Below are positions 1-64,000 of a stretch of DNA of 64,000 nt, piece after piece. The stretch spans positions 64,001 to 128,000 of IMG/VR virus record IMGVR_UViG_3300037067_002413; one strand, written 5' to 3'. Both the position numbers and the translations under genes were made by a program. Positions within the stretch are counted from its first letter, which is position 1. Every line of letters begins with the position of its first letter. This stretch comes from a virus (Duplodnaviria; Caudoviricetes). The notes under the pieces are model-generated. The model was not told the origin of the DNA, did no database searches, and saw nothing but the letters and a program-made list of their open reading frames with translations.

Positions 1-95
1 CCAGGCTGTAACGGTAACATACGCAATGGCAATGCGAACGCCGTGCGGAATATACCGAAGCCCCGCGTTTTCTTAGAAGGCGAGTTGCACCGCTG

Positions 96-494
96 ATGTT
101 TCAACAATATGAAAATGACTTTCAATTTCGTATTAAACTCCCAAATGGGAAATTCATCTATCGGTTGGAAGAGGATGAGGCTGATGCCGTCAAGGAAGCA
201 ATAGCCCAGAAAAAATCAATTCCGCCACCGAAGTATCGTCGTCTATTGCCGTTTGGCGAAGGCGTCGAAGTTGTGGGCGATCGTATTTTTGCCTACTACA
301 AAGGTGCTAATCTTGGAATGTTTCCCACGCTCAAGAAAGCCCTCAAGGCTTGGGATGGCGCGGAACGGTACGAGAGGTTTTCTTTGGAGCAGGAAGCCGA
401 ACAGCAAGCCATTGATAAACGCTACTATTCGGATTTAACTTTTGATGAGAATGGGTACAAGATTTTCAAGCCGAGGCCAGCACCAACACCATGA
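96..494 (+). CDS. hypothetical protein
   Basis: ORF whose stop overlaps the polymerase start (ATGA coupling); no recognisable motif. Confidence 0.6.
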   Translation: MFQQYENDFQFRIKLPNGKFIYRLEEDEADAVKEAIAQKKSIPPPKYRRLLPFGEGVEVVGDRIFAYYKGANLGMFPTLKKALKAWDGAERYERFSLEQEAEQQAIDKRYYSDLTFDENGYKIFKPRPAPTP

Positions 495-3067
495 GTAAAG
501 TTTATCTTGATACAGAGACATGCGGCCTGCATTCGCAGATGGTCTTGCTCCAATATGCAGAGGAAGATGGACCAATTGTTCTGCACGAGGTTTGGCGTCG
601 TCCAATCCACGAGACCCTGGCTATCATTGAATGGCTTTGCCAACATACGGTCGTCGGATTCAATCTGGCATTCGACTGGTTTCACATTGTAAAATGCTAC
701 ACCACGTTTCGACTTGCCGATCCGAATTGGATTCCATGCGAACACATCGAAGAGATAGCGATGCTGGAACCCAAGGGTCAAGATGGACCTTGTGTGAAGC
801 CAGCAAGTGCTCTTGACTTGTTGCTTCATTCCAGGAAGGGTCCATACCAAAGCCTGATGGCTCGTGAAGACATCAGGATTCGGAAAGTTCCCGCCGCACT
901 TGCTTATGCTTTGGCACAGGAACTCGAAGGCCGCATTGAACTTGATGCCATCTACTTTGCCAAGAGTGCCGACAAGGATGCTCCGAAGTGGCAGGTATTT
1001 GATCGTCGAAATAATGACGGAACCGTGGATGCCACGTTCAAGGATGTATGCCTACGATTTAATCCGGCCGGAGGGTTGAAGTTTTTGGCTGAACATGCAA
1101 TGGGATTAAAGCCAAAATACCATTACAAGGATGTTGAACCTGATCCGACATGGCGACCTTACGAAGTTGGATATGCTCCAACCGCCCTGGCTGTCAGCAG
1201 TCCTGAAAAGAATTGGGAAGTTTGGATCGAGAAGGATGGAAAACAGAAACTTGCCGGTCGCGCGTGGCCTGCGGTCATTAGCAAATTCATCGACCACTGG
1301 GCGACTCGACCAGACGCCCGCGATTATGCCTCGGACGATATTGTCTACACGCGAGCACTCGATAAACATTTCGGTTGCCCCACACCTGGCGATGATGACT
1401 CGATTCTTGCTTGCATGGTTCCGGTGATTCGATGGCGTGGATTTACGATCAACATTGAGGGAATGAAAGAACTGTTGGAAAAAGCCAAGGCGGTAGTTGC
1501 TGCCTCGCCGGTCAACATCAATAAACCCGCCGCTGTACGATCCTACATGCTGGAGGTCATGGATGATACTGAAAGCCTAAAGATTCAGGAATCAACGAAG
1601 AAACAGAATCTTGAGAAGGCTGAAAAGTATCAAGTCAAAGCCGATGAACTGATTGACGAGGATGAAGAGGACATCGGCACCGCCGGCACCGAGAATTGGG
1701 ATGGAATTACAGTCCATGAATTCTGCCTCAAGTGCAATGGCACTGGAAAATTGGAGACTGGCACCTGTTTACGATGCGAAGGTCGTGGCTTCCTAAAGCC
1801 GGGTCAAAAACATCCAGCGTCCATTCGGGCGAAGCAATTGCTGGACGTAAAACATGCCGTGAAGGAAGTGGAACTTTATAAGAAACTAATCTTTGCCAAG
1901 AAATTTCACGCAAGTTTCAATATCGTTGGCACGTTAAGCAATCGCATGAGCGGCGGCGATGGATTGAATGCTCAAGGAATTAAGGGGTCGGATGAAGTTC
2001 GGTGCATGTTCCCCTTGGCTTGGCCGGGGTATACCTTATGCGGCGGTGACTTTGATTCATTCGAGGTTACGATTGCCGATGCAGTATACAACGATCCAGA
2101 GTTGCGAAGGACTTTGGTAACGAAGACGCCATGTTATGATTGTGGTGGAACTGGAAAATGTGCAGATAAGAAGTGCAGAAAATGTCATGGCACTGGAACG
2201 CATGAATGCAAAGAATGCGATGGCACCGGCACTGCAACGAAAAAGTTACACGCTCTGTTCGCAATGATTCTCTTCGAGTGTACCTATGAACAAGTCATGG
2301 CGGACAAGGAGAAGTACAAGAAGGGAAAGGGTGGTGTGTTCGCCGAGATTTATGGTGGCAATGAAAAGACACTTGCCCGTAACTTGAGTATTCCTGAATC
2401 CATTGCAAAGAAGGCGCACGAGGATTGGGCAAAGAAATACAAGGGAATCGGAAAGGCTCGTGAACGAACCATCAAAAGGTTTTGTTCGATGAAACAGCCG
2501 GCCGGTATTGGCTCACAAGTGATCTGGGATGAACCGGACGACTTTGTGGAAAGTTTCCTTGGATTTCGACGGTACTTCACCCTGGAGAATAAGATTTGTC
2601 GGGCGTTGTTTGATCTTGCCCGGAAACCTCCCAAGGGCTGGCGTGATAGCAAGATCAAGGTGAATCGTAGTGCATCACGAGTGCAGACCGCCGGCGGTGC
2701 CGTTGCCAGTGCTTTGTATGGTGCGGCATTTCAGATTCAGGCTGCAAACATGCGTGCGGCTGCTAACCACGAGATTCAATCTCCTGGTGGACAGATAACA
2801 AAGCATGTTCAACGGGCAATCTGGGATATTCAGCCAATTGGAGTTCACGAACTTCTGGTTGGACCTATGAACGTGCATGACGAGTTGATGTGTAGCACTC
2901 ATCCCACAGTCATTCACTTGGTTACGGCGGCAGTACGCCAAGTGGTTGAATCCTATCGAGACAAGGTTCCTTTGATCGGCATGAGTTGGTTTGAGGCAAT
3001 GGACAACTGGGCCGAGAAAAAAGACGGTGCCGAGAAGGTGAAGATTCGTGCTCCAGAAATGATGTAA
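491..3067 (+). CDS. polA: family A DNA polymerase with 3'-5' exonuclease domain and CxxCxGxG Zn-finger insertions
   Basis: ExoI LDTET, ExoII FNLAFD, ExoIII YASDD; motif A GGDFDSFE, motif B KGGVFAEIYGG, motif C NVHDEL. Confidence 0.93.
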   Translation: MSKVYLDTETCGLHSQMVLLQYAEEDGPIVLHEVWRRPIHETLAIIEWLCQHTVVGFNLAFDWFHIVKCYTTFRLADPNWIPCEHIEEIAMLEPKGQDGPCVKPASALDLLLHSRKGPYQSLMAREDIRIRKVPAALAYALAQELEGRIELDAIYFAKSADKDAPKWQVFDRRNNDGTVDATFKDVCLRFNPAGGLKFLAEHAMGLKPKYHYKDVEPDPTWRPYEVGYAPTALAVSSPEKNWEVWIEKDGKQKLAGRAWPAVISKFIDHWATRPDARDYASDDIVYTRALDKHFGCPTPGDDDSILACMVPVIRWRGFTINIEGMKELLEKAKAVVAASPVNINKPAAVRSYMLEVMDDTESLKIQESTKKQNLEKAEKYQVKADELIDEDEEDIGTAGTENWDGITVHEFCLKCNGTGKLETGTCLRCEGRGFLKPGQKHPASIRAKQLLDVKHAVKEVELYKKLIFAKKFHASFNIVGTLSNRMSGGDGLNAQGIKGSDEVRCMFPLAWPGYTLCGGDFDSFEVTIADAVYNDPELRRTLVTKTPCYDCGGTGKCADKKCRKCHGTGTHECKECDGTGTATKKLHALFAMILFECTYEQVMADKEKYKKGKGGVFAEIYGGNEKTLARNLSIPESIAKKAHEDWAKKYKGIGKARERTIKRFCSMKQPAGIGSQVIWDEPDDFVESFLGFRRYFTLENKICRALFDLARKPPKGWRDSKIKVNRSASRVQTAGGAVASALYGAAFQIQAANMRAAANHEIQSPGGQITKHVQRAIWDIQPIGVHELLVGPMNVHDELMCSTHPTVIHLVTAAVRQVVESYRDKVPLIGMSWFEAMDNWAEKKDGAEKVKIRAPEMM

Positions 3068-3086
3068 CAGTCTGCATTGGTGACAC

Positions 3087-3497
3087 ATGACAGTCTTTAA
3101 GTTACAAGTTTGGCTTGATGCTCAAAACGCCTATGACGGCGTGCAGTCATTTAGTCCAGATTATGTTTGGACAGTAGAAAAGATTTGGCGGCATTGGTAT
3201 TGCCCGTGGCCGCGAATCGAAATCGGCGTCATTGAGAACATGCGTCCGGCTGAATTAAAGGCTGCCCGCATAGCGATTTTGTATGGACGTATTCGTCGTC
3301 GCAAACAGAAGGTTCGCGTCATGCGGGTTACAGAGATTGATGGTAAAGAGACAAAGACAGTGGTATGGGATAACGGAAAATATCTTGATACCACGATCCT
3401 TCCTTGGTATTGGCGTCTGCTCCGATGGATTTTCGTATCGAAGCCAGCCAAGAAAACTCCAGAGAAAACTCCAGAGAAGAAACCGGAGAAGAAATGA
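3087..3497 (+). CDS. hypothetical protein
   Basis: In-operon ORF with a KTPE-repeat C-terminus. Confidence 0.6.
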   Translation: MTVFKLQVWLDAQNAYDGVQSFSPDYVWTVEKIWRHWYCPWPRIEIGVIENMRPAELKAARIAILYGRIRRRKQKVRVMRVTEIDGKETKTVVWDNGKYLDTTILPWYWRLLRWIFVSKPAKKTPEKTPEKKPEKK

Positions 3498-3688
3498 AAG
3501 TTCGGATTGAGAAGGACATTGTTATACCGGCGGGCATGATCTTGAATGATGCTCCCCGGCGAAGTGTGAGGTATGAACCCTTTGGCGAAGCCTTGATTGG
3601 TTTTGGCAAAGATCATACCGCGAGATTCACCATTGACCTTGACGCCATCAAAGCCCACCCCAGGCAGTTCAAGGTTATTGAAGAGTGA
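3494..3688 (+). CDS. hypothetical protein
   Basis: ATGA/GTGA coupling with both neighbours; start taken at MKVRIEK. Confidence 0.55.
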   Translation: MKVRIEKDIVIPAGMILNDAPRRSVRYEPFGEALIGFGKDHTARFTIDLDAIKAHPRQFKVIEE

Positions 3689-4104
3689 AACGAATCCGGC
3701 GACCTAAGCACGGGCCGGAATGGTATATCCAGCGCGATCTCATTTCCTATCTTAAAACAAGGAAATGGCTCGTTGAAAGAATGGTAGGAAATGCCTTTCA
3801 ATTCGGCATACCTGACCTCTATTGCCACCATCCAAAATGGGGCGGTCGCTGGATCGACGTGAAGAATCCTGGAAAGTATAGCTTCACGCGAGAACAAAAG
3901 ATTAAGTGGCCCGTGTGGGAACAGTTTGGTTGTGGCATTTGGATTCTTACCGCTGCAACGCAAGAAGAATACGACAAGTTGTTTGCGCCGCCTAACTGGC
4001 GCGAGTTCTGGAAAGAGTCTTGGGGTGACGTTCCAGATATTGATGAACTACTTGATGAAATCAACCGTTTGGAGAATGAGCGTGAAACTGCAAACTCAGA
4101 ATGA
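3685..4104 (+). CDS. VRR-NUC / PD-(D/E)XK endonuclease (resolvase-like)
   Basis: E..IQ..L...GIPDL...WIDVK..G....EQ pattern. Confidence 0.75.
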   Translation: MKRIRRPKHGPEWYIQRDLISYLKTRKWLVERMVGNAFQFGIPDLYCHHPKWGGRWIDVKNPGKYSFTREQKIKWPVWEQFGCGIWILTAATQEEYDKLFAPPNWREFWKESWGDVPDIDELLDEINRLENERETANSE

Positions 4105-4570
4105 ACGATGGCAATGTGTGGTTACGGCCGTCGCAATGGTCTTGAACATCGAAGTCCAAGATTTAATCCGCCTGGTGGGTCACGACGGAAGCGAGATTGC
4201 TTTCCCTGATCTTCCTGAGCCAGAGCGGAGACTAGGACACAACATCTATGAGATGATTCGGGTAGCCGTAAACCTCGGCTATGCGGTCACTCCTATCCCG
4301 CTTCGGCCGGCAACCTATCCGGCTAACAATCCTTCGCGGGAAATAGTCATTGGTTCTGTTGAAGGAAATTGGAATGATTTCAGCGGTCAACTTCAACATT
4401 CGCGTGGCGTGATTGAATGTAGTGGTCCCTACGGATACCACGTAGTCGCCTACGATCACGGACGCATTTATGACCCTCGCGGACAAGAATTCTCATACAC
4501 GCGCGAGACCTGCGAACAAAAGAATCTTTACACCTATCGCTTGTGGCGGGTAGATCGGATTACGCCATGA
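4076..4570 (+). CDS. papain-fold (C39-like) protein
   Basis: N-terminal CVVTAVAMVL and C-terminal HVVAYD..IYDP give Cys/His/Asp triad spacing. Confidence 0.5.
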   Translation: MSVKLQTQNERWQCVVTAVAMVLNIEVQDLIRLVGHDGSEIAFPDLPEPERRLGHNIYEMIRVAVNLGYAVTPIPLRPATYPANNPSREIVIGSVEGNWNDFSGQLQHSRGVIECSGPYGYHVVAYDHGRIYDPRGQEFSYTRETCEQKNLYTYRLWRVDRITP

Positions 4571-5322
4571 ATCTAATGAAACCTAGCGATTCAGTTGGCC
4601 GTGGTGAACCATTTACAATAGAACAGAATGATGAAGTCTACAAGCGTTTAGTCGCTGGTGATATAAAGGCACGCGATGAAATGATGGTAGGCAATGTTGC
4701 CTTAGCGATTTACCGTGTTGAGGCTTATCTACGCGGCGCATCACAGATGTCTTATTATAGGGATGAAATGATTTCGGCCGGCATATTGGGACTTTGCAGT
4801 GCAGTCGAACGTATGCAGAAAAGGGGCATAGTTAAAAATCCGAAACCGACAGGTTGTATCACAAAGGCAATTGATAGGTATATTTCGCATTGTGCGGATG
4901 AGGCCAACACGATTGTCGTATCAAGTCGTGTTCAACAGATGGCAAGAGCGGTAGGTGAACCCATAATTCTGCCACATACGGTGTCGGAAAAGACACTGAT
5001 TAGCGTTGATGATACTTCGATTCGTGATAGGGAAGAAGTATCTGAACTCAAAGAAGAAGCGTTGGCATGTTGCAAGGATGAAGTCGAAAAAACAATTGTA
5101 ACCATGCGAGTAGATGGATATACCGATGCACAAATCGGAAAATCACTTAATCTTGTAAGACGGCGCGTCTCCCGTTTACGACAGGATATTTTTAAGCGTT
5201 TCAATGAACGCTGTCCTGAATACAAAGAAACGGAACGTGCCAAAATCAAAAGACTGACTAAAGAAACCTACGAAAAGGCTAAACGAGCGACAAAGAAATC
5301 CGTCAAGGAGACTGCCAAATGA
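4567..5322 (+). CDS. sigma70-family RNA polymerase sigma factor
   Basis: GDIKARDEMMVGNVALA / DEMISAGILGLCSAVER (region 2) and YTDAQIGKSLNLVRRRVSRL (region 4 HTH). Confidence 0.8.
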   Translation: MNLMKPSDSVGRGEPFTIEQNDEVYKRLVAGDIKARDEMMVGNVALAIYRVEAYLRGASQMSYYRDEMISAGILGLCSAVERMQKRGIVKNPKPTGCITKAIDRYISHCADEANTIVVSSRVQQMARAVGEPIILPHTVSEKTLISVDDTSIRDREEVSELKEEALACCKDEVEKTIVTMRVDGYTDAQIGKSLNLVRRRVSRLRQDIFKRFNERCPEYKETERAKIKRLTKETYEKAKRATKKSVKETAK

Positions 5323-5879
5323 TTGACAATGTTCTGCTAGACATAGATGGAGTTTGCAACAGATTTCATTATCATGTCTTCAATCATTTCGGACTTCCGT
5401 ACCATGACGACTCGTATTATCCAGTGGAATGCGGTTGGGATATGGTTGCCGCTGCGAATAAGTTAGCTGGGTGTAATCGGTTTACGACAACCAGTTTTTG
5501 GAAGTCGATTACGCGAGAGGTTTGGGCGACCGCTCCGGTATCCGAGGAATTCGATCTGTTACTCGAATGGTCTAAAGATCAAGTGGGACAGGAACATATC
5601 TTCTTTCTGACCAGTCCGACTCTTGATGCCGATAGTGTCGCCGGGAAACTCGAATGGATTCAACGATGTGCCCCAAAATGGATGCACCGTCAGTACATGA
5701 TTGGCCCGCCGAAGCATTTACTTGCTAGATCGAATGCGTTGCTTTTTGACGACAGCGACAAGAACGTGAAGGCATTTAAGGAACATGACGGCGAGAGCGT
5801 CTTGATTCCTAGACCGTGGAATTCAATGCACGGTAAAAACGTAATTGAATATCTCGAAGAAGTTTTACCTTGGTTCTAA
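5319..5879 (+). CDS. 5'(3')-deoxyribonucleotidase (HAD)
   Basis: LLDIDGV, LTSP, K.EW, LFDD..KN, PRPWN motifs. Confidence 0.8.
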   Translation: MIDNVLLDIDGVCNRFHYHVFNHFGLPYHDDSYYPVECGWDMVAAANKLAGCNRFTTTSFWKSITREVWATAPVSEEFDLLLEWSKDQVGQEHIFFLTSPTLDADSVAGKLEWIQRCAPKWMHRQYMIGPPKHLLARSNALLFDDSDKNVKAFKEHDGESVLIPRPWNSMHGKNVIEYLEEVLPWF

Positions 5880-5900
5880 CTTAATTCATAAGGTCTAAAA

Positions 5901-6155
5901 ATGACAAAGAAAAATTCTCCGTTGGTTTTGACAAAAGCGATTCGTGATCGTTTCACAAAGAGTGCAGAGTCTAAGGCTTTGCGAGATGAAATAGCTCTGG
6001 CTCGTTTTGCCTTGGAGTCTCTCGTGAACACAGCGGACAATGGGCACAATTTGTATATGAGGGCATCTGCCATTGACAGTTTGCTCAACACCATCCTAAG
6101 ACTCGTTGAAGCAAACGCTCGAATTGAGAGTCGGCAATTCCTCACAAAGAAATAA
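5901..6155 (+). CDS. hypothetical protein
   Basis: In-operon ORF with RBS. Confidence 0.5.
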   Translation: MTKKNSPLVLTKAIRDRFTKSAESKALRDEIALARFALESLVNTADNGHNLYMRASAIDSLLNTILRLVEANARIESRQFLTKK

Positions 6156-6157
6156 TC

Positions 6158-6331
6158 ATGCCAATTCAACGAACGACGAAGAATGGAAAGCCGGCGTATC
6201 AATATGGTTCCGAAGGAGCCAAGTATGCCTACATTCCTGGAAACCCGGCAAGCCGCAAGGCTGCCAAAGCGAAGGCTATTAAGCAGGCCCTTGCGATACA
6301 GAATCGCTCTGGACAACCTGCACATTTTTAA
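6158..6331 (+). CDS. small basic protein (57 aa, MPIQRTTKNGKPAYQYG...)
   Basis: Translated by hand (below the ORF-track cutoff); fills the gap exactly. Confidence 0.6.
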   Translation: MPIQRTTKNGKPAYQYGSEGAKYAYIPGNPASRKAAKAKAIKQALAIQNRSGQPAHF

Positions 6332-6551
6332 CCCATAGGAGTGCTAAACATGGCACCGAAAGCGACCGTGAAGAAACCGACCAAGGGAACGACCAAGGGA
6401 ACGACCAAGGGAACGACCAAGGGAACGAAGGCTACCAAGGGCGGCATGAAGGCTGGCGGCAAAGGCTGTTAGTCAAGAAGGCTACTAAGCAGACCCTTGC
6501 GGTACATAACCGCTCTGGAAAATCTGCACATTTTTAACCCCATAGGAGTGC
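6271..6551 (+). repeat. ~74-bp imperfect direct repeat (6271-6344, 6477-6551), each copy ending in an AGGAG RBS
   Basis: gaaggcta(t/c)taagcag(g/a)cccttgcg...ctgcacatttttaaccc(c)ataggagtgc occurs twice. Confidence 0.9.
6350..6472 (+). CDS. Lys/Thr-rich histone H1-like peptide (40 aa, TKGT repeats)
   Basis: AGGAG RBS; MAPKATVKKPTKGTTKGTTKGTTKGTKATKGGMKAGGKGC; 12-bp gaccaagggaac tandem repeat. Confidence 0.65.
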   Translation: MAPKATVKKPTKGTTKGTTKGTTKGTKATKGGMKAGGKGC

Positions 6552-6556
6552 CCAGA

Positions 6557-6739
6557 ATGGCACGCAGTACGAAGACGGCGGGCAAGCCCGCCACCAAGAA
6601 GGCCACCAAGGCCACCGTGAAGAAGTCCACCACGAAGAAGTCCACCAAGGGCACCAAGAAGGTTACCAAGGCTCGCACGGCGAAAGTCGCCACGCAGTTG
6701 CCTCCGGCTTCGATGGCCAGTGCTGGCATGATGATCTAA
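6557..6739 (+). CDS. Lys/Thr/Ala-rich histone H1-like peptide (60 aa)
   Basis: AGGAG RBS; MARSTKTAGKPATKKATKATVKKSTTKK... Confidence 0.65.
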   Translation: MARSTKTAGKPATKKATKATVKKSTTKKSTKGTKKVTKARTAKVATQLPPASMASAGMMI

Positions 6740-6748
6740 ATCGTCAAA

Positions 6749-6822
6749 GCCAGCGTACCTCAATTGGATAGAGCCGCTGACCTCTAATCAGCGCGTTGTA
6801 GGTTCGAGTCCTGCCGCTGGCT
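6749..6822 (+). tRNA. tRNA-Arg(TCT), atypical C33
   Basis: Acceptor gccagcg/cgctggc; anticodon stem gctga/tcagc with loop cc-TCT-aa; T-arm gtagg-ttcgagt-cctgc; A20 in D-loop. Confidence 0.8.
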
Positions 6823-6838
6823 TCTTAGGAGAATTCTA

Positions 6839-7837
6839 ATGGATATTAAAGCAGAAGTGTTGATGCGCAACATGCCTGATGACACGTTACTGGAAAATGT
6901 TGAGTATGTACTTAGTAGGGCAGCGGCAGAGTGGCTTGACCTGGATCATCATCCACAGGATTTGGAAGTTCGAGTAAACACGAATGTCCCATTGCTTGGT
7001 CAAGCCTTGAACACGATAGAAAAAGGCGTTGATCTGAGACCGCCCCAGAAGGCTCCGATTTATGCAATCAGCGATTTGCACATGGGGGACGGTGGGCCTC
7101 GTGACAATTTTTCCTATTATGGATTACGCGAGAAGTATCTGATGTCCTTCCTCGATTTTGTTGAGGAGAATAACGGACAACTTGTGATCTGCGGCGACTT
7201 ATTCGAGTTGTGGCAGAGCAATATAAGCAAGGTACTGACGAAACGTATTTGGTTACTCGATCGTCTGGCAAGGATGCAGGCTATCTACATTCTTGGAAAT
7301 CACGACGCCGATCTTCGATATTTCCTTGGACAACCAGGTTGGCTTACGCATCCGTTCTTCGAGCGAATGTGCAACGGTTGTCATCTGAATCTTGGTGGCA
7401 AATCATTCGAGTTTATTCATGGGCACGAGGCTGATCCATATTGCGTCAGTGATACGCCGGGGTTGGGTCGAATAACAGCCATCTATTCTGGACTTGCCGA
7501 AGACCGCAACGGCGGCCCGATGTTCGATGAATATACCACAGTAGAACAGAAGGTAATTGGTCCTCTGGAGCGAGTCGTAAGCGTGTTGAATTGGTTTCGT
7601 GGAAAACCTGACCGATTCACAGAGATCAATCGCAATCTTCGAGACCTTTTGGTATCCGACGTTTTGATTTGCGGGCATACCCACCATCCTGGAAGAATTG
7701 CCGGTTGGCATTACAACTGTGGCACTTGGGCTGAGGAAACGAATAGTTTCCTTTGCATCCAGCGAGACGGCACCGTTGGCGCATTTGATTGGAAAAACAA
7801 TCAGGCAATTCCAAATGATTCGGAGCTTCCGATATGA
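6839..7837 (+). CDS. calcineurin-like metallophosphoesterase (LpxH-like)
   Basis: SDLH, GDLFELW, GNHD, HGH, GHTH motifs. Confidence 0.85.
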   Translation: MDIKAEVLMRNMPDDTLLENVEYVLSRAAAEWLDLDHHPQDLEVRVNTNVPLLGQALNTIEKGVDLRPPQKAPIYAISDLHMGDGGPRDNFSYYGLREKYLMSFLDFVEENNGQLVICGDLFELWQSNISKVLTKRIWLLDRLARMQAIYILGNHDADLRYFLGQPGWLTHPFFERMCNGCHLNLGGKSFEFIHGHEADPYCVSDTPGLGRITAIYSGLAEDRNGGPMFDEYTTVEQKVIGPLERVVSVLNWFRGKPDRFTEINRNLRDLLVSDVLICGHTHHPGRIAGWHYNCGTWAEETNSFLCIQRDGTVGAFDWKNNQAIPNDSELPI

Positions 7838-8121
7838 CGTTGTTTATTCTTGCCGTAATTGGCATGACTCATATTGTCGTTGACAGCGAAATTATGGAAC
7901 CAGTCGAAACTTGGGCAGAGGATTGGCTTCCGTCTAAGTTGCACTATGCCTTGTTCAACTGTTATCAGTGTTCAGGATTCTGGTGCGGCGTGATGCTAGG
8001 ATTGCTGATCGTAAGTTTCAATCCATTTGTTGTGTTTGCCTGTGGATGTGCTGGCAGTTTTCTTGCGGACTTTAGCGAAACCATTTTTCAATCTCTTGAA
8101 GGATTACACCATGCGTCGTGA
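7834..8121 (+). CDS. small membrane protein with CxxC (DUF1360-like)
   Basis: Hydrophobic segments flanking NCYQCSGFW. Confidence 0.55.
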   Translation: MTLFILAVIGMTHIVVDSEIMEPVETWAEDWLPSKLHYALFNCYQCSGFWCGVMLGLLIVSFNPFVVFACGCAGSFLADFSETIFQSLEGLHHAS

Positions 8122-9196
8122 GTTTCTCCAACTGGCTGACACTTTCAATCCAGCCAAACATAAGATCGCCGGCTACCTCGTGAGCGAGAAGTTGGACGGA
8201 ACAAGATGCTTTTGGGATGGCGGTCTGAGCCGTGGCGTGAAGACAGAACAAATACCGTGGGCGAGTATCACAGACCCGAAAACAGGTAAGAGAAAATCCA
8301 AACTCAAGCCGCTTGCCACGGGTCTGTGGTCTCGATACGGTAATCCAATCATGGCTCCAGATGATTTTCTGAATGCTCTGCCTTCGTGTCCATTGGACGG
8401 CGAACTGTGGGCTGGTCGTGGGAATTTTCAACTTTGCCGATCAATTTGCGGCGGCGATGAACCTGATCCGCGATTTCACCAAATCACCTATGCGGTTTAC
8501 AGTGCGCCAGCCATTCCTTACGTTTTCGGAACGGGCGAGATCAAAAATACCAATATGGTATGCGATCTCAACTTCGAGGCGATTGAGAAATGGATCACGC
8601 CTCGTCTGGTTCCAGGTTACGGATGGGTCAAGACGCCCGCAACCTTCAATGACGAATTGATGTTTCTCCGCGAATACTTGGAAGTACAAAACGATCGAGT
8701 GTTTGTCCACAAGCAGGTTCGACTACCCGAGAATGAAGAGGAAGCAAGAGCCGTCGTGGACAAGTTCCTTGACAATGTGTTGAGTCAGGGCGGCGAAGGT
8801 TGCGTTATACGAAATCCAATGGCATCCTGGACGCCCAAGAGACACAAGGGATTGCTCAAGTTCAAGCCTTTCAGCGATGCTGAATCGACCGTTACTGGGT
8901 TCACAACCGGCCGTGAGACAGACAAGGGCAGCCGACTTCTTGGAAGAATCGGTGCCTTGATTACGAACTATGACGGCAAACGATTGGAACTTGCTGGTCT
9001 TACGGATGCCGAACGCGAGTTCACAAATCAAGAAGCCGTGGAATGGGCAAGGAGCAATCCGGGGCAAGATGCGCCGGAATGGGTCGATGGCAAACAGTTC
9101 AAGAAGGGTCAGAGCGTTACCTTCAAGTATCGAGAACTTACGGATGACGGGATTCCAAAGGAGGCCCGTTATTGGCGACGAAGGGACGTGGAATGA
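8111..9196 (+). CDS. lig: ATP-dependent DNA ligase
   Basis: SEKLDG motif I, LDGELW, GGEG, LLKFKP and a C-terminal OB-fold. Confidence 0.9.
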   Translation: MRREFLQLADTFNPAKHKIAGYLVSEKLDGTRCFWDGGLSRGVKTEQIPWASITDPKTGKRKSKLKPLATGLWSRYGNPIMAPDDFLNALPSCPLDGELWAGRGNFQLCRSICGGDEPDPRFHQITYAVYSAPAIPYVFGTGEIKNTNMVCDLNFEAIEKWITPRLVPGYGWVKTPATFNDELMFLREYLEVQNDRVFVHKQVRLPENEEEARAVVDKFLDNVLSQGGEGCVIRNPMASWTPKRHKGLLKFKPFSDAESTVTGFTTGRETDKGSRLLGRIGALITNYDGKRLELAGLTDAEREFTNQEAVEWARSNPGQDAPEWVDGKQFKKGQSVTFKYRELTDDGIPKEARYWRRRDVE

Positions 9197-9633
9197 CAGA
9201 GACGTTAGAGACAGATTACTTGGTAGATGCGATCAGAATAGGGCAGTCGATTCAGAGTTCTTACGATGCTGTCATAGAGCAGTTAAACCAACTCGATGTC
9301 TCTTGTCTCCCTTACGTTGAGGTAACAAACCGGGATGTAAATAAAAATCTTGCAGCATATTCGTGCGTGTACTTTTTGGTTGACAAAGGGAAGTACGAAT
9401 ATGTTGTAAAGTATGTCGGTAAGACAACGAACCTGCATAACCGATGGAATTACCCAAGACGATCTTTATTTGGGCAACCTCATGCGTGTTTTGAGCGATG
9501 TGTAAGTTGGCTCGAACGATATGGTAGGGCTATTCGTATTGCTTGGATTCCTATTGAGCGTCAGTTTCTTGCAGCTACGGAGATGTTTTTGATTGACCGT
9601 TTTGACCCACCTTGGAATGTCCATAAGGCATAA
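9193..9633 (+). CDS. GIY-YIG nuclease domain protein
   Basis: CVYFL...KYVGKT.NL..RW...H...E..LI....P.WN. Confidence 0.7.
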   Translation: MTETLETDYLVDAIRIGQSIQSSYDAVIEQLNQLDVSCLPYVEVTNRDVNKNLAAYSCVYFLVDKGKYEYVVKYVGKTTNLHNRWNYPRRSLFGQPHACFERCVSWLERYGRAIRIAWIPIERQFLAATEMFLIDRFDPPWNVHKA

Positions 9634-9634
9634 A

Positions 9635-10342
9635 ATGAAACTGACTGTTGGTTCTCTTTTTGCCGGCATTGGTGGCTTTGATCTGGGTTTAGAACGCACT
9701 GGCGGTTTCAAGACTGTTTGGCAGGTTGAGATTGATCCATACGCACGGAGAGTTCTTGAAAAGCAATGGCCAAACGTGTTGCGATGGGATGACGTGCGAA
9801 CCTTCCCGCCTAAACCAATTAAACAATGGAAATGTGACGTAATTTGCGGTGGATTTCCATGCCAGGATATTAGCGATGCTGGAAAGCGACAAGGGATTGA
9901 TGGGGAACGCAGCGGTCTATGGTCAGAGTTTGCCCGAGTGCTTCGCGTATTACGACCACGGTACGTCATCGTGGAAAATAGTGCAGCAATCGTCGGTCGT
10001 GGACTCGGACGAGTGCTTGGTGACCTTTCCGAAATCGGGTTCGATGCAGAATGGTCGGTTGTATCCGCGTGCTCGATGGGTGCCCTGCACCGACGAGAAC
10101 GAATGCTCATTGTGGCCCACGCCAACGTCAAGCAATCGAGACAATGCTGGGGGAAGCGGTTCGCGGAAATCTGCAATAAGGAATGGAACCTATGTAAGTG
10201 GCCGGGTGAATCCGAACCTGTACGAATGGTTGATGGGGTTCCCAATCGGTTGGACCGAAACCACTGTCTTGGAAATGCCATCATTCCGCAAATTGTCCAG
10301 ATGATAGGGAATGGAATTCTAGCAATAGAAAATGTGAAATAG
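9635..10342 (+). CDS. DNA (cytosine-5) methyltransferase, alpha-type chain lacking motif IX
   Basis: SLFAGIGG (I), GGFPCQ (IV), VENS (VI), HRRER (VIII), LGNAI (X). Confidence 0.88.
   Translation: MKLTVGSLFAGIGGFDLGLERTGGFKTVWQVEIDPYARRVLEKQWPNVLRWDDVRTFPPKPIKQWKCDVICGGFPCQDISDAGKRQGIDGERSGLWSEFARVLRVLRPRYVIVENSAAIVGRGLGRVLGDLSEIGFDAEWSVVSACSMGALHRRERMLIVAHANVKQSRQCWGKRFAEICNKEWNLCKWPGESEPVRMVDGVPNRLDRNHCLGNAIIPQIVQMIGNGILAIENVK
9849..10304 (+). CDS. nested alternative-frame C5-MTase beta subunit (WPTP + motif IX)
   Basis: WPTPT and GRVNPNLYEWLMGFPIGWT; lies wholly inside the MTase gene; start uncertain. Confidence 0.65.
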   Translation: MDFHARILAMLESDKGLMGNAAVYGQSLPECFAYYDHGTSSWKIVQQSSVVDSDECLVTFPKSGSMQNGRLYPRARWVPCTDENECSLWPTPTSSNRDNAGGSGSRKSAIRNGTYVSGRVNPNLYEWLMGFPIGWTETTVLEMPSFRKLSR

Positions 10343-10358
10343 AAATCGAGGAGAACCA

Positions 10359-10589
10359 ATGAGCGAAGTCGTCATTCTGAGTGTACCTGATAAGAAGGAA
10401 GCCATCTACATTGATGGCACCCTCATTCTGGAGGACAAGTGGATTTCCTGCACGCAACTGTTGGACAAACTCATTCAGCGGAATGTTGTTCACGGTGGCC
10501 GGCGATACGCCAAGGAAGACAGTCTAAATGATGTTGGTCAGTTTCCACGGAGCCTGGCTGAAATCGAGATTCGGGAGAACAGATTCTAA
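10359..10589 (+). CDS. hypothetical protein
   Basis: GAGGAG RBS; TAATG coupling to next gene. Confidence 0.6.
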   Translation: MSEVVILSVPDKKEAIYIDGTLILEDKWISCTQLLDKLIQRNVVHGGRRYAKEDSLNDVGQFPRSLAEIEIRENRF

Positions 10590-11551
10590 TGCCTTGCATT
10601 TGTTATGTTCCAAAGAAGTTTCACGATAGCAGTCTGATGATTATCGACGACGCGAATAGAATCATTCGTGACTATTCGCGTCAGGGGTTCAAGTTGACCT
10701 TGAGGCAATTGTACTACCAATTCGTTGCGCGTGATCTGCTGCCTGCATCGTGGATCGACCCAGTATACAATCTGAAACAGGGATTGCCGGCCGACACGAA
10801 AAACACATTGAAAAATTACAAACGGCTTGGTGATCTCATCAATGATGGTCGCCTGGCTGGAAAAATCGACTGGAATGCGATTGAAGATCGCACGCGCAAC
10901 TTGCAAAGCGGTGCTCACTGGTCTAGTCCTAATTCAATCGTGCGTGCTTGTGCCAGTCAATACGCCGTCGATATGTGGGATGACCAAGACAATTATGTGG
11001 AAGTATGGGTCGAGAAGGACGCCTTGATTGGCGTACTAGAAGGAATTTGCCAAGAGTTGGACGTTCCTTATTTTGCTTGCCGTGGCTATACAAGCCAAAG
11101 TGAGATGTGGGGTGCGGCACAACGCCTAATTGAAAAAGAGGGCGAAGGCAAGGAAACAACAATTGTTCATTTGGGCGATCACGATCCGTCCGGTATCGAC
11201 ATGAGCCGGGACATTCAAGATCGTCTTGAAATGTTTGGTTCGTCTGCAACCATTAAACGAATTGCATTGACTTTCGACCAGGTACATGAGTACGAACCGC
11301 CGCCTAATCCGGCCAAGACGACGGACGCTAGGTATCGTTCTTATGCAGACCTTTATGGTGATGAAAGTTGGGAATTGGACGCTCTCGAACCTCGTGTAAT
11401 CGTTGACTTAATCCGCGAGGCTGTTGAATCAAAGATTGACCATGAGTTTTGGGAAGACGCTTTAGAGCGTCAGGACACAGGTCGGAAACAATTAAGCCAG
11501 GTGTCTGAGGACTGGGATGGCGTAGTCGAGTACCTCGGTCAGGCTGGATGA
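10589..11551 (+). CDS. Toprim-domain protein (Topo VI-A/Spo11-like)
   Basis: LTLRQLYY winged-helix segment, VEVWVEKDAL, LGDHDPSG, ELDAL. Confidence 0.75.
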   Translation: MPCICYVPKKFHDSSLMIIDDANRIIRDYSRQGFKLTLRQLYYQFVARDLLPASWIDPVYNLKQGLPADTKNTLKNYKRLGDLINDGRLAGKIDWNAIEDRTRNLQSGAHWSSPNSIVRACASQYAVDMWDDQDNYVEVWVEKDALIGVLEGICQELDVPYFACRGYTSQSEMWGAAQRLIEKEGEGKETTIVHLGDHDPSGIDMSRDIQDRLEMFGSSATIKRIALTFDQVHEYEPPPNPAKTTDARYRSYADLYGDESWELDALEPRVIVDLIREAVESKIDHEFWEDALERQDTGRKQLSQVSEDWDGVVEYLGQAG

Positions 11552-11561
11552 AAGAAAACAA

Positions 11562-11861
11562 ATGGAAGAAATGATAAACGGTGGTCAGAAAGTAAAACAA
11601 GTCGGGCATGTGGTAACTCATCTTACCAACCGGGCTTTTGCTTATATCAGCGGAGCTTGTGCCCTGATGATCGTGGCGGTCTCGGCTGTTACTGCAACTC
11701 TTTATGCCGTGACTCACAGTTCTGAAACACTTCGCAATCTTGCATCATCCACATTGACGGGCGTTGGCATGGCGATTGGTGGGTGCCTGGGAAGTGCGTT
11801 GATTCTTCGATTTAAGTCAGCCCGCGACTTCATCCGTTCTGTTCTGAAAGATTTGCAATAA
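11562..11861 (+). CDS. membrane protein (2 TM)
   Basis: Two hydrophobic helices. Confidence 0.55.
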   Translation: MEEMINGGQKVKQVGHVVTHLTNRAFAYISGACALMIVAVSAVTATLYAVTHSSETLRNLASSTLTGVGMAIGGCLGSALILRFKSARDFIRSVLKDLQ

Positions 11862-11862
11862 C

Positions 11863-12054
11863 GGCTGACCCACGAGGACATCACAGTGCGCGGCCTCTGT
11901 TCAGGTTGTCCGAACGCTCGGCGATAAGGACTCAACCGAAGACATGCTATCTCTGCGTGCCGTCCTACTCTCGCCGTGGAGTGGTTTACGCAACCAGCGG
12001 TGGGCAAGAGTCCGGGGACGCCCGGTGAGTCCTAACGACTCCCGTGGGTCAGTC
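11863..12054 (+). ncRNA. candidate structured RNA closed by a 12-bp terminal stem
   Basis: ggctgacccacg/cgtgggtcagtc, internal aggactca/tgagtcct pairing; fills the intergenic gap. Confidence 0.55.
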
Positions 12055-12092
12055 TATTTTATATCAATCCTCTATGCTAAAGGTATGCGCTA

Positions 12093-13181
12093 ATGTCTAA
12101 CGTATTTGTTGAATTGACCACGATCGACGAAGTGAAGCCGCATCCTAATGCGACCAAACTGGAAATCGCTGTAATCAAAGGTATCACTACCATCGTCGGC
12201 AAAGACGAGTTCCAGAAGGGTCAACGGGTTGTATTCTTCCCGCCTGGAATCTTGCTGCCGCCTGATATTGCTCAGTTGCTTGGAGTTCAGAAATACCTCA
12301 AGCACGCTGAATTTCCAGGGGATGCAGATCATCCGGCTGGCAAATGCCAGTGTCGAGTTGCAGCGTGCCGGCTTCGAGGTGCGCCAAGTTTTGGCTTTAT
12401 TATTCCTGCTCCATCCACGCTGGACGACACTGCCATTGGAACCGATGTCTCGTGCATGTGGGCAGCCCAAAAGTACGAACCGCCTGCTCGTTATTTCTTT
12501 GGTGATATTATGCCAGAGGACAATAGTTTCCACAAATACACCGACATTGAAAATTATTGGCGGTTCAACAATGCCATCCCTGACGGCACACCAGTACGAA
12601 TCACGGAAAAGATTCATGGAACGAACAGTCGAGTTGGTTTGATCGCCATGTACGACGGTGAGTTCGAGTTCATGGCGGGCAGTCATAAAACTCGCCGGAA
12701 GAAACCTGATGGCGAAAACACGTCCATTTACTGGCGACCGCTGGAAGATCGGTGTGTTCTTGATCTTCTGACGTACCTGTGCGATGAGAAGAATTCAGTG
12801 GTCGTCTTTGGCGAAATCTACGGAGTAGGCGTCCAGGATTTGGATTATGGCACCAAGGAGGGTTACGCGGTCTTTGACATCAGCGTCAACGGCAAATATC
12901 TGAACTGGGATCGGGTGAAAACCTTATGCGATTGGTACGGTGTAAAAACCGTCAATCTTCTTTATGAGGGACCATTCAGCAAAGATTTGGTGCAAGAACA
13001 CACCTATGGACCAACAACCATGATAGCACCCGAATTGATCGCCAGTCCGTTTAAGGGACGTGAAGGGTGCGTCATTACTCCGTTGGTTGAGCAGTTCTAC
13101 GCTCCGACCGGCGGTCGGCTGATTCTGAAAAGCGTCAGTGCTGACTACCTCGATCGGAAAGGTGCTCAGGATAACGAATGA
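12093..13181 (+). CDS. RNA ligase (DRB0094/Rnl2-like) with N-terminal OB domain
   Basis: HPNA..LE N-terminus; EKIHGTN, FGEIYG, VFDI, REGCV, LKSVS. Confidence 0.88.
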   Translation: MSNVFVELTTIDEVKPHPNATKLEIAVIKGITTIVGKDEFQKGQRVVFFPPGILLPPDIAQLLGVQKYLKHAEFPGDADHPAGKCQCRVAACRLRGAPSFGFIIPAPSTLDDTAIGTDVSCMWAAQKYEPPARYFFGDIMPEDNSFHKYTDIENYWRFNNAIPDGTPVRITEKIHGTNSRVGLIAMYDGEFEFMAGSHKTRRKKPDGENTSIYWRPLEDRCVLDLLTYLCDEKNSVVVFGEIYGVGVQDLDYGTKEGYAVFDISVNGKYLNWDRVKTLCDWYGVKTVNLLYEGPFSKDLVQEHTYGPTTMIAPELIASPFKGREGCVITPLVEQFYAPTGGRLILKSVSADYLDRKGAQDNE

Positions 13182-13486
13182 AAACTCAAGACATTTACGA
13201 CGTGTTGAATGGTGAACGCGAGTATCAAAAGCGTAGATGGGGAGAACGTCAACCTGATGGTTCTTTTAGGGAATCAAACCACGAGGTCGGCGAATACCTA
13301 GTCTATATGCAAGATTACCTAACTGCGGGATTTCACGCTTTGACTCACAAGGACGGTAGTTTGGATGCTCTTGATGCCCTCCGCAAGGTAGTTACTCTCG
13401 GCATTGGATGTTTCGAGGAACATGGCATTCGTCGCCGTGATTTGTACTCGACAATCATCAATGCAAGGGATGGGTTGAAAGCATGA
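13178..13486 (+). CDS. hypothetical protein (possibly MazG-like helical)
   Basis: EREYQ..RW...LRKV..L...C.E pattern; coupled to neighbours. Confidence 0.5.
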   Translation: MKTQDIYDVLNGEREYQKRRWGERQPDGSFRESNHEVGEYLVYMQDYLTAGFHALTHKDGSLDALDALRKVVTLGIGCFEEHGIRRRDLYSTIINARDGLKA

Positions 13487-13998
13487 GCAGACAAATCTTC
13501 CTTGATATGGATGGCGTTATCGTGGACTTGCAATGTCCTTTGCAGGAATTGCACCACAGGGACGTGAGTTTGGCGTTCCATCGCCATGAATTGGAGTTGA
13601 CGGACGAACAAATTTGGACTGGCACGGATGCAATTTGGTGGGCACATCTTCCGTGGATGGAGGATGGTCGTGCCATTCTAGCCCTCTGTGAAGATGCAGT
13701 TGGCGTCGAGAACGTAATCCTTTGTTCGACGCCTGCTGCCTGGCCTGGTTCTGCCGAAGGCAAGATTCGTTGGATTGAAGAACAGATGCCTAACTACAAG
13801 AGGCGTTTTATTCTCACTCCAAAGAAAGCATGTTGTGCAAACGCTCGCACGCTCCTGATTGACGATTATGAACGCAACAACGTGGAGTTTCACAACGCAG
13901 GCGGTGCGGCATTACTTTGCCCAAGACCGTGGAATAACAATTCTAATCTCAACACTCTGGATTATTTGAGGGAAGGGATAAAGGAGATGTTGGAATGA
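13483..13998 (+). CDS. second 5'(3')-deoxyribonucleotidase (HAD)
   Basis: FLDMDGV, GK.RW, LLIDD, PRPWN; paralogous to 5319-5879. Confidence 0.8.
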   Translation: MSRQIFLDMDGVIVDLQCPLQELHHRDVSLAFHRHELELTDEQIWTGTDAIWWAHLPWMEDGRAILALCEDAVGVENVILCSTPAAWPGSAEGKIRWIEEQMPNYKRRFILTPKKACCANARTLLIDDYERNNVEFHNAGGAALLCPRPWNNNSNLNTLDYLREGIKEMLE

Positions 13999-14459
13999 AT
14001 CAATACGTCATCTGCTATGCTGCTCCAGACATTACTTGGCAAAAGGTTCTGCTGATCGAAAAGAATCGACCAGCATGGCAAGTTGGTCGTTACAATCTTC
14101 CCGGCGGTCATATCGAGAACGATGAAACGATTCATGCCGCTGCCAGTCGTGAACTCAAGGAAGAAACGAACATTGACTGTCCAGAGGATCGGGTTCGCAT
14201 CATGGGGACAATTGAAGGTGCTGACTTCATTGTCTATGTCTGCCGTTGCGATTATCAAGCCCACAATGTCAATTGTGCTGAAACAATGACTGACGAGCGC
14301 GTCTTCTGGATGCAATTTCCAGAGGCACTCAACCACGAAAAGTTAATCGACAATCTACGTCTTGTCATCTCGTTTTGTAACACGGGATTAGTTGGCTGGC
14401 ATATCGTCAGCGAAAAAGACGGCGTCTTCATAATCACTGACGAGAAAGAAAATGCGTAA
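13995..14459 (+). CDS. Nudix hydrolase
   Basis: Nudix box GGHIENDETIHAAASRELKEET. Confidence 0.88.
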   Translation: MNQYVICYAAPDITWQKVLLIEKNRPAWQVGRYNLPGGHIENDETIHAAASRELKEETNIDCPEDRVRIMGTIEGADFIVYVCRCDYQAHNVNCAETMTDERVFWMQFPEALNHEKLIDNLRLVISFCNTGLVGWHIVSEKDGVFIITDEKENA

Positions 14460-15444
14460 ACCGACTTATCTTAGTCATTCCTCCTTGACCACATGGGGCA
14501 AGGACAAAGAAGAATTCTATATCAAACACCTGGCTGAGACCCGTGCGCAGCATGTGCCGCAAGAAAATTATATGTCCGTGGGTGCCAGTTTCGACGCCTA
14601 TGCCAAATCAGCGTTGCATGAACGACTCTTCGGAAAGGGTACTGATCCGCAGTTCGAGTTCAACACAATCTTCGAGGCGCAGGTTGAACCGCAGAATAGA
14701 GACTTCGCCCTTGAAGCCGGCAAATACATCTATGACTGCTATGTGATGACCGGCGCATTCGAGGAACTCCTTGCTCTGTTGCAAAAATCCAAAGAACCGC
14801 CTCGCTTCGAGTTCAAGGTTGATGGCACCATCAATGGCGTGCCGATCCTCGGCAAACCTGACTGTCGATTCATCCATGAATGCGGCGTTCATGTGATCTT
14901 GGATTGGAAGGTCAAGGGATTCTGCTCGAAGTACGGGGCAAGCCCATCCAAGAATTACCGCTTATGCCGTGATGCCTATGGTCTACCGCATAAGGCAAGC
15001 AAGAGTCACAACACCGCGCATAAGGATTATATGCCCTACGATCATCATGGATTCGAGATCAACAAAACATATTTGGAAGAAGCCAATGAGGAATATGCAG
15101 ATCAGATTTGCATGTACGGTTGGCTTCTCGGCGAACAAGTTGGCGACGAGGAAGTAGTCTGCTGCATTGACGAGATTGTAAGCAAGTACATGCCAACAGG
15201 CAAACCCCTGCTTCGTGTAGCGCACCAGCGCGCACGGGTGAGCAGTGCCCATCAAACGATGGTTCTCGGTCGTGCTACGGAATGCTGGGAAGCGATCACC
15301 AGCGGATGGATTTTCCGTGATCTGACTCGTGAAGAAAACGATGCGAAGTGCCAACACATGGAACAAAAAGTGATGGCTCTCCAATCCGATGGTTCTCTCG
15401 AAGAGAATATGTACGCCAAAATGGCTCGACCGCAAAGGTGGTAA
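14452..15444 (+). CDS. PD-(D/E)XK exonuclease (RecB/Cas4-like)
   Basis: LSHSS N-terminus, G..FD, GKPD...ILDWK, Q..MY. Confidence 0.7.
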   Translation: MRKPTYLSHSSLTTWGKDKEEFYIKHLAETRAQHVPQENYMSVGASFDAYAKSALHERLFGKGTDPQFEFNTIFEAQVEPQNRDFALEAGKYIYDCYVMTGAFEELLALLQKSKEPPRFEFKVDGTINGVPILGKPDCRFIHECGVHVILDWKVKGFCSKYGASPSKNYRLCRDAYGLPHKASKSHNTAHKDYMPYDHHGFEINKTYLEEANEEYADQICMYGWLLGEQVGDEEVVCCIDEIVSKYMPTGKPLLRVAHQRARVSSAHQTMVLGRATECWEAITSGWIFRDLTREENDAKCQHMEQKVMALQSDGSLEENMYAKMARPQRW

Positions 15445-15447
15445 TTG

Positions 15448-16056
15448 ATGGCAAGTCCGCTTACTGTAGTACGAAACGATTATCACTCGAATCCGAAACC
15501 GAGCACGGTGCGCACGCCAATCGGTGTTGCGCAATTCCTGTTTGACATTCTGAATCGTGATAAATACCATAACATCTTCGACCCCGCCATCGGCAACGGC
15601 AGGTTGACTGATCCTTGGGCAAAGGCCGGATGCCGCATCGCTGGATGCGACATCAAACCCCAACTCAAACAGGATCAGTACAATGTTGTTTACCGTGGTC
15701 GTTTTGAGGATGCCACGGTCGGTATGTTTCATATACCCGACCTGGTTCTTTGTAATCCTCCGTTCAATGGCGCGGAAGGAAAACAACTTTACCCGGAAGT
15801 GTTTCTGAAACACATCTTTGATCTATGGGGACAAAGAATACCCACGGTCATGTTTATGCCTATGGGTTTTCGACTCAATCAACGATGTAAGAGCAAGCGT
15901 TGGCGTTGGTTGAGGGATTCTAAAGCAAAGATCAAGTCAATCGTTTCCCTACCGCTTGATGTATTTCCTGGCGTCGAGTTTCATGCCGAGATATTGATTT
16001 TCAACGCCACGCGAATCAGACCGCATTACTTCCTACCCGAGGAGGCACTTCGATGA
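15448..16056 (+). CDS. N6-adenine DNA methyltransferase
   Basis: TP, FDPAIGNG, VLCNPPF. Confidence 0.85.
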   Translation: MASPLTVVRNDYHSNPKPSTVRTPIGVAQFLFDILNRDKYHNIFDPAIGNGRLTDPWAKAGCRIAGCDIKPQLKQDQYNVVYRGRFEDATVGMFHIPDLVLCNPPFNGAEGKQLYPEVFLKHIFDLWGQRIPTVMFMPMGFRLNQRCKSKRWRWLRDSKAKIKSIVSLPLDVFPGVEFHAEILIFNATRIRPHYFLPEEALR

Positions 16057-16523
16057 TTGGCTTCCGTGCTACAACCGAAAAGGACACGCATTACCTGATT
16101 GACATTGACCTAAAATGTTTTGACTATGCCTGGCCTCCAGAGACCTGGCGAGCAGCTGCCAAAACTTGTGTCGCCTGCGTGGCGACGTGGAACGATACGC
16201 CGATCGGCATGGCGATCTTCGGCAAGACGCCTGATGGCGATGTTGAAATTCTCAAGGTGGCTGTCAAACCTGCTTTTCGGAATCGAGGGATCGCGCGGCA
16301 TCTTCTTTATAATTGCCTCCTTTATGCTCGGGAAGTCAATGCCTTTCGGATGGTGATGCTTGTGCCCGAGGGACAGTTGCGTCCAGGTGAGATTGGCGAC
16401 ATCAGCCAATGGCTTGGAAAACTCAGGTTCAGAGCACAAGTACCTCTACTCAAAGATTATTTTGTTTTCTATGGTCAGCCAGAAGATGGCGTGATCTTTT
16501 CCTTACCAATACCACAGGCGTAA
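16053..16523 (+). CDS. GNAT acetyltransferase (RimI-like)
   Basis: VAVKPAFRNRGIA acetyl-CoA motif A; Y..PEDG. Confidence 0.8.
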   Translation: MIGFRATTEKDTHYLIDIDLKCFDYAWPPETWRAAAKTCVACVATWNDTPIGMAIFGKTPDGDVEILKVAVKPAFRNRGIARHLLYNCLLYAREVNAFRMVMLVPEGQLRPGEIGDISQWLGKLRFRAQVPLLKDYFVFYGQPEDGVIFSLPIPQA

Positions 16524-16525
16524 AT

Positions 16526-16885
16526 ATGAGACGCACGAGAAAAGAATTTCTTGATAGTATACCGCATCGACCGCGAAAAACCAATTTCAACGAGGTTCTG
16601 GGTTTGGTCAAGAGGCAGATTAAACGGAAAGCAATCGCTGATGGTTTAATTGTTGATCCTGCCACGCGACCGCCTCGATACCAATGGGCGTGGGAGATTC
16701 CTAAGACCGCGACCTTCAATGTGGAGGACGGAAAACTTCTCAGCGTCAACGAAACCAGCGGCATCGTTGAAGCCAATACGAAGGGTGAAGCGAGAAGCCT
16801 CATCAAATCCCAACTGGGTCTGCGAAAGAAAGACCGGCTACCGCTTGCAATTGTCGTCACCAAAGTCGAAAGGAGTGCATCTTGA
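16526..16885 (+). CDS. hypothetical protein
   Basis: In-operon ORF. Confidence 0.5.
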   Translation: MRRTRKEFLDSIPHRPRKTNFNEVLGLVKRQIKRKAIADGLIVDPATRPPRYQWAWEIPKTATFNVEDGKLLSVNETSGIVEANTKGEARSLIKSQLGLRKKDRLPLAIVVTKVERSAS

Positions 16886-18612
16886 AGTTTCAATCCGAAG
16901 TAAATCCCATGTTCCGCAGCAAATTCAGCGAGGACATTTTCATTGCGAAGTATCAACATACGGGTTGCGAAACATGGGCCAAACTTGCCGACGTGCTGGT
17001 GGAAGACGTATGCGGCAAACTCCCGGATTCAGCAGACGCAAGGATTAAGGGACCGCATCGGCAACAGATGTTGACTGATGACGAAATGCAACTGCTCAAA
17101 AGTTTTATCCGAGACTTGAAGTTTATTCCTGGCGGTCGATACCTTTACTATGCGGGTAGGTCGCGCAAATTCTGGAATAATTGCTATTTGCTACGAGCAG
17201 AAGAAGATTCGCGCGAGGACTGGGCAAATCTCAGTTGGAAAGCGGAAAGTTGCTTGATGACTGGTGGCGGCATCGGTATCGACTATTCGGTTTATCGCAA
17301 AAGCAATTCCATTCTCTCGGGCACAGGCGGATTTGCCAGCGGACCAATTCCGAAGATGATGATGATTAACGAGATCGGCCGCAACGTCATGCAGGGCGGT
17401 TCTCGTCGATCTGCGATCTACGCTTCACTTAATTGGAAGCATGGCGATGTCGAAAAGTTCTTAAACATTAAGAACTGGCAAGACATTACGGTGCCTGGCA
17501 CAAAACTGACGCTTGCCGACATTAAGTTGCAGGATCAAAATTGGCCGGCACCCCTGGACATGACCAACGTGTCGATCAACTATGACACGTCTTGGTTCCT
17601 CCAGATGTGCCAGACGGGCGACCCAGGGGAACTGTTCAAGCGGAATTTACTTCAAGCCGTATCCACGGCTGAACCGGGTTTTTCGTTCAACCTGTTTGAC
17701 CAGGAGAAAGAAACCCTTCGCAACGCTTGCACGGAAGTTACTAGCGCGGATGATTCCGACGTTTGCAATCTTGGAAGCGTCAATCTTGGCCGTGTAAGTA
17801 CAATCGAGGAGTTTAAGACGATTCTCGAATTGGCTACCAAGTTCCTTCTTTGCGGAACATTACGAGCAGACGTACCGTATGAGAAAATCCTGAAAGTCCG
17901 AGAGAAAAACCGACGTTTAGGAGTTGGTCTGATGGGCATCCATGAATGGATGCTGAAACGCGGAAGTCGATATGAGGTTACTCCTGAACTGCACAACTGG
18001 TTGCTATTTTATCGTGGTATCACCAACAAGGTTGCCAACGAGTTTGCAGATAAGTTGGGAATCTCGCGTCCGATTGCCAAGAGAGCGATTGCGCCAACGG
18101 GCACGATTGGAATCTTAGCGGGCACGAGTACAGGCATCGAACCGATCTTTGCGGTTGCATACAAGCGACGTTATCTGCGGGAAGGAACTAAATGGCATTA
18201 CCAATATGTGGTTGACAGTGCCGCTCAAGAACTGATTAACCTCTACAGTCTTGATCCAGACAAAGTTGAGAGTGCTCTTGACCTGGCTGAGGACTACGAA
18301 CGTCGAATGAAGGTTCAGGCCGACATCCAGGATTATGTTGACCAGGCTATCAGTAGCACGATCAATCTTCCGAAATGGGGAAGCCGACGCAACAATCCAG
18401 ACACAGTGAAGGATTTTGCCCTGACACTGGCGAAGTTTGCGCCAAAACTTCGTGGGTTTACTTGCTATCCTGATGGAGCGCGTGGTGGTCAACCTTTGAC
18501 GATGGTGAGTTACAAAGAAGCCGCTGAAAATCTCGGCAAGGAATTTGAGGAAGCCGTTGAGACGCACGATTGCTGCGTTCTGACTGGCCACGGAGGCGTT
18601 TGTGGAGTTTAA
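16882..18612 (+). CDS. nrdJ: class II (B12-dependent) ribonucleotide reductase
   Basis: PGGRYL, NNCY, GGSRRSA, EPG, RNACTE, CNLGS, APTGT, C-terminal Cys pair; no small-subunit gene in the window. Confidence 0.88.
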   Translation: MKFQSEVNPMFRSKFSEDIFIAKYQHTGCETWAKLADVLVEDVCGKLPDSADARIKGPHRQQMLTDDEMQLLKSFIRDLKFIPGGRYLYYAGRSRKFWNNCYLLRAEEDSREDWANLSWKAESCLMTGGGIGIDYSVYRKSNSILSGTGGFASGPIPKMMMINEIGRNVMQGGSRRSAIYASLNWKHGDVEKFLNIKNWQDITVPGTKLTLADIKLQDQNWPAPLDMTNVSINYDTSWFLQMCQTGDPGELFKRNLLQAVSTAEPGFSFNLFDQEKETLRNACTEVTSADDSDVCNLGSVNLGRVSTIEEFKTILELATKFLLCGTLRADVPYEKILKVREKNRRLGVGLMGIHEWMLKRGSRYEVTPELHNWLLFYRGITNKVANEFADKLGISRPIAKRAIAPTGTIGILAGTSTGIEPIFAVAYKRRYLREGTKWHYQYVVDSAAQELINLYSLDPDKVESALDLAEDYERRMKVQADIQDYVDQAISSTINLPKWGSRRNNPDTVKDFALTLAKFAPKLRGFTCYPDGARGGQPLTMVSYKEAAENLGKEFEEAVETHDCCVLTGHGGVCGV

Positions 18613-19108
18613 CGCAGAGATCGTTACCAGAACCTATCTTAGGAACGCATATCGGCTCGCCGAAATGTCTTCCGATGATCCTAACACCAAGAACGGTGCG
18701 GTCATCATTAGTGCTGATGCCAGAATCATCGGCACAGGCGTCAATCGTTTTCCCCGTGGCGTCAAAGTCACGGAGGAACGATTGCAACGACCGTTGAAGT
18801 ATGAGTTCATGGAACACGCCGAACGTAATGCGGTGTTTGATGCGTGCCGACGATGCGAGAATACCATCGGCAGTACAATGTACTGTCCTTGGTATGCCTG
18901 TGTTCCATGTGCTCGCGCAATCATTGAGGCAGGCATTATTTGCGTGATCGGACACAAACAAATTTTCGATCGGACGCCTGAGCATTGGTTGGAAACCATT
19001 GCCATTGGCAACGAAATGTTCCGCGAGGCTGGGGTAGAAATAATTCAGTTCGACGGATTTATTGGCAACTGTACCAGTTTTTTCAACAGTGAAAGATGGA
19101 ATCCATGA
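18602..19108 (+). CDS. dCMP deaminase
   Basis: HAERNA ... PWYACVPC Zn motif. Confidence 0.88.
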   Translation: MEFNAEIVTRTYLRNAYRLAEMSSDDPNTKNGAVIISADARIIGTGVNRFPRGVKVTEERLQRPLKYEFMEHAERNAVFDACRRCENTIGSTMYCPWYACVPCARAIIEAGIICVIGHKQIFDRTPEHWLETIAIGNEMFREAGVEIIQFDGFIGNCTSFFNSERWNP

Positions 19109-19341
19109 AGTATTTACAAGGAATTGGCATAGCCTTAGCATTGTCGATCATCGTGATCGTGGCTGGTTATGCAATTCGAGAACACGATACTGCCGTCTAC
19201 CTGCGAGGCCACAACAATGGTTTCACATGGGGAGTACGATCGGTACGAGGAGAAGCCAGTCGTCTTGGACTCGGACACTGGGCCTTTAATGACCACGGCG
19301 AGCCAGAATTCTCATTCAATGACTACAAGGAGATACCATGA
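19096..19341 (+). CDS. small membrane protein
   Basis: N-terminal TM helix; coupled to neighbours. Confidence 0.5.
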   Translation: MESMKYLQGIGIALALSIIVIVAGYAIREHDTAVYLRGHNNGFTWGVRSVRGEASRLGLGHWAFNDHGEPEFSFNDYKEIP

Positions 19342-19751
19342 TTAGCGTCAAACTTTTACGTCCGGCGGCCCAGTTGCCAACCCGTTCTTACCATTCCGCC
19401 GGCTACGATCTCTATGCCTGCGAAGAGATCGACTGCAAGCCAAGTTCGGTCACGATGATTCCGATTGGAATCGCAACGTCTTTCCCCGCTGGCCACGCCG
19501 CTCTGGTATGGGATCGCAGCGGTATGGGAAAGCGAGGATTCACCATCTTCGGCGGCGTGATCGACGAGGATTATCGTGGCGAATGGTTCGTCATGCTCTA
19601 CAATTCGACGTGCGACACCTACACCGTTCACGTTGGCGATCGTGTTGGTCAATTTGTTTTGCAAGAAGTCAAACAAGTTCCAATCGTCGTGACTGAGGAA
19701 CTGACCGACACGGAAAGGGGCGAGAACGGATTCTCCAGCACGGGTCGATGA
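19338..19751 (+). CDS. dut: dUTPase (trimeric)
   Basis: AGYDL, RSG, GVIDEDYRGE, RVGQ, RGENGFSSTG. Confidence 0.93.
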   Translation: MISVKLLRPAAQLPTRSYHSAGYDLYACEEIDCKPSSVTMIPIGIATSFPAGHAALVWDRSGMGKRGFTIFGGVIDEDYRGEWFVMLYNSTCDTYTVHVGDRVGQFVLQEVKQVPIVVTEELTDTERGENGFSSTGR

Positions 19752-20548
19752 TTGCTCCTGTGACTTATCAGGGTGCAAAGCATCGTTATGCGGCTGCAAT
19801 TATTGACAGGATCAAGCCGCGATTCGACGAACCATTCTATGATTTGTGTTGCGGAAGTGGCACTGTCTCAATAGAGTTGGTGAATCGCGGCTTTGATCCT
19901 AAATTGCTCTATATGGTTGATTCAGGCCCGTGGGGTAATCTTTGGTATTCGGTTGGCAAAGGACAATTCAACCTTAATCGGTTCAAGAAGTTTCTGGATA
20001 AGATTCCTGAACGTCCTTTGATTCACGATTACGTTGTAGAACTGGCCAAACAGCCGGCACACATTGATACGCCTTACGTCTATCTGATTTTACAGGCGTG
20101 TGCGTTTGGCGGAAAAGCAATCTGGATTAAGGATGACCAATGGAAGAATACATCCTTCCGTAGTTTTTGGTGGCCCAACGGAATCGCCAAACGGAAGTCC
20201 GTTGTCAATCCAATGATGCCCATGCCCAATACGCTCTATGAGCGAATGAAGATCATCTGCAAAAAGATGCACGGCGTTCACGCCTGTCAATGCAACGTAC
20301 AAGATTTTGGTCCTGGCAGAGGCACGGTCTACATTGATCCTCCTTACACCGGAACGACGGGTTATGGCAACGACTTCGACGTTGTTGCCTATGCCTCCAA
20401 TCGAAACTGTTGGGTGTCAGAAGGTCATGCGTTAAACGATAACGCCGTATTGCTGGCTAATAGCGAGAGTCGATCACGAGGCGGCATTTCCGGTAATCGG
20501 TCCTCGGCAAACGAAGAATGGTTGTCTCATTTTGTACTTGGAGCATAA
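19748..20548 (+). CDS. Dam-like (alpha class) DNA adenine methyltransferase
   Basis: YQGAK, DLCCGSG, YIDPPY. Confidence 0.8.
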   Translation: MIAPVTYQGAKHRYAAAIIDRIKPRFDEPFYDLCCGSGTVSIELVNRGFDPKLLYMVDSGPWGNLWYSVGKGQFNLNRFKKFLDKIPERPLIHDYVVELAKQPAHIDTPYVYLILQACAFGGKAIWIKDDQWKNTSFRSFWWPNGIAKRKSVVNPMMPMPNTLYERMKIICKKMHGVHACQCNVQDFGPGRGTVYIDPPYTGTTGYGNDFDVVAYASNRNCWVSEGHALNDNAVLLANSESRSRGGISGNRSSANEEWLSHFVLGA

Positions 20549-20550
20549 AC

Positions 20551-21600
20551 ATGCAGGTTTACGACAAAGATGACATTCAAGTCTATTGCGACGACTTGCT
20601 CGACGTATTGCCAACTCTTGAAAAGGTTGACTGCGTAGTCACTGATCCACCCTATGGCTTGTCGTTTATGGGCAAGGCGTGGGATTATTCTGTGCCTGGA
20701 CCTGATTATTGGAAAGTAATCAAGGAAGTGTGCAAACCAGGAGCCATGATGTTGGCATTCGGTGGTACGCGAACCCAACATCGCCTGACCTGCGCTATCG
20801 AGGATGCTGGCTGGGAAATACGCGATTGCTTAATGTGGCTCTACGGAAGTGGATTCCCAAAGTCAATGGACATCTCAAAGGCCATCGACAAAGCGGCCGG
20901 AGTGGAGCGCGAAGTTGTTGGGCAAAAAGACGTTGGGCCTGATATTCGCGGCGACAACTTTCACCGTGACGACGGAACGCGGATGATTGCTGATATTACC
21001 GTGCCTGCCACCGATGCTGCAAAACAGTGGAACGGGTGGGGCACAGCGTTGAAACCTGCATACGAGCCGATCATCTTGGCAATGAATGCGCTTGATGGCA
21101 CTTATGTCAACAACGCAATCCAGAATGGGGTAGCGGGAATCAACATTGATGCTTGTAGATTCGGATATTCTACAGAGAATCATTCCAGAAGTGCTGAATC
21201 GGCGGTTAGCAAGGGGAGGTATGGGAGCAGTGCAGAACAGAAAACCCATCAAACTGCCGGACAGGCACTCGGCCGGTTTCCGTCTAACCTATTGCTAGAC
21301 GAGGAAGTTGCTATTCAACTTGGAGATCAAGCACGATTTTTCTACTGTGCGAAAGCCTCAAAGAAGGATCGCGGCGAAGGCAACGATCATGCTACGGTTA
21401 AGCCGCAAGCGTTGATGACTTATTTGTTGCGACTTTTATCAACGCCGACAGGCGGCGTCATTCTCGACCCGTTCGCTGGAAGTGGTACAACCGCTCTGGC
21501 AGCCAAGAAACTTAATCTGCCATGTATCTGTGTTGAGAAAGACCCACACAACTGCGACATCATCGTATCGAGGTTGGAGAATGAACCACAAACTGATTAA
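20551..21600 (+). CDS. beta-class N6/N4 DNA methyltransferase
   Basis: TDPPY ... HATVKP ... LDPFAGSGTT. Confidence 0.9.
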   Translation: MQVYDKDDIQVYCDDLLDVLPTLEKVDCVVTDPPYGLSFMGKAWDYSVPGPDYWKVIKEVCKPGAMMLAFGGTRTQHRLTCAIEDAGWEIRDCLMWLYGSGFPKSMDISKAIDKAAGVEREVVGQKDVGPDIRGDNFHRDDGTRMIADITVPATDAAKQWNGWGTALKPAYEPIILAMNALDGTYVNNAIQNGVAGINIDACRFGYSTENHSRSAESAVSKGRYGSSAEQKTHQTAGQALGRFPSNLLLDEEVAIQLGDQARFFYCAKASKKDRGEGNDHATVKPQALMTYLLRLLSTPTGGVILDPFAGSGTTALAAKKLNLPCICVEKDPHNCDIIVSRLENEPQTD

Positions 21601-22330
21601 CGCAGATTGCCTTGACTACCTTTCATCCAGTAATGAAACGTGGACAACGATTTTTGCTGACCCGCCTGACAATATCGGCCTTGGATATAAAAGTTACAAG
21701 GATCGCCAAAGTGAGGCTGATTACGTTGCCCTACTTCGTAAATGGCTAACTGTTTTCGTTCTCAAAGCAAAGACGGTTTGGTTCAGTTACAACTCCAAAT
21801 GGACGTTCGAGGTTGGTGCGATCGTAAAGGACGTGGTTGGTTTGCGGGCTGGCGAACTTGAAGCCAAACCCTGCGTGCAAGTGTTTACGTTCGGTCAGCA
21901 TAACCACCATGATTTAGGCAATAATCATCGACCGTTGTTGCGTTTGCGGTGGAAGGACGCGCCATTACTTCCTGATGCAGTGAGGATTCCCAGTTGGCGA
22001 CAAGAGAATGGCGACAAGCGGGCTGACCCGCGCGGGCGAGTGCCAGGCGATGTATTTGACTTCACAAGAGTTACTGGCAACAGCAAACAACGTCGTCCTT
22101 GGCACCCAACTCAATTGAACGAAGGGCTGGTTGAACGGTGCATTAAGATGACCACCCCGTCTAGTGATTCGGTTCTTGACCCATTCGGCGGCACTGGAAC
22201 AACACTGCGAGTCTGTAAGACACTGGACAACCCATGCACATTGATTGAACTTGATGCCCTCTATTGTGCAAAAATCGCAGAGGAAAACGGACTTATAAAG
22301 GGCGAATCATGCTGGTCGTGCGATTTGTAA
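21581..22330 (+). CDS. beta-class DNA methyltransferase with atypical DPPD motif
   Basis: FADPPDN ... HPTQ ... LDPFGGTGTT. Confidence 0.8.
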   Translation: MNHKLINADCLDYLSSSNETWTTIFADPPDNIGLGYKSYKDRQSEADYVALLRKWLTVFVLKAKTVWFSYNSKWTFEVGAIVKDVVGLRAGELEAKPCVQVFTFGQHNHHDLGNNHRPLLRLRWKDAPLLPDAVRIPSWRQENGDKRADPRGRVPGDVFDFTRVTGNSKQRRPWHPTQLNEGLVERCIKMTTPSSDSVLDPFGGTGTTLRVCKTLDNPCTLIELDALYCAKIAEENGLIKGESCWSCDL

Positions 22331-22420
22331 CGTCTTTGGAAAAGAAAATGTGATTTTTAGTAAGAAAACTTAGACCAGATTTCACCTATTTTTACGTCGT
22401 CCTATTAGAAGGAGAATTGA

Positions 22421-22663
22421 ATGCGAGTAGTGGATTGTGTTGACCGCGAGGTCAAAGTAGGTTGTAGCATTTTGTATGCTGTTCGTCGTGGATCGAGTAT
22501 GTGGCTGAAGCGCATGACCGTTCTACAAATTGTTGAGTCAGGGCCGAATGGTCGCCCATACCTTTCTGGCACCACGCCGGAAGGACGACGGGTAAACGTC
22601 CGTAATCTTGACACAGTGGTCGTGATCGTGCCATTGGGCGTCCAATACGAAATTACAACCTGA
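22421..22663 (+). CDS. hypothetical protein
   Basis: AAGGAG RBS. Confidence 0.6.
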   Translation: MRVVDCVDREVKVGCSILYAVRRGSSMWLKRMTVLQIVESGPNGRPYLSGTTPEGRRVNVRNLDTVVVIVPLGVQYEITT

Positions 22664-22919
22664 GTTTAATGTCTTCGCCGGCCGGGTGATCTTCGTATCA
22701 ACCCGGCCGGCGGGCAAAGAGACACATGAAAGTCAAATACGAGAAAATCAGCGAAGATGAGAAAGTTCAGACTCATTACGAAGAATGCCGCCAAAACGGT
22801 TGCAGTCATCGAATGGCTGAAATGCTTGCCTTCAAGAAACCCCCAGTCGTTCGCAATACCTATAGTCCGCTTCATCCTCGACGCAATCGAGGTCGAGGCT
22901 ATTAACCCAAGAGGAAGTC

Positions 22920-23837
22920 ATGGATCATCGTGGAAAAATTGTCACCCTATCCCGTTTCGTCGGCGATAAGCCGGCAGATTACATCTGCACGTCGGATGAC
23001 GGTAACATCGTGGAAGTCGTTCCGGTCGCACCCGGCAGTGAATACATCAGTTTCATGCCATTTCGATTGAACGATTGTTGGCACGTCTACAGGTGTTACT
23101 CCGACGAGCAGAAGATCAAGGAAGTCAAAACTCGTTGCGAGATTCTCGTTCAAGAAACGGAACACGAAAACTTCCTGTTGAACGCTATCTTTGGGCTGAC
23201 GGCCGATGACCTCGAAGCCGTTCGGTTGAATCTGAAACGACTTTCCTCGCTCGATGGGGATCAACCCGTCAAGCGCAACGAACCGACGCCCAGCATAGAC
23301 TACCGCGCCGCCAAGACGAACTTTTTTGCCCAAATGTACGGTGGTACGACTTGTCGGCCAAACTACGTTGGCAAGTTGGTTTTCGTCGAAATACCGTTGG
23401 CTTTTGATGACGACGAAAGCACCGAATACATCGTTGTTGAACAATCGGCCGACTCGCTCTACGTGGTAGACACCACCTGTTGTGCCGATGGAGTCCGTAC
23501 CTATCGGATTCCGTTCAGCGACGGCAACGGTGCGAACATCACGATTCTCGACTCCTATGAGGACGACGATTTCATTCGTGAATTCATCGACCGTTTGGAC
23601 GACATGGATACGGACGATTGGGACGTTGATGCCTGCGATGCGGCCGAGACCACCAGTCGCCAATTGGCCCGCATGTTGGAGAAAAAGGCAGAGCAAAAGT
23701 CGTCGTTCGATGATTTGCTCAAGACGCATACGACCGGACTGTTCTTTGGTCCCATCAGCAGCACTTTTGGCGACCCAAAACAGGCCGAAGGCCGGTGCAA
23801 CAGGACTGGATGCAGTGGCATTGGTTGCAAGGTGTAA
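22920..23837 (+). CDS. hypothetical acidic protein
   Basis: 305-aa ORF with RBS. Confidence 0.65.
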   Translation: MDHRGKIVTLSRFVGDKPADYICTSDDGNIVEVVPVAPGSEYISFMPFRLNDCWHVYRCYSDEQKIKEVKTRCEILVQETEHENFLLNAIFGLTADDLEAVRLNLKRLSSLDGDQPVKRNEPTPSIDYRAAKTNFFAQMYGGTTCRPNYVGKLVFVEIPLAFDDDESTEYIVVEQSADSLYVVDTTCCADGVRTYRIPFSDGNGANITILDSYEDDDFIREFIDRLDDMDTDDWDVDACDAAETTSRQLARMLEKKAEQKSSFDDLLKTHTTGLFFGPISSTFGDPKQAEGRCNRTGCSGIGCKV

Positions 23838-24145
23838 TGGAGAACAACATGATTACTCTCTTTATCCTCCGATTGTTGGCTGTTGTTTTCCTATGCTGGG
23901 TCTATTGGAGACAGTGTACCAGGAACCAGAAGTTGGAAAAGATCAAGGAACTCTGGAAAGTTTTGGAGTTGGCAAGAGAAGTTCAGATTGAATGTATTCA
24001 GGACTTCTACACGGTCGTCAACGATGAAGGTTGCATGACTCGAAAAAGACGCCGGGAGAAGGACGTTGAACAGTCCGACAATGCCGAAGACCTTGCTGCT
24101 GGCATCAAAACGACTCTCGTTGAATTGGGCGAGTACAAGGAGTAA
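23837..24145 (+). CDS. hypothetical membrane-anchored protein
   Basis: TAATG coupling; N-terminal TM. Confidence 0.5.
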   Translation: MENNMITLFILRLLAVVFLCWVYWRQCTRNQKLEKIKELWKVLELAREVQIECIQDFYTVVNDEGCMTRKRRREKDVEQSDNAEDLAAGIKTTLVELGEYKE

Positions 24146-24148
24146 TCA

Positions 24149-24343
24149 ATGCCGCTTTACGATGTTAGGTGCAGCGCGTGCGGTTCCACCAGCGAAGTAT
24201 TCCAGAAAATGGATACCAAGCAGCCCACGCGCTGCGCCGAGTGCGGCGCGCGAAAAGTTCGCCGAATGATTCTGAAAGCACCCGCGACCTACAACACCTA
24301 CAGTCCCTTGCATCCACGGAAAAACCGTGGGAGAGGATATTGA
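24149..24343 (+). CDS. FmdB-family zinc-ribbon protein
   Basis: MPLYDVRCSACG...CAECG. Confidence 0.8.
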   Translation: MPLYDVRCSACGSTSEVFQKMDTKQPTRCAECGARKVRRMILKAPATYNTYSPLHPRKNRGRGY

Positions 24344-24344
24344 G

Positions 24345-24911
24345 ATGGAGACAGCGTTCGCGTGGCTAGGACAAATAATGGAGTGGATTGGGAAATGGTT
24401 TCCCCGACTCCTTATTATTCGATCAACGCACGCCGGAGTCCGTTTCCGACACGGAGACAAAGCATCGGCGTTGGCTCCTGGTCTGCGTGTGTATTGGCCG
24501 TTGGTTACCGAAGTCGAAATTATACCAACTGCACGACAGACTCACAACCTGCCGACGCAAGCATTGCTAACGTCGGACGGAAAGAAGGTTGTCGTCAGTG
24601 GAGTGGTTGTCTATGCGATCAATGACGTTGTGGCAACGATTGCTAGAAATTGGGATGTAAGCGACACGCTCAACGACATCTCAATGGTGGCTATTACGAA
24701 GATCGTCACTACTCACACCTTGGAATACCTGCTGAATCATTTGACGGTTGAAGTGCAAGATAAGTTGACACACGAAACACGACGCCGGCTACGTCGTTAT
24801 GGCGTGTCCGTTTATTGGACAGCATTGACCGATTTCTCTGAATGTATCGTCATCAAAAACATTTCAAGTGGTGGCCAGAACGGCACCATCATTACACATA
24901 ACCTGGACTAA
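24345..24911 (+). CDS. SPFH/Band 7 domain protein
   Basis: HAGVRFR.G....L.PGL..YWP; Q.LLT.DG..V.V..VV.Y.I.D. Confidence 0.75.
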   Translation: METAFAWLGQIMEWIGKWFPRLLIIRSTHAGVRFRHGDKASALAPGLRVYWPLVTEVEIIPTARQTHNLPTQALLTSDGKKVVVSGVVVYAINDVVATIARNWDVSDTLNDISMVAITKIVTTHTLEYLLNHLTVEVQDKLTHETRRRLRRYGVSVYWTALTDFSECIVIKNISSGGQNGTIITHNLD

Positions 24912-24914
24912 CCC

Positions 24915-25136
24915 ATGTCAAAAACAGTCTGGAAGAAATCAAAAGCGGGCAATGAGTTTGCCATCATAAATGGAATAAACGTAGGAACATACGCTGATCC
25001 ATTACTTGAAGGACGTTTTAAGTGGAGGGTGGGAAACTGTTTTAGTCAAGGAAGTTATTTTAACTCAGACGATGCCAAAGCCGCTATGCTCGACTGCCTA
25101 CGGGATGTCGTGACTATTCTGGAGTCCGTGTTGTAA
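24915..25136 (+). CDS. hypothetical protein
   Basis: In-operon ORF. Confidence 0.5.
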   Translation: MSKTVWKKSKAGNEFAIINGINVGTYADPLLEGRFKWRVGNCFSQGSYFNSDDAKAAMLDCLRDVVTILESVL

Positions 25137-25138
25137 TA

Positions 25139-25879
25139 ATGGAATTCATTCGCAAGAAAATCCGTGGGCAGAACAAAAAGATTCGTAGGACATGGATGTC
25201 CAATGAAAAATATCGAATTGTTTGGCGATCCGAAGCCTACGGAATAGGTCTGCCGGCTGCCTATCAGGCGAACGTCCGCATCATGTTGCCCAATGGCAAA
25301 GAGATGTGGGATTTTGTGAATAACCGCCGGTTGTTCAAGACGATGAAGGCAGCCCAAGAAGCCTGCGAGAAACACCAACGTCTTTGGCAGCAAGTGGCTG
25401 AGGGGACTGGCATCAGAAAACTCGAAGAATTATTCGGCATGGTGCCACTGGGTTATCCATTGTGGGTCAAGTCGAAATTGAATCGAAATATGTATGCCCT
25501 GTTGATGGACATGACCACACGCAATCGTAAGGACATCAGAATATGCGACCTAGACCAAGACGCCCTTATAAGAATTTCGGCCTCTTTTGCCTCTGGTACG
25601 GAAGCGACGGAGGAAAACCTTACCCTTGTCTCGCCTGTAGAGGAAGAGGATTTACCTACGACCCCAGAAATAGAAAGTTCATCGACCTTGGACCTAAAAC
25701 TACCTGCGCCGAATGCAACGGCACCGGCCAAGGTACGAAAGAAGCGTGTCGCCAAGCCTACACCCTCGAAATCGAAACCTACAAAGCTCAAGTCGCGGAA
25801 CACCAAAAGCGAGTCCAAGTCTACAAAGAAGCCCTCGCCAAACTCACGAAAAACGAGAAAGACGCGATCAAAGAATTAG
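25139..25879 (+). CDS. hypothetical protein; low-complexity C-terminal tail overlaps next gene
   Basis: ORF track; globular-looking N-terminal ~130 aa. Confidence 0.55.
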   Translation: MEFIRKKIRGQNKKIRRTWMSNEKYRIVWRSEAYGIGLPAAYQANVRIMLPNGKEMWDFVNNRRLFKTMKAAQEACEKHQRLWQQVAEGTGIRKLEELFGMVPLGYPLWVKSKLNRNMYALLMDMTTRNRKDIRICDLDQDALIRISASFASGTEATEENLTLVSPVEEEDLPTTPEIESSSTLDLKLPAPNATAPAKVRKKRVAKPTPSKSKPTKLKSRNTKSESKSTKKPSPNSRKTRKTRSKN

Positions 25880-25890
25880 GAATGCCATGA
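25543..25890 (+). CDS. DnaJ-type Zn-finger protein
   Basis: CLACRGRG and CAECNGTG, followed by a coiled coil; ATGA coupling to next gene. Confidence 0.65.
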   Translation: MRPRPRRPYKNFGLFCLWYGSDGGKPYPCLACRGRGFTYDPRNRKFIDLGPKTTCAECNGTGQGTKEACRQAYTLEIETYKAQVAEHQKRVQVYKEALAKLTKNEKDAIKELGMP

Positions 25891-26792
25891 AAAAGTTTTG
25901 TCCAAACTGCGAAGAGATGCTGAAAACCGATAGCAATAATCCCAACATTGGACATTGCAAGGGCTGCGGTTGGTCCGGGCATTTGAGTCAGGCCGATCGA
26001 GAGCCGGGATTGCCAACCAAGAAACCCAAGTTGCCGTATGTCAGCATTGACATCGAGACAACAGGACTCAATCCCGAAACATGCCAGACATTGGAGATCG
26101 GTGCCGTCATTGATGATTGGACCTTACCGATCGACGAATTGCCGGTCTTCCATCGTGTTCTGTCCTACGATGAAGTTTCGGGATCGCCTTTCGCAATGTC
26201 GCTCAATGCCAATTTATTGAAACTCATTGGCAATCGACCGCAGGAAGACCAATTGGACTTGCCCGTTCAGGCTGTCGCTACTTGGATGGAAAAGTGCGCT
26301 TTCCCAAACAAAGACTTTCCACAAGCAACGATACGAAGGTTACTGGGCGAAACACCAATTCATTGGTATGAGATACCAAATGTTCTTTTGATGATAGGGC
26401 GTCGATACGACCTCGCAGAAGCATTGACGCTCGGCGGCAATCCGCCTGGAGTATCCTGTTTCTGCCGCGATTTTGAGTTAGCGGAATTATTTGCTACGTG
26501 GATCGCGGCCAACGGTCTCGATCCAAAGAGTGTCCAGGCTGCGGGAAAGAATTTCTCCAGTTTTGACATGCAATTTCTTAATCGACTGCCCTGGTTCAGT
26601 GAACACATCAAGTTCCGTCATCGAGTAATTGATCCTGCCATCCTTTTCTGGAATCCAGCGGAGGATGATCGGTTACCTGACAGCAAGACGTGTTACGAAC
26701 GAGCCGGGTATGGCGACACGGTGGCTCATACCGCCGTGGAAGATGCCAAAGCAGTCGTCTGGCTTGTACGCCAGGGCGTTAAACGCCTATAG
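25887..26792 (+). CDS. DEDDh 3'-5' exonuclease (DnaQ/oligoribonuclease-like) with N-terminal Zn ribbon
   Basis: CPNC/CKGC; IDIETTG, GKNFSSFD, HTAVEDA. Confidence 0.85.
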   Translation: MKKFCPNCEEMLKTDSNNPNIGHCKGCGWSGHLSQADREPGLPTKKPKLPYVSIDIETTGLNPETCQTLEIGAVIDDWTLPIDELPVFHRVLSYDEVSGSPFAMSLNANLLKLIGNRPQEDQLDLPVQAVATWMEKCAFPNKDFPQATIRRLLGETPIHWYEIPNVLLMIGRRYDLAEALTLGGNPPGVSCFCRDFELAELFATWIAANGLDPKSVQAAGKNFSSFDMQFLNRLPWFSEHIKFRHRVIDPAILFWNPAEDDRLPDSKTCYERAGYGDTVAHTAVEDAKAVVWLVRQGVKRL

Positions 26793-26909
26793 AAACGGAT
26801 AAGCCGCCAGAGTTCGTCAAACTACCAGACCCGGATTTCTCGGGTTGGCATTAGCCTTCTGCCGGGGCGCGTGGATCGGCGGCCGGCAATTTTTAACAAG
26901 GAGAGGTTT

Positions 26910-27101
26910 GTGGACAAGTTCATTGTTGGTTCGTGTGTGATGTTGGTGTTTTTGGTTGTCATCGGATTGTTGGTTGGCTTCCCCATCATGTGGTTGTGGA
27001 ATTGGTTGATGCCGATTCTCTTCCACCTTCCGACCATCGACTTCTGGCAGGCAATCGGGTTGTTTGCTTTGGTCCGTTGCCTTGTGCCAACGCACAAATA
27101 G
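26910..27101 (+). CDS. small membrane protein
   Basis: AAGGAG RBS; WLWNWLMP..F.LP.I.FWQA. Confidence 0.65.
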   Translation: MDKFIVGSCVMLVFLVVIGLLVGFPIMWLWNWLMPILFHLPTIDFWQAIGLFALVRCLVPTHK

Positions 27102-27195
27102 GACAACCAGAATCTTTGTGCTAACCGGAAATCTTATGGGATCGTTAGAGTTTACCTAAACCGCAACCGATACCCATTATACCAAAGGAGAGTCA

Positions 27196-27543
27196 ATGGC
27201 TACGACCGCAAGTAAATGGGTTCAAGTCAAGACGCCCACCGATATTGCCTTGAACGGTGTCAACGTCGAACTTGACTACACCAATACCAATATCGTTGGA
27301 GTTAAGGTGACTGACGGTGCCGGCAATGTCCTTCGGATTACCAAGGGCGATTACTCCGAGATCAAAGTCCTTGTGCCCGCAACGGTTGAAAAATATCGTG
27401 TTATTGGAACGTGTTGTGGCATGGCTGTAAATAAGTTGTACGACAACGAGGCCGATGCACAGGACAAGAAGGGCGAGATCGACAATCTTGACAGTCTTGG
27501 TGCTACGAAGGTGGAGATCGAGAAAGTCATGGTGCCTGAATGA
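27196..27543 (+). CDS. hypothetical protein
   Basis: AAGGAG RBS. Confidence 0.65.
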   Translation: MATTASKWVQVKTPTDIALNGVNVELDYTNTNIVGVKVTDGAGNVLRITKGDYSEIKVLVPATVEKYRVIGTCCGMAVNKLYDNEADAQDKKGEIDNLDSLGATKVEIEKVMVPE

Positions 27544-27758
27544 ACATGAAGATGTCTGAAATTGCACGAGTCTGGGAAGAGTACACACCAGAAGAAAAGC
27601 GCGAGAGCGTCATGTCACGCGCTAAAAAACTCGGGCACTGCGTTTGCAACCGAAAGAAAATGTGCCCATGTGACATCTTTTTGGAGAAGGATGTTTGTAT
27701 CTGTGCCGGCGAGTCATTGGATGACGTTACGACGGCCGAAGTTACCACTCCGAAATAA
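27540..27758 (+). CDS. small Cys-rich protein, ferredoxin-thioredoxin reductase catalytic-subunit-like
   Basis: CVC...CPC-x8-CIC resembles the FTR CPC/CPC-x8-CHC signature. Confidence 0.5.
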   Translation: MNMKMSEIARVWEEYTPEEKRESVMSRAKKLGHCVCNRKKMCPCDIFLEKDVCICAGESLDDVTTAEVTTPK

Positions 27759-27769
27759 GGACGTTGACA

Positions 27770-27964
27770 ATGTGCGAATCCAAAGAAAATGAATTCGATT
27801 GGGAAGATGATCCTCTCGACGAGGATGATCCTGATGATCTCGACAACGATCTCGATGACGATCTCGTTGACGATCTCGATGACGATGATTGGGACGATGA
27901 CGATGACTGGGATGATGACGATGACTGGGACGGCGAAGATGAAGCCACTCCCTGGGTTGACTAA
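27770..27964 (+). CDS. extremely Asp-rich acidic peptide
   Basis: AAGGA RBS; DDLD/DDDDW repeats. Confidence 0.6.
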   Translation: MCESKENEFDWEDDPLDEDDPDDLDNDLDDDLVDDLDDDDWDDDDDWDDDDDWDGEDEATPWVD

Positions 27965-27984
27965 AACCTGAAAAGGATACTGAC

Positions 27985-28254
27985 ATGCCTGCAATCGAAG
28001 CATTGGCCTTCTTTGCTCTACTGGCGTTCGCATTCATGCTTTACCGATGGTTGATCCACTCCAAGTGGTTTTCGCGGCTGATCGGTGGCGTGAAACCATT
28101 GCCAGAGACGGTCGAAGAAGTCTTGAAAGACCTACACGAATCCGAGCAAGTTGCTTGGCAACGCGCAGAAGATGCCCGAACCACTTCCGTTAGGGAGCGA
28201 AAGACGGCAAGTACGATTCAGCGTCAAGTTCGACGCAAACTCACCCCTTTTTAA
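27985..28254 (+). CDS. membrane-anchored hypothetical protein
   Basis: RBS; N-terminal TM. Confidence 0.6.
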   Translation: MPAIEALAFFALLAFAFMLYRWLIHSKWFSRLIGGVKPLPETVEEVLKDLHESEQVAWQRAEDARTTSVRERKTASTIQRQVRRKLTPF

Positions 28255-28267
28255 TCTGGAGGTTTCC

Positions 28268-29602
28268 ATGAGTGCTGCTACGCAAGTGAAGCTGGCTGCG
28301 GCCGGCATCGTGACCTTTCTCGCCCTGATCCTGGTAGGGATCATGTGGGGTGGCTTGGTCGGACACAACAACATGCAGGATTATCAAATCTACCAGTCGG
28401 TCTACGGCAATGTGTCCGTTATCGACAAGTCCGGTTACTACGGAAAATGGTTTGCCACCGTCTGGACGATGCCTCGTTCGATTCAGTGTTACTACTCGGC
28501 CAGCCCGAAAGAAGGCGGCAAATCCGACGATTCGATTCGAGTCACCTTCAACGATGGCGGCACCGCGCAAATCAGTTCGTTCGTGAAGATTCGTCTACCT
28601 GCGGATGAACCCCATCGGTTGCTGATCCACCAGGATTATGCCTCCAATCGGGATAGCATCATTGACGCCGTGAAGTCGCATCTCACAAATTGCGTGAAGT
28701 CCACTGGTCCGATGATGAGTGCCAGCGAGAATCAAGCAAGCCGTAAAGCCGAATTCAACCAGGTTGTCGAAGAACAACTCTCCAAGGGATTGTTCGAGAT
28801 GCGGCGTACCGAAGTTGAATTGTCCGATATGGGTCAATTGGAGGCAGCCGGCATCGGTGCTGATGGCAAACCCATCATGCGCGAGAAGAAAGCCAAGGTT
28901 GCGGCCACCGAGATCGTGCGTGACGGCAAGAATGCGCCTATTATCGTACAGGAAAGTCCGCTGAAACGGTACGGCATCGAGATCATTCAATTCTCGGTGA
29001 CGGAAACCGAATACGATGGCAAGACTTTGGAGCAGTTCGCCGCCAAGAAGCAAAGTTACTTGGCTGCCGAACAAGCGAAGGCTCAACGCCAAGAAGAACA
29101 ACAGCAAAAGTTGATGATCGTTGAGCGCGGGCTACGCCAGGTCGCCGAAACCGAAGCCGCTGCGAATCTGGAGAAGAAAAAGGCAACCGTCTCGGCTCAA
29201 CAGGAGCAAGAGGTAGCCGTGATTCGCAAACAGCAGGCTGTTACGCAGGCTCAACAGAAGGTCGAAGTCGCCTTGCAGGATAAACAAGAGGCTGAAACCT
29301 TGAAAGCGATCGCTCAGATCAAAGCCGACCGTGCTGAATTGGACAAGAAAGCCGTGATTTCGGCCGCCGAGGCAAAAGCCAAGGAGATCGAGATTGCCGG
29401 TGGATTGTCTGATAGGGATCGCGTTTTGGCTCAAATCAAAGCCGATCGTGACGTGAAAGTTGCGGCTTCCCTGGCTGGTATCCAATCGCCCCGCGTCATT
29501 ATGACTGGTGGCGACGGCAAGGATGGCAAAGGCGTCAACGACAACCTGATGAATCTCATGTTGTTGAAGGCAACCGGCGTACTGCCTAACGAAGGTAAGT
29601 AA
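28268..29602 (+). CDS. SPFH/flotillin-like membrane protein with long coiled coil
   Basis: GGAGG RBS; N-terminal TM, VTFNDGG, AEA/Q-rich coiled coil. Confidence 0.75.
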   Translation: MSAATQVKLAAAGIVTFLALILVGIMWGGLVGHNNMQDYQIYQSVYGNVSVIDKSGYYGKWFATVWTMPRSIQCYYSASPKEGGKSDDSIRVTFNDGGTAQISSFVKIRLPADEPHRLLIHQDYASNRDSIIDAVKSHLTNCVKSTGPMMSASENQASRKAEFNQVVEEQLSKGLFEMRRTEVELSDMGQLEAAGIGADGKPIMREKKAKVAATEIVRDGKNAPIIVQESPLKRYGIEIIQFSVTETEYDGKTLEQFAAKKQSYLAAEQAKAQRQEEQQQKLMIVERGLRQVAETEAAANLEKKKATVSAQQEQEVAVIRKQQAVTQAQQKVEVALQDKQEAETLKAIAQIKADRAELDKKAVISAAEAKAKEIEIAGGLSDRDRVLAQIKADRDVKVAASLAGIQSPRVIMTGGDGKDGKGVNDNLMNLMLLKATGVLPNEGK

Positions 29603-29608
29603 GTCGTT

Positions 29609-29706
29609 GTTTCTGTCGTCTAATGGCAAAAAGGCAACCAAAAGAATTATGCCTTTTAGGACACCGGCAGCGGTCGGTGATACAGGTTCGATTCCTGTCG
29701 GAAACA
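29609..29706 (+). ncRNA. tRNA-like RNA with hairpin insertion in the D-loop and a non-canonical anticodon arm
   Basis: Acceptor gtttctg/cggaaac, T-arm acagg-ttcgatt-cctgt, D-stem gtc/gac, insert aaaaggca...tgcctttt. Confidence 0.6.
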
Positions 29707-29708
29707 CT

Positions 29709-29885
29709 GCATCGGCGGCGTGGAATGGACACGCAGGGTCTTGGTGGGTTCCTAATTAAGGATGACGCCAGGATGCCAGACCCGGAATGGTAGGACGCCA
29801 AGCGCAGCGTTAGTAACCTACCGGACTACAAAGCCCGTCATTTATGGGTGCGCCTGGGAGCCGGAATCGAATACGGCCCGATGCG
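29709..29885 (+). ncRNA. tRNA-scaffold RNA with a >100-nt structured insert in place of the anticodon arm
   Basis: Acceptor gcatcgg/ccgatgc, D-arm gcgt-ggaatggac-acgc, T-like arm gccg...atcgaat..cggc; internal stems gggtct/agaccc, ggtagg/cctacc. Confidence 0.55.
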
Positions 29886-29888
29886 TTT

Positions 29889-29964
29889 GGCCTCGTCTAA
29901 TTCTAAATGGTCAGGATACTGGACCTTCAATCCGGGGATGCGGGTTCGAGTCCCGCCGAGGCTA
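29889..29964 (+). tRNA. tRNA-Glu(TTC), atypical C33
   Basis: Acceptor ggcctcg/cgaggct; anticodon stem ctgga/tccgg with loop cc-TTC-aa; T-arm gcggg-ttcgagt-cccgc. Confidence 0.7.
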
Positions 29965-29966
29965 CT

Positions 29967-32900
29967 ATGATGAATAATGAACCACACCAACGACGCCTGC
30001 CACTTAGAATCGGTGGCGTAATGCGATGCTGCATTGAAACGCTTGACAATGCACTTGTGACAGAGAACGAAGGGGACACGTTACATTGCCTCTATTGCAC
30101 GTCCCAACTCCGCGTCCGAGATGGCGCATGGGAGTGGGATTATCCACGGGAACACAATTATGGAAGTACGATTAAGCCGACGAAACCTGCTGACGCTCCT
30201 GGCAAAACTCGACATCCCAGGCGACGATTGCATGTTGATGAAGCCGGACGGAACGGTAGTAATTGCCGAACCTGACGAAGTTCATTATGCAAATCGCCCT
30301 GGTCCAGGTCCATTGAGCGACGAGACGGAAGCAAGGATGGCTGGCACCGAGGCCGCGATCGAAGCCATGCGTCAGTTTTGGAGCGATTCATGCGAGAACC
30401 TGCATTTGCTCTAGTCGTTGTCGAATGGCATGGTCGAGGGCGTATCCTAAAAAGGGTTACAAGTCCAATATGGTGAACGCTGCCAGAAATAAAGGTCCGC
30501 AATATCAAGTTGTTAAGACCAACGGAAAAGTCGGAGATTACGTGAAATTATGACGTTCTACATGCTGCGTGACAAGAAGACAGGAAAATGGTATCGACGT
30601 GGGAGCGAAAGTGGTTCCTGGGTCGATCAATCCAATGCGTCTGTCTGGACCTCGCCGGATGGTCCGCAAGCCTGTAAAGGCGTCATTACAAAACGCAATT
30701 GGCACAGGTCGTCCGTTCGGGAACCGGAGATTGTGGCCATCGAAGTTCCATCCTATGAGGAAACACAATGCGGTTGAAGTTGCTGTGGACGATCATGCGG
30801 CATAAGTGGTACGTGCTCTACGCGGGCATCCGGCTGGGCGTTTCGCTCAAACGACTGCTCAAACACGATCTGTCGAAACTATCACGGGCAGAGTTTGGAC
30901 CTTATGCCAGATTCCGATATGGCGATCGGGATGATAGGCAAAGTTCACGAGCATGGGCCGAAGCCTGGTGGCACCACTACTTCAATAACGATCACCATTG
31001 GGAATACTGGTTATCGCGCGACCCTAAATTGCGTGGCATTCCGACTGGAGGCAATCTTCCTATGTCGGTGGACGCCGCCCGCGAAATGGTCGCCGATTGG
31101 CTGGCTGCCGGAAAAGTATATGAAGGCAAATGGCCAGACCTGAATGATTTTACATGGTTCAAGAAACGAAGGCACGAGATGCAAATGCACCCGCTCAGTT
31201 GGGCGCGATTGTTTATTGAAATCGACAAGGCGGCGAAACTGAAATGGTAAACTGCGGTTGCAACGGAGAGCATTGGTGTCACGAATGCAGGCATCATAGT
31301 TATGACACTGTGTATAACGAAACGGATTGCAAAAAAGGAAATGCAATCGTCAGCGGCCGAGAGACAGACTGCAAGGATTGGGAGTGCGAATATATCGGAT
31401 GGTGCCAAACAAACGGCGACAAAATCAAAGAACTGACAGCAAAGTTAAGCGAGATGGTTGGGTTGTACGAGGCTGAGAAACTTCTGAGAAAGCAAGCCGA
31501 AAAAGAAATTAGCCCATGATAACCACTTACGATCAACAATACCACATTCCCTGCGAAGTGTGCGGCAAGTGGACGCTCTACATCGGCAAAAGAAGATTGT
31601 GCCAAAATTGTTGGGAGGTAGAAAGCCGACTTGAAGAGTATCTGAAAACCGCCAAAGGACGCGAGTTCGTCGTACAAAAGTTGACCGGCACGGTGTTTGG
31701 TTTACGACCGCCAGAATACGAAAAAGATCACATTGCATTGGATGCCGCTCGGTCTGCAAGTAGAGAAGGTTTTCAAGTTCGTTTGTCCAACAAGGCAGCC
31801 CTCGGATATTGGTGGGCTTATTACGACAATCAAGTTTGTCAAGCCGGCGATCCGGCTGATGCAATTCTCGGAATCTACAAAACTCTGGACGTAACGGTGA
31901 AAGATGAACGAGGCATTGAAATTACTCCACGATCTCAACGAGATTTGCAATCTCGGTGATCTGATTTATCACGTCCGTGAAAACGAAGGACTTGGATGGG
32001 GCGGTCCAAATGTTGTAGCGTGGGGCAACGCTTGCAAACGCATGGAAGAATTATTGGAGAACTATGGCGACGGAAACCAAGATGAAAGTCATCAAGAAGC
32101 CTGATGGCTACTGGGTGACGCGAATACCTGATTGTGAACCGTGCGGCCCGTATACCACCAAGGTTGACGCCGAAGACACGCAGCGTGGACTTGAACGATT
32201 TTACAAATATCAAGACGAACCTGGCTTCATTACTTGCGAAGACAAAAGGCTGAAACATGGACGATGACTTAGTGACGAATCCCAGAGAAACAATGGCGGA
32301 TTCCATTCTTGAGTATGCGCGGGACTTATACGCATATTGGGACCGTCGTGGTATCAAAGACGGAAAGATACACGTCACCGTGACTCCGCGCATCCCTGGT
32401 GCAAAGGATGAATCAGTAGGACGAATCTACGGAATCGAAGTCATCGTTGAACGCAGGCCCAAAGCATTAACTGCCAATGTCGAGGTTACGAAACGCGACG
32501 GCGGGTTCAATGTGCAATTTGGCAAGTCAACTGTTCACGTTGACGGTGGTCCCGTCGCCGCCTGGGCAGAAAACCTATTTCGATAATCTGGAGAAACCAT
32601 GCTGAAACTTACCGAACCAACTATGCGTGAAGAAAAGTTGTACGAACTTCACGCCAACAACATCGCCATCATCATTTCGGCCGGCGGGTGTGCTGGCGGA
32701 ATCGAGCAAGCAGTCGAGTTGTACTTGAAGACTGTTGGAATTCAAGAGAAAAAATAATGGCAAGGTCCGAATACATTTATCTGGTTCGCTACCTGGAACC
32801 AGGACATCCGGCGCACCTTGATTTCCTTGCTGCGTTCACGGTGAAGCGCGAGGCGATTGATTGGGCAATCCTGTGCCCACATCACTTGCCGCATCTTCAA

Positions 32901-33727
32901 CTGTCGCGCACGAGGGATGGAATGACTTACCATAAGGCCGAAGAAGTAATCCCTTGGCCGCCAGAAGCATTGTACCGTTCGTCACTGGACACTAGAAAGC
33001 TGGAACCAAATGACTACTGGCAAGAATACCAGGGTAAATTCGTCGAACTTACCCGAGGAACCGAAACACCTAAAACGGATTCCAAAACGGAAACGGTTCG
33101 GAATCGAACAATGGTCTACGTGGAACCAAAAATGGTGCCTACGCCAATGGTACGTTACCGAAAAGGCACGCGACCAGGCACTCTATAGTCTGGAAAACAA
33201 AACGACAATGTTGACGGGAACCCAATGGGACACGCCCGTTAGAAAGATTGATCGCTGAAATCAAGAGGAAAAAGGCGGGTTCAATTCCCGATCGCTTGTC
33301 GAGTTCTGGTGAGAAGGGAAGTGGTTCAACTCCACATTTAGCTCCGGGTAGCGAAAGACACGGCTTTCTCGGCTTGTTAGTTGTCGTAGGAAATACTGAT
33401 GACAGAGAACGAATACAAAGTATTGGGCAGCGGCCGAGAATGGTTCGTCTGGATATGGCGACCAGGTAGTTGGTTTTGGAAAATCCTGCTTGGACCCTAC
33501 CTGACAAAACGGCGAGCGCGCAAGGAAATGGAGAAACTACAATGACATTTGGCAACGTGCGAACAGTGGAAGAATTGATTGATGCCTTGAGTCATTTCGA
33601 GGGCGACACGGAGGTTTATGTATCTCATAATTTCGATAACTATCATCTTGGTAGCATCGAGCCAAGTCAGAAAAACGATTACGACGTAACTCCGATTGTA
33701 TCAATTTCCTTGTGGAGCGAACAATGA
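29967..33727 (+). other. run of short, translationally coupled hypothetical phage genes (e.g. 30550-30777, 31244-31519, 31516-31959, 31904-32104, 32064-32267, 32257-32586, 32757-33188, 33010-33258)
   Basis: Tightly packed + strand ORFs with RBSs; no recognisable families except the DUF5662-like gene listed separately. Confidence 0.55.
30768..31250 (+). CDS. HD-like protein (DUF5662-type)
   Basis: HK.YV, HDLSK, WWHH...NDHHWEYW, EMVADW. Confidence 0.7.
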   Translation: MRLKLLWTIMRHKWYVLYAGIRLGVSLKRLLKHDLSKLSRAEFGPYARFRYGDRDDRQSSRAWAEAWWHHYFNNDHHWEYWLSRDPKLRGIPTGGNLPMSVDAAREMVADWLAAGKVYEGKWPDLNDFTWFKKRRHEMQMHPLSWARLFIEIDKAAKLKW

Positions 33728-34134
33728 GACGACCAAAAGTTGGAGTCGGTGTTGCCATTCGATGTGACGATCACGTTCTACTGGGCCTACGTTGCGGCAG
33801 CCACGCTGCCGGCATGTGGGGATTCCCTGGCGGTCACCTGGAGGGCGGCGAGTCCTTCGAGCATTGCGTAATCCGTGAGACGGCCGAAGAGACTGGCATC
33901 ATGTTGGTCTCTGCGAAAATATGGACTGTAGAAAACATCGTCTTCTGGACCGAAGACAGACATTATGTAACCATCCTAATGGTTGCCGACATGCCATCCG
34001 ATCAAAACGCAATCATCCGCGAACCCGAGAAGTGCAGAAAATGGGATTGGTTTCCCTGGGAAAATTTGCCATCGCCAGTGATGCCGGCAATCGAGAATGT
34101 TGTCCGAAAAGGATTTACTCCAATAGGATTTTAG
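33724..34134 (+). CDS. Nudix hydrolase (MutT/NUDT15-like)
   Basis: PKVGVGV, PGGHLEGGESFEHCVIRETAEETG, EPEKC..W.W. Confidence 0.9.
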   Translation: MRRPKVGVGVAIRCDDHVLLGLRCGSHAAGMWGFPGGHLEGGESFEHCVIRETAEETGIMLVSAKIWTVENIVFWTEDRHYVTILMVADMPSDQNAIIREPEKCRKWDWFPWENLPSPVMPAIENVVRKGFTPIGF

Positions 34135-34331
34135 CATGTTCTCCGTAAAACAGAAACGCGAGATCGCCGAGAAGGTTCAACAACTTCTTCGAGACACAAA
34201 TCATCCTGAATTGCCAGAAGATGAAATTCGATTTCACCTGCATGTGGAAGGCGACCAACCGTGGAGTTGGTCAGACATCTACAACAACGGTGCTGTAACC
34301 AATCCCGTCCCCAATCCTTGGAACGAACATT

Positions 34332-34757
34332 ATGAAAATCCTTATCATGCTTTTGACATTAGCGGCACTGTCACCCAACGCACAGCTTGTGGAGCGGGGA
34401 CGGGAATTGCAAGTGAAATCCATCCTGACAGGAACGGTTCACCCGGTTCTGCAAGCCGAGGCTGAGGCGCACGCTGCCTATCAAGCAAAGATTCACCGCC
34501 AAGGTCATTTCTGGTGGGGAGAGATTCGCTACCCGCGAATCAGACAACAGATTCCTGAGTGCAGTACCTTCGCCGAAGTGGCAAATGAAAGTTGGCCAGG
34601 TCAAGATCAGACCGACGCAGCAAACGAAATGTACAAGTCCTGGAAACACTCTCCCGGTCACTGGTCTGCCGTGAACGGATCGTGTCGATATTACGGCTAC
34701 GCAATGGTGTTGAGTGACAACGGCATTTGGTATGCCTGCGGCATTTTCGCTGAATAA
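34332..34757 (+). CDS. secreted CAP/SCP-domain protein
   Basis: Signal peptide; AE.HA, E.....W, W..SPGH. Confidence 0.7.
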   Translation: MKILIMLLTLAALSPNAQLVERGRELQVKSILTGTVHPVLQAEAEAHAAYQAKIHRQGHFWWGEIRYPRIRQQIPECSTFAEVANESWPGQDQTDAANEMYKSWKHSPGHWSAVNGSCRYYGYAMVLSDNGIWYACGIFAE

Positions 34758-34769
34758 CAAAGGGATAAC

Positions 34770-35177
34770 ATGAATCATCAAACTCGATTGGAACTGACCG
34801 ACAACGGAACGACACTTGCCATCAAAATGTCCGAGGGCAATCCTGGGGCACTCCGAGTGATTGTCGAACTTATGAAAGAAGGCAACTGGATTGACCCGGT
34901 TGGAATGGGAGGAGTCGGGGCAGTATTGATGATGGATACATTTGGCATCTACGGGTCTCGCATTTGGATGCTTTACAAGGACGTTTGCAACCAAGACATC
35001 ATCAAGACGATGGCTGTCATTCGCGGTTGCCAACTGGGCATTCTTAATGAACATACGATGAACGCTGCGATCGACGGAGCGAGTCTCGACACCGACGAGT
35101 TGTTGACCAAAGTGCAGGAGCGGTTGGGCAATTTTGGACAGAAAGATACGGCAGTCAGGCCGGCAAACCTCAACTAA
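34770..35177 (+). CDS. conserved phage hypothetical protein
   Basis: MSEGNPGA...D..GIYGSRIWMLYKDVC. Confidence 0.65.
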   Translation: MNHQTRLELTDNGTTLAIKMSEGNPGALRVIVELMKEGNWIDPVGMGGVGAVLMMDTFGIYGSRIWMLYKDVCNQDIIKTMAVIRGCQLGILNEHTMNAAIDGASLDTDELLTKVQERLGNFGQKDTAVRPANLN

Positions 35178-35290
35178 TTGTACCATGTCGTTGAGGTACG
35201 GAAACCCTTGCAAGGAATCCGTCGCCAGTGTAGCCGAAGGGAGCAACGCGACTCCTAGCCAGGCTCGACCCCTGGGACTGTCTCTTTATT

Positions 35291-35382
35291 GGTAGTTGGG
35301 CGTAGACGATCGCGCGGGTTTCCTAACCGTCATTGCGTTAGTCGCTGATGGCATCCTGCCGATACCATTACGCCCAACTGCC
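35291..35382 (+). ncRNA. candidate structured RNA closed by a 14-bp stem
   Basis: ggtagttgggcgta/tacgcccaactgcc followed by tgtttt. Confidence 0.5.
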
Positions 35383-35598
35383 TGTTTTATCATCAAACAG
35401 GATCAGTTTATGACTATGAAATGGTATAGTATCATCTCTCCAACTGGGACAATTGTAAGCGATTTTATAGCGATGGTGTTGTCCTGTGACATTTACTTTC
35501 TTTATTGTCAAGGGTACGTTTTCCTAGCCGTAACTACGTTTGCCATTAACGTGGCTATTTGCATGGCCGTTGAAGTTCGCAAGCATCCGAATAATTTG

Positions 35599-35688
35599 GG
35601 AAGTGAGCCGGATATTGGTTTGGCCGGGCCGCATTGCTAATGCGTGCGCTCTTAACTGGGCGTGAGAGTTCGATTCCCTCCGCTTCCG
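35599..35688 (+). tRNA. tRNA-Ser(GCT)
   Basis: Acceptor ggaagtg/cgcttcc, G73, loop tt-GCT-aa, long variable arm gcgctc/gggcgt, T-loop ttcgatt. Confidence 0.85.
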
Positions 35689-35703
35689 CTTAACGGTATT
35701 AAA

Positions 35704-36537
35704 ATGACTTATTACAACGACAACAATCCTGCCATCATTGAATGGCTAAAGGCATTAAAACGTGTTCGGTTGATAGGATGTGGCGTAATTGACAATCGGA
35801 GCATCGCAGATGTTAGATCGAAGGACATCATCAACTACACCCGTTGCCATTTCTTCGCGGGAATCGCAGGGTGGGAATACGCCCTGGAACTTGCCGGATG
35901 GCCGACAAACAGACCCGTTTGGACGGGAAGTTGTCCCTGTCAGCCGTTCTCTACCGCCAACGGAAAAGGTAAAGGTGAAAAAGACCCCAGACACTTGTGG
36001 CCTGAATTCCGACGACTCATCGACGAGTGCCGTCCTGCAACGATCTTTGGAGAACAAGTTGCATCAAAGGCTGGACGTGAATGGCTCTCCCGAGTACGTG
36101 TTGACTTGGAGAAATTGGGATATGCAGTCGGGGCAGCCGATCTGTGCTCTCCGTGCGTCGGTGCGCCGCACATCAGACAGAGACTTTACTGGGTGGCCAA
36201 CACCCCAAGTGTTCGATGCGTCAAACAACGGTCGTCCAAGGGCACTTCGGTACAAGGGGAACGCTCCAAGCGAACGGGGAAATACGAGAAACCCCAACAC
36301 GATGGGGAGTTACCGGGGCGACTTGAAAGATTATGCAGGGTTGACGGTTTTGCGCAGGCGTGGAGCAACTACTATTCCGTCAAATGCCGAGATGGAAAAC
36401 ATCGGCGCGTTGGCACCGGCCTTCGTTGCTTGGATCATGGGGTTCCCGGCAGAGTGGCTCAACTCAGTGGATTGGGAAATGCCATTGTTCCACAACTCGC
36501 GTCGGCGTTCATAACTTCATTTTTGGATGCAGAGTAA
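35704..36537 (+). CDS. DNA (cytosine-5) methyltransferase, alpha-type chain
   Basis: FFAGIAG, GSCPCQPFS, GEQV, PHIRQR, LGNAIVPQ. Confidence 0.85.
   Translation: MTYYNDNNPAIIEWLKALKRVRLIGCGVIDNRSIADVRSKDIINYTRCHFFAGIAGWEYALELAGWPTNRPVWTGSCPCQPFSTANGKGKGEKDPRHLWPEFRRLIDECRPATIFGEQVASKAGREWLSRVRVDLEKLGYAVGAADLCSPCVGAPHIRQRLYWVANTPSVRCVKQRSSKGTSVQGERSKRTGKYEKPQHDGELPGRLERLCRVDGFAQAWSNYYSVKCRDGKHRRVGTGLRCLDHGVPGRVAQLSGLGNAIVPQLASAFITSFLDAE
35789..36514 (+). CDS. nested alternative-frame C5-MTase beta subunit
   Basis: GWPTP and GALAPAFVAWIMGFPAEW (motif IX-like); start uncertain. Confidence 0.65.
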   Translation: MTIGASQMLDRRTSSTTPVAISSRESQGGNTPWNLPDGRQTDPFGREVVPVSRSLPPTEKVKVKKTPDTCGLNSDDSSTSAVLQRSLENKLHQRLDVNGSPEYVLTWRNWDMQSGQPICALRASVRRTSDRDFTGWPTPQVFDASNNGRPRALRYKGNAPSERGNTRNPNTMGSYRGDLKDYAGLTVLRRRGATTIPSNAEMENIGALAPAFVAWIMGFPAEWLNSVDWEMPLFHNSRRRS

Positions 36538-36890
36538 CATCATGTTCATCAGGATGTTCGTTCAACTTAATAGTGTTGCTTTTGCACCGCCTAATGAAAT
36601 CATCGAGCGATTGCGAAACTGTCTCCGCAATGAGTTCAAGCCTGATGACAACAACGATATTTTCATTAGTTTAGAAGAGGCATCGTGGACACAACCATCA
36701 TGGCGGGAACCAAATATGTCTTCCAACTCATTGCCAGCGGTCAATGTGCCGCCGCGATAGCGGAATCGCCCGACGAAGCCCGCCGGCGAGCAATCATTAT
36801 GGACCCGACAGGGCCGTGGTTGGAAGCAGAGATTCTAGTAATCTGTCGCGTGTCGCCAACTACGACACGTATTCTTGCCTTAGAACGCAA

Positions 36891-37298
36891 ATGAGACACT
36901 TCCGAACCTATCACGATCCAGAGGTTGCGAAATGGGTCAAGCAATTGACTAAGGATTTTTCCAACTGGTTTTTGGAAAACGTGGGCGTCGATCATCAAAT
37001 CACCATCAGGCTGCTGGCTGCCGGTTCCATTATCATAAGGACTGGTCGGGCCGCAGCCTGTTTTGGTTTACAGAGAGAAAAACCTTGCATTGACGTTGCA
37101 ACCTGGTGGTATTTTTGGCGTGAAGACGGCTGGGTAACAAATCGCGTGGAAGCTCGCGCTTTCATTCTTGAGAGCCTGGCGCACGAATTCTCGCATTATG
37201 ATAAATGGCGACGTGGTGTCCAGTGGGAAAATCATCGTGGCTTGCAAAGACAAGTTGATTCAATGATACGAAAGTTTAACAACTCAATAGGAGCCTAA
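36891..37298 (+). CDS. HExxH metallopeptidase-like protein
   Basis: SLAHEFSH. Confidence 0.5.
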   Translation: MRHFRTYHDPEVAKWVKQLTKDFSNWFLENVGVDHQITIRLLAAGSIIIRTGRAAACFGLQREKPCIDVATWWYFWREDGWVTNRVEARAFILESLAHEFSHYDKWRRGVQWENHRGLQRQVDSMIRKFNNSIGA

Positions 37299-37299
37299 C

Positions 37300-37746
37300 A
37301 TGGCTAAAGACGATTCAGGCAAAAGAGAAGAACAAAAGATTATCGACGCTCGAAAGGTTCTCGAACCACAAGAGGTTAAACAGGGAAAAGTGCCAGGATG
37401 GCTGTCGAAGAAGGTCAGGGCGTATTGCAAACGTCACGAGTTATGCACGCGCGGGTCTGCGGGGGAACTGGTTAGGGAGGTATTGTATGATGTCCAGAAA
37501 TCCTTGGGCGTCGAACCTTACACCATCTTAGACCATTGGGGGACTTCGGTGGGCGGTCCCTATGTTTGCTGCAATGAGGCCAGCAAGTGTTTCGTCACCG
37601 AGCCTTACGGTTTCGACTTCGGGAAAGCACAAGTCCTCGAAGCATTCTGCGCTATCCTTGGTCTGGAATGGCATGTAAGTTCCAATACATGGTGGAACCC
37701 AGGGGCTACCGTCCGAATCACCATCCACGAGGATAACAGAAAATAA
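37300..37746 (+). CDS. hypothetical protein
   Basis: AGGAG RBS. Confidence 0.6.
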   Translation: MAKDDSGKREEQKIIDARKVLEPQEVKQGKVPGWLSKKVRAYCKRHELCTRGSAGELVREVLYDVQKSLGVEPYTILDHWGTSVGGPYVCCNEASKCFVTEPYGFDFGKAQVLEAFCAILGLEWHVSSNTWWNPGATVRITIHEDNRK

Positions 37747-37751
37747 ACGCA

Positions 37752-37804
37752 TAACCGGAAAGTCCACCCTAACCGGAAACTTTTCCTAGCCGTCAAAGTT
37801 TACC
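37752..37804 (+). promoter_or_regulatory. triple TA(A/G)CCG..AAA(C/G)TT iteron block
   Basis: taaccggaaagtccaccc-taaccggaaacttttcc-tagccgtcaaagttt; near-copy at 48062-48110. Confidence 0.6.
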
Positions 37805-37852
37805 AATTTTCTTTCCGATGAGATTTATTAGTCCATAACGGAAAGGAAAATC

Positions 37853-38461
37853 ATGTACGGTGAGCCATTTAATTCTCCCATTAAATTTGAACCGATCATT
37901 GACCATGCCGTCAATTGTCTCAAAGATATAGATTTTGAGACCCTGGTGTTTAGAGGGTTTTCCGGCGCGGTTGTTGGACCCGCCGTAGCCCTGCAATTGA
38001 AAAAAACGTGGGTGCTTGTGCGGAAACCCGGCGATTCGGCGCATAGTTGTAGGAGGATGGAGGGCGGGGTAACTGGCAGATACGTGGTACTTGACGACTT
38101 CATCGACACCGGAAGCACGATTCGAGCAATTATTGAAGCAGTTAATGAATCGTCCATGTGCGATCACGTTTGCGTCGGGGCGTTCCTGTACCAGCCAGGA
38201 TGGTGTGAAAAGGTTTCTCTAGTGGATCGAGATTATTGGCTGGAACGAATCAACGGTGTCAAGATTCTGAATTGGGTATACTCTAAGCCGAAATTGGAAC
38301 CAAAACCGAAACCGAAAAAAGCATACGCCGGCAAGGTATCGTTCAACGGTACACCGTTTGCCGACCTGGCCAAGGTATCGTTCAACGATACATCGTTTGC
38401 CGACCTGGCCAAGACGCCAATCCTTAACGATCTAACTCCTGTCTGCGAACCTGCCTACTAA
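37853..38461 (+). CDS. type I phosphoribosyltransferase
   Basis: VRK, PRPP loop VVLDDFIDTGST; 39-bp tandem duplication at 38333-38410. Confidence 0.85.
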   Translation: MYGEPFNSPIKFEPIIDHAVNCLKDIDFETLVFRGFSGAVVGPAVALQLKKTWVLVRKPGDSAHSCRRMEGGVTGRYVVLDDFIDTGSTIRAIIEAVNESSMCDHVCVGAFLYQPGWCEKVSLVDRDYWLERINGVKILNWVYSKPKLEPKPKPKKAYAGKVSFNGTPFADLAKVSFNDTSFADLAKTPILNDLTPVCEPAY

Positions 38462-38462
38462 A

Positions 38463-39922
38463 ATGATTACTTCTGAAAAAGAAATACAAGCACTCAACGA
38501 CATTATATCTGGAGCCAATGCCAAGGCCCGTGGTATCGAGCGAAGGTACGCCGATTGGATCGCCGATAACGTCAAAGATGATGGCTACGGACGTTGCAAA
38601 GAAGTCACTCGGCAGATGGCCGACGACTTCCCAGAACTCACCCGCGTCCGTGGCCATTATTATTGCTGGGCGTGGGGCGAACGTGCCCATTGGTGGTTGA
38701 CTACTCCCGATGGCAAGATCATCGACCCAACGGCCGACCAGTTCCCATCGAAAGGCAAGGGCGACTACGTTCCGTGGGATGAGGGATCGCCCGAGCCGAG
38801 CGGTATGTGTCCGAACTGCGGCGATCCATGTTATGACGGCAACACCTGCTGTAGCGAATCGTGCTCGAACGCTTACGTGGCCTATTGTTGCAACCCTATC
38901 TGAGTAATGCGTACCATTCCGTTCCAAAATCCAATAGAAGGACAAAACCATGAAACTTACAGAGAAACAAAAATCACAACGTCTTGCCTACCAGGCTGGA
39001 ACCTCCTTCGACAATCTAGGCGACCTGCACGAGCGAGCGCGCTGCGTCAGAATGTTGGCGCAGAAACACCACGGTCAAATTCCGTCTGAATTGTATCAGG
39101 CAATTTTCGATCTGGAATTGGAAGCCAGTTTTTACAATCCGGCCAACCCGCCGTATGGGAGTCGAGAAATATGAACATTCCAATGATAACCAGTTCTGAA
39201 TTGGCTGCAACCGAAGGGTTGGAACATCCGCCCGAGCCAAAAACGCCGCCATTGTGGCCAGACCTGGTTGCTGTAGAACCATGCCTTAACAACCTGGAAT
39301 GTCTGGCGATTGGATTGCATAGGAAGCGCGAAGACATCTACGCTTGGGGAGTCATAAAGTTAGCACTAAGCCTGTTGGTTGGATGGGAAGCAAGGAAATA
39401 CCAACTGCGAACCGCGACGGCGTATGACGTGGCTTACGATTATCTTCTATTTTGTTTTGATACGGGGAAAAGATACCCATTCCAACAGGATGAAGCATGA
39501 ACACAGAACGAGTCTACAAAGTGACAATTCGTGAAGTGACGGACGATCTGCCCGATCTACCTGATCGTTGGCTTTGCAGCGATCACAGCGAACCGCACGG
39601 CTACAAAAGAGGCCAATGATTTTATGTCGAACTTCATGTTGGCAATTTTGGATGTTATGGCCCGTGTGGTCTAGGCGTAGTGCAAACGATCGAGGATGAT
39701 GATTATCCGGTTGCCGATATGCCGTCTTTATTCGTCTTGGATTGCATTCGCAATCAAGGTTGCGGCCGGATGATTATCGAAGCCGCAGGCGAACGATGGC
39801 CCAACATGACCTGGATAGCCACCGATGACTCGGTTGATTTTCATACGGGTTTAGTCAGGGATGGAATTGCCAGGAAGCACGGATGCCATTACGAGTTCGT
39901 TCCAAAATCAGAACGAGCATAA
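38463..39922 (+). other. small hypothetical genes (38463-38903 with C-terminal Zn finger; 38950-39174; 39171-39500; 39680-39922 GNAT-like RNQGCGR)
   Basis: ORF track and coupling. Confidence 0.5.
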
Positions 39923-39975
39923 TTTCCAAGGTTAGAGCGACCTAGTTTGCTGCACCCATATTGAGGAAATTAACT

Positions 39976-40344
39976 ATGAACGCTATCGAAGACCCAATCA
40001 TTACGCCAGAACTTGCGGCCTTAGTTAAAGCCCTCGTACCGACATTGCGAGAGGTCATACGAGAAGAACTCAAGGCCATCAGACCCCTGGATGAACCCTG
40101 GTATGGGCCATCCGAAGTAGCAGCCATGTCATGCGGAAGAGTATCTGCCGAGACGCTGCGAAAATGGCTTCGATATGGACAAATCGACGGGGAATCCAAC
40201 GGCAAACAGGTTTGCATTTACAAGTCAACAATTGATGAATTGCGAAAAAATAAATGGCGTCCAATACGTCAGCCGGACCCATTCAAGATGTCCCCGTCCG
40301 AGAAGAGATCAAGATGTTTACCCAGCCAATCTGTTGCCTCATAG
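39976..40344 (+). CDS. HTH excisionase-like protein
   Basis: WYGPSEVAAM...SAETLRKWLRYGQI (MerR/Xis-type HTH); converges on the integrase. Confidence 0.7.
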   Translation: MNAIEDPIITPELAALVKALVPTLREVIREELKAIRPLDEPWYGPSEVAAMSCGRVSAETLRKWLRYGQIDGESNGKQVCIYKSTIDELRKNKWRPIRQPDPFKMSPSEKRSRCLPSQSVAS

Positions 40345-41516
40345 AGTTCTTCCCAGTTACCGGGATCATAATGTTTTTGCATCTTGGGTGGTTTGTGGGC
40401 CAAGTACATATTGAATAACTCAGTGTTTGTTTTTTTCTTAGCACCCGGATATTTGTTCATAATCAAATCAGCACCAGTTTTTCGGAAATGCTTGAATGAT
40501 CTACCTTTGACGTTGGCTTTTTCTCGCACATGCGCAAAATTTTGCGCAACACTATCTGAAAGTGCTACCTTTTCGCCACGCAATTGACGCAAGACTAGGG
40601 GATTACCATCCCCCGTCAGGAGGACCAATTCACTTTGATCTGGATCAGTGGCTTGAGCTTTCAATGCCGCCAACGTAGAAGGCCACAGTTTCACATGGCG
40701 TGGAACCGTGGCCTTTTTTATTATTTTCGCACGAACTTCTTCAATCATCCCCGTGTCCAAATCGAGGGAATCGTGTTTTAGTCCGGCGATTTCCATCTGG
40801 GTGTAGCCAGCATTGAGTGCCAATAAAATGCACAATTTTGACCGGGCAGAACCATTATTGTATAAAGAATGCACTTCTTCAATCGTAAACACTTGGGCAT
40901 CCGGTTCAGGAAGAGTGACTTTTCGGAAAGTGGATAAGTTCCGGGGCATTTCCTTAATCCTGTTTGTCTCCCACGCCCAGGTGATTAGGGACTTAACCGA
41001 AAAGGTGGCATGGGAAAGACTGTACTTGGACTTGAAATGGTCGCCGGCAAAATCCTTGTACTTCTCCAGAGTGTCAGCATGAATTGCAACTGCTAAAGAA
41101 GCGGCTTTATTTTCTTCACAAAATTTACGAAATAGATTCAACTGAAAACGATAATCCTGATACCGGCCGACTGAAATTTTAGTATCCCCAGAAGTGGCAG
41201 TTCGTTCACGTTGGCGTTCAAGAAAGGCATCAACCAAATGACCAATGGTGACAGGTTTTTGATCCACATTAGAGCGACCATTTTGACCTCCCTTAACCAA
41301 CCAACAGACAATATCCGTCACATCCTCTGGGATGGTCATTGTGCCATTTTGTATGTGCTTGATTTTGGCTACAACTTCGATTTTTTTGGCTACAGCTTCC
41401 TCTTGAGTCGTCGCCAAATGAAATCGTCGTTGACGCTTCTCAAAAGGGTCTGAAAGGATAACCACCCAACTCTTGCTTCCATCTCGATCGGGCTTGACTC
41501 CACGTACAGTTTTCAT
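40269..41516 (-). CDS. int: tyrosine recombinase / integrase
   Basis: Core-binding helices, then LALNAGYTQMEI, KHFRKT, YLAH, KHY. Confidence 0.82.
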   Translation of the reverse strand: MKTVRGVKPDRDGSKSWVVILSDPFEKRQRRFHLATTQEEAVAKKIEVVAKIKHIQNGTMTIPEDVTDIVCWLVKGGQNGRSNVDQKPVTIGHLVDAFLERQRERTATSGDTKISVGRYQDYRFQLNLFRKFCEENKAASLAVAIHADTLEKYKDFAGDHFKSKYSLSHATFSVKSLITWAWETNRIKEMPRNLSTFRKVTLPEPDAQVFTIEEVHSLYNNGSARSKLCILLALNAGYTQMEIAGLKHDSLDLDTGMIEEVRAKIIKKATVPRHVKLWPSTLAALKAQATDPDQSELVLLTGDGNPLVLRQLRGEKVALSDSVAQNFAHVREKANVKGRSFKHFRKTGADLIMNKYPGAKKKTNTELFNMYLAHKPPKMQKHYDPGNWEELYEATDWLGKHLDLFSDGDILNGSG

Positions 41517-41935
41517 ATTGTTTCTCGTGAATAATTTGTGTAATATGCTGTGAGATTGAAAAACCGTCAGATGACTTTTTAAGCATATACGCAAATAGCG
41601 TATATGTCAAGCGTTCCCTCCACTTTTCCTACCAGTACAACTCAGACCCCGGCACCACATTTTAGTACCTACAGAATTAGTAACTTGTTACACGGTAAGG
41701 ATTTAGAGGTAATGAAAGGTATCAGGTATGTACCCCAGAAGAAGGTACGAAAAACAATGGCATTGTGATGTAGTCGATTTTCACAAAGCCTTATCTGATA
41801 AGAACTTACGACCGTTTCTGGTGTCGTAAAATTGGCTTGCCACCACTTTTCCCCCACTTATACCTCTAGGATACCTTTAAGACACATAGATTGCGTAAGA
41901 TGGGTGGTGTTTGCCGAAATAACCGATACAACCTG

Positions 41936-42008
41936 TGGAGGATAAGGGAATTGAACCCTCGACCTTCTGAGTGCCACTCAGACGCTCTCCCAACTGAGCT
42001 AATCCCCC
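41936..42008 (-). tRNA. tRNA-Ala(GGC), candidate att site
   Basis: GGGGGAT/ATCCTCC acceptor with G3:U70, A73, loop gt-GGC-ac, T-loop ttcaatt. Confidence 0.93.
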
Positions 42009-42210
42009 AAAGAAAACCTGACTGTTTCCAGCCAGGTTCCCTACGACACGCAACAACGCAGGAGCGTCATCCGGGGTGCCGTCCCGTAAAAGGAAGACGA
42101 CACAATACTACACCACAAACTGCAACCTTGCAAGCCCAAAACAACCAGCCAAGAGTTGTCTAAATCGTTGTCTAAATGTTCCCTCCCGAGGAACGCTTAG
42201 ACAACAAACG

Positions 42211-42244
42211 AGAAAGCCCCGGCCATCTTCGACCGGGGCTTTCT
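42211..42244. terminator. bidirectional intrinsic terminator-like hairpin
   Basis: agaaagccccgg...ccggggctttct. Confidence 0.6.
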
Positions 42245-42710
42245 CTTGCGCGAAGGTTCCGAGGCATACTTGAACCTTCTTACACCGTATCGTTTCAATC
42301 CACGGCCGTCCTTGGCCGACGATACAACTTCACAGTCAGAAACCCAAGGACGGCAACTCCATTCCAAGCAACCCAAAAGGCGAAACCGAGACCTGCCAGA
42401 ACGCCACTTACGGCACCCACTGATAGGAGGGCTACGATCGTTGGTTCAAGGTTCTCTTTGCCTGTCAGTTCGGTGCAATAATCCTTCATTGCTTCCGTCC
42501 AGTTTTTGTGGAAATTGTCCATCCGTGAGTTCCTTTCTGATGGCGTAGAATATCGGGTTGCCAAAAAAGAATCAATAGCAAAATTTCTCGGCTTGACATT
42601 GATTTGTGTGCTATAGTTGTCTCGTGAAACGTCGGGTATTTGTAAAATTGCCCAGACGCCTTATTTTATCCAGGCAACCAAGCCGATACTTATTATGGAA
42701 GGAGCCACCC

Positions 42711-42890
42711 ATGCTCGTTTTATCCAGGACACGGAATGAATCCATCGTAATCAACGACGACATCATAGTCACAGTGATTGATGTTCGAGGCGATAAAGTC
42801 AGACTTGGAGTTGAAGCCCCAAAGGAAGTGCCAGTCCACCGGCGGGAGGTCTTCGACAAGATTCATCAGGAGGCATTGGCAAAGCCATGA
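42711..42890 (+). CDS. csrA: carbon storage regulator CsrA
   Basis: MLVLSR...ESIVI.DDI.VTV..VRGDKVRLGVEAPKEVPVHRREV; AAGGAG RBS. Confidence 0.95.
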   Translation: MLVLSRTRNESIVINDDIIVTVIDVRGDKVRLGVEAPKEVPVHRREVFDKIHQEALAKP

Positions 42891-43126
42891 TAAAATCAGT
42901 ATCCCTCGGAATAGGGGCATTCCTACTAATCCTGGGTTTGACATTACATGCTGTTGACAGTTATACTGTACGGCCGAAAGTCGAGGCGACAAGCACGTTC
43001 GGCTTTACGCCGGAACCCAAGGTCGTAACGCCAGAGCCTTGGAAGCCTTGGGCCTACATTGGCGCAGGCGTCGTGTTGTGCCTGTGGACTTGCACGTTGC
43101 CCGCGAAGATCAACGGCAAGAAGTAA
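42887..43126 (+). CDS. 2-TM membrane protein (paralogue of 45511-45780)
   Basis: TM-VD...P.W.PW-TM architecture. Confidence 0.65.
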   Translation: MIKSVSLGIGAFLLILGLTLHAVDSYTVRPKVEATSTFGFTPEPKVVTPEPWKPWAYIGAGVVLCLWTCTLPAKINGKK

Positions 43127-43186
43127 GATCAACAGTTGGAGTGGCTCGCATTCGGCAAACTCACCATTAGCCAGTGCAGGTCATTT

Positions 43187-43294
43187 TGTGGCGGTGGGGA
43201 ATGAGGACGGGATGCTAGTCCCACGTTTTGAGAGTTTCAACGCTTTCTCCGCTGGGTCAAGTCCAAATTCCGGCTTCTACACCCTGCCGCCACA
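43187..43294 (+). ncRNA. candidate structured RNA closed by a 13-bp stem
   Basis: tgtggcggtgggg/ccctgccgccaca, intergenic. Confidence 0.5.
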
Positions 43295-43343
43295 TTTAAT
43301 ATCTATGATTGACACGGGCCGATCTCCTAGTTAAATTAGGGGT

Positions 43344-44247
43344 ATGATCGAATATGCTCCTAATAAATTCTTCGTTGCCCATTGGTTCGTCGATCAACCT
43401 TCCGACGTTTATAGAAGGTTGACCGGCGTGGCGAACATGAACTGGATCGCCGCCGTCTGGCGCAATCCCGATGAACGGTATGAACTGAAATATCGCTTCG
43501 CCTATTATGACAACCGAGAAAGACACATCCGTTCAAGTTGGATGAATGTCTCATTCGAGTCGAATGTAGACATCCAAAAGGTGATCTTCGGCGTTGATAT
43601 GCTCGCCAAGAAGGTTTCGGAACAAAACGGAGGAAGTCATCGGGAACGAGTAGACCTCAATCTGTCAGGTGACAAGGCGATCGAGAAACTTCTGCAAAAG
43701 CCGTGGATGCGAATCATCGCAACTCAAGCGGAGATGAATTGATGCTCACCAAAGAAAAACTTGACAAGATGAAATGCAGCATACCTGGCTGCAAATGCGA
43801 CTCGCGCGATGGATTCTTTTTTCATGGTCGATGCCACCAAAGCGATCGCGTTACAGCCTTCTATGACAACGAAATGCTTGAAGTAGCCTGTGCGGAATGC
43901 GGCCGTCCGATCGCGGACGTGAAAGTCACAGACTATAAAGGCTTTGGTTTTCTCAAAGGGAAATGCCACGATAGTACGGTCAAGGTCTTCTACGTCAATG
44001 GCACACTTTCAATTATGTGCGCCAAATGCAACAATCCGATCGCCACGATCGCGGTAGCGCAATGACGCCTTATCAAATCAAACAGGTCGCCAAGAAACTG
44101 TATAAGTCGAACGAAAAAACTTGCGACCTGCTGCAAAAGTTAGCCAACGACGATAACCCTCTGGCTAACGACCTAGCAGAAGTATTGAAAGACAATCAAC
44201 TAGGAGGTAGGGTTGACGTTGAAAGTTGCCTGGAGGACTTGCTTTAG
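43344..44247 (+). other. three hypothetical genes (43344-43742; 43742-44065 with duplicated CH...CAxC Zn motifs; 44062-44247)
   Basis: Coupled ORFs. Confidence 0.55.
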
Positions 44248-44644
44248 GCTTGATGATTCTTAGGGAACGGAATTCTTTGACCGTCCAGTTCAGCCAGGCT
44301 GATGAATTCCAAATTCGTGCCATCGAAGAGGTAATAACCGTCCTCGTCTATCCATACTGGTTCAACACATCGTACTCGTGTTGGCAGACACTTCTTCTTC
44401 ACGCGATGGACGATCTTATTTGCCACCAAGCGTCCGTTCGCCTTGTCAAAAGACACTAGAGGTCGATCGCCGGCTAGAAATTCAAGATACCACTTGAGAT
44501 GCGAGGGCTTCATCTGGACGAGGTTGCCTGGAATCCATTCACCGTTCACCCTGTATTCAACTCGATAGGTCTTCATTTGATTCTCCATAAAAAGAAAGCC
44601 GCCAGGGGTCGCCTGACGGCTTTCTTGAGGGACGCAGGAAGGGA

Positions 44645-45388
44645 TCATCCGGCGTTGTGAAACAACTTCATGTGCTTGGCGTCGAGTTTCTTGCCTAACT
44701 CGGCGTGTTCAGCCTGCTTCAATTCAAGGGCAGCGCGACGAACAGCCAGATTGTTAGTCTGAGCCGAATACGCGCGTTGCTCTTTTGCTAAAACCAACTT
44801 GGCATGAAGATCATTCTGGTCAGTTGCCTTGATCTTCTCGGCCAACTTCTCCGATTTGGTCATCAGTTCGTTGGCCTCTTTGTCCAGACGGGAGTTCTCC
44901 TTGTTCAGCCGGCAATCCTCGGCTTCCCAAAGAACCTTCTCCACGTCGTAGACCGGCTTGCGAACCAACGTGTTGGTGACGAACAGCGCGGACTTTTCCA
45001 GAACTTTCTTGCACTCGTGCTTTGCAACCTTATCGCAAACCGGCAACTGAGTAGCCGGGCCGCAGGCCGGTGGCAACTTGGCAACAGGGCCGCAGGCTTT
45101 CGGCAAGTGTTTAGCCGGGCCGCAGGCTGGCGGCAGCGAAGAAGCCGGAGCAGTGACGGGCGGCAAATGAGCAGCCGGACCACAGACGGACGGAGCAACT
45201 TCGTGCAAACGGAATGATGTGATCGTCTTCGCTTCGGTTTTCGCTTCGGTCTTTTCAACCTTTGGTTCCGCGACAGTCGCGGTGACCGTCGCAGTGACGG
45301 TTCCCGGAACTGGCGGCAGATTGTCGGCCGAAGCAGCCGACGCATACGCCAAGACCGACAACGCGGTCAACAAATAGAAACTTCTCAT
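44645..45388 (-). CDS. secreted protein with LPPACGPA Cys repeats and a coiled coil
   Basis: AGGAG RBS, signal peptide, about six CGP/CDK units. Confidence 0.75.
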   Translation of the reverse strand: MRSFYLLTALSVLAYASAASADNLPPVPGTVTATVTATVAEPKVEKTEAKTEAKTITSFRLHEVAPSVCGPAAHLPPVTAPASSLPPACGPAKHLPKACGPVAKLPPACGPATQLPVCDKVAKHECKKVLEKSALFVTNTLVRKPVYDVEKVLWEAEDCRLNKENSRLDKEANELMTKSEKLAEKIKATDQNDLHAKLVLAKEQRAYSAQTNNLAVRRAALELKQAEHAELGKKLDAKHMKLFHNAG

Positions 45389-45510
45389 CTCGCTTCTCCT
45401 TAAAGTAAATTGGCTTCCGCGATGTGCGGATGCGCCTAACCAAGGAATCGGTTGGTATCTTGGGGAAACTGTGGAAACTATTCACGCGCCTGCAAAATCG
45501 TTACAGTTGG

Positions 45511-45780
45511 TCACCCGCCGGGTTTTTGCATTCCAATCGCATGAAGCATGAGGATTGCGCCAAGGCTAATACACAGGAAACGCGGCCAGGTGGGAATGAC
45601 GATGGTTTTCTTCACGCCGACCGTGGAGACCAGAAGTCCTCCTTCACTAGGGGGCGTTTCCGATTGCTGTGCGAGGAACCTTGTGGATTCCTCATTGAGG
45701 GTGACGGCATCCACCTTTAGGATCGTAATCCCAAACAGCAGAAAAATCGTTCCGAGTGCCATGTAATGATTTCTGTTCAT
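45511..45780 (-). CDS. 2-TM membrane protein
   Basis: MNRNHY..LG...LL.G....VD.V.L. Confidence 0.65.
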   Translation of the reverse strand: MNRNHYMALGTIFLLFGITILKVDAVTLNEESTRFLAQQSETPPSEGGLLVSTVGVKKTIVIPTWPRFLCISLGAILMLHAIGMQKPGG

Positions 45781-45975
45781 GCTTATTAGATCGAATTGCT
45801 TTATGCCAGACTGAAATAGTTGATGGAAGACTAGAAAAATCGGAAAAACAAATACAATCCTACCTTTTTGTATTTTATCCCGGAAAAGTTTTCCTAATCG
45901 TATTTGCTTCCCGAAAAAGGCAACCTACCTTTCCATATCGAAATAAACGTCACGCCTTACCCCTTGAGGAAATGT

Positions 45976-46761
45976 ATGAACAACATGACTGATGAAGAAT
46001 TGCTGACCAAGTACCTGGAGACCAAGAACAATGAAGTCTATGCGGTTCTCGACGAAAAGATGCGACCTCGACTTCATTCCTTTGGAGTGCGCCTGACTCG
46101 ATCCCGCGACGATGCCGACGACATCGTGCAAGAAGCGATGTTAAAACTACTCGAACTTGATCTGCCCAACGAACCTATCAGATCGGCCGAAAGTTTCCTG
46201 TTCCGAATGATGCAAAACATCTACGTTGACCAGAAACGATCAGAAAAGCAAAGCATAAGAGACGGAATGGTTTCTCTTGATGCCATCTTGGACTCGGAAG
46301 AGGACAATAGTTTTGCCGCTCGGAGGACTGATGCCGCTAATTTTCCAGATAAGGATACCGTATTAACGCAATCTCAAGTTCGTGCCAAAGAACTACAAAA
46401 AGAAACACGAATAGCACTTGACGTATTGCCCACTAAACAGAAAGAGGCAATTGAACTTTGCCATTGTCGTAGTATGACGGCAGGAGAAACAGCAACAATA
46501 CTAGGAACATTGGAAACCACGATCGAAATGCGAGTAAAACGTGGAATCAAAACACTACGAAAAACTCTAGGTGCAAAACCCAAGAGTCGCCCGGCAAAGA
46601 GGCCGGTCAACGCCACCAACTGTTCTGGCGAAGTAGTTCACAGTTTTCCCACTGTCCAAGATGCGGTGAGAGCGGGGTTCAGTTCTAGCCGGCTGTACTG
46701 TTCCCTAAATCACGGGAAAACCTACCGTGACCTGAATTGGAGTTACGCCAATGCGACGTAA
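45976..46761 (+). CDS. ECF-type sigma factor with extra C-terminal (NUMOD1-like) domain
   Basis: TDEELL, DADDIVQEAMLK, FLFRMMQN.YVD..R, LP.KQKEAI.L, ETATILG....TI..R..RG. Confidence 0.82.
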   Translation: MNNMTDEELLTKYLETKNNEVYAVLDEKMRPRLHSFGVRLTRSRDDADDIVQEAMLKLLELDLPNEPIRSAESFLFRMMQNIYVDQKRSEKQSIRDGMVSLDAILDSEEDNSFAARRTDAANFPDKDTVLTQSQVRAKELQKETRIALDVLPTKQKEAIELCHCRSMTAGETATILGTLETTIEMRVKRGIKTLRKTLGAKPKSRPAKRPVNATNCSGEVVHSFPTVQDAVRAGFSSSRLYCSLNHGKTYRDLNWSYANAT

Positions 46762-46978
46762 ACCCTACACCGAGAAAGGAATCAGCCGGGTGCCCTGCTT
46801 TCGTTGTGGCAGGCCATCCGTGTTCCAATGGCAAATTTGCGCTGATGATCGTGTCTACCGAGGCATGTGCGAAGACTGCGATATTGCCATGAACGATCTC
46901 GTATTGCGTTTTGTACGCGATCCCGATCGGGAACAAAAGATGAAAAAGTACCGCGAACGTGTCGTACAAACCTTATAA
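46751..46978 (+). CDS. small Zn-finger protein
   Basis: CFRCG...CEDCD. Confidence 0.6.
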   Translation: MRRKPYTEKGISRVPCFRCGRPSVFQWQICADDRVYRGMCEDCDIAMNDLVLRFVRDPDREQKMKKYRERVVQTL

Positions 46979-47010
46979 CCTAACCCTTTATTACCGAACG
47001 GGAATACCAA

Positions 47011-48060
47011 ATGAGTATTGAATCAAGAATTGCAGAAATTGAATGTATCCGTGGTGCCAACGACCAGCAGGTTGCCGAACATGGCCGTCTATTGATGATG
47101 CGTGACGAGCGGAACGCCGGCCGGGCGGTCGAAGTCCTTGACGACGGTTTTGTCCACCTAGTCGATCACATGGGAGGCGACCATGCGATCGTCCAGTCTG
47201 CCCGCGTGAGTTACGGGGACGGGACGAAAAGTGTCAGCGACGATCGTTCGCTGATCCGTTACCTGGTTCAACATAAACATACGACGCCGCTGGAAATGTG
47301 TGAGATGAAATTCCATGTTCGCGTCCCGATGGACACCTGGCGGCAATGGATCAGGCACCGAACGGCCAGTGTCAACGAATACTCGACCCGTTACAGCGTG
47401 GCGATCGACTCGATGCAAAACACCGAGCAGGATTGGCGATTGCAAGCCGACACCAACAAGCAGGGATCAATGCCCGGTGAATTGATGTGGCCCGAAGGCT
47501 ACAAGGTCGAACCTCCGAACGATGGATCGTCCGGTGCCGTGGTGTTGGACAATGGGCGTCCCCGAATGCTCACGAGCGGCGACACGATGACGCCGAACGA
47601 ATATCTTTCTGCAAGGGAAGTCATCTTCCAGAAGGAAGCACGGCACGTCTACGAGGAACGATTGAAGTTCGGCGTTGCCCGCGAGCAGGCCCGCAAGGAT
47701 TTGCCACTAAGCACGTACACCGAGGCGTATTGGAAGATCGACCTTCACAATCTTCTACACTTCCTAGAACTGCGAATGGAGAAACACGCGCAGTTCGAGA
47801 TTAGACTGTACGCCAATGCGATTGCCCAACTCATCAAACCCATCGTGCCCGTGACGTGGGAGGCGTTTGAGGATTACTGCCTCAATGCCATGACATTGAG
47901 CATCGCCGAGCAGAACGAGATCAGGCAAGCCCTGCATCCCACCTGGACTGTTTGCAAGAAGGCCATGAGTAGCCGGGAGCGGACGGAGTTGGAAACCAAG
48001 ATGGAATGCCTTGGCATAGAACCATTGCTGTATCCGTCAGATGAGGGATTGTCGTCGTGA
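47011..48060 (+). CDS. thyX: FAD-dependent thymidylate synthase
   Basis: RHRTASVNEYSTRY signature, H.TPLE, REQAR..LP, HAQFEIR. Confidence 0.95.
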   Translation: MSIESRIAEIECIRGANDQQVAEHGRLLMMRDERNAGRAVEVLDDGFVHLVDHMGGDHAIVQSARVSYGDGTKSVSDDRSLIRYLVQHKHTTPLEMCEMKFHVRVPMDTWRQWIRHRTASVNEYSTRYSVAIDSMQNTEQDWRLQADTNKQGSMPGELMWPEGYKVEPPNDGSSGAVVLDNGRPRMLTSGDTMTPNEYLSAREVIFQKEARHVYEERLKFGVAREQARKDLPLSTYTEAYWKIDLHNLLHFLELRMEKHAQFEIRLYANAIAQLIKPIVPVTWEAFEDYCLNAMTLSIAEQNEIRQALHPTWTVCKKAMSSRERTELETKMECLGIEPLLYPSDEGLSS

Positions 48061-48061
48061 T

Positions 48062-48110
48062 AGGAAAGTTCACTTTAACCGGAAAGTTTTTGTAACCGTC
48101 AAACTTTATC
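48062..48110 (+). promoter_or_regulatory. iteron block upstream of the RAMP gene (copy of 37752-37804)
   Basis: ggaaagttcactttaaccggaaagtttttgtaaccgtcaaacttt. Confidence 0.6.
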
Positions 48111-48198
48111 TATGTAATAGACGAAACTCATTATACCCAGATTCACAAACCATTTCGGTTTGACTGGTTTTAAGGTTCCCTAGAGTAAGGAAAGAATT

Positions 48199-48774
48199 AT
48201 GTACAAGCAGATGACGTTCCGTGTCCGTGGTGTCTCGCCGCTGATTATGCACAATCCTCAGTTGGCAGACCCGCTCAATTCCTTTTCCAAGGACTTGAAG
48301 AAAATCACCAGCAAGAGGAAGAAGACCGACGAAGATTACGCCGAGATGGCGCGTATTGAGTTCCTCGGCGGTCTTTATCTCGATGAGGACAACAAACCGT
48401 GCATCCCTGGTGAGACGATCGAAGCGGCTATTGTAGCCGGTGCCAAGAAGAACAAGATGGGGCCGGCGGCAAAGTCCGGTATCATCGTGGACGGCAACTT
48501 CCGCCTTGAGTACAAGGGACCGAAGACGCCGGAGAGCTTGTTCGCCGACGACAACTTCCGCAACACGTCTCGATGCCGTGTCGGCAATAGTGCCGTCATG
48601 CGAACTCGCCCGATCTTCAAGGAATGGGAATGTGAGTTCGTGGTCAATTATCTACCGGATGTGGTCAGCGAAGAAGATGTGATCTCATTCGTTGAAAACG
48701 CAGGGCGGCTTTGTGGCTGGGGCGATTGGCGTCCCCGGCATGGCCGCTTTGAGGTTCTCCAACAGGCTGCATAG
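48199..48774 (+). CDS. stand-alone RAMP / Cas7-like RNA-binding protein (putative guide-RNA effector)
   Basis: beta1 FRVRGVSPLIMH, PCIPGETIEAAI (cf. RAMP P.IPGSSLKG), RTRP.F.EW, C-terminal glycine loop AGRLCGWGDWRPRHGRFEV; TAAGGA RBS. Confidence 0.75.
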   Translation: MYKQMTFRVRGVSPLIMHNPQLADPLNSFSKDLKKITSKRKKTDEDYAEMARIEFLGGLYLDEDNKPCIPGETIEAAIVAGAKKNKMGPAAKSGIIVDGNFRLEYKGPKTPESLFADDNFRNTSRCRVGNSAVMRTRPIFKEWECEFVVNYLPDVVSEEDVISFVENAGRLCGWGDWRPRHGRFEVLQQAA

Positions 48775-48782
48775 GAGGTATT

Positions 48783-49256
48783 ATGCCAGTTGTAACCTCT
48801 ACCCATCCGTCGCTTATCGACGTATGGCAGTTGGCGAAAGGTGATTATATTTCGCCAGAGTTCCTGGAAGGTTTGACCGGGTTTCTGCGGTACACGCAAG
48901 ACTATAGCTTCGCTATGCTTTCGTTACGCGATGACCTTGAGCGCAGGCTAGGGGCCATTGGAAACCCAGTCACAATCAAACAGGAAGACCAAGGTCTGCG
49001 TCTTCTGACGGACAGCGAGGCAGCGGAATACAATGCCCACCGAGGAAACAAACTCCTTGGGCAAATGGGTCGCGCTCACAAGCGCAACCAAGCCGTTGAC
49101 TCGAACAACCTGTCTCAGGAAGAAGACCACCAGCACCTACGGAACTTGCAAGTCCAAGGAACCATCCTGTCTTCCGCGAAACAAATCAAGCGGCAATACC
49201 GCATGAAATCGTTTCAGCGAAGGACGCCTGGTCTCCCGGTTGCAGTTCAAGCGTGA
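48783..49256 (+). CDS. hypothetical accessory protein of the RAMP-array locus
   Basis: AGGAGG RBS overlapping the RAMP stop; lies between the RAMP gene and the array. Confidence 0.7.
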   Translation: MPVVTSTHPSLIDVWQLAKGDYISPEFLEGLTGFLRYTQDYSFAMLSLRDDLERRLGAIGNPVTIKQEDQGLRLLTDSEAAEYNAHRGNKLLGQMGRAHKRNQAVDSNNLSQEEDHQHLRNLQVQGTILSSAKQIKRQYRMKSFQRRTPGLPVAVQA

Positions 49257-49263
49257 AAACGCA

Positions 49264-49299
49264 GGGCGGTCGTCGGGAGACCGGCGACCGCCCATTTTT
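49264..49299 (+). terminator. GC hairpin + T-tract between the genes and the array
   Basis: gggcggtcgtcgg-gaga-ccggcgaccgccc-attttt. Confidence 0.7.
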
Positions 49300-49300
49300 A

Positions 49301-50582
49301 AGAAACCGCTTTACAACAAAAGGCGGTTTTCTAAACGAATAAGTTGGGGTTAGGTGATGTCTGATCCCGTCCAGTGGGGCGATGTGAAGTTTGGTTCTTT
49401 TAACGAAGCCGTCTTGCAAGAGACGGTTTCCTTTAGCGAACCTGTGGTTCGATGCGGTCTGGTACGGTATGGTCGGCAAGGTTGTGTGATGTAAGGTTCT
49501 CTGAACGAAGCCGCTTCGTAAGAGGCGGTTTCCTTGAGTGAATCTAACCTGGGGTTGGCTTGGGTGAAGTCTGGTCGGTCAAGATGATGTATGGTTCTCT
49601 GAACGAAACCGCTTCGCAAGAGGCGGTTTCCTTGAGCGAACCTGCGGTATTTTGTGGTATGGTGACGTGAAGTACGGTCGGGCTATTTGATTTCTTTGAC
49701 GAAGCCGCTTCGCAAGAAGCGTCTTCCTCAAACGAATCTGCGGTTCGGTCAGTCATGGTCAGTTAATGTGTGGTGGAGTCATGTAAGTTGCGATAAATTA
49801 GGGTTCCTTTAACGAAGCCATTTCGCAAGAGATGGTTTCCTCAAACGAATCTTTGATATGGTCGGTTCCTGTGCAATATGTTGCGGTTCACCAAGGTAGT
49901 GTGGGGTATCCTAATGAACGGTTTGGTTCCTTTAACGAAACTGCTTCGCAAGAGGCGGTTTCCTTGAGCGAATCAACTTTGGTCGAGTCGTGGAAGGTAG
50001 GTTGTGGTGAGGTGATGTAATGAACGGTGAGGTTCTCTGAACGAAACCGCTTCGGAAGAGGCGGTTTCCTTTAGCGAATCTAAATCAAGGTTCGGTGCGT
50101 TGAGTGGCGGTTATGTTAGGTCTGATACGGTAAGTAAGGGCGAGGTTTTCTGAACGAAGCCGTTTCGCAAGAAACGGTTTCCTTGAGCGAATCAGGTCTG
50201 TCGAGGTTGTTTTGCGGTGGGGTGGGGCAACGCATGGCTGTGCATGATTGGGTTCTCTGAACGAAGCCGTTTCGCAAGAAACGACTTCCTTGAGCGAATC
50301 AACTATGGTACGGTCAGTCAATGTGTAGTATGGTGATGTATGCTGCGATGAGTTAAGGTTCGTTTAACGAAACCATTTCGCAAGAGATGGTTTCCTCAAA
50401 CGAATCTGTGGTAGAGTAGAGTCAGTTCTGGTATGGCAGATTTTGGAAGGGTGGAATTTGGTTCTCTGAACGAAACCGCTTTGCAAGAAGCGGTTTCCTT
50501 TAGCAAACCTAAGTTAAGACTAGGTTGAGTGAAGTGATGTGTGTTGCGATCCGGTCTGGTATGGTCATGTAATTTTAGGTTC
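49301..50582 (+). ncRNA. repeat-spacer RNA array: eleven 50-nt hairpin repeats (+1 degenerate leading copy) and 12 spacers made of (GGT-like)NN pentamers
   Basis: Repeats start at 49393, 49495, 49593, 49689, 49802, 49925, 50031, 50144, 50251, 50357, 50460; consensus GGTTCTCTGAACGAAGCCGCTTCGCAAGAGGCGGTTTCCTTGAGCGAATC; spacers 46-73 nt. Confidence 0.9.
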
Positions 50583-50585
50583 TAT

Positions 50586-50620
50586 GCCGCCTGACGGAAT
50601 AATCCGTGCAGGCGGCTTTT
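50586..50620 (+). terminator. intrinsic terminator closing the array
   Basis: gccgcctg-acgga-ataa-tccgt-gcaggcggc-tttt. Confidence 0.75.
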
Positions 50621-50824
50621 CGTTTCTTGCTGGCACTCTAGGAAACTTCGTGCCAACCGGAAACTTTCTGTAGATTCCTCAGTTTTCTCAATTGATAGTC
50701 GATACCCTTTGTACGCAGATTGGGCAACCGAAAGAGACGACCAACACTCGTCCCGGAACATCCCGTGCAATTAGTATAGGCGACCATTTCAAGGATCAAA
50801 AGAGTTTGTAAGAAGGAGAAGGAC

Positions 50825-51082
50825 ATGAAGCGACTCGGAGTGCTTGCATTTGCCCTTACCGCGTGCGTCACTATTCCGATGGCTCTCATTAGGCCGACGA
50901 ATACCGCATCGGACGCTGGGCACAATGCACGAGACCAGACCGAAGTAGTTGTACCCAAACGTGAACCAATAATCTTGCGTCCCGCAGATGCCACGGGACC
51001 ATTCCACCTTCCGATCTATGTCATACCAGGATCGGAGCGGAAAGAGCGCACGGCCCGCCTTCCAAACGGGACGACCTCTTGA
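50825..51082 (+). CDS. small exported protein
   Basis: AAGGAG RBS; signal-peptide-like N-terminus. Confidence 0.6.
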   Translation: MKRLGVLAFALTACVTIPMALIRPTNTASDAGHNARDQTEVVVPKREPIILRPADATGPFHLPIYVIPGSERKERTARLPNGTTS

Positions 51083-51259
51083 TTAGGGTAGCACGACTGT
51101 CTATCGTGCCGTCCGATGGATTACGTCAAAGGTGTGCGAGCCGTGCCTGTTCTTGTGAAGTAATATAAAATAAATGACCATTGAAAACATAACGGCTCTA
51201 GCGCAGTGAGCGCACAGTGGTCACTCCCTATAACCATTATCAGAAAGGACTCAACCATC

Positions 51260-51931
51260 ATGCCAAAACGAAAAAAGAAGACTGCAAAGAAGATCAACAG
51301 GCGAACACTGCTGAAAGGTGCTGGCGCGGCAGTGGCGACAATTACAGCCGGCTTGTTCATTCCTCGAATGGTTCATTCAGAAGTCCTCAAGACTGCCAAC
51401 CACCCTACATGGGATAGGCTCTTGGGTCGCATCGGCCGCCAAACGGTTGGACTTCACGCATCGGATCGGACGCCGGAATTGAACAGATGGATTCATGGCA
51501 TGGCTATGCGGCCTCAAGAACCACAGCCAGCATTGATCCTGACAGGGCCGGATTGCAGCGGAAAGACCACCTTCCACAGGGCATTAGGTCTGCTACTGCC
51601 ACCAGGGAAACGCTTTGTCTCCTATGGCTCGCCGAGAACAATCTGGCCCTCAGACGAGAACTTGAAATGGTGGGGAGCATGGCTGTTCGTGATTGACGGT
51701 GAAAATCCGGGACGCTACCGGAAACTCTTCGCCAATCCAGACAAAAGGGATGGTCGATTCGTCAAGTGGTGCCTGACCCACAATCAGTCCGCTGAGAACT
51801 TGCCGAATTCGATCCACTTTAAGGTCAACATGCTGGCCACGACGATGCCAAGAATGGACCTACTAAGGAGACTGGAAGACGAACGGGATGCGTTCCGCCA
51901 GACGCTATTCCGCCAACGTCTTGCAGCATGA
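51260..51931 (+). CDS. P-loop NTPase-like protein with a twin-arginine-like leader
   Basis: NRRTLLKGAGAAVA followed by a hydrophobic stretch; ILTGPDCSGKT. Confidence 0.55.
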   Translation: MPKRKKKTAKKINRRTLLKGAGAAVATITAGLFIPRMVHSEVLKTANHPTWDRLLGRIGRQTVGLHASDRTPELNRWIHGMAMRPQEPQPALILTGPDCSGKTTFHRALGLLLPPGKRFVSYGSPRTIWPSDENLKWWGAWLFVIDGENPGRYRKLFANPDKRDGRFVKWCLTHNQSAENLPNSIHFKVNMLATTMPRMDLLRRLEDERDAFRQTLFRQRLAA

Positions 51932-52009
51932 CGACCGCATGACAATGGCATGATGGTTGCCGGCTGGGCCGGGGTATAAAAGCCCCGGCCCATGCTATTT
52001 CTTGGGCAC

Positions 52010-52038
52010 TTGACGAACGCCCCACCCCTGATTATACT
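52010..52038 (+). promoter_or_regulatory. sigma70-type promoter
   Basis: TTGACG-17 nt-TATACT just upstream of the 52045 start (possibly near-leaderless). Confidence 0.6.
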
Positions 52039-52044
52039 AGAGGG

Positions 52045-52944
52045 ATGGAATTCTATGAATACCCGACAACCCGCGATATTCTCAATCGGAGCGGCCTCGT
52101 CAACGAAAAGGCCGAGGCTTTTTATAATCGAAAAGCGGCAATTGGATTATTTGATCTAGGCAACAAGTCGTGCGCTATCCAAATGATCTCCGAAAAAAGA
52201 TGGGAGTTGAATAGAAGGCCCTACTACAACGTGTACCCAGCCATCGCGCCAATGCTTCTTCGACTCAACCTGAATGTGGATACCAGCCTGGTCCATCTTC
52301 CCTTACCATATTTTTGCATCCGACTCCCGAAACAAAAATCGCCGCTTCAATTTCAATGGGAAGGCGAACCGTGGCACGTCCATTCAATTTTGGTTGGACC
52401 AACTACCCTGGAAAAGGATCAGCAAACATTCGACGGTTTCACTTTATGGATTGACACAGGAGAAACGGGCATAAGTCCAGATGGTCTACCTTATCCAATC
52501 CACACCTATATCAATCTCCCATTGCAAAAGGGAATCACGCTTGAACAATCATTAAAGGCTCTGCCTTACGATTCAAGTGCCTACTATGGCATGATATTGC
52601 CAGAGGACATTCGCACAGCCTGCGCTCGACTCGCTTGTACGCTTTGCTTATTGGAGAATGATCCAGAATTGATTGAGCCGGACGTGCTTAGTAAAGATCG
52701 TGCGAAGTACGATCTCACGCACGACGCCAAGTATGCCGAGAAGGCGAGGCGACGTGGCAAATTCGGATTCAATATCGGCAGAGGTATTGAAGTCATTCCG
52801 CACATTCGCCGACCGCATCCGGCTTTAGTCTGGACTGGGCACGGCAGAGTAACTCCCAAGATCATCATGCGGAAGGGCAGCATAGTCCACCGCGATATTG
52901 CACTTCACGTTCCAACAGGATTTCAAGGAATTCAAGGTGGGTAA
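52045..52944 (+). CDS. hypothetical protein
   Basis: 299-aa ORF with a PHIRRPH...W.G.G C-terminal motif. Confidence 0.7.
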   Translation: MEFYEYPTTRDILNRSGLVNEKAEAFYNRKAAIGLFDLGNKSCAIQMISEKRWELNRRPYYNVYPAIAPMLLRLNLNVDTSLVHLPLPYFCIRLPKQKSPLQFQWEGEPWHVHSILVGPTTLEKDQQTFDGFTLWIDTGETGISPDGLPYPIHTYINLPLQKGITLEQSLKALPYDSSAYYGMILPEDIRTACARLACTLCLLENDPELIEPDVLSKDRAKYDLTHDAKYAEKARRRGKFGFNIGRGIEVIPHIRRPHPALVWTGHGRVTPKIIMRKGSIVHRDIALHVPTGFQGIQGG

Positions 52945-55428
52945 GAAAGCCAACATCATCAGTGAGATAGAGCGGCGCGTGTCGAAACTTGAAAATCGGC
53001 ATGGCCTTTGCCTCTACTACGCGCACCATGCGGCGTCCGTTTTGCATCGGCACGGCTACCAAGCCGTGATCCAAGCCGGCTCGTTGCAATGGCCCCGAAT
53101 TCGGAAAACCGAGGATGACGGATTTACGAACACGCATTTTGCCTACGAGTGGAGTCCCCAGGAACCCGCCAGCGCACTGTCCGTAGCCTTCGGCAACCTT
53201 CCCGAAATGCACGTTTGGGTGGGTATCGTGGACACCCAAGAGATCGTAGATTTTGCCGTCCGCCATCTGAAAGAAGCCGCTGCGGAATTGGGAATGTCCT
53301 GGACTGCGCCCAATCCTCCTAGATATTTGTGGTGCCCAGCCAAGCAACCGCCTGACTGGGTTTTGTACCGCCCGAACCGCGATGCCTCGATTTATGCCTG
53401 CGTCTTGCTGAAACGCCTTTTCGATCCTATTTACCTAAACCGATGAGTTGTGTAAACTGTGGCTTCTGCTGTCGAATTGCTCCATGCCCCTACGGCGATG
53501 TGACCAGTCCCACGGATCGAGCCTGCCGGTTTCTGGTTCCAGGTCCAAAACCCGGAAGGTGGTTATGTGGTAAGTACAACGAAATTATTTTAGACCAACC
53601 CAATGCCAGCATGGTGCCGGCATTTGGGGCTGGATGTTGCTGTTCGATGTGCAATCCAGATAGAAATAGAATACTTCAAGAAATCATGGAAGATATTAAG
53701 GAAGAACATGCTGAATCGAGTCAAGATGTGGTGGCAACGTAAACACAATAAAATGCGAAGCTCGAAGGAAGGCGACAAACTGACGTTCCACGAGCAGGAA
53801 ATTATTCGGGACACGGCACGTTGCCCGGATTGCGGAGGCGAATTCAAGGAAGGTCCACATGGCGGGTTGGCGATCAATTGCATCTGCCTGACTTGCCACA
53901 GCGAATTTAACCTGACGATTATTGCTGACGCCGTAATCGGCGAGCGAATCAGCGATGCCGGCCCACGCGACATGGGCGAACGAGCCAGGGTTTACGGATT
54001 ATGATAACGACACCGCACCATTCGTTACCGGACACCTACGTTACCACGCCACTCTATGCCGGTTTTGGACTAGACGTTGCTATGGCCAAATCATGCAAAC
54101 ACGAGTGGCCGGACGACGTTGAGAGTCTGGAAAAAGGCGAGAAGGATGAGACCGGAGTTTTGATTGCTTTCCAGAAATGTTTGCATTGTTGTGCCACAAG
54201 AACGATTTTCAGGACAAATGATCTTTGACAGCGAAGATACCCGAGACGAATACTTCAAGCGAATCGAGGCCGATTTATTGGCGGTCGAGTTTGGCGATGC
54301 CCTGCGCCAAGCCGGAACGACGTGCCTGGGCTTCTGGGGCAGTGAGGATGACCTGTTCGACGACTGTTCGCGGATCATGCTGGCCGAGGTCAATAAGTTC
54401 GTAGGTAGAAGATTTTGCCGAATCTGCGACATTCAATTCTCAATCGTATGGCACATTATCTACAATTCGGCCCGTGCCAAGCCACGGCGCGAAATGTCCA
54501 GTGTTTGCCAGAAACTTGGCAAAGAAAATAGAGCATTACTTCGAGAAGCGGCTGCATTGAAGACGCCCGTGTGGCTCGGCGACATGCCGCCTTACCAGTC
54601 AATTTACGAGGAAATCAAACGAAAGGGGTTGATTCCAGATGACATATCAAGGGACTCATCAAGGGGAACCGGACCTGATTGCTTGGATCGGGGAGGACGA
54701 GCACGGCTCAGGTAAGATCGGCATTAAACAGGCACTCGTGCCGGCTGGCATGATACCGATCGTCAGCGTGCTCGACGATAAGAGGAAAGTCACTTGGCCA
54801 GCGATCGTCAATCAGATGCAACTCCAGGCAGACGTTTATGGCAAAACGATACGACTGGTGCGTTACGAAGCCGTTGAAGAATTGATCGTCGTCATACCGA
54901 GGAAATAACATGATGCTCAATCCCGCTGACATCATTCACATGCTTTCCCTCCCGGCAATCAAATGCCCGGAATGCGGTCAACCTACCTGCCAAAACTATT
55001 GCAGGCAGTGCGACGACTATTTTCGCATTGGACACTTGCCAAAATGCACACAATTTAGCGAACACGCAGGTCATCGAATTTATCCCACGCTACCCATTAC
55101 GCCTTTTGCAACATATTTATGCGACTGGGCGATCCATTTGGACGTGGTGCGCGACCGGCACGTTTGGATTGAACACGCCGCCATTAAAGCCATGTTCGGC
55201 GATAGAATTGGTACGCCGGAATACCTTGAGACGTTCATGGAAATGGGCGACCGAGCATTAACCTGGGTTGAGAAAGCAACGAATGAATTATACGAGGGTA
55301 AGGTTTACGCAATGCACTTCGCCGGGCATGAATTGGATTTGCGAATTGGCATTGTGGGCGGACAACTGATGCTGTTTACACCAAAGGCGGAGGTCGAAGA
55401 TGGCATTCGAGTTTCTCAAAGACGTTGA
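52937..55428 (+). other. run of hypothetical genes (52937-53446; 53443-53742 CxxCGxCC Fe-S/Zn cluster protein; 53708-54004; 54001-54228; 54218-54715; 54639-54908; 54910-55428)
   Basis: Coupled ORFs, several with CxxC pairs. Confidence 0.55.
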
Positions 55429-56044
55429 CACCACCTGGCTCGACCAGATTCTACTTGATCGTGATAGGCTGGTTCGTCCGGTCAAATGGAAGAAACTACG
55501 CAACGTCCCGCACAACGACATCAAAGTTTGGTGTGTTCGCAATGGCGTCTATCAAATTCCAACGCAGGAGTTGATCGAATGGCTGAGGTCGGCAATAAAC
55601 GGTCGAAGTGCTATCGAGATATGTTCTGGTCGATCTTGCCTGGGACGACCGCTGGGCATCCCGATGATCGACTCATTCCTTCACGGCGATCCCAGCATGA
55701 ATCGTGTTTACCAAATGTTTGGTCAGACGCCTACCGTGCCGCCTGACGACGTTGAGCGGATCACAAGCAATGAAGCCGTCATTAAATATAAGCCGAAAAT
55801 TGTCATTGGCGCATGGGTTACGGAACTGGGCGACGGTGCCGATGGTAAATCGAATCCAGGCGGGACGGATGAAGAAGCAATCCTGGATACGGGTGCGATC
55901 TACATCCACATCGGCAATGCCAAGCCGCATGGAGATAAACGAATCATGCAACGACGCCACCTTGAATTCTCTTTCCCGTGGCTGACCGGGCGTGGCCTTG
56001 ATAAAAGTCTGAACCGAATCTGGGTATGGAACGCAAAGGAATAA
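55400..56044 (+). CDS. SAM-dependent methyltransferase-like protein
   Basis: Y..PT.ELI.WL....AIEICSG...LG..L....IDS Rossmann pattern. Confidence 0.55.
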   Translation: MAFEFLKDVDTTWLDQILLDRDRLVRPVKWKKLRNVPHNDIKVWCVRNGVYQIPTQELIEWLRSAINGRSAIEICSGRSCLGRPLGIPMIDSFLHGDPSMNRVYQMFGQTPTVPPDDVERITSNEAVIKYKPKIVIGAWVTELGDGADGKSNPGGTDEEAILDTGAIYIHIGNAKPHGDKRIMQRRHLEFSFPWLTGRGLDKSLNRIWVWNAKE

Positions 56045-56055
56045 AAAGGAACAAA

Positions 56056-57421
56056 ATGGCTAACGCAATTGAATGGACTGCCGAACAACGCGATTACTGG
56101 GACCAATGGGTGGCGTCCCGTCCGCCCGTCGTCCGAGAACTGGCCAAAAAGTTTCCGGCCGATCGGCTTTATCGAATCAAGAAGTCAGGCGATCGAGGTA
56201 AGATTTCCGCCTACAACGAGGACGGGACGATTACCTTGGCCGTCGATGGCACCTTTTGCTGGGTGATGTTTGCCAAAAACGTCTTCGGTCTTCACCCTGA
56301 TGATATTGAAGAATGCGATCTGCCGGGACCGGACGAAAAACTCGGCGACTTCTCGGCTGAATCAGAAGAGAATCGGGCTTACGTGGACAATGTATTCATA
56401 CCAGCCGTGCAAGCGAAGGTTCGCGCCATGAGGAGAAACAAATGAGTGCAGAACATCCTTATCTTGGCGGGTGGATGCTATTGAAGGCACCGCCGGAAAC
56501 CTGCCCGGAATGCGCAGTGAAACATGGTCCGAATGAACCGCACAACCAGCAGTCGATCACCTATCAGTACACGTTCTACGGAACGCATGGACGCTGGCCG
56601 ACGTGGACTGATGCGATGGCGCACTGTACGCCTGACGTGCAGGCGCGATGGAGACAGGCATTGATTGAGCGAGGCGTAGAGTTTATTGACACTATTGACG
56701 TACCTGTAAAAGAAAACTAATCCGTGGCGGTGGTGTGGCCTCACACTGCGGATAGCCGGACATCGAGAGCCGATGCACTACGACTCCGGCGAACTCCGTC
56801 TAAGGGTTGCGCGATCCCTGGACCGCCACGGTTTTTAATTAGGAAAACTATATGAAACCCGTAAAAATTCGCATTTTTGATTTCGACGACCCAGCAGAAT
56901 GGAAAAAAGTTTTGGCAGTTGTTGACCGGCCATTTGTTTTACGGGCACTTGACGCAGGAATGAATGCACTTTGTTCCTGTAGTGAGAAAAAATGGGATCG
57001 ACAATTAGGACCCTGGCGATATTCACGAAAAGAAGGCGTTAATTGGTCCATACTGAATAATCTATTGCCACAATCGAACAATCCATTCTGGTATCGTATA
57101 TCAGGCGGTTGCAACAGCATTGCACCGTGGTGTGGTGCGGTCGGGAGTGTTCTATTTCCAAATCATCAGTGGTATTATGCCAACAATCAAAAAGTTCCTG
57201 AATATGGTTGTCACTCGGCAGGAATCGGGTTCAAGGAAGGTAAACAACCATCGCTAATTATCATGGACATTTTATTTGGTCAACAGGTGTTACGTGACAA
57301 AACAAAGAATTGGTTGGTTAATATACTGGCCGGCGAAAATGCAAAACACATCCCACTGATCGAGGCAATCAAACGACTTGAATCAGGACATTTTACTAAA
57401 CCACTTACCAACGGAAAATAA
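56056..57421 (+). other. hypothetical genes (56056-56445, 56442-56720, 56852-57421)
   Basis: ORFs with RBSs. Confidence 0.55.
56722..56831 (+). ncRNA. candidate structured RNA closed by a 10-bp stem plus T-tract
   Basis: ccgtggcggt/accgccacgg-tttt. Confidence 0.5.
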
Positions 57422-57907
57422 AATGGAAACAGTTACAATCCAAATCTCGAAGACCTCGGATGGGCTGCACGATTACATGCAGATCACAAGCCCGGATCAG
57501 ACCTCGTTGAACATCGTTCTGATTGTCAATCATATCAACCTTGAAGATCGACGACCCAGAGAAAAGAAGAAAAAAGAATAACCGTTATCTTTGCGCCAAA
57601 CGGAAATCTAACGTATCTTCTATGGTTTCTGTATCTTCCTTCCGATACCTATTATGCCCACCTTGCAAGGCGTTGTAGGCAACCAAACCATCATGTGAGG
57701 AGATTCAGACATGCGATACCGGATTTTGGCAGACGGCATCCTGTCCCTTGGACCGCTTATTGCGACAGGACAGCGATGGAACCGAACCAGTGAAGACATT
57801 CTGAACATGACCGCCCTGAACGGTCGAAAGAATGTAAGACCGACGTTGTTATGAGCAACGCTGCCTGGTGTGCTGACGGAAAACGCTGTTGTATGGCGAG
57901 TTCCTCG

Positions 57908-58037
57908 TGTGAGTCAGACAGTTGGTTCGACGGGTTGCAGGTTCGACACCTGCCCGCTAACAACGGTAGCTCAATGGCACTTCTGATTACAAAGCTGAGC
58001 CTTGCGGTAGAGCACGAACCAAATCAATGGATTCCAC
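57908..58037 (+). ncRNA. circularly permuted tRNA-mimic (Y RNA/YrlA-like topology)
   Basis: ttggttcg / T-arm gcagg-ttcgaca-cctgc / ccg-loop-cgg / ta-gctc...gagc D-arm / a-cgaaccaa. Confidence 0.55.
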
Positions 58038-58081
58038 CGGAGTCGGCCAGCCTTTCAACCTGGCCGACTCCGATTCTTTTT
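58038..58081 (+). terminator. 13-bp perfect hairpin + T-tract
   Basis: cggagtcggccag/ctggccgactccg-attcttttt. Confidence 0.7.
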
Positions 58082-58264
58082 GGAGATTGAGTTATATGCT
58101 TGCGGGACACAATAAGAAGTGGACGGAACGAATCAAGAAACCAACTCCACCACGGGTTTGCAACTCATGCGGACGGAAACGTAAAGGCAATGAGCCGTGG
58201 TATTTCTTCTCGGATGGAACGCAATCGTGCGAGTCATGCGAGGAGAAGAACTATCCGATGCCAA

Positions 58265-59218
58265 ATGCAAATAATACCTGAACTACAGTGGCGTGGACTC
58301 ATCCATCAGACGACCGATGGCCTGATTGAGCATCTGCAAACTAAGCGGACGGTCTACCTGGGCATCGACGCCACGGCTGACAGTCTGCACGTCGGCCATC
58401 TGGTTATGCTTCTGACGCTGAGGCGATTTCAGCAAGCCGGTCATCGGACCATTGTTCTAATTGGTGACGCTACTGGGATGATAGGTGACCCAAGCGGCAA
58501 GAATGAGGAACGGAAACTGCTGAACCAGGTAGACGTTGGAATGAATGCGTTTAGCATCACGGAACAGATCACACGACTTGTAAGTGTAATTGTGGTGAAC
58601 AACCTCGATTGGATGCGCGACTACCGTTATCTTGACTTTCTACGCTACGTGGGCAAGCATTTCCCGGTCAACGTGATGCTAACAAAAGACTCTGTGAAGA
58701 GCAGGATGGAATCGGGGCTGAGTTACACCGAGTTTAGTTACATGCTTTTACAGGCTTACGACTTCGTGAAGCTGTGGGGCAATTACGGCTGCACCTTGCA
58801 GATCGGCGGGTCTGACCAATGGGGCAATATCACTGCCGGCATCGACCTGGCACGACGGATGGACGGCGAACAATTGTACGGCTTGACCTGCCCGCTGCTA
58901 ACGAAGAGCGACGGCACGAAAATGGGCAAGACTGAAAACGGCGCATTGTGGCTTGACGCCAACAAAACATCGCCCTATGACTTCTTTCAATACTGGGTAA
59001 ATATCGACGATGCCGATGTTCGGCAGTGCTTATGTTTCTTTACGGACTTGGACATGAACGAGATCAACGCCCTTATGGCTCGGCATGAATCTGATCCTTG
59101 CAAACGCATCGCCCAACGGCGTCTTGCAATGGAGTTGACCAATCGAGTGCATCATGGCACACCGCGCTTTGGCACTATCCATCGTTCGCGCTTAGACCTA
59201 TCCACCGTTCGCGCTTAG
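58265..59218 (+). CDS. tyrS: tyrosyl-tRNA synthetase lacking the C-terminal S4 domain
   Basis: YLGIDATADSLHVGH, GDPSGK, EFSYMLLQAYDF, QIGGSDQWGNI, KMGKT; homology ends at ELTNRVH. Confidence 0.92.
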   Translation: MQIIPELQWRGLIHQTTDGLIEHLQTKRTVYLGIDATADSLHVGHLVMLLTLRRFQQAGHRTIVLIGDATGMIGDPSGKNEERKLLNQVDVGMNAFSITEQITRLVSVIVVNNLDWMRDYRYLDFLRYVGKHFPVNVMLTKDSVKSRMESGLSYTEFSYMLLQAYDFVKLWGNYGCTLQIGGSDQWGNITAGIDLARRMDGEQLYGLTCPLLTKSDGTKMGKTENGALWLDANKTSPYDFFQYWVNIDDADVRQCLCFFTDLDMNEINALMARHESDPCKRIAQRRLAMELTNRVHHGTPRFGTIHRSRLDLSTVRA

Positions 59219-59318
59219 CACTATCCCCTATCCGCGCTACGCGCTATCGGCTATCCGCGCTTCGCGCTATCCCCGCGCCGCGCTTAGGCACTATCCCCTC
59301 ATTGCGCTTGGCACTTTC
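59156..59318 (+). repeat. degenerate short-repeat array (CGCGCT(T)A / CTATCC)
   Basis: Repeated cgcgcttag..ctatcc units. Confidence 0.8.
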
Positions 59319-59865
59319 GGGGTGTTGCCATTCGTCATTCCACCGATCGGGAGGAAAAGATGAATCAAAAACTGGCGGTAGAAACCACGACATGCTCTGA
59401 CATTCCATCGTTATTGATATTGCCAAAATAAGCCAGTCTTTGTTATTCTATCCTTCGACTTGAGCGTCGGCCGGCTCTGCGTTGGGTCGGGGCATGACCG
59501 TCAAACTCAGGCCAGTCGTTTGTCGATTGGCTACTCGTCGTAGCCCTGACAACGCCAGAGATAGGATCGGTACATAGGGATCGCGGTGGCACAAACCAAG
59601 TCGCTTTGACTCTACGGCTGCACCTGTCGATGCTGTGTCCGATCCTATCTTTGTTTCTTGATGATCGCCTTTGGAAACCATTTTCTTCTAACTATTCCAA
59701 TATCAGCGGCTTAGGCGACATCCAACGCATGACAACGATAGCACGTCGCCTGCACCGGGATGCCTATCGGCTTCTGATTGACAGTGGACTGTCGATCGTT
59801 GAAAAATCAACAAAGCCATCGCCGGCTCGGCCGAAGACGACGCCGTTGCCGGCAAATACTCTGAC

Positions 59866-59976
59866 GAAATTTGGTTCACGGTTACAAATTCAATTTGCCG
59901 GAATTTTCCACGGTTAGGTGGCCTTAGCGGAATTTGGCCACGGTTAAATGTCATTAGGGGTTTTGGGGCACGGTTA
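59866..59976 (+). repeat. four phased CACGGTTA iterons (59877, 59909, 59939, 59969)
   Basis: Spacing 32/30/30 bp; each preceded by a T-tract (GAATTT-like in three). Confidence 0.8.
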
Positions 59977-60041
59977 CAATATATGATGTTGGCCGGCCTG
60001 GGTTGGGCGCGCCGGGCTGGTTGTGCCGATCGTGCCGGTTC

Positions 60042-60188
60042 TTCCGTCTATTCCGTCTATTCCGTCTATTCCGATTCTGCACATTGTATCAGTTTTCCGA
60101 GTTATACCGATTGTAGGGTATGATCGGATTGTGCCGAACGTGGACCGGAACGTGGACCGGAACGTGGACCGGAACGTGGACCGGAACG
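60042..60188 (+). repeat. tandem repeats TTCCGTCTA x3 (60042-60068) and GAACGTGGACCG x4 (60136-60183)
   Basis: Read directly from the sequence. Confidence 0.9.
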
Positions 60189-60301
60189 GTTGCCCATTCA
60201 TCAAAATCGAATTGTCAAAGAGCGAAACCCGTAGTTGGGTAGTCCCCGGCCGGTAGTCAACCGGCACGCTAACGGCGAATTAAAACTCCGCCGATACCAC
60301 A

Positions 60302-60330
60302 AGCATACAACAATGCTAGTCCATTGTCAA
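60302..60330 (-). promoter_or_regulatory. leftward sigma70 promoter with internal operator
   Basis: Reverse complement TTGACA-atggactagcattgttg-TATGCT. Confidence 0.7.
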
Positions 60331-60365
60331 TAGGAAAATTTCAACAATTTTATTTATTTTTCTAG

Positions 60366-60394
60366 TTGACAATGGGGTAGCATTGTGGTATGAT
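60366..60394 (+). promoter_or_regulatory. strong sigma70 early promoter with ACAATG-N6-CATTGT operator
   Basis: TTGACA-17 nt-TATGAT with AT-rich UP element. Confidence 0.85.
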
Positions 60395-60400
60395 TGTAGT

Positions 60401-61207
60401 ATGAAAGCAACCACCATGCAAACAAAACGCAAACCTATCGTTGTTCCGAGACTTGCGAAAGGCCACGGGATTAGCGGGCCGGAATTCTATGGGTGTTTCA
60501 ATACCGGAATGGCTCCCTCTATCTTTCATTCGCGCACGGGGAAATATGTCGTTGGACCGGAACTACGTTGCCGTGACGCCATGCGCGAGCGCGTGACGCT
60601 AACCGATGCACGGCACCACGGCGACGGCAATCAGCGGGTTTGGCTCTACAACGGGCGCAAGCCGGCCGTGGCGAAATTCATGGCTATGTGCGGCGCGCAG
60701 ATATTGGAAAATCATGCCATTGCTTGCGACCATGCGAAGACGGCCGAAAAAGCCGCGAAAGGCGACTTCGCCGCCGCGCTTCACTTAGGAGACTTCTAAT
60801 TATGAAAGCAATCCTAACAGAATCAAAACGTCTTAGTGCCAGTGATGCCAAACGCTACAACGTCGGCGTAGTGGGGTTTAACGTCAACCGACCACGTTTC
60901 CTTATTCGCGGCCCGTGGTGCGAAACCACCGCCCGCGAACACGCCGCGCGTTTGCAAGATGACCTTGACCACAACCGGATAAAATTAGATAACCACAATG
61001 AGCATAGAACGAATAATTGCGGAATGTGAAGCAATCGCGGCCTTGCAAACATCGTGCAAAGCGCGGGCCATGATGTATCAGGCCGACTTGAAAGAGGAAG
61101 TAGCCCGCCACAACGGATTGCCTTTCGATGCCTATTACAATCTGCCCTACGTCGAATGGGAACCGATACGCCGACGATACAATGAGGAGCAAAATGGACC
61201 TACTTAG
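60401..61207 (+). other. early hypothetical genes (60401-60799, 60802-61029, 60998-61207)
   Basis: ORFs downstream of the promoter. Confidence 0.6.
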
Positions 61208-61850
61208 AAAATCTGACGCCGACCTTGCGACCTTATACAATACGTGTTGCGTCGAATTGCGCCGGCGGGCAAACGCCGCCAAGTGCGATGACGTAGCAAT
61301 CATCCGTGGCAACGAAATGGGCAAACGGGCCTTGACCGTGGCGTGCGCCGGCAACCATTCTATTCTTTTCGTCGGCCCGCCCAACAGCGGAAAAAGCATG
61401 TTCCGCGCAGCGGCAATCCATCATATCGGCCCCGTAACTTTTGAGGCCCGCCCCTGCCCGTGTGGTTTCATCGGTAGCGCAATGACGGCTTGTAATTGCA
61501 CGTCCGCGCAAGTCGCCCGGCACCGCGCCAAGTTGCCCGTGGCCGACATTACTATCGAAATAGTACCGCCGGCGGAACGCGACTTGCAAGGCCGTCCGGG
61601 GACGTGTTCGGCGGACATATCCCGCGCCCTTGCCGACGTGGCCACTTTCACTAGCCTTGACTTATGCGAAACGTGCCGCAACTTGCTCAAAGCCGCGTGC
61701 GCCGAATTAAACATCGACGCCGCCGCACGGGAGAGAATCCTTGCTGTAGCGCGAACCATTGCGAATATGGACCGTTCGGAAACAATCAAGCCTAGCCACT
61801 TGTGCGAAGCGATAAACTACCGCGCCATGCGAGTCTACCTAACCCGGTAG
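61194..61850 (+). CDS. minimised ComM/YifB (Mg-chelatase-like AAA+) protein
   Basis: IRGNEMGKRAL.VA.AG.H..L..GPP.SGKSM, PCPCG...C.C, RIL.VARTIA.......I...HL.EAI.YR. Confidence 0.8.
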   Translation: MDLLRKSDADLATLYNTCCVELRRRANAAKCDDVAIIRGNEMGKRALTVACAGNHSILFVGPPNSGKSMFRAAAIHHIGPVTFEARPCPCGFIGSAMTACNCTSAQVARHRAKLPVADITIEIVPPAERDLQGRPGTCSADISRALADVATFTSLDLCETCRNLLKAACAELNIDAAARERILAVARTIANMDRSETIKPSHLCEAINYRAMRVYLTR

Positions 61851-61878
61851 AAAACTTTGGAAAATAAAAAGATTCTAC

Positions 61879-61907
61879 TTGACAATGGGGCAGCATTGTT
61901 GTATGAT
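61879..61907 (+). promoter_or_regulatory. sigma70 early promoter with operator (copy)
   Basis: TTGACA-atggggcagcattgttg-TATGAT. Confidence 0.85.
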
Positions 61908-61951
61908 TGTGGTATAAGACAGAAACAACCACTTACACGGAGTTGCAACCA

Positions 61952-62677
61952 ATGAGTAGCCTTTGCTTACATGCCGGCGCGAAAATCATCGAAATGGAAC
62001 AATTGCGGGACGTGACCACCCCGGAAGCTACGCCGACTTGGACCCCGGTCCCCCATGACACTTTTGTCAACAGCGTCAAGAACGCCCTTGTGTCGAGCGG
62101 CGCGAACATCGTCAAAGAGGAACACGCCTTGTATCACGACGGCGACCGATATTTCGGCTTGCTTCACTTGGGTGACAACAACGACGGCGGCAATACCGTG
62201 GTCGGCATTCGCAATTCGCACGATAAGACGTTCCCCGCTGGCCTTTCGCTTGGCAATCACGTCACTGTTTGCGACAACCTGAGTTTCTCAGGCGACGTGG
62301 TTGTGGGTCGAAAGCATACCCGCTTTATCAGCCGGGACTTGAACCAACTTATCTACAACGCGGTAGGAAAGTTGGCCGACCTTCGCGTGAAGCAAGCGGC
62401 GCGTTTTTCCGCCTATCGCGGCCGTGAACTTACCGACTTGGAAGCCCATGACCTTATGATTCGCGCCCTCATGGGTCGTATCGTTTCGGGCGAGCAAGTC
62501 GCAAAGGTTGTCGGCGAATGGCGGAAACCGGCCCATGAAGACTTCGCGCCCCGCAACGTGTGGAGTCTGTTCAACGACTTCACCGAAATCTTGAAAGGCA
62601 CCGCGCCGCAATCGGCAATCAAGCGAACCATGACCTTGCATGGATTGCTTGACGCCCATTGCCAGATTGCCGTATAA
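61952..62677 (+). CDS. DUF932-family protein
   Basis: T.TW.PVPH, G.RYFG, GIRNSHDK, VCDNL.F, RKHT, WSLFN..TE.LK. Confidence 0.75.
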   Translation: MSSLCLHAGAKIIEMEQLRDVTTPEATPTWTPVPHDTFVNSVKNALVSSGANIVKEEHALYHDGDRYFGLLHLGDNNDGGNTVVGIRNSHDKTFPAGLSLGNHVTVCDNLSFSGDVVVGRKHTRFISRDLNQLIYNAVGKLADLRVKQAARFSAYRGRELTDLEAHDLMIRALMGRIVSGEQVAKVVGEWRKPAHEDFAPRNVWSLFNDFTEILKGTAPQSAIKRTMTLHGLLDAHCQIAV

Positions 62678-62736
62678 TGACCCGTTGCCCGTCCGCCCCG
62701 GTCGAAAGGCCGGGGCGGGCCGGCTAGGAGACAACC

Positions 62737-62931
62737 GTGGAAGAAGACGAAGTAGTCCAACGCATAGGCGAATTGATTAACGCAACGGACGTGGAAACCG
62801 TCCTAAACGGCCTAGCGCAATGGCTTACGAATTATGACGAAACCATTCGACGAATAGACCCTGACAACGTGACGTGTCGCAACTACCGCGTAGTGGCCGT
62901 GAAACTGGCCCACTTGGCAGAGGAAATCTAG
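62737..62931 (+). CDS. hypothetical protein
   Basis: AGGAG RBS after a GC hairpin (62687-62724). Confidence 0.55.
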   Translation: MEEDEVVQRIGELINATDVETVLNGLAQWLTNYDETIRRIDPDNVTCRNYRVVAVKLAHLAEEI

Positions 62932-62933
62932 CC

Positions 62934-63521
62934 GTGAAACTTTACAACAAAACCCAATGCCCTGACGAGATTGTTGAAAACTTGCTTGTTCGGGCCGGGC
63001 GGGCTTGCGGGAAAGTGCGAACCACCGGGGTAATTGTAATCGTGACGGCCGGCCGCACGGGGCAAGTGAAAGGCATGGCGCACGAATGTACGGGGGTGTA
63101 TGAATTCAAGTTGCGGCGCATGAAGCAAACCCGAAAAAACGGCAAGCGCGTGCGGGGCCGTTGCATTAACACGGACGGCGGATATTTTGCAATCACGTTG
63201 CCACAAATTTTGCCAACGATTGTAGGTCAAACTGACCCGCTGGCACGGGCTGAAAACTTTTTTCAAGTCGCCATTCACGAATGGGGCCACATTCGAGATT
63301 ACCAACAAGGCGGCGCGTCACTTATGCCGTGGGCCAAGCGCGTCGGCGGCACAATCTTCTTGCGTGGTAGGCGGCAAAAGTGGGAAGACCGGCCGGAAGA
63401 GAAGCGCGCTATCCGATACACCACGGAAGCGAATGAGAAAATCGCGGCGGGCATTGTGCAACCGCCGGATGATGCAATCCTAGCCCTAGCCGTTTGGCTG
63501 GAATCCACAACCAACAAGTAA
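62934..63521 (+). CDS. HExxH metallopeptidase-like protein
   Basis: AIHEWGHIRD ... EE.RA. Confidence 0.55.
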   Translation: MKLYNKTQCPDEIVENLLVRAGRACGKVRTTGVIVIVTAGRTGQVKGMAHECTGVYEFKLRRMKQTRKNGKRVRGRCINTDGGYFAITLPQILPTIVGQTDPLARAENFFQVAIHEWGHIRDYQQGGASLMPWAKRVGGTIFLRGRRQKWEDRPEEKRAIRYTTEANEKIAAGIVQPPDDAILALAVWLESTTNK

Positions 63522-63689
63522 ACCGATGAATACCAACGAACGAGAATTGCGCTTGCTCCAATACGCCGTGGCGTTTGCCCTCGCCAACATCGACGACGAT
63601 ATGGCGGACGACTTGAAAACCGATTGCGACGGGCTGGAAAAGGAATTGACCGTATTGCGCGCCAGGCTGGAAAAATAAAGAGATTCCAC

Positions 63690-63718
63690 TTGACAATGGG
63701 GTAGCATTGTGGTATACT
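63690..63718 (+). promoter_or_regulatory. sigma70 early promoter with operator (copy)
   Basis: TTGACA-atggggtagcattgtgg-TATACT. Confidence 0.85.
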
Positions 63719-63739
63719 TTAGAAAAGGGAAACAAAACC

Positions 63740-63937
63740 ATGACAACCGACGTAAGAGTAGATAATTGCGGTGGCATTGTTGGCTTGACGCCAATGACCC
63801 CCGCCGGCCGCGAATGGATTGCGGAGAATTGCCAAGCCGAATCGTGGCAATGGATGGGCGAAACGCTGAACATCGACACGCGAATGGCAGAAGACGTTTT
63901 GGAAGGGATGAAAGCCGACGGGTTGACCGTCGAATAA
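63740..63937 (+). CDS. hypothetical protein
   Basis: RBS downstream of the promoter. Confidence 0.6.
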   Translation: MTTDVRVDNCGGIVGLTPMTPAGREWIAENCQAESWQWMGETLNIDTRMAEDVLEGMKADGLTVE

Positions 63938-64000
63938 TCACGACACAAAGTTGGGACTGACTATCCCGGCTAGGGAGACTAACATGGCGACTATCGAAAC

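Follow-up and report, generated by a model that had tools for sequence, protein, structure and literature searches.

Does a two-gene locus followed by a repeat array in an uncultured phage encode a non-CRISPR, programmable RNA-guided system, and is such a system new? A sequence-only reading of a 64,000-nt stretch of phage DNA (the window; positions 64,001 to 128,000 of IMG/VR record IMGVR_UViG_3300037067_002413) had proposed such a candidate and likened it to VIPR. Viral Interference Programmable Repeat (VIPR) is a phage system first described in 2026 (bioRxiv 10.64898/2026.04.26.720920, 10.64898/2026.04.26.720927). In the published family, Vipr is a minimal RAMP with a single RRM, a G-loop, and a thumb, and the loci are mostly viral and consist of vipr and vap with neither cas genes nor a CRISPR array. 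We are highly confident that this uncultured phage of 146 kb carries a complete VIPR locus in the window, in all likelihood one of type II, and the locus agreed with the published family on every sequence-level point that we compared. The non-CRISPR part of the proposal stood, while its novelty was overstated: the locus is a further member of a published family, and the class had already been described.

The phage came from landfill and groundwater, and its IMG/VR record (145,969 bp) was 100% complete by CheckV. Genes in the window included DNA polymerase, ligase, topoisomerase, RNR, and ThyX. Pfam models for terminase (PF03237) and capsid (PF05065) had no match in the phage genome, so the evidence for a virus is the IMG/VR record with its CheckV result, together with the replication genes. 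The identical locus was present in sequencing runs of three landfill and groundwater studies, of which two may themselves have supplied the window, and no variants were found among the contigs carrying the locus that we compared. Shine-Dalgarno sites were found for 38% of phage ORFs vs 8% of random positions; Bacteroidota phages rarely use such sites. The nearest VIPR relative of this phage was in Pirellulales.

The whole layout was found as the earlier reading had described it, with two genes, a terminator-like hairpin, 11 repeats, 12 variable tracts, and a final terminator (Table 1), and the tract lengths agreed with those it had listed. Both ORFs, vipr and vap, were intact. The flanks of the leader hairpin resembled the 3' half of the repeat, and the leader was without the GGTTC 5' part. 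Two observations on transcription were counted against the VIPR reading: a strong terminator-like hairpin separates vap from the array, and we looked for a sigma-70-like promoter upstream of the first guide and found none. No Rfam family, hammerhead included, matched across the region.

Table 1 Features of the locus in window coordinates. Tract lengths are approximate; each repeat (tail) is 50 nt.
Feature	Position	Strand	Tract length (nt)	Repeat start	Evidence or remark
vipr: 191-aa Vipr, stand-alone Cas7-like RAMP	48199..48774	+			PDB 36pp_D, phrog_4652, AF2, Foldseek, contact residues
vap: 157-aa Vipr-accessory protein, probably Vap1-like	48783..49256	+			synteny by tblastn, weak profile match
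Terminator-like hairpin and T-run 3' of vap	49264..49300	+			13 bp, 11 G-C
Leader: degenerate tail-like hairpin 5' of first guide	49297..49341	+			11-bp hairpin
vrRNA 1: 10 pentamer units and tail	49342..49442	+	51	49393	tail 49393-49442
vrRNA 2: 11 units and tail	49443..49544	+	52	49495	one 4-nt slip
vrRNA 3: 10 units and tail	49545..49642	+	48	49593	
vrRNA 4: ~8-10 units and tail	49643..49738	+	46	49689	most divergent tail, with compensatory changes
vrRNA 5: 13 units and tail	49739..49851	+	63	49802	3' half a paralogue of vrRNA 10 (repeat family D3, 85%)
vrRNA 6: 15 units and tail	49852..49974	+	73	49925	
vrRNA 7: 11 units and tail	49975..50080	+	56	50031	
vrRNA 8: 13 units and tail	50081..50193	+	63	50144	
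vrRNA 9: 11 units and tail	50194..50300	+	57	50251	one 6-nt slip
vrRNA 10: 11 units and tail	50301..50406	+	56	50357	perfect 1-nt-skip match to L180, seen for no other guide
vrRNA 11: 11 units and tail	50407..50509	+	53	50460	
vrRNA 12: 14 units	50510..50626	+	68		GGTTC and intrinsic terminator replace the normal tail
Final terminator	50586..50626	+			hairpin 50586-50616, then U-run to 50626

By homology, the product of the 191-aa gene is the Vipr protein. It matched PDB 36pp_D, 'SUSP1 Vipr protein', at E 5.6e-40 with 40% identity over 186 residues, and phrog_4652 at E 4e-63. The AF2 model had a pLDDT of 92, and its best Foldseek matches were Csm3, Cmr4, and type VII Cas7 (E 2e-6, prob 1.0, 10–16% identity). 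This is the structural check that the earlier reading had suggested, and both the SUSP1 match and the Cas7-family fold bear out the RAMP identity it had given the protein. The SUSP1 cryo-EM paper names ten residues that contact RNA and DNA; in SUSP1 Vipr they grip the pyrimidine and the two G's of every GGY and touch the target backbone (10.64898/2026.04.26.720927). Of these ten, eight were identical (here/SUSP1: H18/H17, K34/K33, E72/E71, R137/R138, C172/C173, D176/D177, W177/W178, and R178/R179), and two were altered (SUSP1 M72 to T and SUSP1 V175 to W). H18 and R137 were invariant, D176 and R178 were kept in 20/21 relatives, and the G-loop C-G-W-G-D-W-R-P was preserved. The locus probably belongs to type II, the clade of SUSP1 and P. 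fulva, an assignment based on the 40% identity to SUSP1 Vipr.

The variable tracts consisted of tandem pentamers, with about 8–15 units in each of the 12. Across 135 pentamers the composition by position was T 84%, N, N, G 69%, and G 72%. Autocorrelation of G and T had maxima at lags 5, 10, and 15, and the observed value was reached in 0/2000 shuffles, confirming that the spacers are patterned with a 5-nt period. A pentamer detector run over the whole 145,969-bp phage genome picked out these 12 tracts and nothing else, all of them on the + strand. The published vrRNA code is YNNGG, or GGY-NN, in 9–16 units (10.64898/2026.04.26.720920), a range that covers the 10–15 units per guide of this array. 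In about a third of the pentamers at least one of the two G's was missing, and three guides contained a slip of 4 or 6 nt, so some guides may be impaired.

These tracts bear directly on whether the locus is an atypical CRISPR array beside a lone Cas7, with spacers captured from invaders. The layout resembles repeats and spacers, the repeats form hairpins, and the fold of the protein is Cas7-like. As in the class 1 CRISPR Cas7 backbone (Csm3/Cmr4) with its crRNA, subunits with an RRM-thumb-G-loop fold would bind the RNA at a fixed period, one to each, and a structured, repeat-derived handle adjoins a variable guide. The 'spacers', however, are patterned pentamers and not captured DNA, and the repeats are 50 nt long and differ between copies. 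The protein matched Vipr at E ~6e-40 and CRISPR Cas7 at fold level only. Pfam or PHROG scans of 20 of the larger ORFs of the window named no cas gene, and the locus had no acquisition machinery there. Unlike class 1 CRISPR, VIPR has a period of 5 nt with three bases sequestered, gapped targets, and guides that are encoded in the genome. We give a captured-spacer CRISPR array almost no credence.

The 50-nt repeat is the 3' tail of the vrRNA. The 11 copies varied, as had been noted, with a mean column identity of 88%. RNAalifold and a hand-drawn structure concurred on a hairpin of 21 bp capped by a GNRA loop, and 95% of cells in the tail alignment paired. When five tails from a related IMG/VR contig (L005) were added, double changes occurred in seven pairs and the covariation score was reached in 0/500 shuffles. 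Pairing maintained through compensatory changes implies selection on the RNA. Each tail directly adjoined the next guide.

The array could also act at the DNA level, for example as iterons, an origin of replication, or a site for packaging, or it could be an unrelated structured RNA that happens to lie beside a RAMP gene. Tandem ~100-bp units with inverted repeats can mark origins, and the public runs listed with the locus included no RNA run. The strict 5-nt T-N-N-G-G period, however, is strand-specific, G-U pairing together with the compensatory changes is what an RNA read from the + strand would show, and the tail covariance model (CM) scored ~75 bits on the + strand vs ~33 bits on the − strand. 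Among 80 IMG/VR vipr loci, 72 had same-strand pentamer tracts (241 same strand vs 44 opposite), so that homologues are linked to like arrays, a check that the earlier reading had called for. The homologous SUSP1 vrRNAs, of ~100 nt, were sequenced and co-purified with Vipr (10.64898/2026.04.26.720920). A DNA element or unrelated RNA is very improbable.

Somewhat less improbable, but still quite unlikely, is a VIPR relic, in decay or already inactive, in which the genes are intact and the array has drifted so far that its guides neither load Vipr any longer nor have anything to match. The G's at pentamer positions 4 and 5 are kept at only ~70%, three tracts contain slips, 11 of the 12 guides had no target found, and the array of a related locus in a Pirellulales MAG (L087) had much cleaner units than this phage's. 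Against this, the VIPR paper itself reports that internal degeneracy of vrRNAs is frequent (10.64898/2026.04.26.720920), and sparse databases suffice to explain the absent targets. The compensatory changes in the tails, the intact ORFs and preserved contact residues, and the recurrence of the identical locus in the three studies also argue against a relic.

The second gene, vap, is probably Vap1-like on sequence comparison and weakly related to SUSP1 Vap1. Its product had no Pfam, PHROG, or PDB match, and an Atlas search returned viral clusters only, none of them named. Alignment with hhalign to a SUSP1 Vap1 profile (with three phage neighbours) gave Prob 76% and E 2e-5, vs 1% for shallow profiles. 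The AF2 model was poor (pLDDT 55), with a helix-helix-helix-hairpin followed by long helices; Vap1 of type II VIPR is predicted to be DNA-binding and winged-helix-like. By tblastn, vap relatives adjoined vipr in 19/80 IMG/VR loci. The closest Viprs in the collections searched (59–60% identity) were those of L005, a 56-kb contig, and L087, a 699-kb contig of the Pirellulales MAG. In both, the same 50-nt hairpin tail class adjoins vipr (CM 50–72 bits) and the same vap family is present, 48% identical in L005 and 43% in L087. They differ from this phage in guide number (5 in L005 and 3 in L087 vs 12 here) and in gene order. In L005 vap lies 3' of the array, and in L087, an element within a bacterial chromosome, it lies 3 kb downstream of vipr with ~3 kb between it and the truncated array.

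The type II VIPR of the Escherichia phage SUSP1 (Vipr, Vap1, and vrRNAs) shares with this locus a homologous Vipr that retains the GGY- and target-contact residues, and the order of vipr, a ~150-aa gene, a hairpin with T-run, and a downstream vrRNA array. In both, YNNGG guides of 10–15 units each end in a structured 3' tail, and the locus sits amid nucleotide-metabolism genes of a large lytic-type phage. They differ in the number of guides downstream (12 here vs three in SUSP1), with none upstream of vipr here, and in the tail (a 50-nt hairpin here vs a ~40-nt pseudoknot). Units are contiguous here, whereas those of SUSP1 end in a T-run and are preceded by a conserved ~35-nt segment. The pentamers are also more degenerate here.

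No convincing natural target was found in our searches. All guides scored no better than shuffled guides against their own phage genome and against 167 loci that included the relatives' vipr genes; self-targets were also absent from the VIPR authors' own systems (10.64898/2026.04.26.720920). Exact 1-nt-skip patterns of vrRNAs 7, 1, and 3 and the nine-unit cores of vrRNAs 6 and 8 had no match in IMG/VR, nor did the vrRNA 7 pattern in JGI metagenomes or vrRNA 5, at ≤3 mismatches, in 401 Pirellulales genomes. The vrRNA 5 core had a single match, which extended to only 20/26. The vrRNA 12 core matched the tape-measure gene of three related IMG/VR phages at 20/20 over ten units. We rejected this as probable chance: such a pattern should match about twice by chance, the units on either side mismatched, the skipped base coincided with the first codon position, and none of the other guides converged on those phages. 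Guide vrRNA 10 matched contig L180 (38% G+C, Petrimonas-like; L180:421-452) at 22/22 near the start of a Petrimonas prophage-like gene, under skip 1 only. The chance expectation was ~0.03–0.1, a rough figure on an assumed database size. This match is a lead only and may be due to chance.

By analogy with the SUSP1 experiments, one Vipr protomer would bind each pentamer to form a helical filament that hides GGY and exposes the NN dinucleotides. These would pair with double-stranded DNA reading NN-x-NN-x (the 1-nt skip rule), and binding would silence transcription of competing mobile elements. The proposal of one subunit per 5-nt unit agrees with the cryo-EM of SUSP1 (10.64898/2026.04.26.720927) and would apply here by homology. 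Because the tails abut the next guide without the spacer or T-run, unlike SUSP1, the anatomy points to a single long transcript. This RNA would begin upstream of 49342, end at the terminator near 50620, and be cleaved at the tail hairpins, or next to them, to give units of ~100–120 nt. The sequence-only reading is supported overall, with expression and the cutting into separate guides being predictions from sequence, as is its proposed targeting of rival phages, other mobile elements, or host genes.

Given the abutting GNRA hairpins, the leader hairpin, and the single terminator, one precursor RNA would need cutting, with a host RNase, Vipr, or Vap as the candidate cutter. In the first VIPR preprint (10.64898/2026.04.26.720920), the main text makes no mention of RNase, biogenesis, or precursor and leaves type II processing unaddressed. 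We suggest tentatively, as a doubtful but not negligible proposal, that the clade of this phage, L005, and the Pirellulales prophage uses a repeat-spacer-like array whose precursor is cut at the hairpins, and, separately, that vrRNA 10 silences the start of the Petrimonas prophage gene. If true, vrRNA biogenesis in this clade would include a CRISPR-like step, cutting at the hairpins.

The locus leaves the existing account of VIPR unchanged. It confirms that VIPR systems can be recognised from sequence reading alone, and through it the family now includes a large environmental phage whose array of twelve guides is among the longer tidy ones. With its simple covarying hairpin tail and contiguous units, it is a clean natural case, convenient for studying the transcription and cutting of vrRNA arrays.

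The locus is a genuine VIPR system, probably of type II, and its list of parts and their conservation are established. This is the family that a sequence-only reading had named, and we located it in the literature. VIPR systems combine a minimal RAMP protein (Vipr) with vrRNAs and, as a rule, a single accessory gene (vap). Each vrRNA has 9-16 YNNGG repeats and then a structured 3' tail that is invariant. Double-stranded DNA targets are paired by the NN dinucleotides according to a 1-nt skip rule, transcription is repressed, and seven types have been defined (bioRxiv 10.64898/2026.04.26.720920). Vipr structures have one protomer per repeat, and the residues holding G1, G2, and Y3 and contacting the target backbone have been identified (10.64898/2026.04.26.720927). 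A satellite is also silenced by a phage VIPR (10.64898/2026.10.15.759431).

The 191-aa vipr product matched PDB entry 36pp, 'SUSP1 Vipr protein', by sequence (E 5.6e-40) and was 40% identical over 186 residues to the vipr product of Escherichia phage SUSP1, which has a type II VIPR. In the alignment, H18, K34, E72, R137, C172, D176, W177, and R178 were identical to SUSP1 H17, K33, E71, R138, C173, D177, W178, and R179, respectively. H18 and R137 were invariant across 21 relatives, while D176 and R178 were found in 20/21. An AlphaFold model built on an alignment of relatives (pLDDT 92) had Csm3, Cmr4, and type VII Cas7 subunits as its closest PDB structures (E 2e-6 to 5e-4), at TM ~0.5 and 10-16% identity. 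The SUSP1 match, the retained contact residues, and the Cas7-type neighbors of the model together bear out the earlier RAMP call and place the protein in the Vipr branch rather than in a CRISPR Cas7 family. The nearest cellular relatives of this Vipr included Pirellulales and other Planctomycetota as well as many Alphaproteobacteria, a weak hint as to the host.

The array was non-coding, with eleven 50-nt repeats (mean column identity 88%) setting apart 12 variable tracts of 46-73 nt. All earlier numbers for the ORFs, repeats, tracts, hairpin, and terminator were reproduced on re-measurement, and the degenerate hairpin copy is an addition to that description.

Features of the VIPR locus and guide matches (G402-G404 are three related IMG/VR phages)
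Feature	Position	Strand	Remark
vipr ORF, 191 aa	48199-48774	+	ORF call
vap ORF, 157 aa	48783-49256	+	ORF call
Hairpin, 13 bp, G+C-rich, with T-run	49264-49300	+	After both ORFs
Degenerate copy of repeat hairpin and 3' flank	~49297-49341	+	Precedes tract 1
vrRNA 5	49739-49851		Paralogue of vrRNA 10
vrRNA 10	50301-50406		Paralogue of vrRNA 5
Terminator hairpin and U-run	50586-50626	+	Array end
vrRNA 12 match	G402:46040-46068		Tape-measure gene
vrRNA 12 match	G403:7225-7253		Tape-measure gene
vrRNA 12 match	G404:23333-23361		Tape-measure gene

Counting units backward from the GG at the start of each repeat gave 135 five-base units across the 12 tracts, with T at the first position (84%), mixed bases at the second and third, and G at the fourth (69%) and fifth (72%). 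Three tracts each contained one 4- or 6-nt slip, and tract 12 under the correct anchor consisted of 14 clean units. Autocorrelation of G and T had maxima at lags 5, 10, and 15, and 0/2000 shuffles matched the observed value. A tract detector (9 units, score >=20 of 27) run on the full 145,969-bp genome returned precisely the twelve array tracts, on the + strand, and no further pentamer tracts on either strand. The final seven units and tail of vrRNAs 5 and 10 were 85% identical, with differences distributed across NN as well as G positions, and these two guides may be aimed at variant copies of one site.

The 50-nt repeat is the vrRNA tail. Its RNAalifold fold agreed with an independently hand-drawn structure, comprising a 5-bp outer helix that joins GGTTC to GAAYC, a mismatch-containing middle helix, and an 11-bp inner helix capped by a GNRA tetraloop. 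Among the eleven array tails, 95.7% of cells paired and double changes occurred at six pairs; the covariation score was equaled in 0/500 shuffles, and sliding the partners as a control lowered pairing to 35-60%. A covariance model made from the eleven copies and searched against 160 related loci found this tail class elsewhere only in L005, a 56-kb IMG/VR contig (five copies; Vipr identity 59%), and L087, a Pirellulales MAG contig (three copies; 60%). With the L005 copies included, double changes were present in 37 cells at seven pairs and 95% pairing was kept. The SUSP1 tail is a pseudoknot followed by a T-run, whereas the tail here is a hairpin, and SUSP1 units each have a conserved ~35-nt 5' segment while here the tail abuts the next guide directly. 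A 151-nt groundwater contig (run X2), aligned to window 49589-49648, carried a tail copy with 4 differences beside a different pentamer tract, which indicates that a related array with other guides is present in the same sample.

The vap gene had zero matches in Pfam, PHROG, and PDB, and only five close relatives in a large protein set. By tblastn, vap relatives adjoined vipr in 19/80 IMG/VR loci. The L005 copy (48% identical) was located 3' of the array rather than 5', and the L087 copy (43% identical) was 3 kb downstream of vipr; linkage to vipr that persists through such rearrangement marks vap as a true accessory gene. A profile of 18 vap-family members matched a Vap1 profile, consisting of SUSP1 Vap1 and the genes 3' of vipr in phages Medea1, LittleE, and MakoManhole, over 103 columns (Prob 76%, E 2e-5), and a shallow two-sequence vap profile gave no match to Vap1. 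The poor structure model (pLDDT 55) had three helices and a hairpin, then long helices, a predicted fold consistent with winged-helix-like Vap1 but short of proof. We consider vap to be Vap1-like with moderate confidence. In the cultured Pseudomonas, Gordonia, and Mycobacterium phages Medea1, MakoManhole, and LittleE, the same two-gene operon of vipr and a vap-like gene is annotated as hypothetical proteins, and the 200-360-nt gap after each operon probably contains vrRNAs.

Pentamer tracts occurred on the vipr strand in 72/80 IMG/VR loci encoding relatives (241 tracts on the same strand vs 44 on the opposite), mostly a few hundred bases from vipr and with a spacing of 100-145 nt. L087 (CAWJKP010000005.1), the nearest cellular VIPR relative, contained at 3570-3900 three guides whose GGY-NN units are very clean and which end in this tail class, and then a fourth guide cut short. 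Between the shortened guide and the vap homologue were ~3 kb of other DNA that look like an insertion within the array.

The phage genome, an IMG/VR virus record, is complete per CheckV. Genes in the window included DNA polymerase, ligase, topoisomerase, RNA ligase, ribonucleotide reductase, and methyltransferase, along with a phage sigma-70-family factor and ThyX thymidylate synthase directly upstream of the locus (45904-46761, 47011-48060) and a class I Trp/Tyr-type aminoacyl-tRNA synthetase farther downstream (58100-59218). A 247-aa protein on the minus strand (44645-45388) had a signal peptide, several copies of one short Pro/Cys-rich repeat (L-P-P-A-C-G-P-A-like), and no Pfam family. Three metagenome studies of landfill and groundwater contained the identical locus, and two of these may be the source of the window itself; no RNA run was among the public runs listed for it.

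For target searches, guides were recast as NN-x-NN patterns per the published rule. No self-targets were found above shuffled-guide controls, in agreement with the VIPR paper's own control, and no guide matched the VIPR loci of relatives above chance. Exact full-length and nine-unit searches of IMG/VR and JGI metagenomes were blank for most guides, as was a <=3-mismatch search of 401 Pirellulales genomes with vrRNA 5. Ten consecutive units of vrRNA 12 matched a tape-measure gene at 20/20 positions in three phages. We judged this match to be chance because ~two chance hits were expected for the pattern, the adjoining units failed, the skipped base fell on codon position 1, and these phages drew no match from any other guide. 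vrRNA 10 matched 22/22 positions of a JGI metagenome contig (L180:421-452; Ga0172378_10239138) under the 1-nt skip; with skips of 0, 2, and 3, just 13-14 of the 22 matched. This site straddles the start of a gene, taking in its first 11 nt and the 21 nt before them. The 111-aa product shared 98% identity with a hypothetical protein of Petrimonas mucosa and was similar to viral proteins. The chance expectation was roughly 0.03-0.1 for an assumed database size, and the low G+C of the contig and the clear Shine-Dalgarno usage of the phage counted against a shared Bacteroidota host. We regard the site as a lead, whether real or chance.

By analogy with SUSP1, Vipr protomers would coat each guide, one per pentamer, with G1 read by H18 and D176, G2 held by R137 and W177, and the pyrimidine pocketed by R178 and E72 of the next protomer. 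The exposed NN pairs would recognize gapped targets in DNA, transcription would be blocked, and Vap would strengthen the silencing. The anatomy of the array suggests a single precursor across all twelve units, with cleavage at the tail hairpins or next to them, the degenerate leader hairpin giving guide 1 an equivalent context and the terminator hairpin replacing the tail for guide 12.

The locus adds a further member to the known VIPR family and is not a new kind of system. Its distinctive features are twelve contiguous guides and a hairpin tail class common to the phage and a Pirellulales prophage.

What the first reader, a model, noticed from the sequence alone, without database searches (positions are those of the whole stretch)
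49341..50577. Spacers have strong 5-nt periodicity (GGT/NGT-like triplet + variable NN): a hidden dinucleotide code
Seen: the spacers parse into pentamers in phase with the GGTTC that starts the next repeat. Examples: 49341-49392 aa|gttGG|ggtTA|ggtGA|tgtCT|gatCC|cgtCC|agtGG|ggcGA|tgtGA|agtTT; 49975-50030 a|actTT|ggtCG|agtCG|tggAA|ggtAG|gttGT|ggtGA|ggtGA|tgtAA|tgaAC|ggtGA; 50510-50577 taa|gttAA|gacTA|ggtTG|agtGA|agtGA|tgtGT|gttGC|gatCC|ggtCT|ggtAT|ggtCA|tgtAA|tttTA. Six of 12 spacer lengths are 5n+3, and a few spacers have a phase slip. Other NN strings: 49739-49801 GC TC CA AT CA AA GT GG CA AA GC AA AG; 49852-49924 TT AT CG CC GC AT GC TC AA AG GG AT AA AC TT; 50081-50143 AA AA TC GC GA GC TA TA CT AC AA AG GA; 50301-50356 AT AC CA AA GT AT GA AT GC GA AA; 50407-50459 GT AG AG CA CT AT AG TT AG GG TT. 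Inference: the triplets are protein-held scaffold and the NN pairs specify a non-contiguous target, e.g. NNx-NNx skipping every third base, which would tolerate wobble changes. Read as codon positions 1-2, several strings give plausible peptides (e.g. I/M-T-Q/H-K/N-V-I/M-E/D-I/M-A-E/D-K/N), which is only suggestive.
Basis: partly seen in the sequence, partly recalled or inferred. Interest (0 to 1): 0.92.

Follow-up and report, generated by a model that had tools for sequence, protein, structure and literature searches.

The report
Phage VIPR guide-RNA array
The five-base rhythm is real and marks an array of twelve guide RNAs of a VIPR system, a CRISPR-related phage system first described in 2026 preprints, so this is a new example of a known kind and not a new kind of code.

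Summary
Observation confirmed. The 12 "spacers" (46-73 nt) have a strong period of 5. The Fourier z-score is 16. GT-GT distances are multiples of 5 in 48% of cases, against 20% in shuffles. The units read G-G-Y plus two almost information-free bases, mostly in phase with the GGTTC that opens the next repeat.

The locus is a VIPR system (Viral Interference Programmable Repeat; bioRxiv 10.64898/2026.04.26.720920, .720927, 2026.10.15.759431):
- The upstream 191-aa gene is a homologue of the solved SUSP1 Vipr protein (PDB 36pp, E 6e-40). It has a Cas7-like fold and keeps the GGY-binding residues.
- A vap-like gene follows it.
- Then come 12 vrRNAs, each a pentamer tract plus a 50-nt hairpin tail with a GNRA loop.
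- The same module sits in Felix O1-like, mycobacterial and Pseudomonas phages.
- A relative with 92% identical Vipr keeps the tails but has wholly different tracts.

I could not name a natural target. Exact NNx scans gave two hits that are compatible with chance, and no RNA data exist.

The scan has met VIPR before on other DNA (169 notes in at least 143 genomes). Verdict: new member of a known kind.

The parts
48199..48774 (+). vipr gene (P0001, 191 aa): a minimal Cas7-like RAMP
   Evidence: 40% identical to SUSP1 Vipr: BLASTP E 2e-49 and PDB 36pp 'SUSP1 Vipr protein' E 5.6e-40. Matches phrog_4652 at E 4e-63. The AF2 model has pLDDT 93.5. Foldseek top hits are Csm3/Cmr4 (E 8e-6, prob 1). The top 21 VIA hits are all Cas7-type RAMPs with Z 8.1-10.9.
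48783..49256 (+). vap-like accessory gene (P0002, 157 aa)
   Evidence: It lies directly after vipr, as in SUSP1, wV8, LittleE and Medea1. It is homologous to the accessory gene of another VIPR locus, L010 (E 1e-17). The family has 896 representatives. Similarity to SUSP1 vap1 is only weak and collinear. The model shows a small N-terminal helix-helix-hairpin domain and a long helical hairpin.
49264..49303 (+). Intrinsic-terminator-like hairpin after vap
   Evidence: A 13-bp stem with 11 G-C pairs, followed by a T run.
49300..49340 (+). Degenerate tail-like hairpin before the first tract
   Evidence: Seen directly in the sequence. It resembles the tail hairpin and its 3' end, but lacks the 5' GGTTC strand.
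49341..49442 (+). vrRNA 1: tract 49341-49392 (10 units) and tail 49393-49442
49443..49544 (+). vrRNA 2: tract 49443-49494 (10 units, one 4-nt slip) and tail 49495-49544
49545..49642 (+). vrRNA 3: tract 49545-49592 (9 units) and tail 49593-49642
49643..49738 (+). vrRNA 4: tract 49643-49688 (about 7 good units, decayed 3' end) and the most divergent tail, 49689-49738
49739..49851 (+). vrRNA 5: tract 49739-49801 (12 units) and tail 49802-49851
49852..49974 (+). vrRNA 6: tract 49852-49924 (14 units) and tail 49925-49974
49975..50080 (+). vrRNA 7: tract 49975-50030 (11 units) and tail 50031-50080
50081..50193 (+). vrRNA 8: tract 50081-50143 (12 units) and tail 50144-50193
50194..50300 (+). vrRNA 9: tract 50194-50250 (11 units, one 6-nt slip, the weakest phasing) and tail 50251-50300
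50301..50406 (+). vrRNA 10: tract 50301-50356 (11 units) and tail 50357-50406
50407..50509 (+). vrRNA 11: tract 50407-50459 (10 units) and tail 50460-50509
50510..50628 (+). vrRNA 12: tract 50510-50577 (13 units). In place of the usual tail it has GGTTC followed by an intrinsic terminator hairpin (50586-50616) and a U run.
   Evidence: The fold has an energy of -24.8 kcal/mol, z = -3.4, and no shuffle of 200 folds as well.

Best explanation
The region is the guide-RNA array of a phage-borne VIPR system of the type II (SUSP1-like) layout: vipr, a vap-like gene, then 12 vrRNAs on the + strand.

Each vrRNA is a tract of 7-14 pentamers (consensus G-G-Y-N-N, with many relaxed triplets). It is followed by a conserved 50-nt tail that folds into a 20-bp interrupted hairpin closed by a GNRA tetraloop. 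The last vrRNA ends in a terminator hairpin instead.

The mechanism is inferred by homology to the characterised SUSP1 system:
- Vipr protomers polymerise along the tract, one per pentamer.
- They bury each GGY triplet and present the two N bases.
- The NN pairs bind double-stranded DNA that carries the complementary NN with one skipped base between pairs (NNx).
- Binding silences transcription of rival mobile elements, and the vap protein enhances the effect.

Shown here: the periodicity, the tail structure with covariation, Vipr homology, fold and contact residues, the conserved gene order in distant phages, and complete turnover of tracts against conserved tails in a close relative.

Inferred, not shown here: transcription and processing, RNP formation, the skip rule for this clade, and the targets.
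For: Literature:
- VIPR is defined as Vipr + vap + vrRNAs of 9-16 YNNGG repeats with a conserved 3' tail. The structural basis is one protomer per repeat.

Protein:
- P0001 matches the SUSP1 Vipr gene (NC_028808.2 28474-29061) at 40% identity, E 2e-49, and PDB 36pp 'SUSP1 Vipr protein' at E 5.6e-40.
- The predicted fold is a Cas7-type RAMP.
- The SUSP1 residues that hold GGY and the skipped base (H17, R138, D177, W178, R179, E71, C173, K33) align with H18, R137, D176, W177, R178, E72, C172 and K34 of P0001. Of these, H18, R137 and R178 are invariant or nearly so among 34 homologues.

RNA:
- Period 5 has z = 16.
- The logo reads G, G, Y, with 0.08 and 0.05 bits at the NN positions.
- The tail has 20 predicted pairs, 5 with compensatory changes, and a GNRA loop.
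- A terminator closes the array.

Comparative:
- Homologues of P0001 in wV8 (Felixounavirus), LittleE (Mycobacterium) and Medea1 (Pseudomonas) are each followed by a gene of about 150-190 aa and a non-coding stretch of GGY-NN pentamers. So are the metagenomic loci L010 and L011.
- A relative with 92% identical Vipr has vipr and vap DNA 85% identical and 11 tails 86% identical to the window's. Its tracts are no more similar than unrelated tracts are (61% against a 63% background).

Other:
- No self-target in the 146-kb genome under any skip rule, as the paper reports for VIPR.
- NN composition fits codon positions 1-2 of the sense strand best, 10.8 bits above genome dinucleotides.
Against: - Only 41% of units are canonical GGY, and three tracts have phase slips, so some guides may be weak or decayed.
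- The tail is a plain hairpin, not the pseudoknot reported for the SUSP1 clade.
- P0002 could not be tied to SUSP1 vap1 with confidence (hhalign probability 4%).
- The two exact NNx hits found are compatible with chance, so targeting is not demonstrated for this array.
Confidence: 0.9

Rival explanations
1. A functionally decayed or repurposed VIPR array. The relaxed triplets and slips would mean that many of the 12 RNAs no longer guide silencing. They might act as decoys, as regulators of Vipr availability, or as nothing at all.
For: Only 53 of 128 units are canonical GGY, and vr02, vr04 and vr09 have slips or decayed ends. No natural target was found above chance. The third VIPR paper shows that vrRNAs can work as redirecting decoys.
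Against: SUSP1's own active vrRNAs also carry TGT and AGT units (sequence). Position 3 is a pyrimidine in 96% of units, which fits the purine-excluding pocket. The tails keep their pairing through compensatory changes. vipr and vap are intact, and the locus is letter-identical in samples from four runs of three studies.
Confidence: 0.06
2. A protein-sponge RNA. The pentamer tracts would wrap a ring or filament of an RNA-binding protein, as the GAG repeats of trp leader RNA wrap TRAP, only to titrate or store that protein, with no nucleic-acid target.
For: Triplets separated by two free bases, about 11 per tract, resemble a TRAP site. This was my first reading.
Against: The adjacent protein is a Vipr homologue with a solved structure, not a TRAP-like protein. 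In the family, the NN bases are shown to specify DNA targets. The complete replacement of tracts between close relatives is expected for guides and not for a sponge.
Confidence: 0.02
3. An atypical CRISPR array with 50-nt repeats and long spacers acquired from invaders.
For: It has regular repeat-spacer alternation and a RAMP gene nearby. There is a weak sub-threshold Rfam hit to a CRISPR repeat model on the opposite strand (16.5 bits against a gathering score of 39).
Against: The spacers share an internal period-5 scaffold, so they cannot be copied protospacers. Their lengths vary from 46 to 73 nt. The repeats diverge and covary like a structured RNA. The only RAMP is a Vipr. VIPR loci lack CRISPR arrays by definition.
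Confidence: 0.01

Closest known systems
Type II VIPR system of Escherichia phage SUSP1 (Vipr, vap1, four vrRNAs; bioRxiv 10.64898/2026.04.26.720920 and .720927; PDB 36pp)
   Same: - The Vipr protein is homologous (40% identity) and keeps the GGY-binding residues.
- The gene order is vipr, then a small accessory gene, then a downstream vrRNA array.
- Tracts of GGY-NN pentamers have free NN bases, and each tract is followed by a conserved structured tail.
- It is phage-borne and has no self-targets.
   Different: - 12 guides in one array, against 4 (one upstream, three downstream), and no upstream guide here.
- The tail is a 50-nt GNRA-capped hairpin unrelated in sequence to the SUSP1 tail, which forms a pseudoknot.
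- The triplets are more relaxed.
- The accessory protein is not demonstrably vap1.
- The host is unknown. The phage is an uncultured 146-kb one from landfill and groundwater.
- The targets are unknown.
Class 1 CRISPR backbone (Cas7/Csm3/Cmr4 filament on crRNA)
   Same: A RAMP fold with G-loop and thumb. One protomer binds per fixed RNA step. Periodic base flipping interrupts the guide-target duplex.
   Different: - The step is 5 nt, with three guide bases removed and only two pairing, against a 6-nt step with five pairing.
- The guides are genome-encoded repeats and not acquired spacers.
- No cas1/cas2, Cas6 or large subunit was seen at the locus.
- There is no PAM, according to the paper.
TRAP binding site in the Bacillus trp leader (11 GAG/UAG triplets with 2-3 nt spacers)
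   Same: Conserved triplets are separated by two free bases, about 11 per site, with one protein subunit per triplet.
   Different: The protein family is unrelated. In TRAP sites the spacer bases carry no information, whereas here they are the informative part.

Membership tests
VIPR system | A Vipr protein: a minimal RAMP homologous to characterised Vipr | tested here: met
   PDB 36pp 'SUSP1 Vipr protein' at E 5.6e-40 over residues 3-186. BLASTP to SUSP1 agp039 gives 40% identity, E 2e-49.
VIPR system | RAMP fold (RRM core, G-loop, thumb) with the residues that hold GGY | tested here: met
   The model has pLDDT 93.5. The best structural matches are Cas7-type RAMPs. H18, R137, D176, W177, R178, E72, C172 and K34 align with the SUSP1 contact residues. 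The SUSP1 M72 position is T here.
VIPR system | vrRNA tract of tandem YNNGG (GGY-NN) repeats, 9-16 units, with hypervariable NN | tested here: met
   There are 12 tracts of 7-14 units. Period 5 has z = 16. The NN positions carry 0.05-0.08 bits. Canonical GGY makes up only 41% of units, but position 3 is a pyrimidine in 96%. The tracts are fully replaced in a near relative.
VIPR system | A conserved, structured 3' tail after each tract | tested here: met
   Eleven 50-nt tails have 20 predicted pairs, 5 with compensatory changes, and a GNRA loop. The structure is a hairpin and not the SUSP1-clade pseudoknot.
VIPR system | An adjacent vap accessory gene (type II: vap1, predicted DNA-binding) | tested here: inconclusive
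   Position and size fit. P0002 is homologous to the accessory gene of VIPR locus L010 (E 1e-17). Against SUSP1 vap1, BLASTP gives E 0.016 and hhalign gives E 0.01 with probability 4%. Fold searches gave only weak winged-helix-type and helical-hairpin matches.
VIPR system | vrRNAs are expressed and co-purify with Vipr | not testable with these tools
   No RNA run holds the locus. This needs sRNA-seq and a pull-down.
VIPR system | Natural targets match the guides by the 1-nt skip rule, and there are no self-targets | tested here: inconclusive
   No self-target was found. Ten exact NNx scans on six guides gave two sites compatible with chance.
CRISPR array | Spacers are copies of foreign DNA without a shared internal scaffold, and repeats are near-identical | tested here: not met
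   All spacers share the period-5 GGY scaffold. The repeats are 61-86% identical to the reference copy and covary.
CRISPR array | Adaptation genes cas1/cas2 at the locus | not tested
   Ten neighbouring ORFs were scanned against Pfam and none matched a cas family. The whole genome was not searched for cas1/cas2.

The most novel reading that the evidence does not exclude
This clade may be a distinct VIPR variant. Its Vipr would tolerate relaxed triplets (any of G, A or T at position 1, and G-N-Y forms). Its guides would be capped by a simple GNRA hairpin instead of a pseudoknot. It would deploy an unusually large battery of 12 guides, some of them aimed at conserved motifs of cellular genes and not at rival phages. 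The exact, wobble-phased match of guide 10 to the conserved motif of NAD-dependent sugar epimerase/dehydratase genes could be one such case. That would extend VIPR to control of host surface-sugar metabolism.
Probability: 0.08. Interest if true: 0.55.

Novelty: new member of a known kind. Interest (0 to 1): 0.3.

Why it matters
It shows that the VIPR guide architecture can be recognised from raw sequence alone. It also adds a large, tidy 12-guide array from an uncultured 146-kb landfill and groundwater phage, outside the enterobacterial and Pseudomonas examples studied so far.

Three features could help define what the system really requires: the GNRA-hairpin tail, the relaxed triplets, and the complete turnover of tracts between phages whose vipr genes are 85% identical.

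It does not open a new question, because the mechanism was published in 2026 and the scan has already met many such loci.

Tried and rejected
- **Rfam:** the region gave only sub-threshold noise.
- **Family libraries:** Pfam, NCBIfam and PADLOC have no model for P0001 or P0002. Only PHROGs has one, phrog_4652, of unknown function.
- **First idea:** a TRAP-like protein sponge. I dropped it once the VIPR papers and the PDB match were found.
- **Tail consensus in IMG/VR:** a search with the tail consensus gave one chance hit inside a coding region.
- **Target search, IMG/VR:** exact NNx patterns of 10-11 units gave nothing for vr08, vr07, vr05 and vr01.
- **vr12 hit:** it matched one homologous site in the tape-measure gene of three related contigs. 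The 10 core units all match, but the three flanking units do not. The skipped base falls on codon position 1, and no other guide hits those 45-53-kb genomes.
- **vr10 hit:** it matched one site, 10 of 11 units, with skips on wobble positions. The site lies inside an NAD-dependent epimerase/dehydratase gene of a 5.7-kb contig of 36% G+C. I rate it as chance. My estimate is about 0.1 hits per scan from base composition, and about 0.3 in frame from amino-acid frequencies for this common motif.
- **Larger collections:** metagenome scans (vr08, vr05) and a species-genome scan (vr07) gave nothing.
- **Cross-tests:** guides of the near relative against this genome and against the hit contigs gave nothing above shuffles. 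All guides against every fetched locus gave nothing new.
- **Host:** an exact search with the phage tRNA-Ala found no genome. The only named ThyX relative is from a Planctomycetia MAG at 56% identity, which is a weak hint.
- **Expression:** no RNA holder is listed for the locus.
- **vap fold:** Foldseek and VIA gave nothing clear.
- **LittleE:** ARAGORN finds no tRNA in the inter-tract elements.

Full report
**What is there**

Between 49300 and 50628 the + strand carries 11 copies of a 50-nt element. Each begins with GGTTC, contains a hairpin with a GNRA loop, and ends GAAYC. The copies are separated by 12 stretches of 46-73 nt. A degenerate copy of the hairpin precedes the first stretch. The last stretch runs into GGTTC followed by a strong terminator hairpin and a U run.

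The window is part of a 145,969-bp IMG/VR virus record rated complete.

- GT-GT distances are multiples of 5 in 48.3% of cases. Dinucleotide-preserving shuffles give 19.8% +/- 2.2%, with a maximum of 28.6% in 1000 shuffles.
- Fourier power at period 5 has z = 16. Only its harmonic at 2.5 is also high.
- A slip-tolerant parse gives 128 five-base units with G (65%), G (68%), T/C (84%/12%) and then two positions carrying 0.08 and 0.05 bits.
- Canonical GGY makes up 41% of units. TGT, AGT, GTT and GAT are frequent. Three tracts contain a 4- or 6-base slip or a decayed end.
- No other place in the genome has such tracts.

**What it is**

Rfam has nothing. The gene just upstream (48199-48774, P0001) has no Pfam, NCBIfam or PADLOC family, but it matches phrog_4652.

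A tblastn search of cultured phages found homologues in 156 records, including Felix O1-like phages, Mycobacterium phage LittleE, Pseudomonas phage Medea1 and Gordonia phages. In wV8, LittleE and Medea1 the homologue is followed by a gene of about 150-190 aa and then by a non-coding stretch. When read, that stretch consists of GGT-NN or GGC-NN pentamers. The same is true of two IMG/VR loci.

A literature search then found three 2026 preprints that describe exactly this module as VIPR:
- **Components.** A Vipr protein, which is a minimal RAMP, a vap accessory gene, and vrRNAs made of 9-16 YNNGG repeats followed by a conserved tail.
- **Recognition.** The NN bases recognise double-stranded DNA with one skipped base between pairs, and the skipped base usually falls on the codon wobble position. 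No PAM is needed.
- **Outcome.** Binding represses transcription of rival satellites and prophages.
- **Structure.** Cryo-EM shows one protomer per repeat. The protomers hold GGY and present NN.

**Membership tests**

- SUSP1 (NC_028808.2) has the P0001 homologue at 28474-29061. A 146-aa gene follows it, and non-coding pentamer stretches lie on both sides, as the paper describes.
- P0001 is 40% identical to it (E 2e-49). It also matches the deposited 'SUSP1 Vipr protein' chain, PDB 36pp, at E 5.6e-40.
- A confident model (pLDDT 93.5) finds Csm3, Cmr4, gRAMP and Csf2-type Cas7 proteins as its best structural matches.
- The residues reported to bind G1 (H17, D177), G2 (R138, W178), Y3 (E71, R179, C173) and the skipped target base (K33) are all present at the aligned positions of P0001. 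Only the M72 position differs, and it is T here.
- The purine-excluding Y3 pocket fits the finding that position 3 is the best-kept position of the pentamer, a pyrimidine in 96% of units.
- SUSP1's own guides also contain TGT and AGT units, so relaxed first positions are normal for the family.

**The tail**

The 11 tails align without gaps. They fold into 20 pairs interrupted by small internal loops and closed by a GNRA tetraloop. Five pairs keep pairing through changes on both sides.

So the "repeat" is the structured 3' handle of each guide, and the "spacer" is the guide tract. The unit is therefore tract plus the following tail, which gives 12 vrRNAs.

The tail is unrelated in sequence to the SUSP1 tail, and it is a hairpin where the SUSP1 clade has a pseudoknot. 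There is no guide upstream of vipr here.

**Guide turnover**

ENA assemblies hold a relative whose Vipr is 92% identical.
- Its vipr and vap DNA are 85% identical to the window's.
- Its 11 tails are on average 86% identical to the window's tails.
- Its tracts match the window's no better than unrelated tracts match each other (61% against 63%).

Scaffold and handle are conserved while the informative part is replaced. That is what a guide array should look like.

Within the phage population the array is stable. Contigs from landfill and groundwater runs of three studies cover the locus without a single difference.

**The accessory gene**

- P0002 belongs to a large family of 896 representatives.
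- It is homologous to the accessory gene of the L010 VIPR locus.
- Its link to SUSP1 vap1 is only a weak collinear similarity.
- The model shows a small N-terminal helix-helix-hairpin domain and a long helical hairpin. Fold searches were not conclusive.

**Targets**

- No guide matches the phage's own genome above shuffled controls under skip 0-3, as reported for VIPR.
- Collection scans here accept only exact patterns, so I searched runs of 10-11 units. Seven scans found nothing in IMG/VR (vr08, vr07, vr05, vr01), the metagenome collection (vr08, vr05) or the species genomes (vr07).
- vr12 matched one site in a tape-measure gene shared by three related contigs. The skipped base falls on codon position 1, the flanking units do not match, and no other guide hits those genomes.
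- vr10 matched a site in an NAD-dependent epimerase/dehydratase gene with skips on wobble positions. The contig has 36% G+C, against 50% for this phage. The motif is a common conserved one, and I estimate about 0.3 in-frame chance hits for it.
- Two hits in six IMG/VR scans, against roughly half a hit expected, is not evidence of targeting.
- A weaker, independent sign is that the NN composition fits codon positions 1-2 of the sense strand better than any other phase or the genome's dinucleotides. The margin is 10.8 bits over the genome dinucleotides and 6 bits over the next model.

**Verdict**

The locus is a new member of the VIPR family, closest to type II.

Its own features are the 12-guide array, the GNRA-hairpin tail, the relaxed triplets and the environmental, non-enterobacterial setting.

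The kind is already described, and this scan has noted it many times on other DNA (169 notes in at least 143 genomes). The interest is therefore modest.

Noticed in passing
L013:5150-5450 (Mycobacterium phage LittleE, after gp33): The GGC-NN tracts of this VIPR locus are separated by elements that look like a tRNA T-arm with an acceptor-like stem (GGTTCGA-type loops). They might recruit host tRNA-processing enzymes to cut the guides apart. ARAGORN calls no tRNA there.
   Followed up: partly
window 49443-49474 and 49589-49648, seen in run X2: The groundwater sample holds short contigs that match only tail pieces of this array and run on into different pentamer tracts (GGC/GGT-NN). Other VIPR arrays with related tails therefore seem to coexist in the same community.
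   Followed up: no
L012:3756-3813 and 5149-5206 (Escherichia phage wV8): The repeat_region features annotated 'DR_4' in the wV8 record coincide with the vrRNA tails on both sides of its vipr and vap genes. These guide RNAs have sat in GenBank as unexplained direct repeats.
   Followed up: partly
L010:3940-5500 (IMGVR_UViG_3300001533_000474): A VIPR locus with near-perfect GGC-NN tracts in three places: one before vipr, three between vipr and the accessory gene, and two after it. This layout differs from the window's.
   Followed up: partly
window 48062-48110: Two copies of a TAACCG...AAAGTT/AAACTT motif lie in the 139-nt gap between thyX and vipr. They could be a promoter or operator of the VIPR operon. 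There is no pentamer tract there.
   Followed up: no
L027:3277-3447 (near relative from ENA ERZ13693045): The related phage encodes a 56-aa CsrA-family protein a few genes upstream of its sigma factor, thyX and VIPR genes.
   Followed up: no
window 47011-48060: The phage ThyX has relatives on several contigs of 137-149 kb, which suggests a family of similar large phages. The only named relative in the list is from a Planctomycetia MAG at 56% identity, a weak hint at the host.
   Followed up: partly
window 49264-49303: A strong terminator-like hairpin stands between the accessory gene and the array. The guides may therefore have their own promoter in the short stretch before 49341, or depend on read-through. 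No sigma-70-like promoter was found there.
   Followed up: no

What the first reader, a model, noticed from the sequence alone, without database searches (positions are those of the whole stretch)
49393..50509. Array repeats covary as an RNA structure with a GNRA tetraloop, fixing + strand RNA function
Seen: the inner stem GAAGCCGCTTC-GCAA-GAGGCGGTTTC varies in ways that preserve pairing: GCCATTTC/GAGATGGT (49802), ACCATTTC/GAGATGGT (50357), GCCGTTTC/GAAACGGT (50144), GCCGTCTT/GAGACGGT (49393), ACCGCTTT/GAAGCGGT (50460). The loops GCAA, GTAA and GGAA are all GNRA. An outer stem GGTTC/GAA(T/C)C closes each repeat and extends to GGTTCGTTT/AAACGAATC at 50357. The many G-U pairs work only on the + strand. 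Inference: selection acts on RNA structure, and each repeat is a processing or loading handle (host RNase III-like or RAMP-mediated cleavage), unlike near-invariant CRISPR repeats.
Basis: partly seen in the sequence, partly recalled or inferred. Interest (0 to 1): 0.75.

Follow-up and report, generated by a model that had tools for sequence, protein, structure and literature searches.

The report
Hairpin tails of phage VIPR guide RNAs
The eleven covarying hairpin repeats are real; they are the structured 3' tails that end each guide RNA in a phage VIPR system, a CRISPR-like RNA-guided DNA-silencing system first described in 2026, so this is a new example of a known kind.

Summary
Eleven 50-nt repeats (49393-50509) fold as one long hairpin of 5 bp, 5 bp and 11 bp separated by two 1x1 mismatches, and all eleven have GNRA loops. 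In the window 95.7% of pair cells are paired on the + strand against 85.7% on the - strand (27 against 4 G-U pairs). Compensatory changes persist across 29 copies from four independent phage loci.

The gene at 48199-48774 is a clear homologue of the solved SUSP1 Vipr protein (PDB 36pp, E 5.6e-40) and its model has a Csm3/Cas7-like fold. The "spacers" are 5-nt-periodic GGT-NN tracts of about 9-15 units.

The locus is therefore a VIPR system (bioRxiv 10.64898/2026.04.26.720920, .720927 and 2026.10.15.759431). It comprises vipr, a vap-like gene and an array of 11 vrRNAs, plus a 12th whose tail is the terminator hairpin. The repeats are the vrRNA 3' tails.

Compared with SUSP1, the tail is a long tetraloop hairpin instead of a pseudoknot. 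The units also abut with no linker, promoter or U-run, which implies processing from one precursor. That processing is inferred, not shown.

GNRA is not conserved in relatives (19 of 29 loops; sister clades use UUCG). Targets remain unknown. This scan has already found VIPR loci on other DNA (28 notes). Verdict: a new member of a known kind.

The parts
48063..48086 (+). Dispersed promoter-like box upstream of vipr (GGAAAsTT-n-TAACCGGAAAs); a second copy lies at 50641-50664, just after the array terminator
   Evidence: Five + strand matches in the window against 0.08 expected. Its function is inferred.
48199..48774 (+). vipr gene: 191-aa Vipr protein, a minimal RAMP/Cas7-like protein
   Evidence: phmmer against PDB 36pp_D 'SUSP1 Vipr protein', E 5.6e-40 over the full length. 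Family profile E 2e-52. AF2 model pLDDT 93.8. Foldseek best hits are Csm3/Cas7.
48783..49256 (+). vap-like accessory gene (157 aa), conserved next to vipr in relatives
   Evidence: Homologues follow vipr or its array in L017, L021, L023, L007, L001 and L002. Similarity to the Felixounavirus gene downstream of vipr is weak (E 0.016; hhalign E 0.0019, probability 15%). No Pfam, PHROG, PADLOC or PDB hit.
49264..49298 (+). Intrinsic terminator after vap (13-bp GC-rich stem followed by a T-run)
   Evidence: -30.8 kcal/mol, z -7.0.
49297..49335 (+). Degenerate tail-like hairpin followed by a U-run, with no guide tract upstream
   Evidence: Partial hit to model R1, 19.5 bits. Fold -13.9 kcal/mol, z -4.9.
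49336..49392 (+). Guide tract 1 (GGT-NN-like pentamers)
49393..49442 (+). Tail 1 (GCAA loop)
49443..49494 (+). Guide tract 2
49495..49544 (+). Tail 2 (GUAA loop)
49545..49592 (+). Guide tract 3
49593..49642 (+). Tail 3 (GCAA loop)
49643..49688 (+). Guide tract 4
49689..49738 (+). Tail 4 (GCAA loop; the most diverged copy, starting GATTT)
49739..49801 (+). Guide tract 5 (paralogue of guide 10)
   Evidence: family D3
49802..49851 (+). Tail 5 (GCAA loop)
49852..49924 (+). Guide tract 6
49925..49974 (+). Tail 6 (GCAA loop)
49975..50030 (+). Guide tract 7
50031..50080 (+). Tail 7 (GGAA loop)
50081..50143 (+). Guide tract 8
50144..50193 (+). Tail 8 (GCAA loop)
50194..50250 (+). Guide tract 9
50251..50300 (+). 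Tail 9 (GCAA loop)
50301..50356 (+). Guide tract 10
50357..50406 (+). Tail 10 (GCAA loop; extended outer stem)
50407..50459 (+). Guide tract 11
50460..50509 (+). Tail 11 (GCAA loop)
50510..50582 (+). Guide tract 12, ending in GGTTC like the other eleven
50586..50625 (+). Terminator hairpin plus U-run that ends the array and stands in place of a tail for guide 12
   Evidence: -24.8 kcal/mol, z -3.95. The same arrangement is seen in L017.

Best explanation
The locus 48063-50625 is a phage VIPR (Viral Interference Programmable Repeat) system. It comprises vipr (48199-48774), a vap-like gene (48783-49256) and a head-to-tail array of 12 guide RNAs (vrRNAs) on the + strand.

Each vrRNA has a variable guide tract of about 9-15 pentamers with consensus GGT-NN. 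The tail folds as a three-segment hairpin: a 5-bp outer stem whose 5' strand GGUUC is also the last pentamer of the guide, a Y.C mismatch, a 5-bp middle stem, an invariant C.C mismatch, and an 11-bp inner stem closed by a stable tetraloop.

By homology with the SUSP1 system, Vipr protomers polymerise on the GGY motifs, present the NN dinucleotides for gapped pairing with DNA (two bases read, one skipped), and silence rival mobile elements. [quoted passage not shown]

Shown here: Vipr homology, pentamer periodicity, the tail structure, its covariation, its strand, and the architecture of the array. Inferred: the array is made as one precursor that ends at the 50586-50625 terminator. It would then be cut at or next to the 3' base of each hairpin, because the next guide starts immediately there and there is no room for a promoter or a U-run. 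The hairpin would then protect the 3' end and position or nucleate Vipr.
For: - **Vipr homology.** phmmer against PDB 36pp_D 'SUSP1 Vipr protein' gives E 5.6e-40 over residues 3-186. A 30-sequence profile gives E 2e-52. The AF2 model has pLDDT 93.8 and a Csm3/Cas7-like fold.
- **Guide tracts.** Lag-5 and lag-10 identity are 0.44 and 0.41 against about 0.25 at other lags. Pentamer positions 1-3 are G 61%, G 64% and T 74%, while positions 4-5 are close to uniform. Relatives carry crisp GGTNN or GGCNN tracts directly after vipr.
- **Published description.** vrRNAs are 9-16 GGY/NN repeats plus a conserved structured 3' tail. A pseudoknot caps the 3' end in the cryo-EM structures, and the consensus tail is treated as what makes a vrRNA competent for Vipr complex formation (bioRxiv 10.64898/2026.04.26.720920.720927 and 2026.10.15.759431).
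- **Tail structure.** 95.7% of cells pair in the window. Across 29 tails from four loci, 94.7% pair on the + strand against 86.7% on the - strand, with multiple compensatory pairs. Single-sequence folds of L048 and L007 tails give the same 5/5/11 hairpin.
- **Wider clade.** L021 and L023 (Vipr 61-63% identical) keep a long hairpin that starts at GGTTC, but with unrelated stem sequences and UUCG loops.
- **Specificity.** R1-type tails occur only in this array within the 146-kb phage genome, and always on the vipr strand next to vipr in other loci.
- **End of the array.** A terminator closes it.
Against: - No expression data exist. No RNA run is listed for this phage, so the transcripts, their ends and their processing are inferred.
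- In a fixed register only 37% of pentamers are strict GGY. Many are TGT, AGT or GAT, and there are register slips. Some guides may therefore be weak or decaying, although SUSP1-like wV8 guides also contain AGT, TGT and AAT units.
- A strong terminator lies between vap and the array (49264-49298), and no promoter for the array was identified.
- No convincing natural target was found.
- Homology of the vap-like gene to SUSP1-type vap1 is not established.
Confidence: 0.88

Rival explanations
1. The hairpins are mainly transcription-unit or 3'-end elements: weak intrinsic terminators or exonuclease blocks. On this reading they are not specific Vipr handles or processing signals, and each merely defines and stabilises the 3' end of a vrRNA.
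For: In SUSP1-like wV8 each tail is followed by a U-run and each unit has its own promoter-like box. In L001 and L002 the tracts end in GGTTTTTT. The last guide here uses a plain terminator hairpin as its tail. The degenerate copy at 49297-49335 carries a U-run. Loop identity is not conserved.
Against: No U-run follows the 11 tails. The U-rich stretch lies inside the stem, and the next guide starts at once, leaving no room for a promoter. The invariant mismatches (C.C and Y.C) and the invariant ACGAA and UUCCU blocks across four loci point to specific recognition rather than a generic hairpin.
Confidence: 0.12
2. The repeats act as DNA: palindromic protein-binding sites such as iterons, a centromere or an origin, with the G/T-rich spacers as filler.
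For: The repeats are imperfect palindromes, so the - strand also folds (model R1 hits it at 20-49 bits). The region has no coding potential and shows strong GC skew.
Against: The G-U asymmetry (51 against 10 G-U cells; 94.8% against 86.7% paired across 24 tails) is meaningless for duplex DNA. Orientation is fixed relative to vipr in every locus. Homologous loci make small RNAs that co-purify with Vipr (paper). Spacing varies from 96 to 123 bp.
Confidence: 0.02
3. The array is a decaying, largely non-functional VIPR remnant, and the hairpins persist only through recent duplication.
For: The GGY motifs are degenerate and show register slips. A terminator lies between vap and the array. No targets were found.
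Against: The 92%-identical relative L017 carries a different set of 11 tails that keep pairing through compensatory changes. That is evidence of purifying selection on structure, not of drift. vipr and vap are intact. 5-nt periodicity is maintained in both arrays.
Confidence: 0.06
4. The array is a CRISPR-like or anti-CRISPR (repeat-mimic) array, or a type III toxin-antitoxin RNA array.
For: It has a repeat-spacer layout with hairpin repeats.
Against: There are no cas genes and no PADLOC hits. Repeats vary (82% mean column identity). The 'spacers' are pentamer-periodic. No Rfam family matches. The partner protein is Vipr, not a ToxN-like nuclease.
Confidence: 0.01

Closest known systems
Type II VIPR system of Escherichia phage SUSP1 (Vipr + vap1 + vrRNAs; PDB 36pp; bioRxiv 10.64898/2026.04.26.720920, 10.64898/2026.04.26.720927 and 10.64898/2026.10.15.759431)
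   Same: Vipr homologue of the same length, about 40% identical. A small gene follows vipr. Guide tracts are 5-nt-periodic GGY-NN. A conserved structured tail lies 3' of each tract. The system is phage-encoded and the array lies downstream of the protein genes.
   Different: The tail here is a 50-nt three-segment hairpin with a tetraloop, not the roughly 40-nt hairpin-plus-pseudoknot. There are 12 guides against 4. Units abut without the per-unit promoter-like box and U-run seen in the SUSP1-like phage wV8, so maturation from a precursor is implied. The GGY motif is more degenerate. Homology of vap is uncertain.
Other published VIPR array architectures (hammerhead-interspersed, staggered, single-vrRNA; same preprint, figs S18-S20)
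   Same: Multi-guide arrays in which the units must be separated. Tails and punctuation differ between clades.
   Different: No hammerhead or other Rfam family is present in the array. The punctuation here is a plain long hairpin.
Class 1 CRISPR crRNAs with a 3' repeat hairpin (Cas6-processed, e.g. types I-E and I-F)
   Same: A variable guide capped by a 3' hairpin handle. A RAMP-fold protein polymerises on the guide. The array of guide-plus-hairpin units lies head to tail.
   Different: There are no cas genes, no acquisition machinery and no Cas6. The guide is read discontinuously (GGY bound, NN read). Hairpins vary within an array and covary. The period is 5 nt rather than 6 nt.

Membership tests
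VIPR system | Vipr protein (minimal RAMP) encoded at the locus | tested here: met
   E 5.6e-40 to the SUSP1 Vipr chain 36pp_D over the full length. Profile E 2e-52. Csm3/Cas7-like fold.
VIPR system | vrRNA guide tracts of about 9-16 tandem GGY/NN pentamers on the vipr strand | tested here: met
   12 tracts of 46-73 nt. Lag-5 identity 0.44 against 0.25. Consensus GGT with variable NN. The motif is degenerate: strict GGY in 37% of fixed-register units.
VIPR system | Conserved structured 3' tail after each guide tract | tested here: met
   11 tails with covariation-supported structure. The 12th guide ends in a terminator hairpin.
VIPR system | Adjacent accessory (vap) gene | tested here: inconclusive
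   A conserved 145-157-aa gene accompanies vipr in 7 loci. Similarity to the Felixounavirus gene downstream of vipr is weak.
VIPR system | Encoded by a phage or provirus | tested here: met
   The record is a 146-kb virus genome, 100% complete by CheckV. Neighbouring genes are a phage sigma factor, ThyX and an integrase.
VIPR system | vrRNAs are expressed and bind Vipr | not testable with these tools
   No RNA run is listed.
VIPR system | Guides match DNA targets by the 1-nt-skip rule | tested here: inconclusive
   No hit above shuffled controls in the phage's own genome or in related loci. Guide 12 gives a 20/20 match in a tape-measure gene on three homologous viral contigs, and a reversed control pattern gave 0 hits, but only four guides were scanned and the hit is not statistically secure.
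SUSP1-clade pseudoknot tail | Tail of about 40 nt with hairpin plus pseudoknot, followed by a U-run | tested here: not met
   All 50 nt are used by one hairpin and no U-run follows. The wV8 tail differs in sequence and form.
CRISPR array | Near-identical repeats, unique non-periodic spacers and associated cas genes | tested here: not met
   82% mean column identity between repeats. Spacers are pentamer-periodic. No PADLOC hit for the two proteins adjacent to the array; Pfam gave no cas-domain hit among ten neighbouring proteins.
Rfam RNA families (hammerhead and others) | Match at the gathering score | tested here: not met
   Only three tRNAs in the window, and none in the array.

The most novel reading that the evidence does not exclude
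In this VIPR clade the tail hairpin is a true maturation signal. A polycistronic array of 12 abutting guide-plus-hairpin units would be cut exactly at the 3' base of each hairpin, by Vipr, by the vap-like protein or by a host double-strand-specific RNase. This would be a Cas6-like crRNA maturation step in a system proposed to predate CRISPR. The first strand of the hairpin doubles as the last GGYNN unit, which would couple folding of the tail to loading of the terminal Vipr protomer.
Probability: 0.3. Interest if true: 0.6.

Novelty: new member of a known kind. Interest (0 to 1): 0.35.

Why it matters
VIPR is a newly described RNA-guided DNA-silencing system proposed as an ancestor of CRISPR RAMP effectors. 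This locus adds a large array (12 guides) whose tail structure is supported by covariation across four independent loci. It shows that the tail is a clade-specific module: a long tetraloop hairpin here, against a pseudoknot in SUSP1. Its abutting units imply a maturation step that the papers I read do not describe for type II arrays. The conserved C.C mismatch and the ACGAA/UUCCU blocks give concrete positions to mutate when asking how Vipr recognises its own RNAs. The kind of system itself is already known, and this scan has met it many times.

Tried and rejected
- **Rfam:** a scan of the whole window found nothing in the array.
- **Phage DNA search:** blastn of the array against 50,697 phage records gave no match.
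- **Loose tail pattern in viral contigs:** 13 of 14 hits were chance, and only L007 was real.
- **Model R1 over 80 further Vipr loci:** only L048 carries this tail type.
- **Target prediction by the 1-nt-skip rule:**
  - Nothing scored above shuffled controls in the phage's own genome, in related loci or in the two candidate target phages, apart from guide 12.
  - Exact 10-unit patterns for guides 1 and 7 gave 0 hits.
  - Guide 10 gave one hit, in an epimerase gene of a 35% GC contig; this is probably chance.
  - Guide 12 gave three homologous hits in a tape-measure gene, with the skipped base at codon position 1 rather than the wobble position.
  - A reversed control pattern gave 0 hits.
  - The candidate target phage shares no detectable similarity with this phage.
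  - I treat the guide 12 match as a lead only.
- **RNA evidence:** no RNA holder is listed for this sequence.
- **Phage-encoded RNase III:** none found.
- **vap homology to the SUSP1-type gene:** inconclusive. There is no PDB, Pfam, PHROG or PADLOC hit.
- **Early ideas dropped** once the Vipr match appeared: a TRAP-like ring binding pentamers, G-quadruplex arrays, Chi or primase site arrays, and ribosome or CsrA sponges.

Full report
**1. The observation**

The region 49379-50575 holds 11 copies of a 50-nt repeat spaced 96-123 nt apart. Aligned with 5-nt flanks (A1), they show 82% mean column identity.

I tested a 21-pair structure:
- a 5-bp outer stem, GGUUC/GAAYC;
- a 1x1 Y.C mismatch;
- a 5-bp middle stem;
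- an invariant C.C mismatch;
- an 11-bp inner stem;
- a tetraloop.

On this structure 95.7% of 231 cells pair and 6 pairs change on both sides. None of 500 column shuffles reached the observed paired fraction or covariation score. Sliding the 3' partners by 1-3 columns drops pairing to 35-60%. RNAalifold predicts the same structure without guidance, and every copy folds into it on its own. All eleven loops are GNRA: nine GCAA, one GUAA and one GGAA.

The strand argument also holds. The + strand has 27 G-U cells and the - strand would have 4, giving 95.7% against 85.7% paired.

One caveat applies. Copies within an array are not independent. Units 5 and 10, guides included, are 85% identical duplicates (family D3), so their shared variant is one event.

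**2. What it is**

The flanking genes are phage genes on the + strand: a sigma factor, ThyX, a 191-aa protein of PHROG 4652 and a 157-aa protein. The window belongs to a 146-kb virus record, judged complete by CheckV, from landfill or groundwater metagenomes.

Relatives of the 191-aa protein in viral contigs are followed directly by strictly 5-nt-periodic GGTNN or GGCNN tracts. In L007 they are followed by the same hairpin.

The family is large (815 hits at E <= 0.001), and none of the 120 hits listed carries a functional name or a Pfam domain. Even so, a profile of it hits one solved structure, PDB 36pp 'SUSP1 Vipr protein', at E 2e-52. The window protein alone gives E 5.6e-40 over its full length. 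Its AF2 model (pLDDT 93.8) is closest to Csm3/Cas7 subunits.

The literature search led to three 2026 preprints on VIPR systems. According to them:
- Vipr is a minimal RAMP.
- vrRNAs consist of 9-16 GGY/NN pentamers followed by a conserved structured 3' tail.
- Vipr polymerises on the GGY motifs, and the NN dinucleotides read DNA while skipping every third base.
- The consensus tail is treated as what makes a vrRNA competent for Vipr complex formation.

The "spacers" in the window fit this description. Lag-5 and lag-10 identity are 0.44 and 0.41 against about 0.25 elsewhere. The pentamer logo is G 61%, G 64%, T 74% and then two variable positions, with 9-15 units per tract.

The eleven repeats are therefore the 3' tails of eleven vrRNAs. 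A twelfth guide tract (50510-50582) ends in GGTTC like the others, but is followed by the array's terminator hairpin and a U-run. The 92%-identical relative L017 has the same arrangement.

**3. Independent support for the structure**

A covariance model built from A1 (R1) finds tails on the vipr strand in four places:
- this array and nowhere else in the phage's own genome;
- the array of L017, with 11 different tails (Vipr 92% identical; L018-L020 carry the same array);
- L007, with 2 tails;
- L048, with 5 tails (Vipr 59% identical), the only positive among 80 further Vipr loci.

Across these 29 tails, 94.7% of cells pair on the + strand against 86.7% on the - strand. Several pairs show three or more standard pair types. 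Examples are pair 24-45 (GC, AU, CG), pair 25-44 (CG, UA, AU) and pair 26-43 (UG, UA, CG). L048 and L007 tails fold on their own into the identical 5/5/11 hairpin.

The next clades out, L021 and L023 (Vipr 61-63% identical), keep a long hairpin that starts at GGTTC. Their stem sequences are unrelated and their loops are UUCG.

Selection is therefore on a long, stably capped hairpin. GNRA itself is not required: only 19 of 29 loops have it, and the others are UCAC, ACAG, AGAA, UUGC or larger loops of five to six nt. The C.C mismatch and the ACGAA and UUCCU blocks that flank it do stay constant, which makes them the best candidates for specific recognition. That last point is inference.

**4. 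How it most likely works**

By homology, Vipr coats each guide tract and the tail caps and identifies the RNA.

The organisation of the array is specific to this clade. In the SUSP1-like phage wV8 each vrRNA has its own promoter-like box and a U-run after the pseudoknot. Here the next guide begins at the base right after the hairpin, often with the pentamer UGCGG. No U-run follows and there is no room for a promoter. The only strong terminators lie before the array (49264-49298) and after it (50586-50625).

A dispersed promoter-like box sits upstream of vipr (48063) and again just after the array terminator (50641). None lies between vap and the array.

I therefore infer one precursor RNA, made by read-through or from an unrecognised promoter, that is cut at or near the 3' base of each hairpin. 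The nuclease is unknown. The phage encodes no RNase III, and nothing here tests whether Vipr or the vap-like protein cleaves RNA.

The outer-stem strand GGUUC is also the last in-register pentamer of each guide. Tail folding and binding of the terminal Vipr protomer may therefore be coupled (inference).

**5. Targets**

Applying the published 1-nt-skip rule gave no hit above shuffled controls in the phage's own genome or in related loci. Four exact 10-unit patterns were scanned against viral contigs:
- Guides 1 and 7 gave nothing.
- Guide 10 gave one hit in a low-GC contig, which is probably chance.
- Guide 12 matched 20 of 20 bases in the tape-measure gene of three homologous phages or proviruses. 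A reversed control pattern gave 0 hits.

In the guide 12 match the skipped base falls on codon position 1, not on the wobble position that the paper reports as typical. No other guide hits those phages, and they share no similarity with this phage. This is a lead, not a result.

**6. Comparison and verdict**

The locus meets the defining features of a VIPR system that can be tested from sequence. The vap homology and the targets remain open. It is not a CRISPR array, not a known Rfam family and not a SUSP1-type pseudoknot tail.

The proposed cleavage mechanism is untested, and the emphasis on GNRA is too strong.

This scan has already reported VIPR loci on other DNA (28 notes), including one with tRNA-like tails. 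Tail diversity is therefore a recurring theme. I rate this a new member of a known kind, with a tail and array layout that differ from the characterised SUSP1 example.

Noticed in passing
window 49757-49858 and 50312-50413: Units 5 and 10 (guide plus tail) are 85% identical duplicates whose guides differ at several NN positions. New guides may arise here by unit duplication and divergence, possibly tracking variants of one target.
   Followed up: partly
window 50523-50572 (guide 12); L034:583-611, L035:1681-1709, L036:6479-6507: Ten consecutive NN dinucleotides of guide 12 match, under the 1-nt-skip rule, a site in a 1442-aa tape-measure-like gene of three homologous viral contigs (one provirus, one complete 45.7-kb phage). 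A reversed control pattern gave no hit. The skipped base is codon position 1.
   Followed up: partly
window 27109, 37757, 45024, 48063, 50641 (+ strand): A dispersed box of about 24 nt (GGAAAsTT, five variable bases, TAACCGGAAAs) occurs five times against 0.08 expected, always on the + strand in intergenic positions. It is probably a promoter or regulator site for the phage-encoded sigma factor. It brackets the vipr-vap-array unit.
   Followed up: partly
window 48693-48708 and 49254-49269: An exact 16-nt repeat, TGAAAACGCAGGGCGG, lies near the 3' end of vipr and again at the stop codon and terminator start of the vap-like gene. It may be chance or a trace of a duplicated terminator.
   Followed up: no
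L017:2277-2447: The 92%-related phage encodes a CsrA-family protein (Pfam PF02599) a few genes upstream of its sigma factor, ThyX and vipr block.
   Followed up: no
L048:3600-4190; L007:246-447; L001:6228-7173; L002:4614-6055: The position of the vrRNA arrays varies between relatives. They lie between vipr and vap, after vap, or upstream of vipr, whereas the window has all guides after vap. L001 uses GGC pentamers where the others use GGT.
   Followed up: partly
window 49297-49335: A degenerate tail-like hairpin with a U-run sits directly after the vap terminator with no guide tract before it. It may be a remnant tail or a second terminator, and it suggests that tails and terminators are evolutionarily related.
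   Followed up: partly
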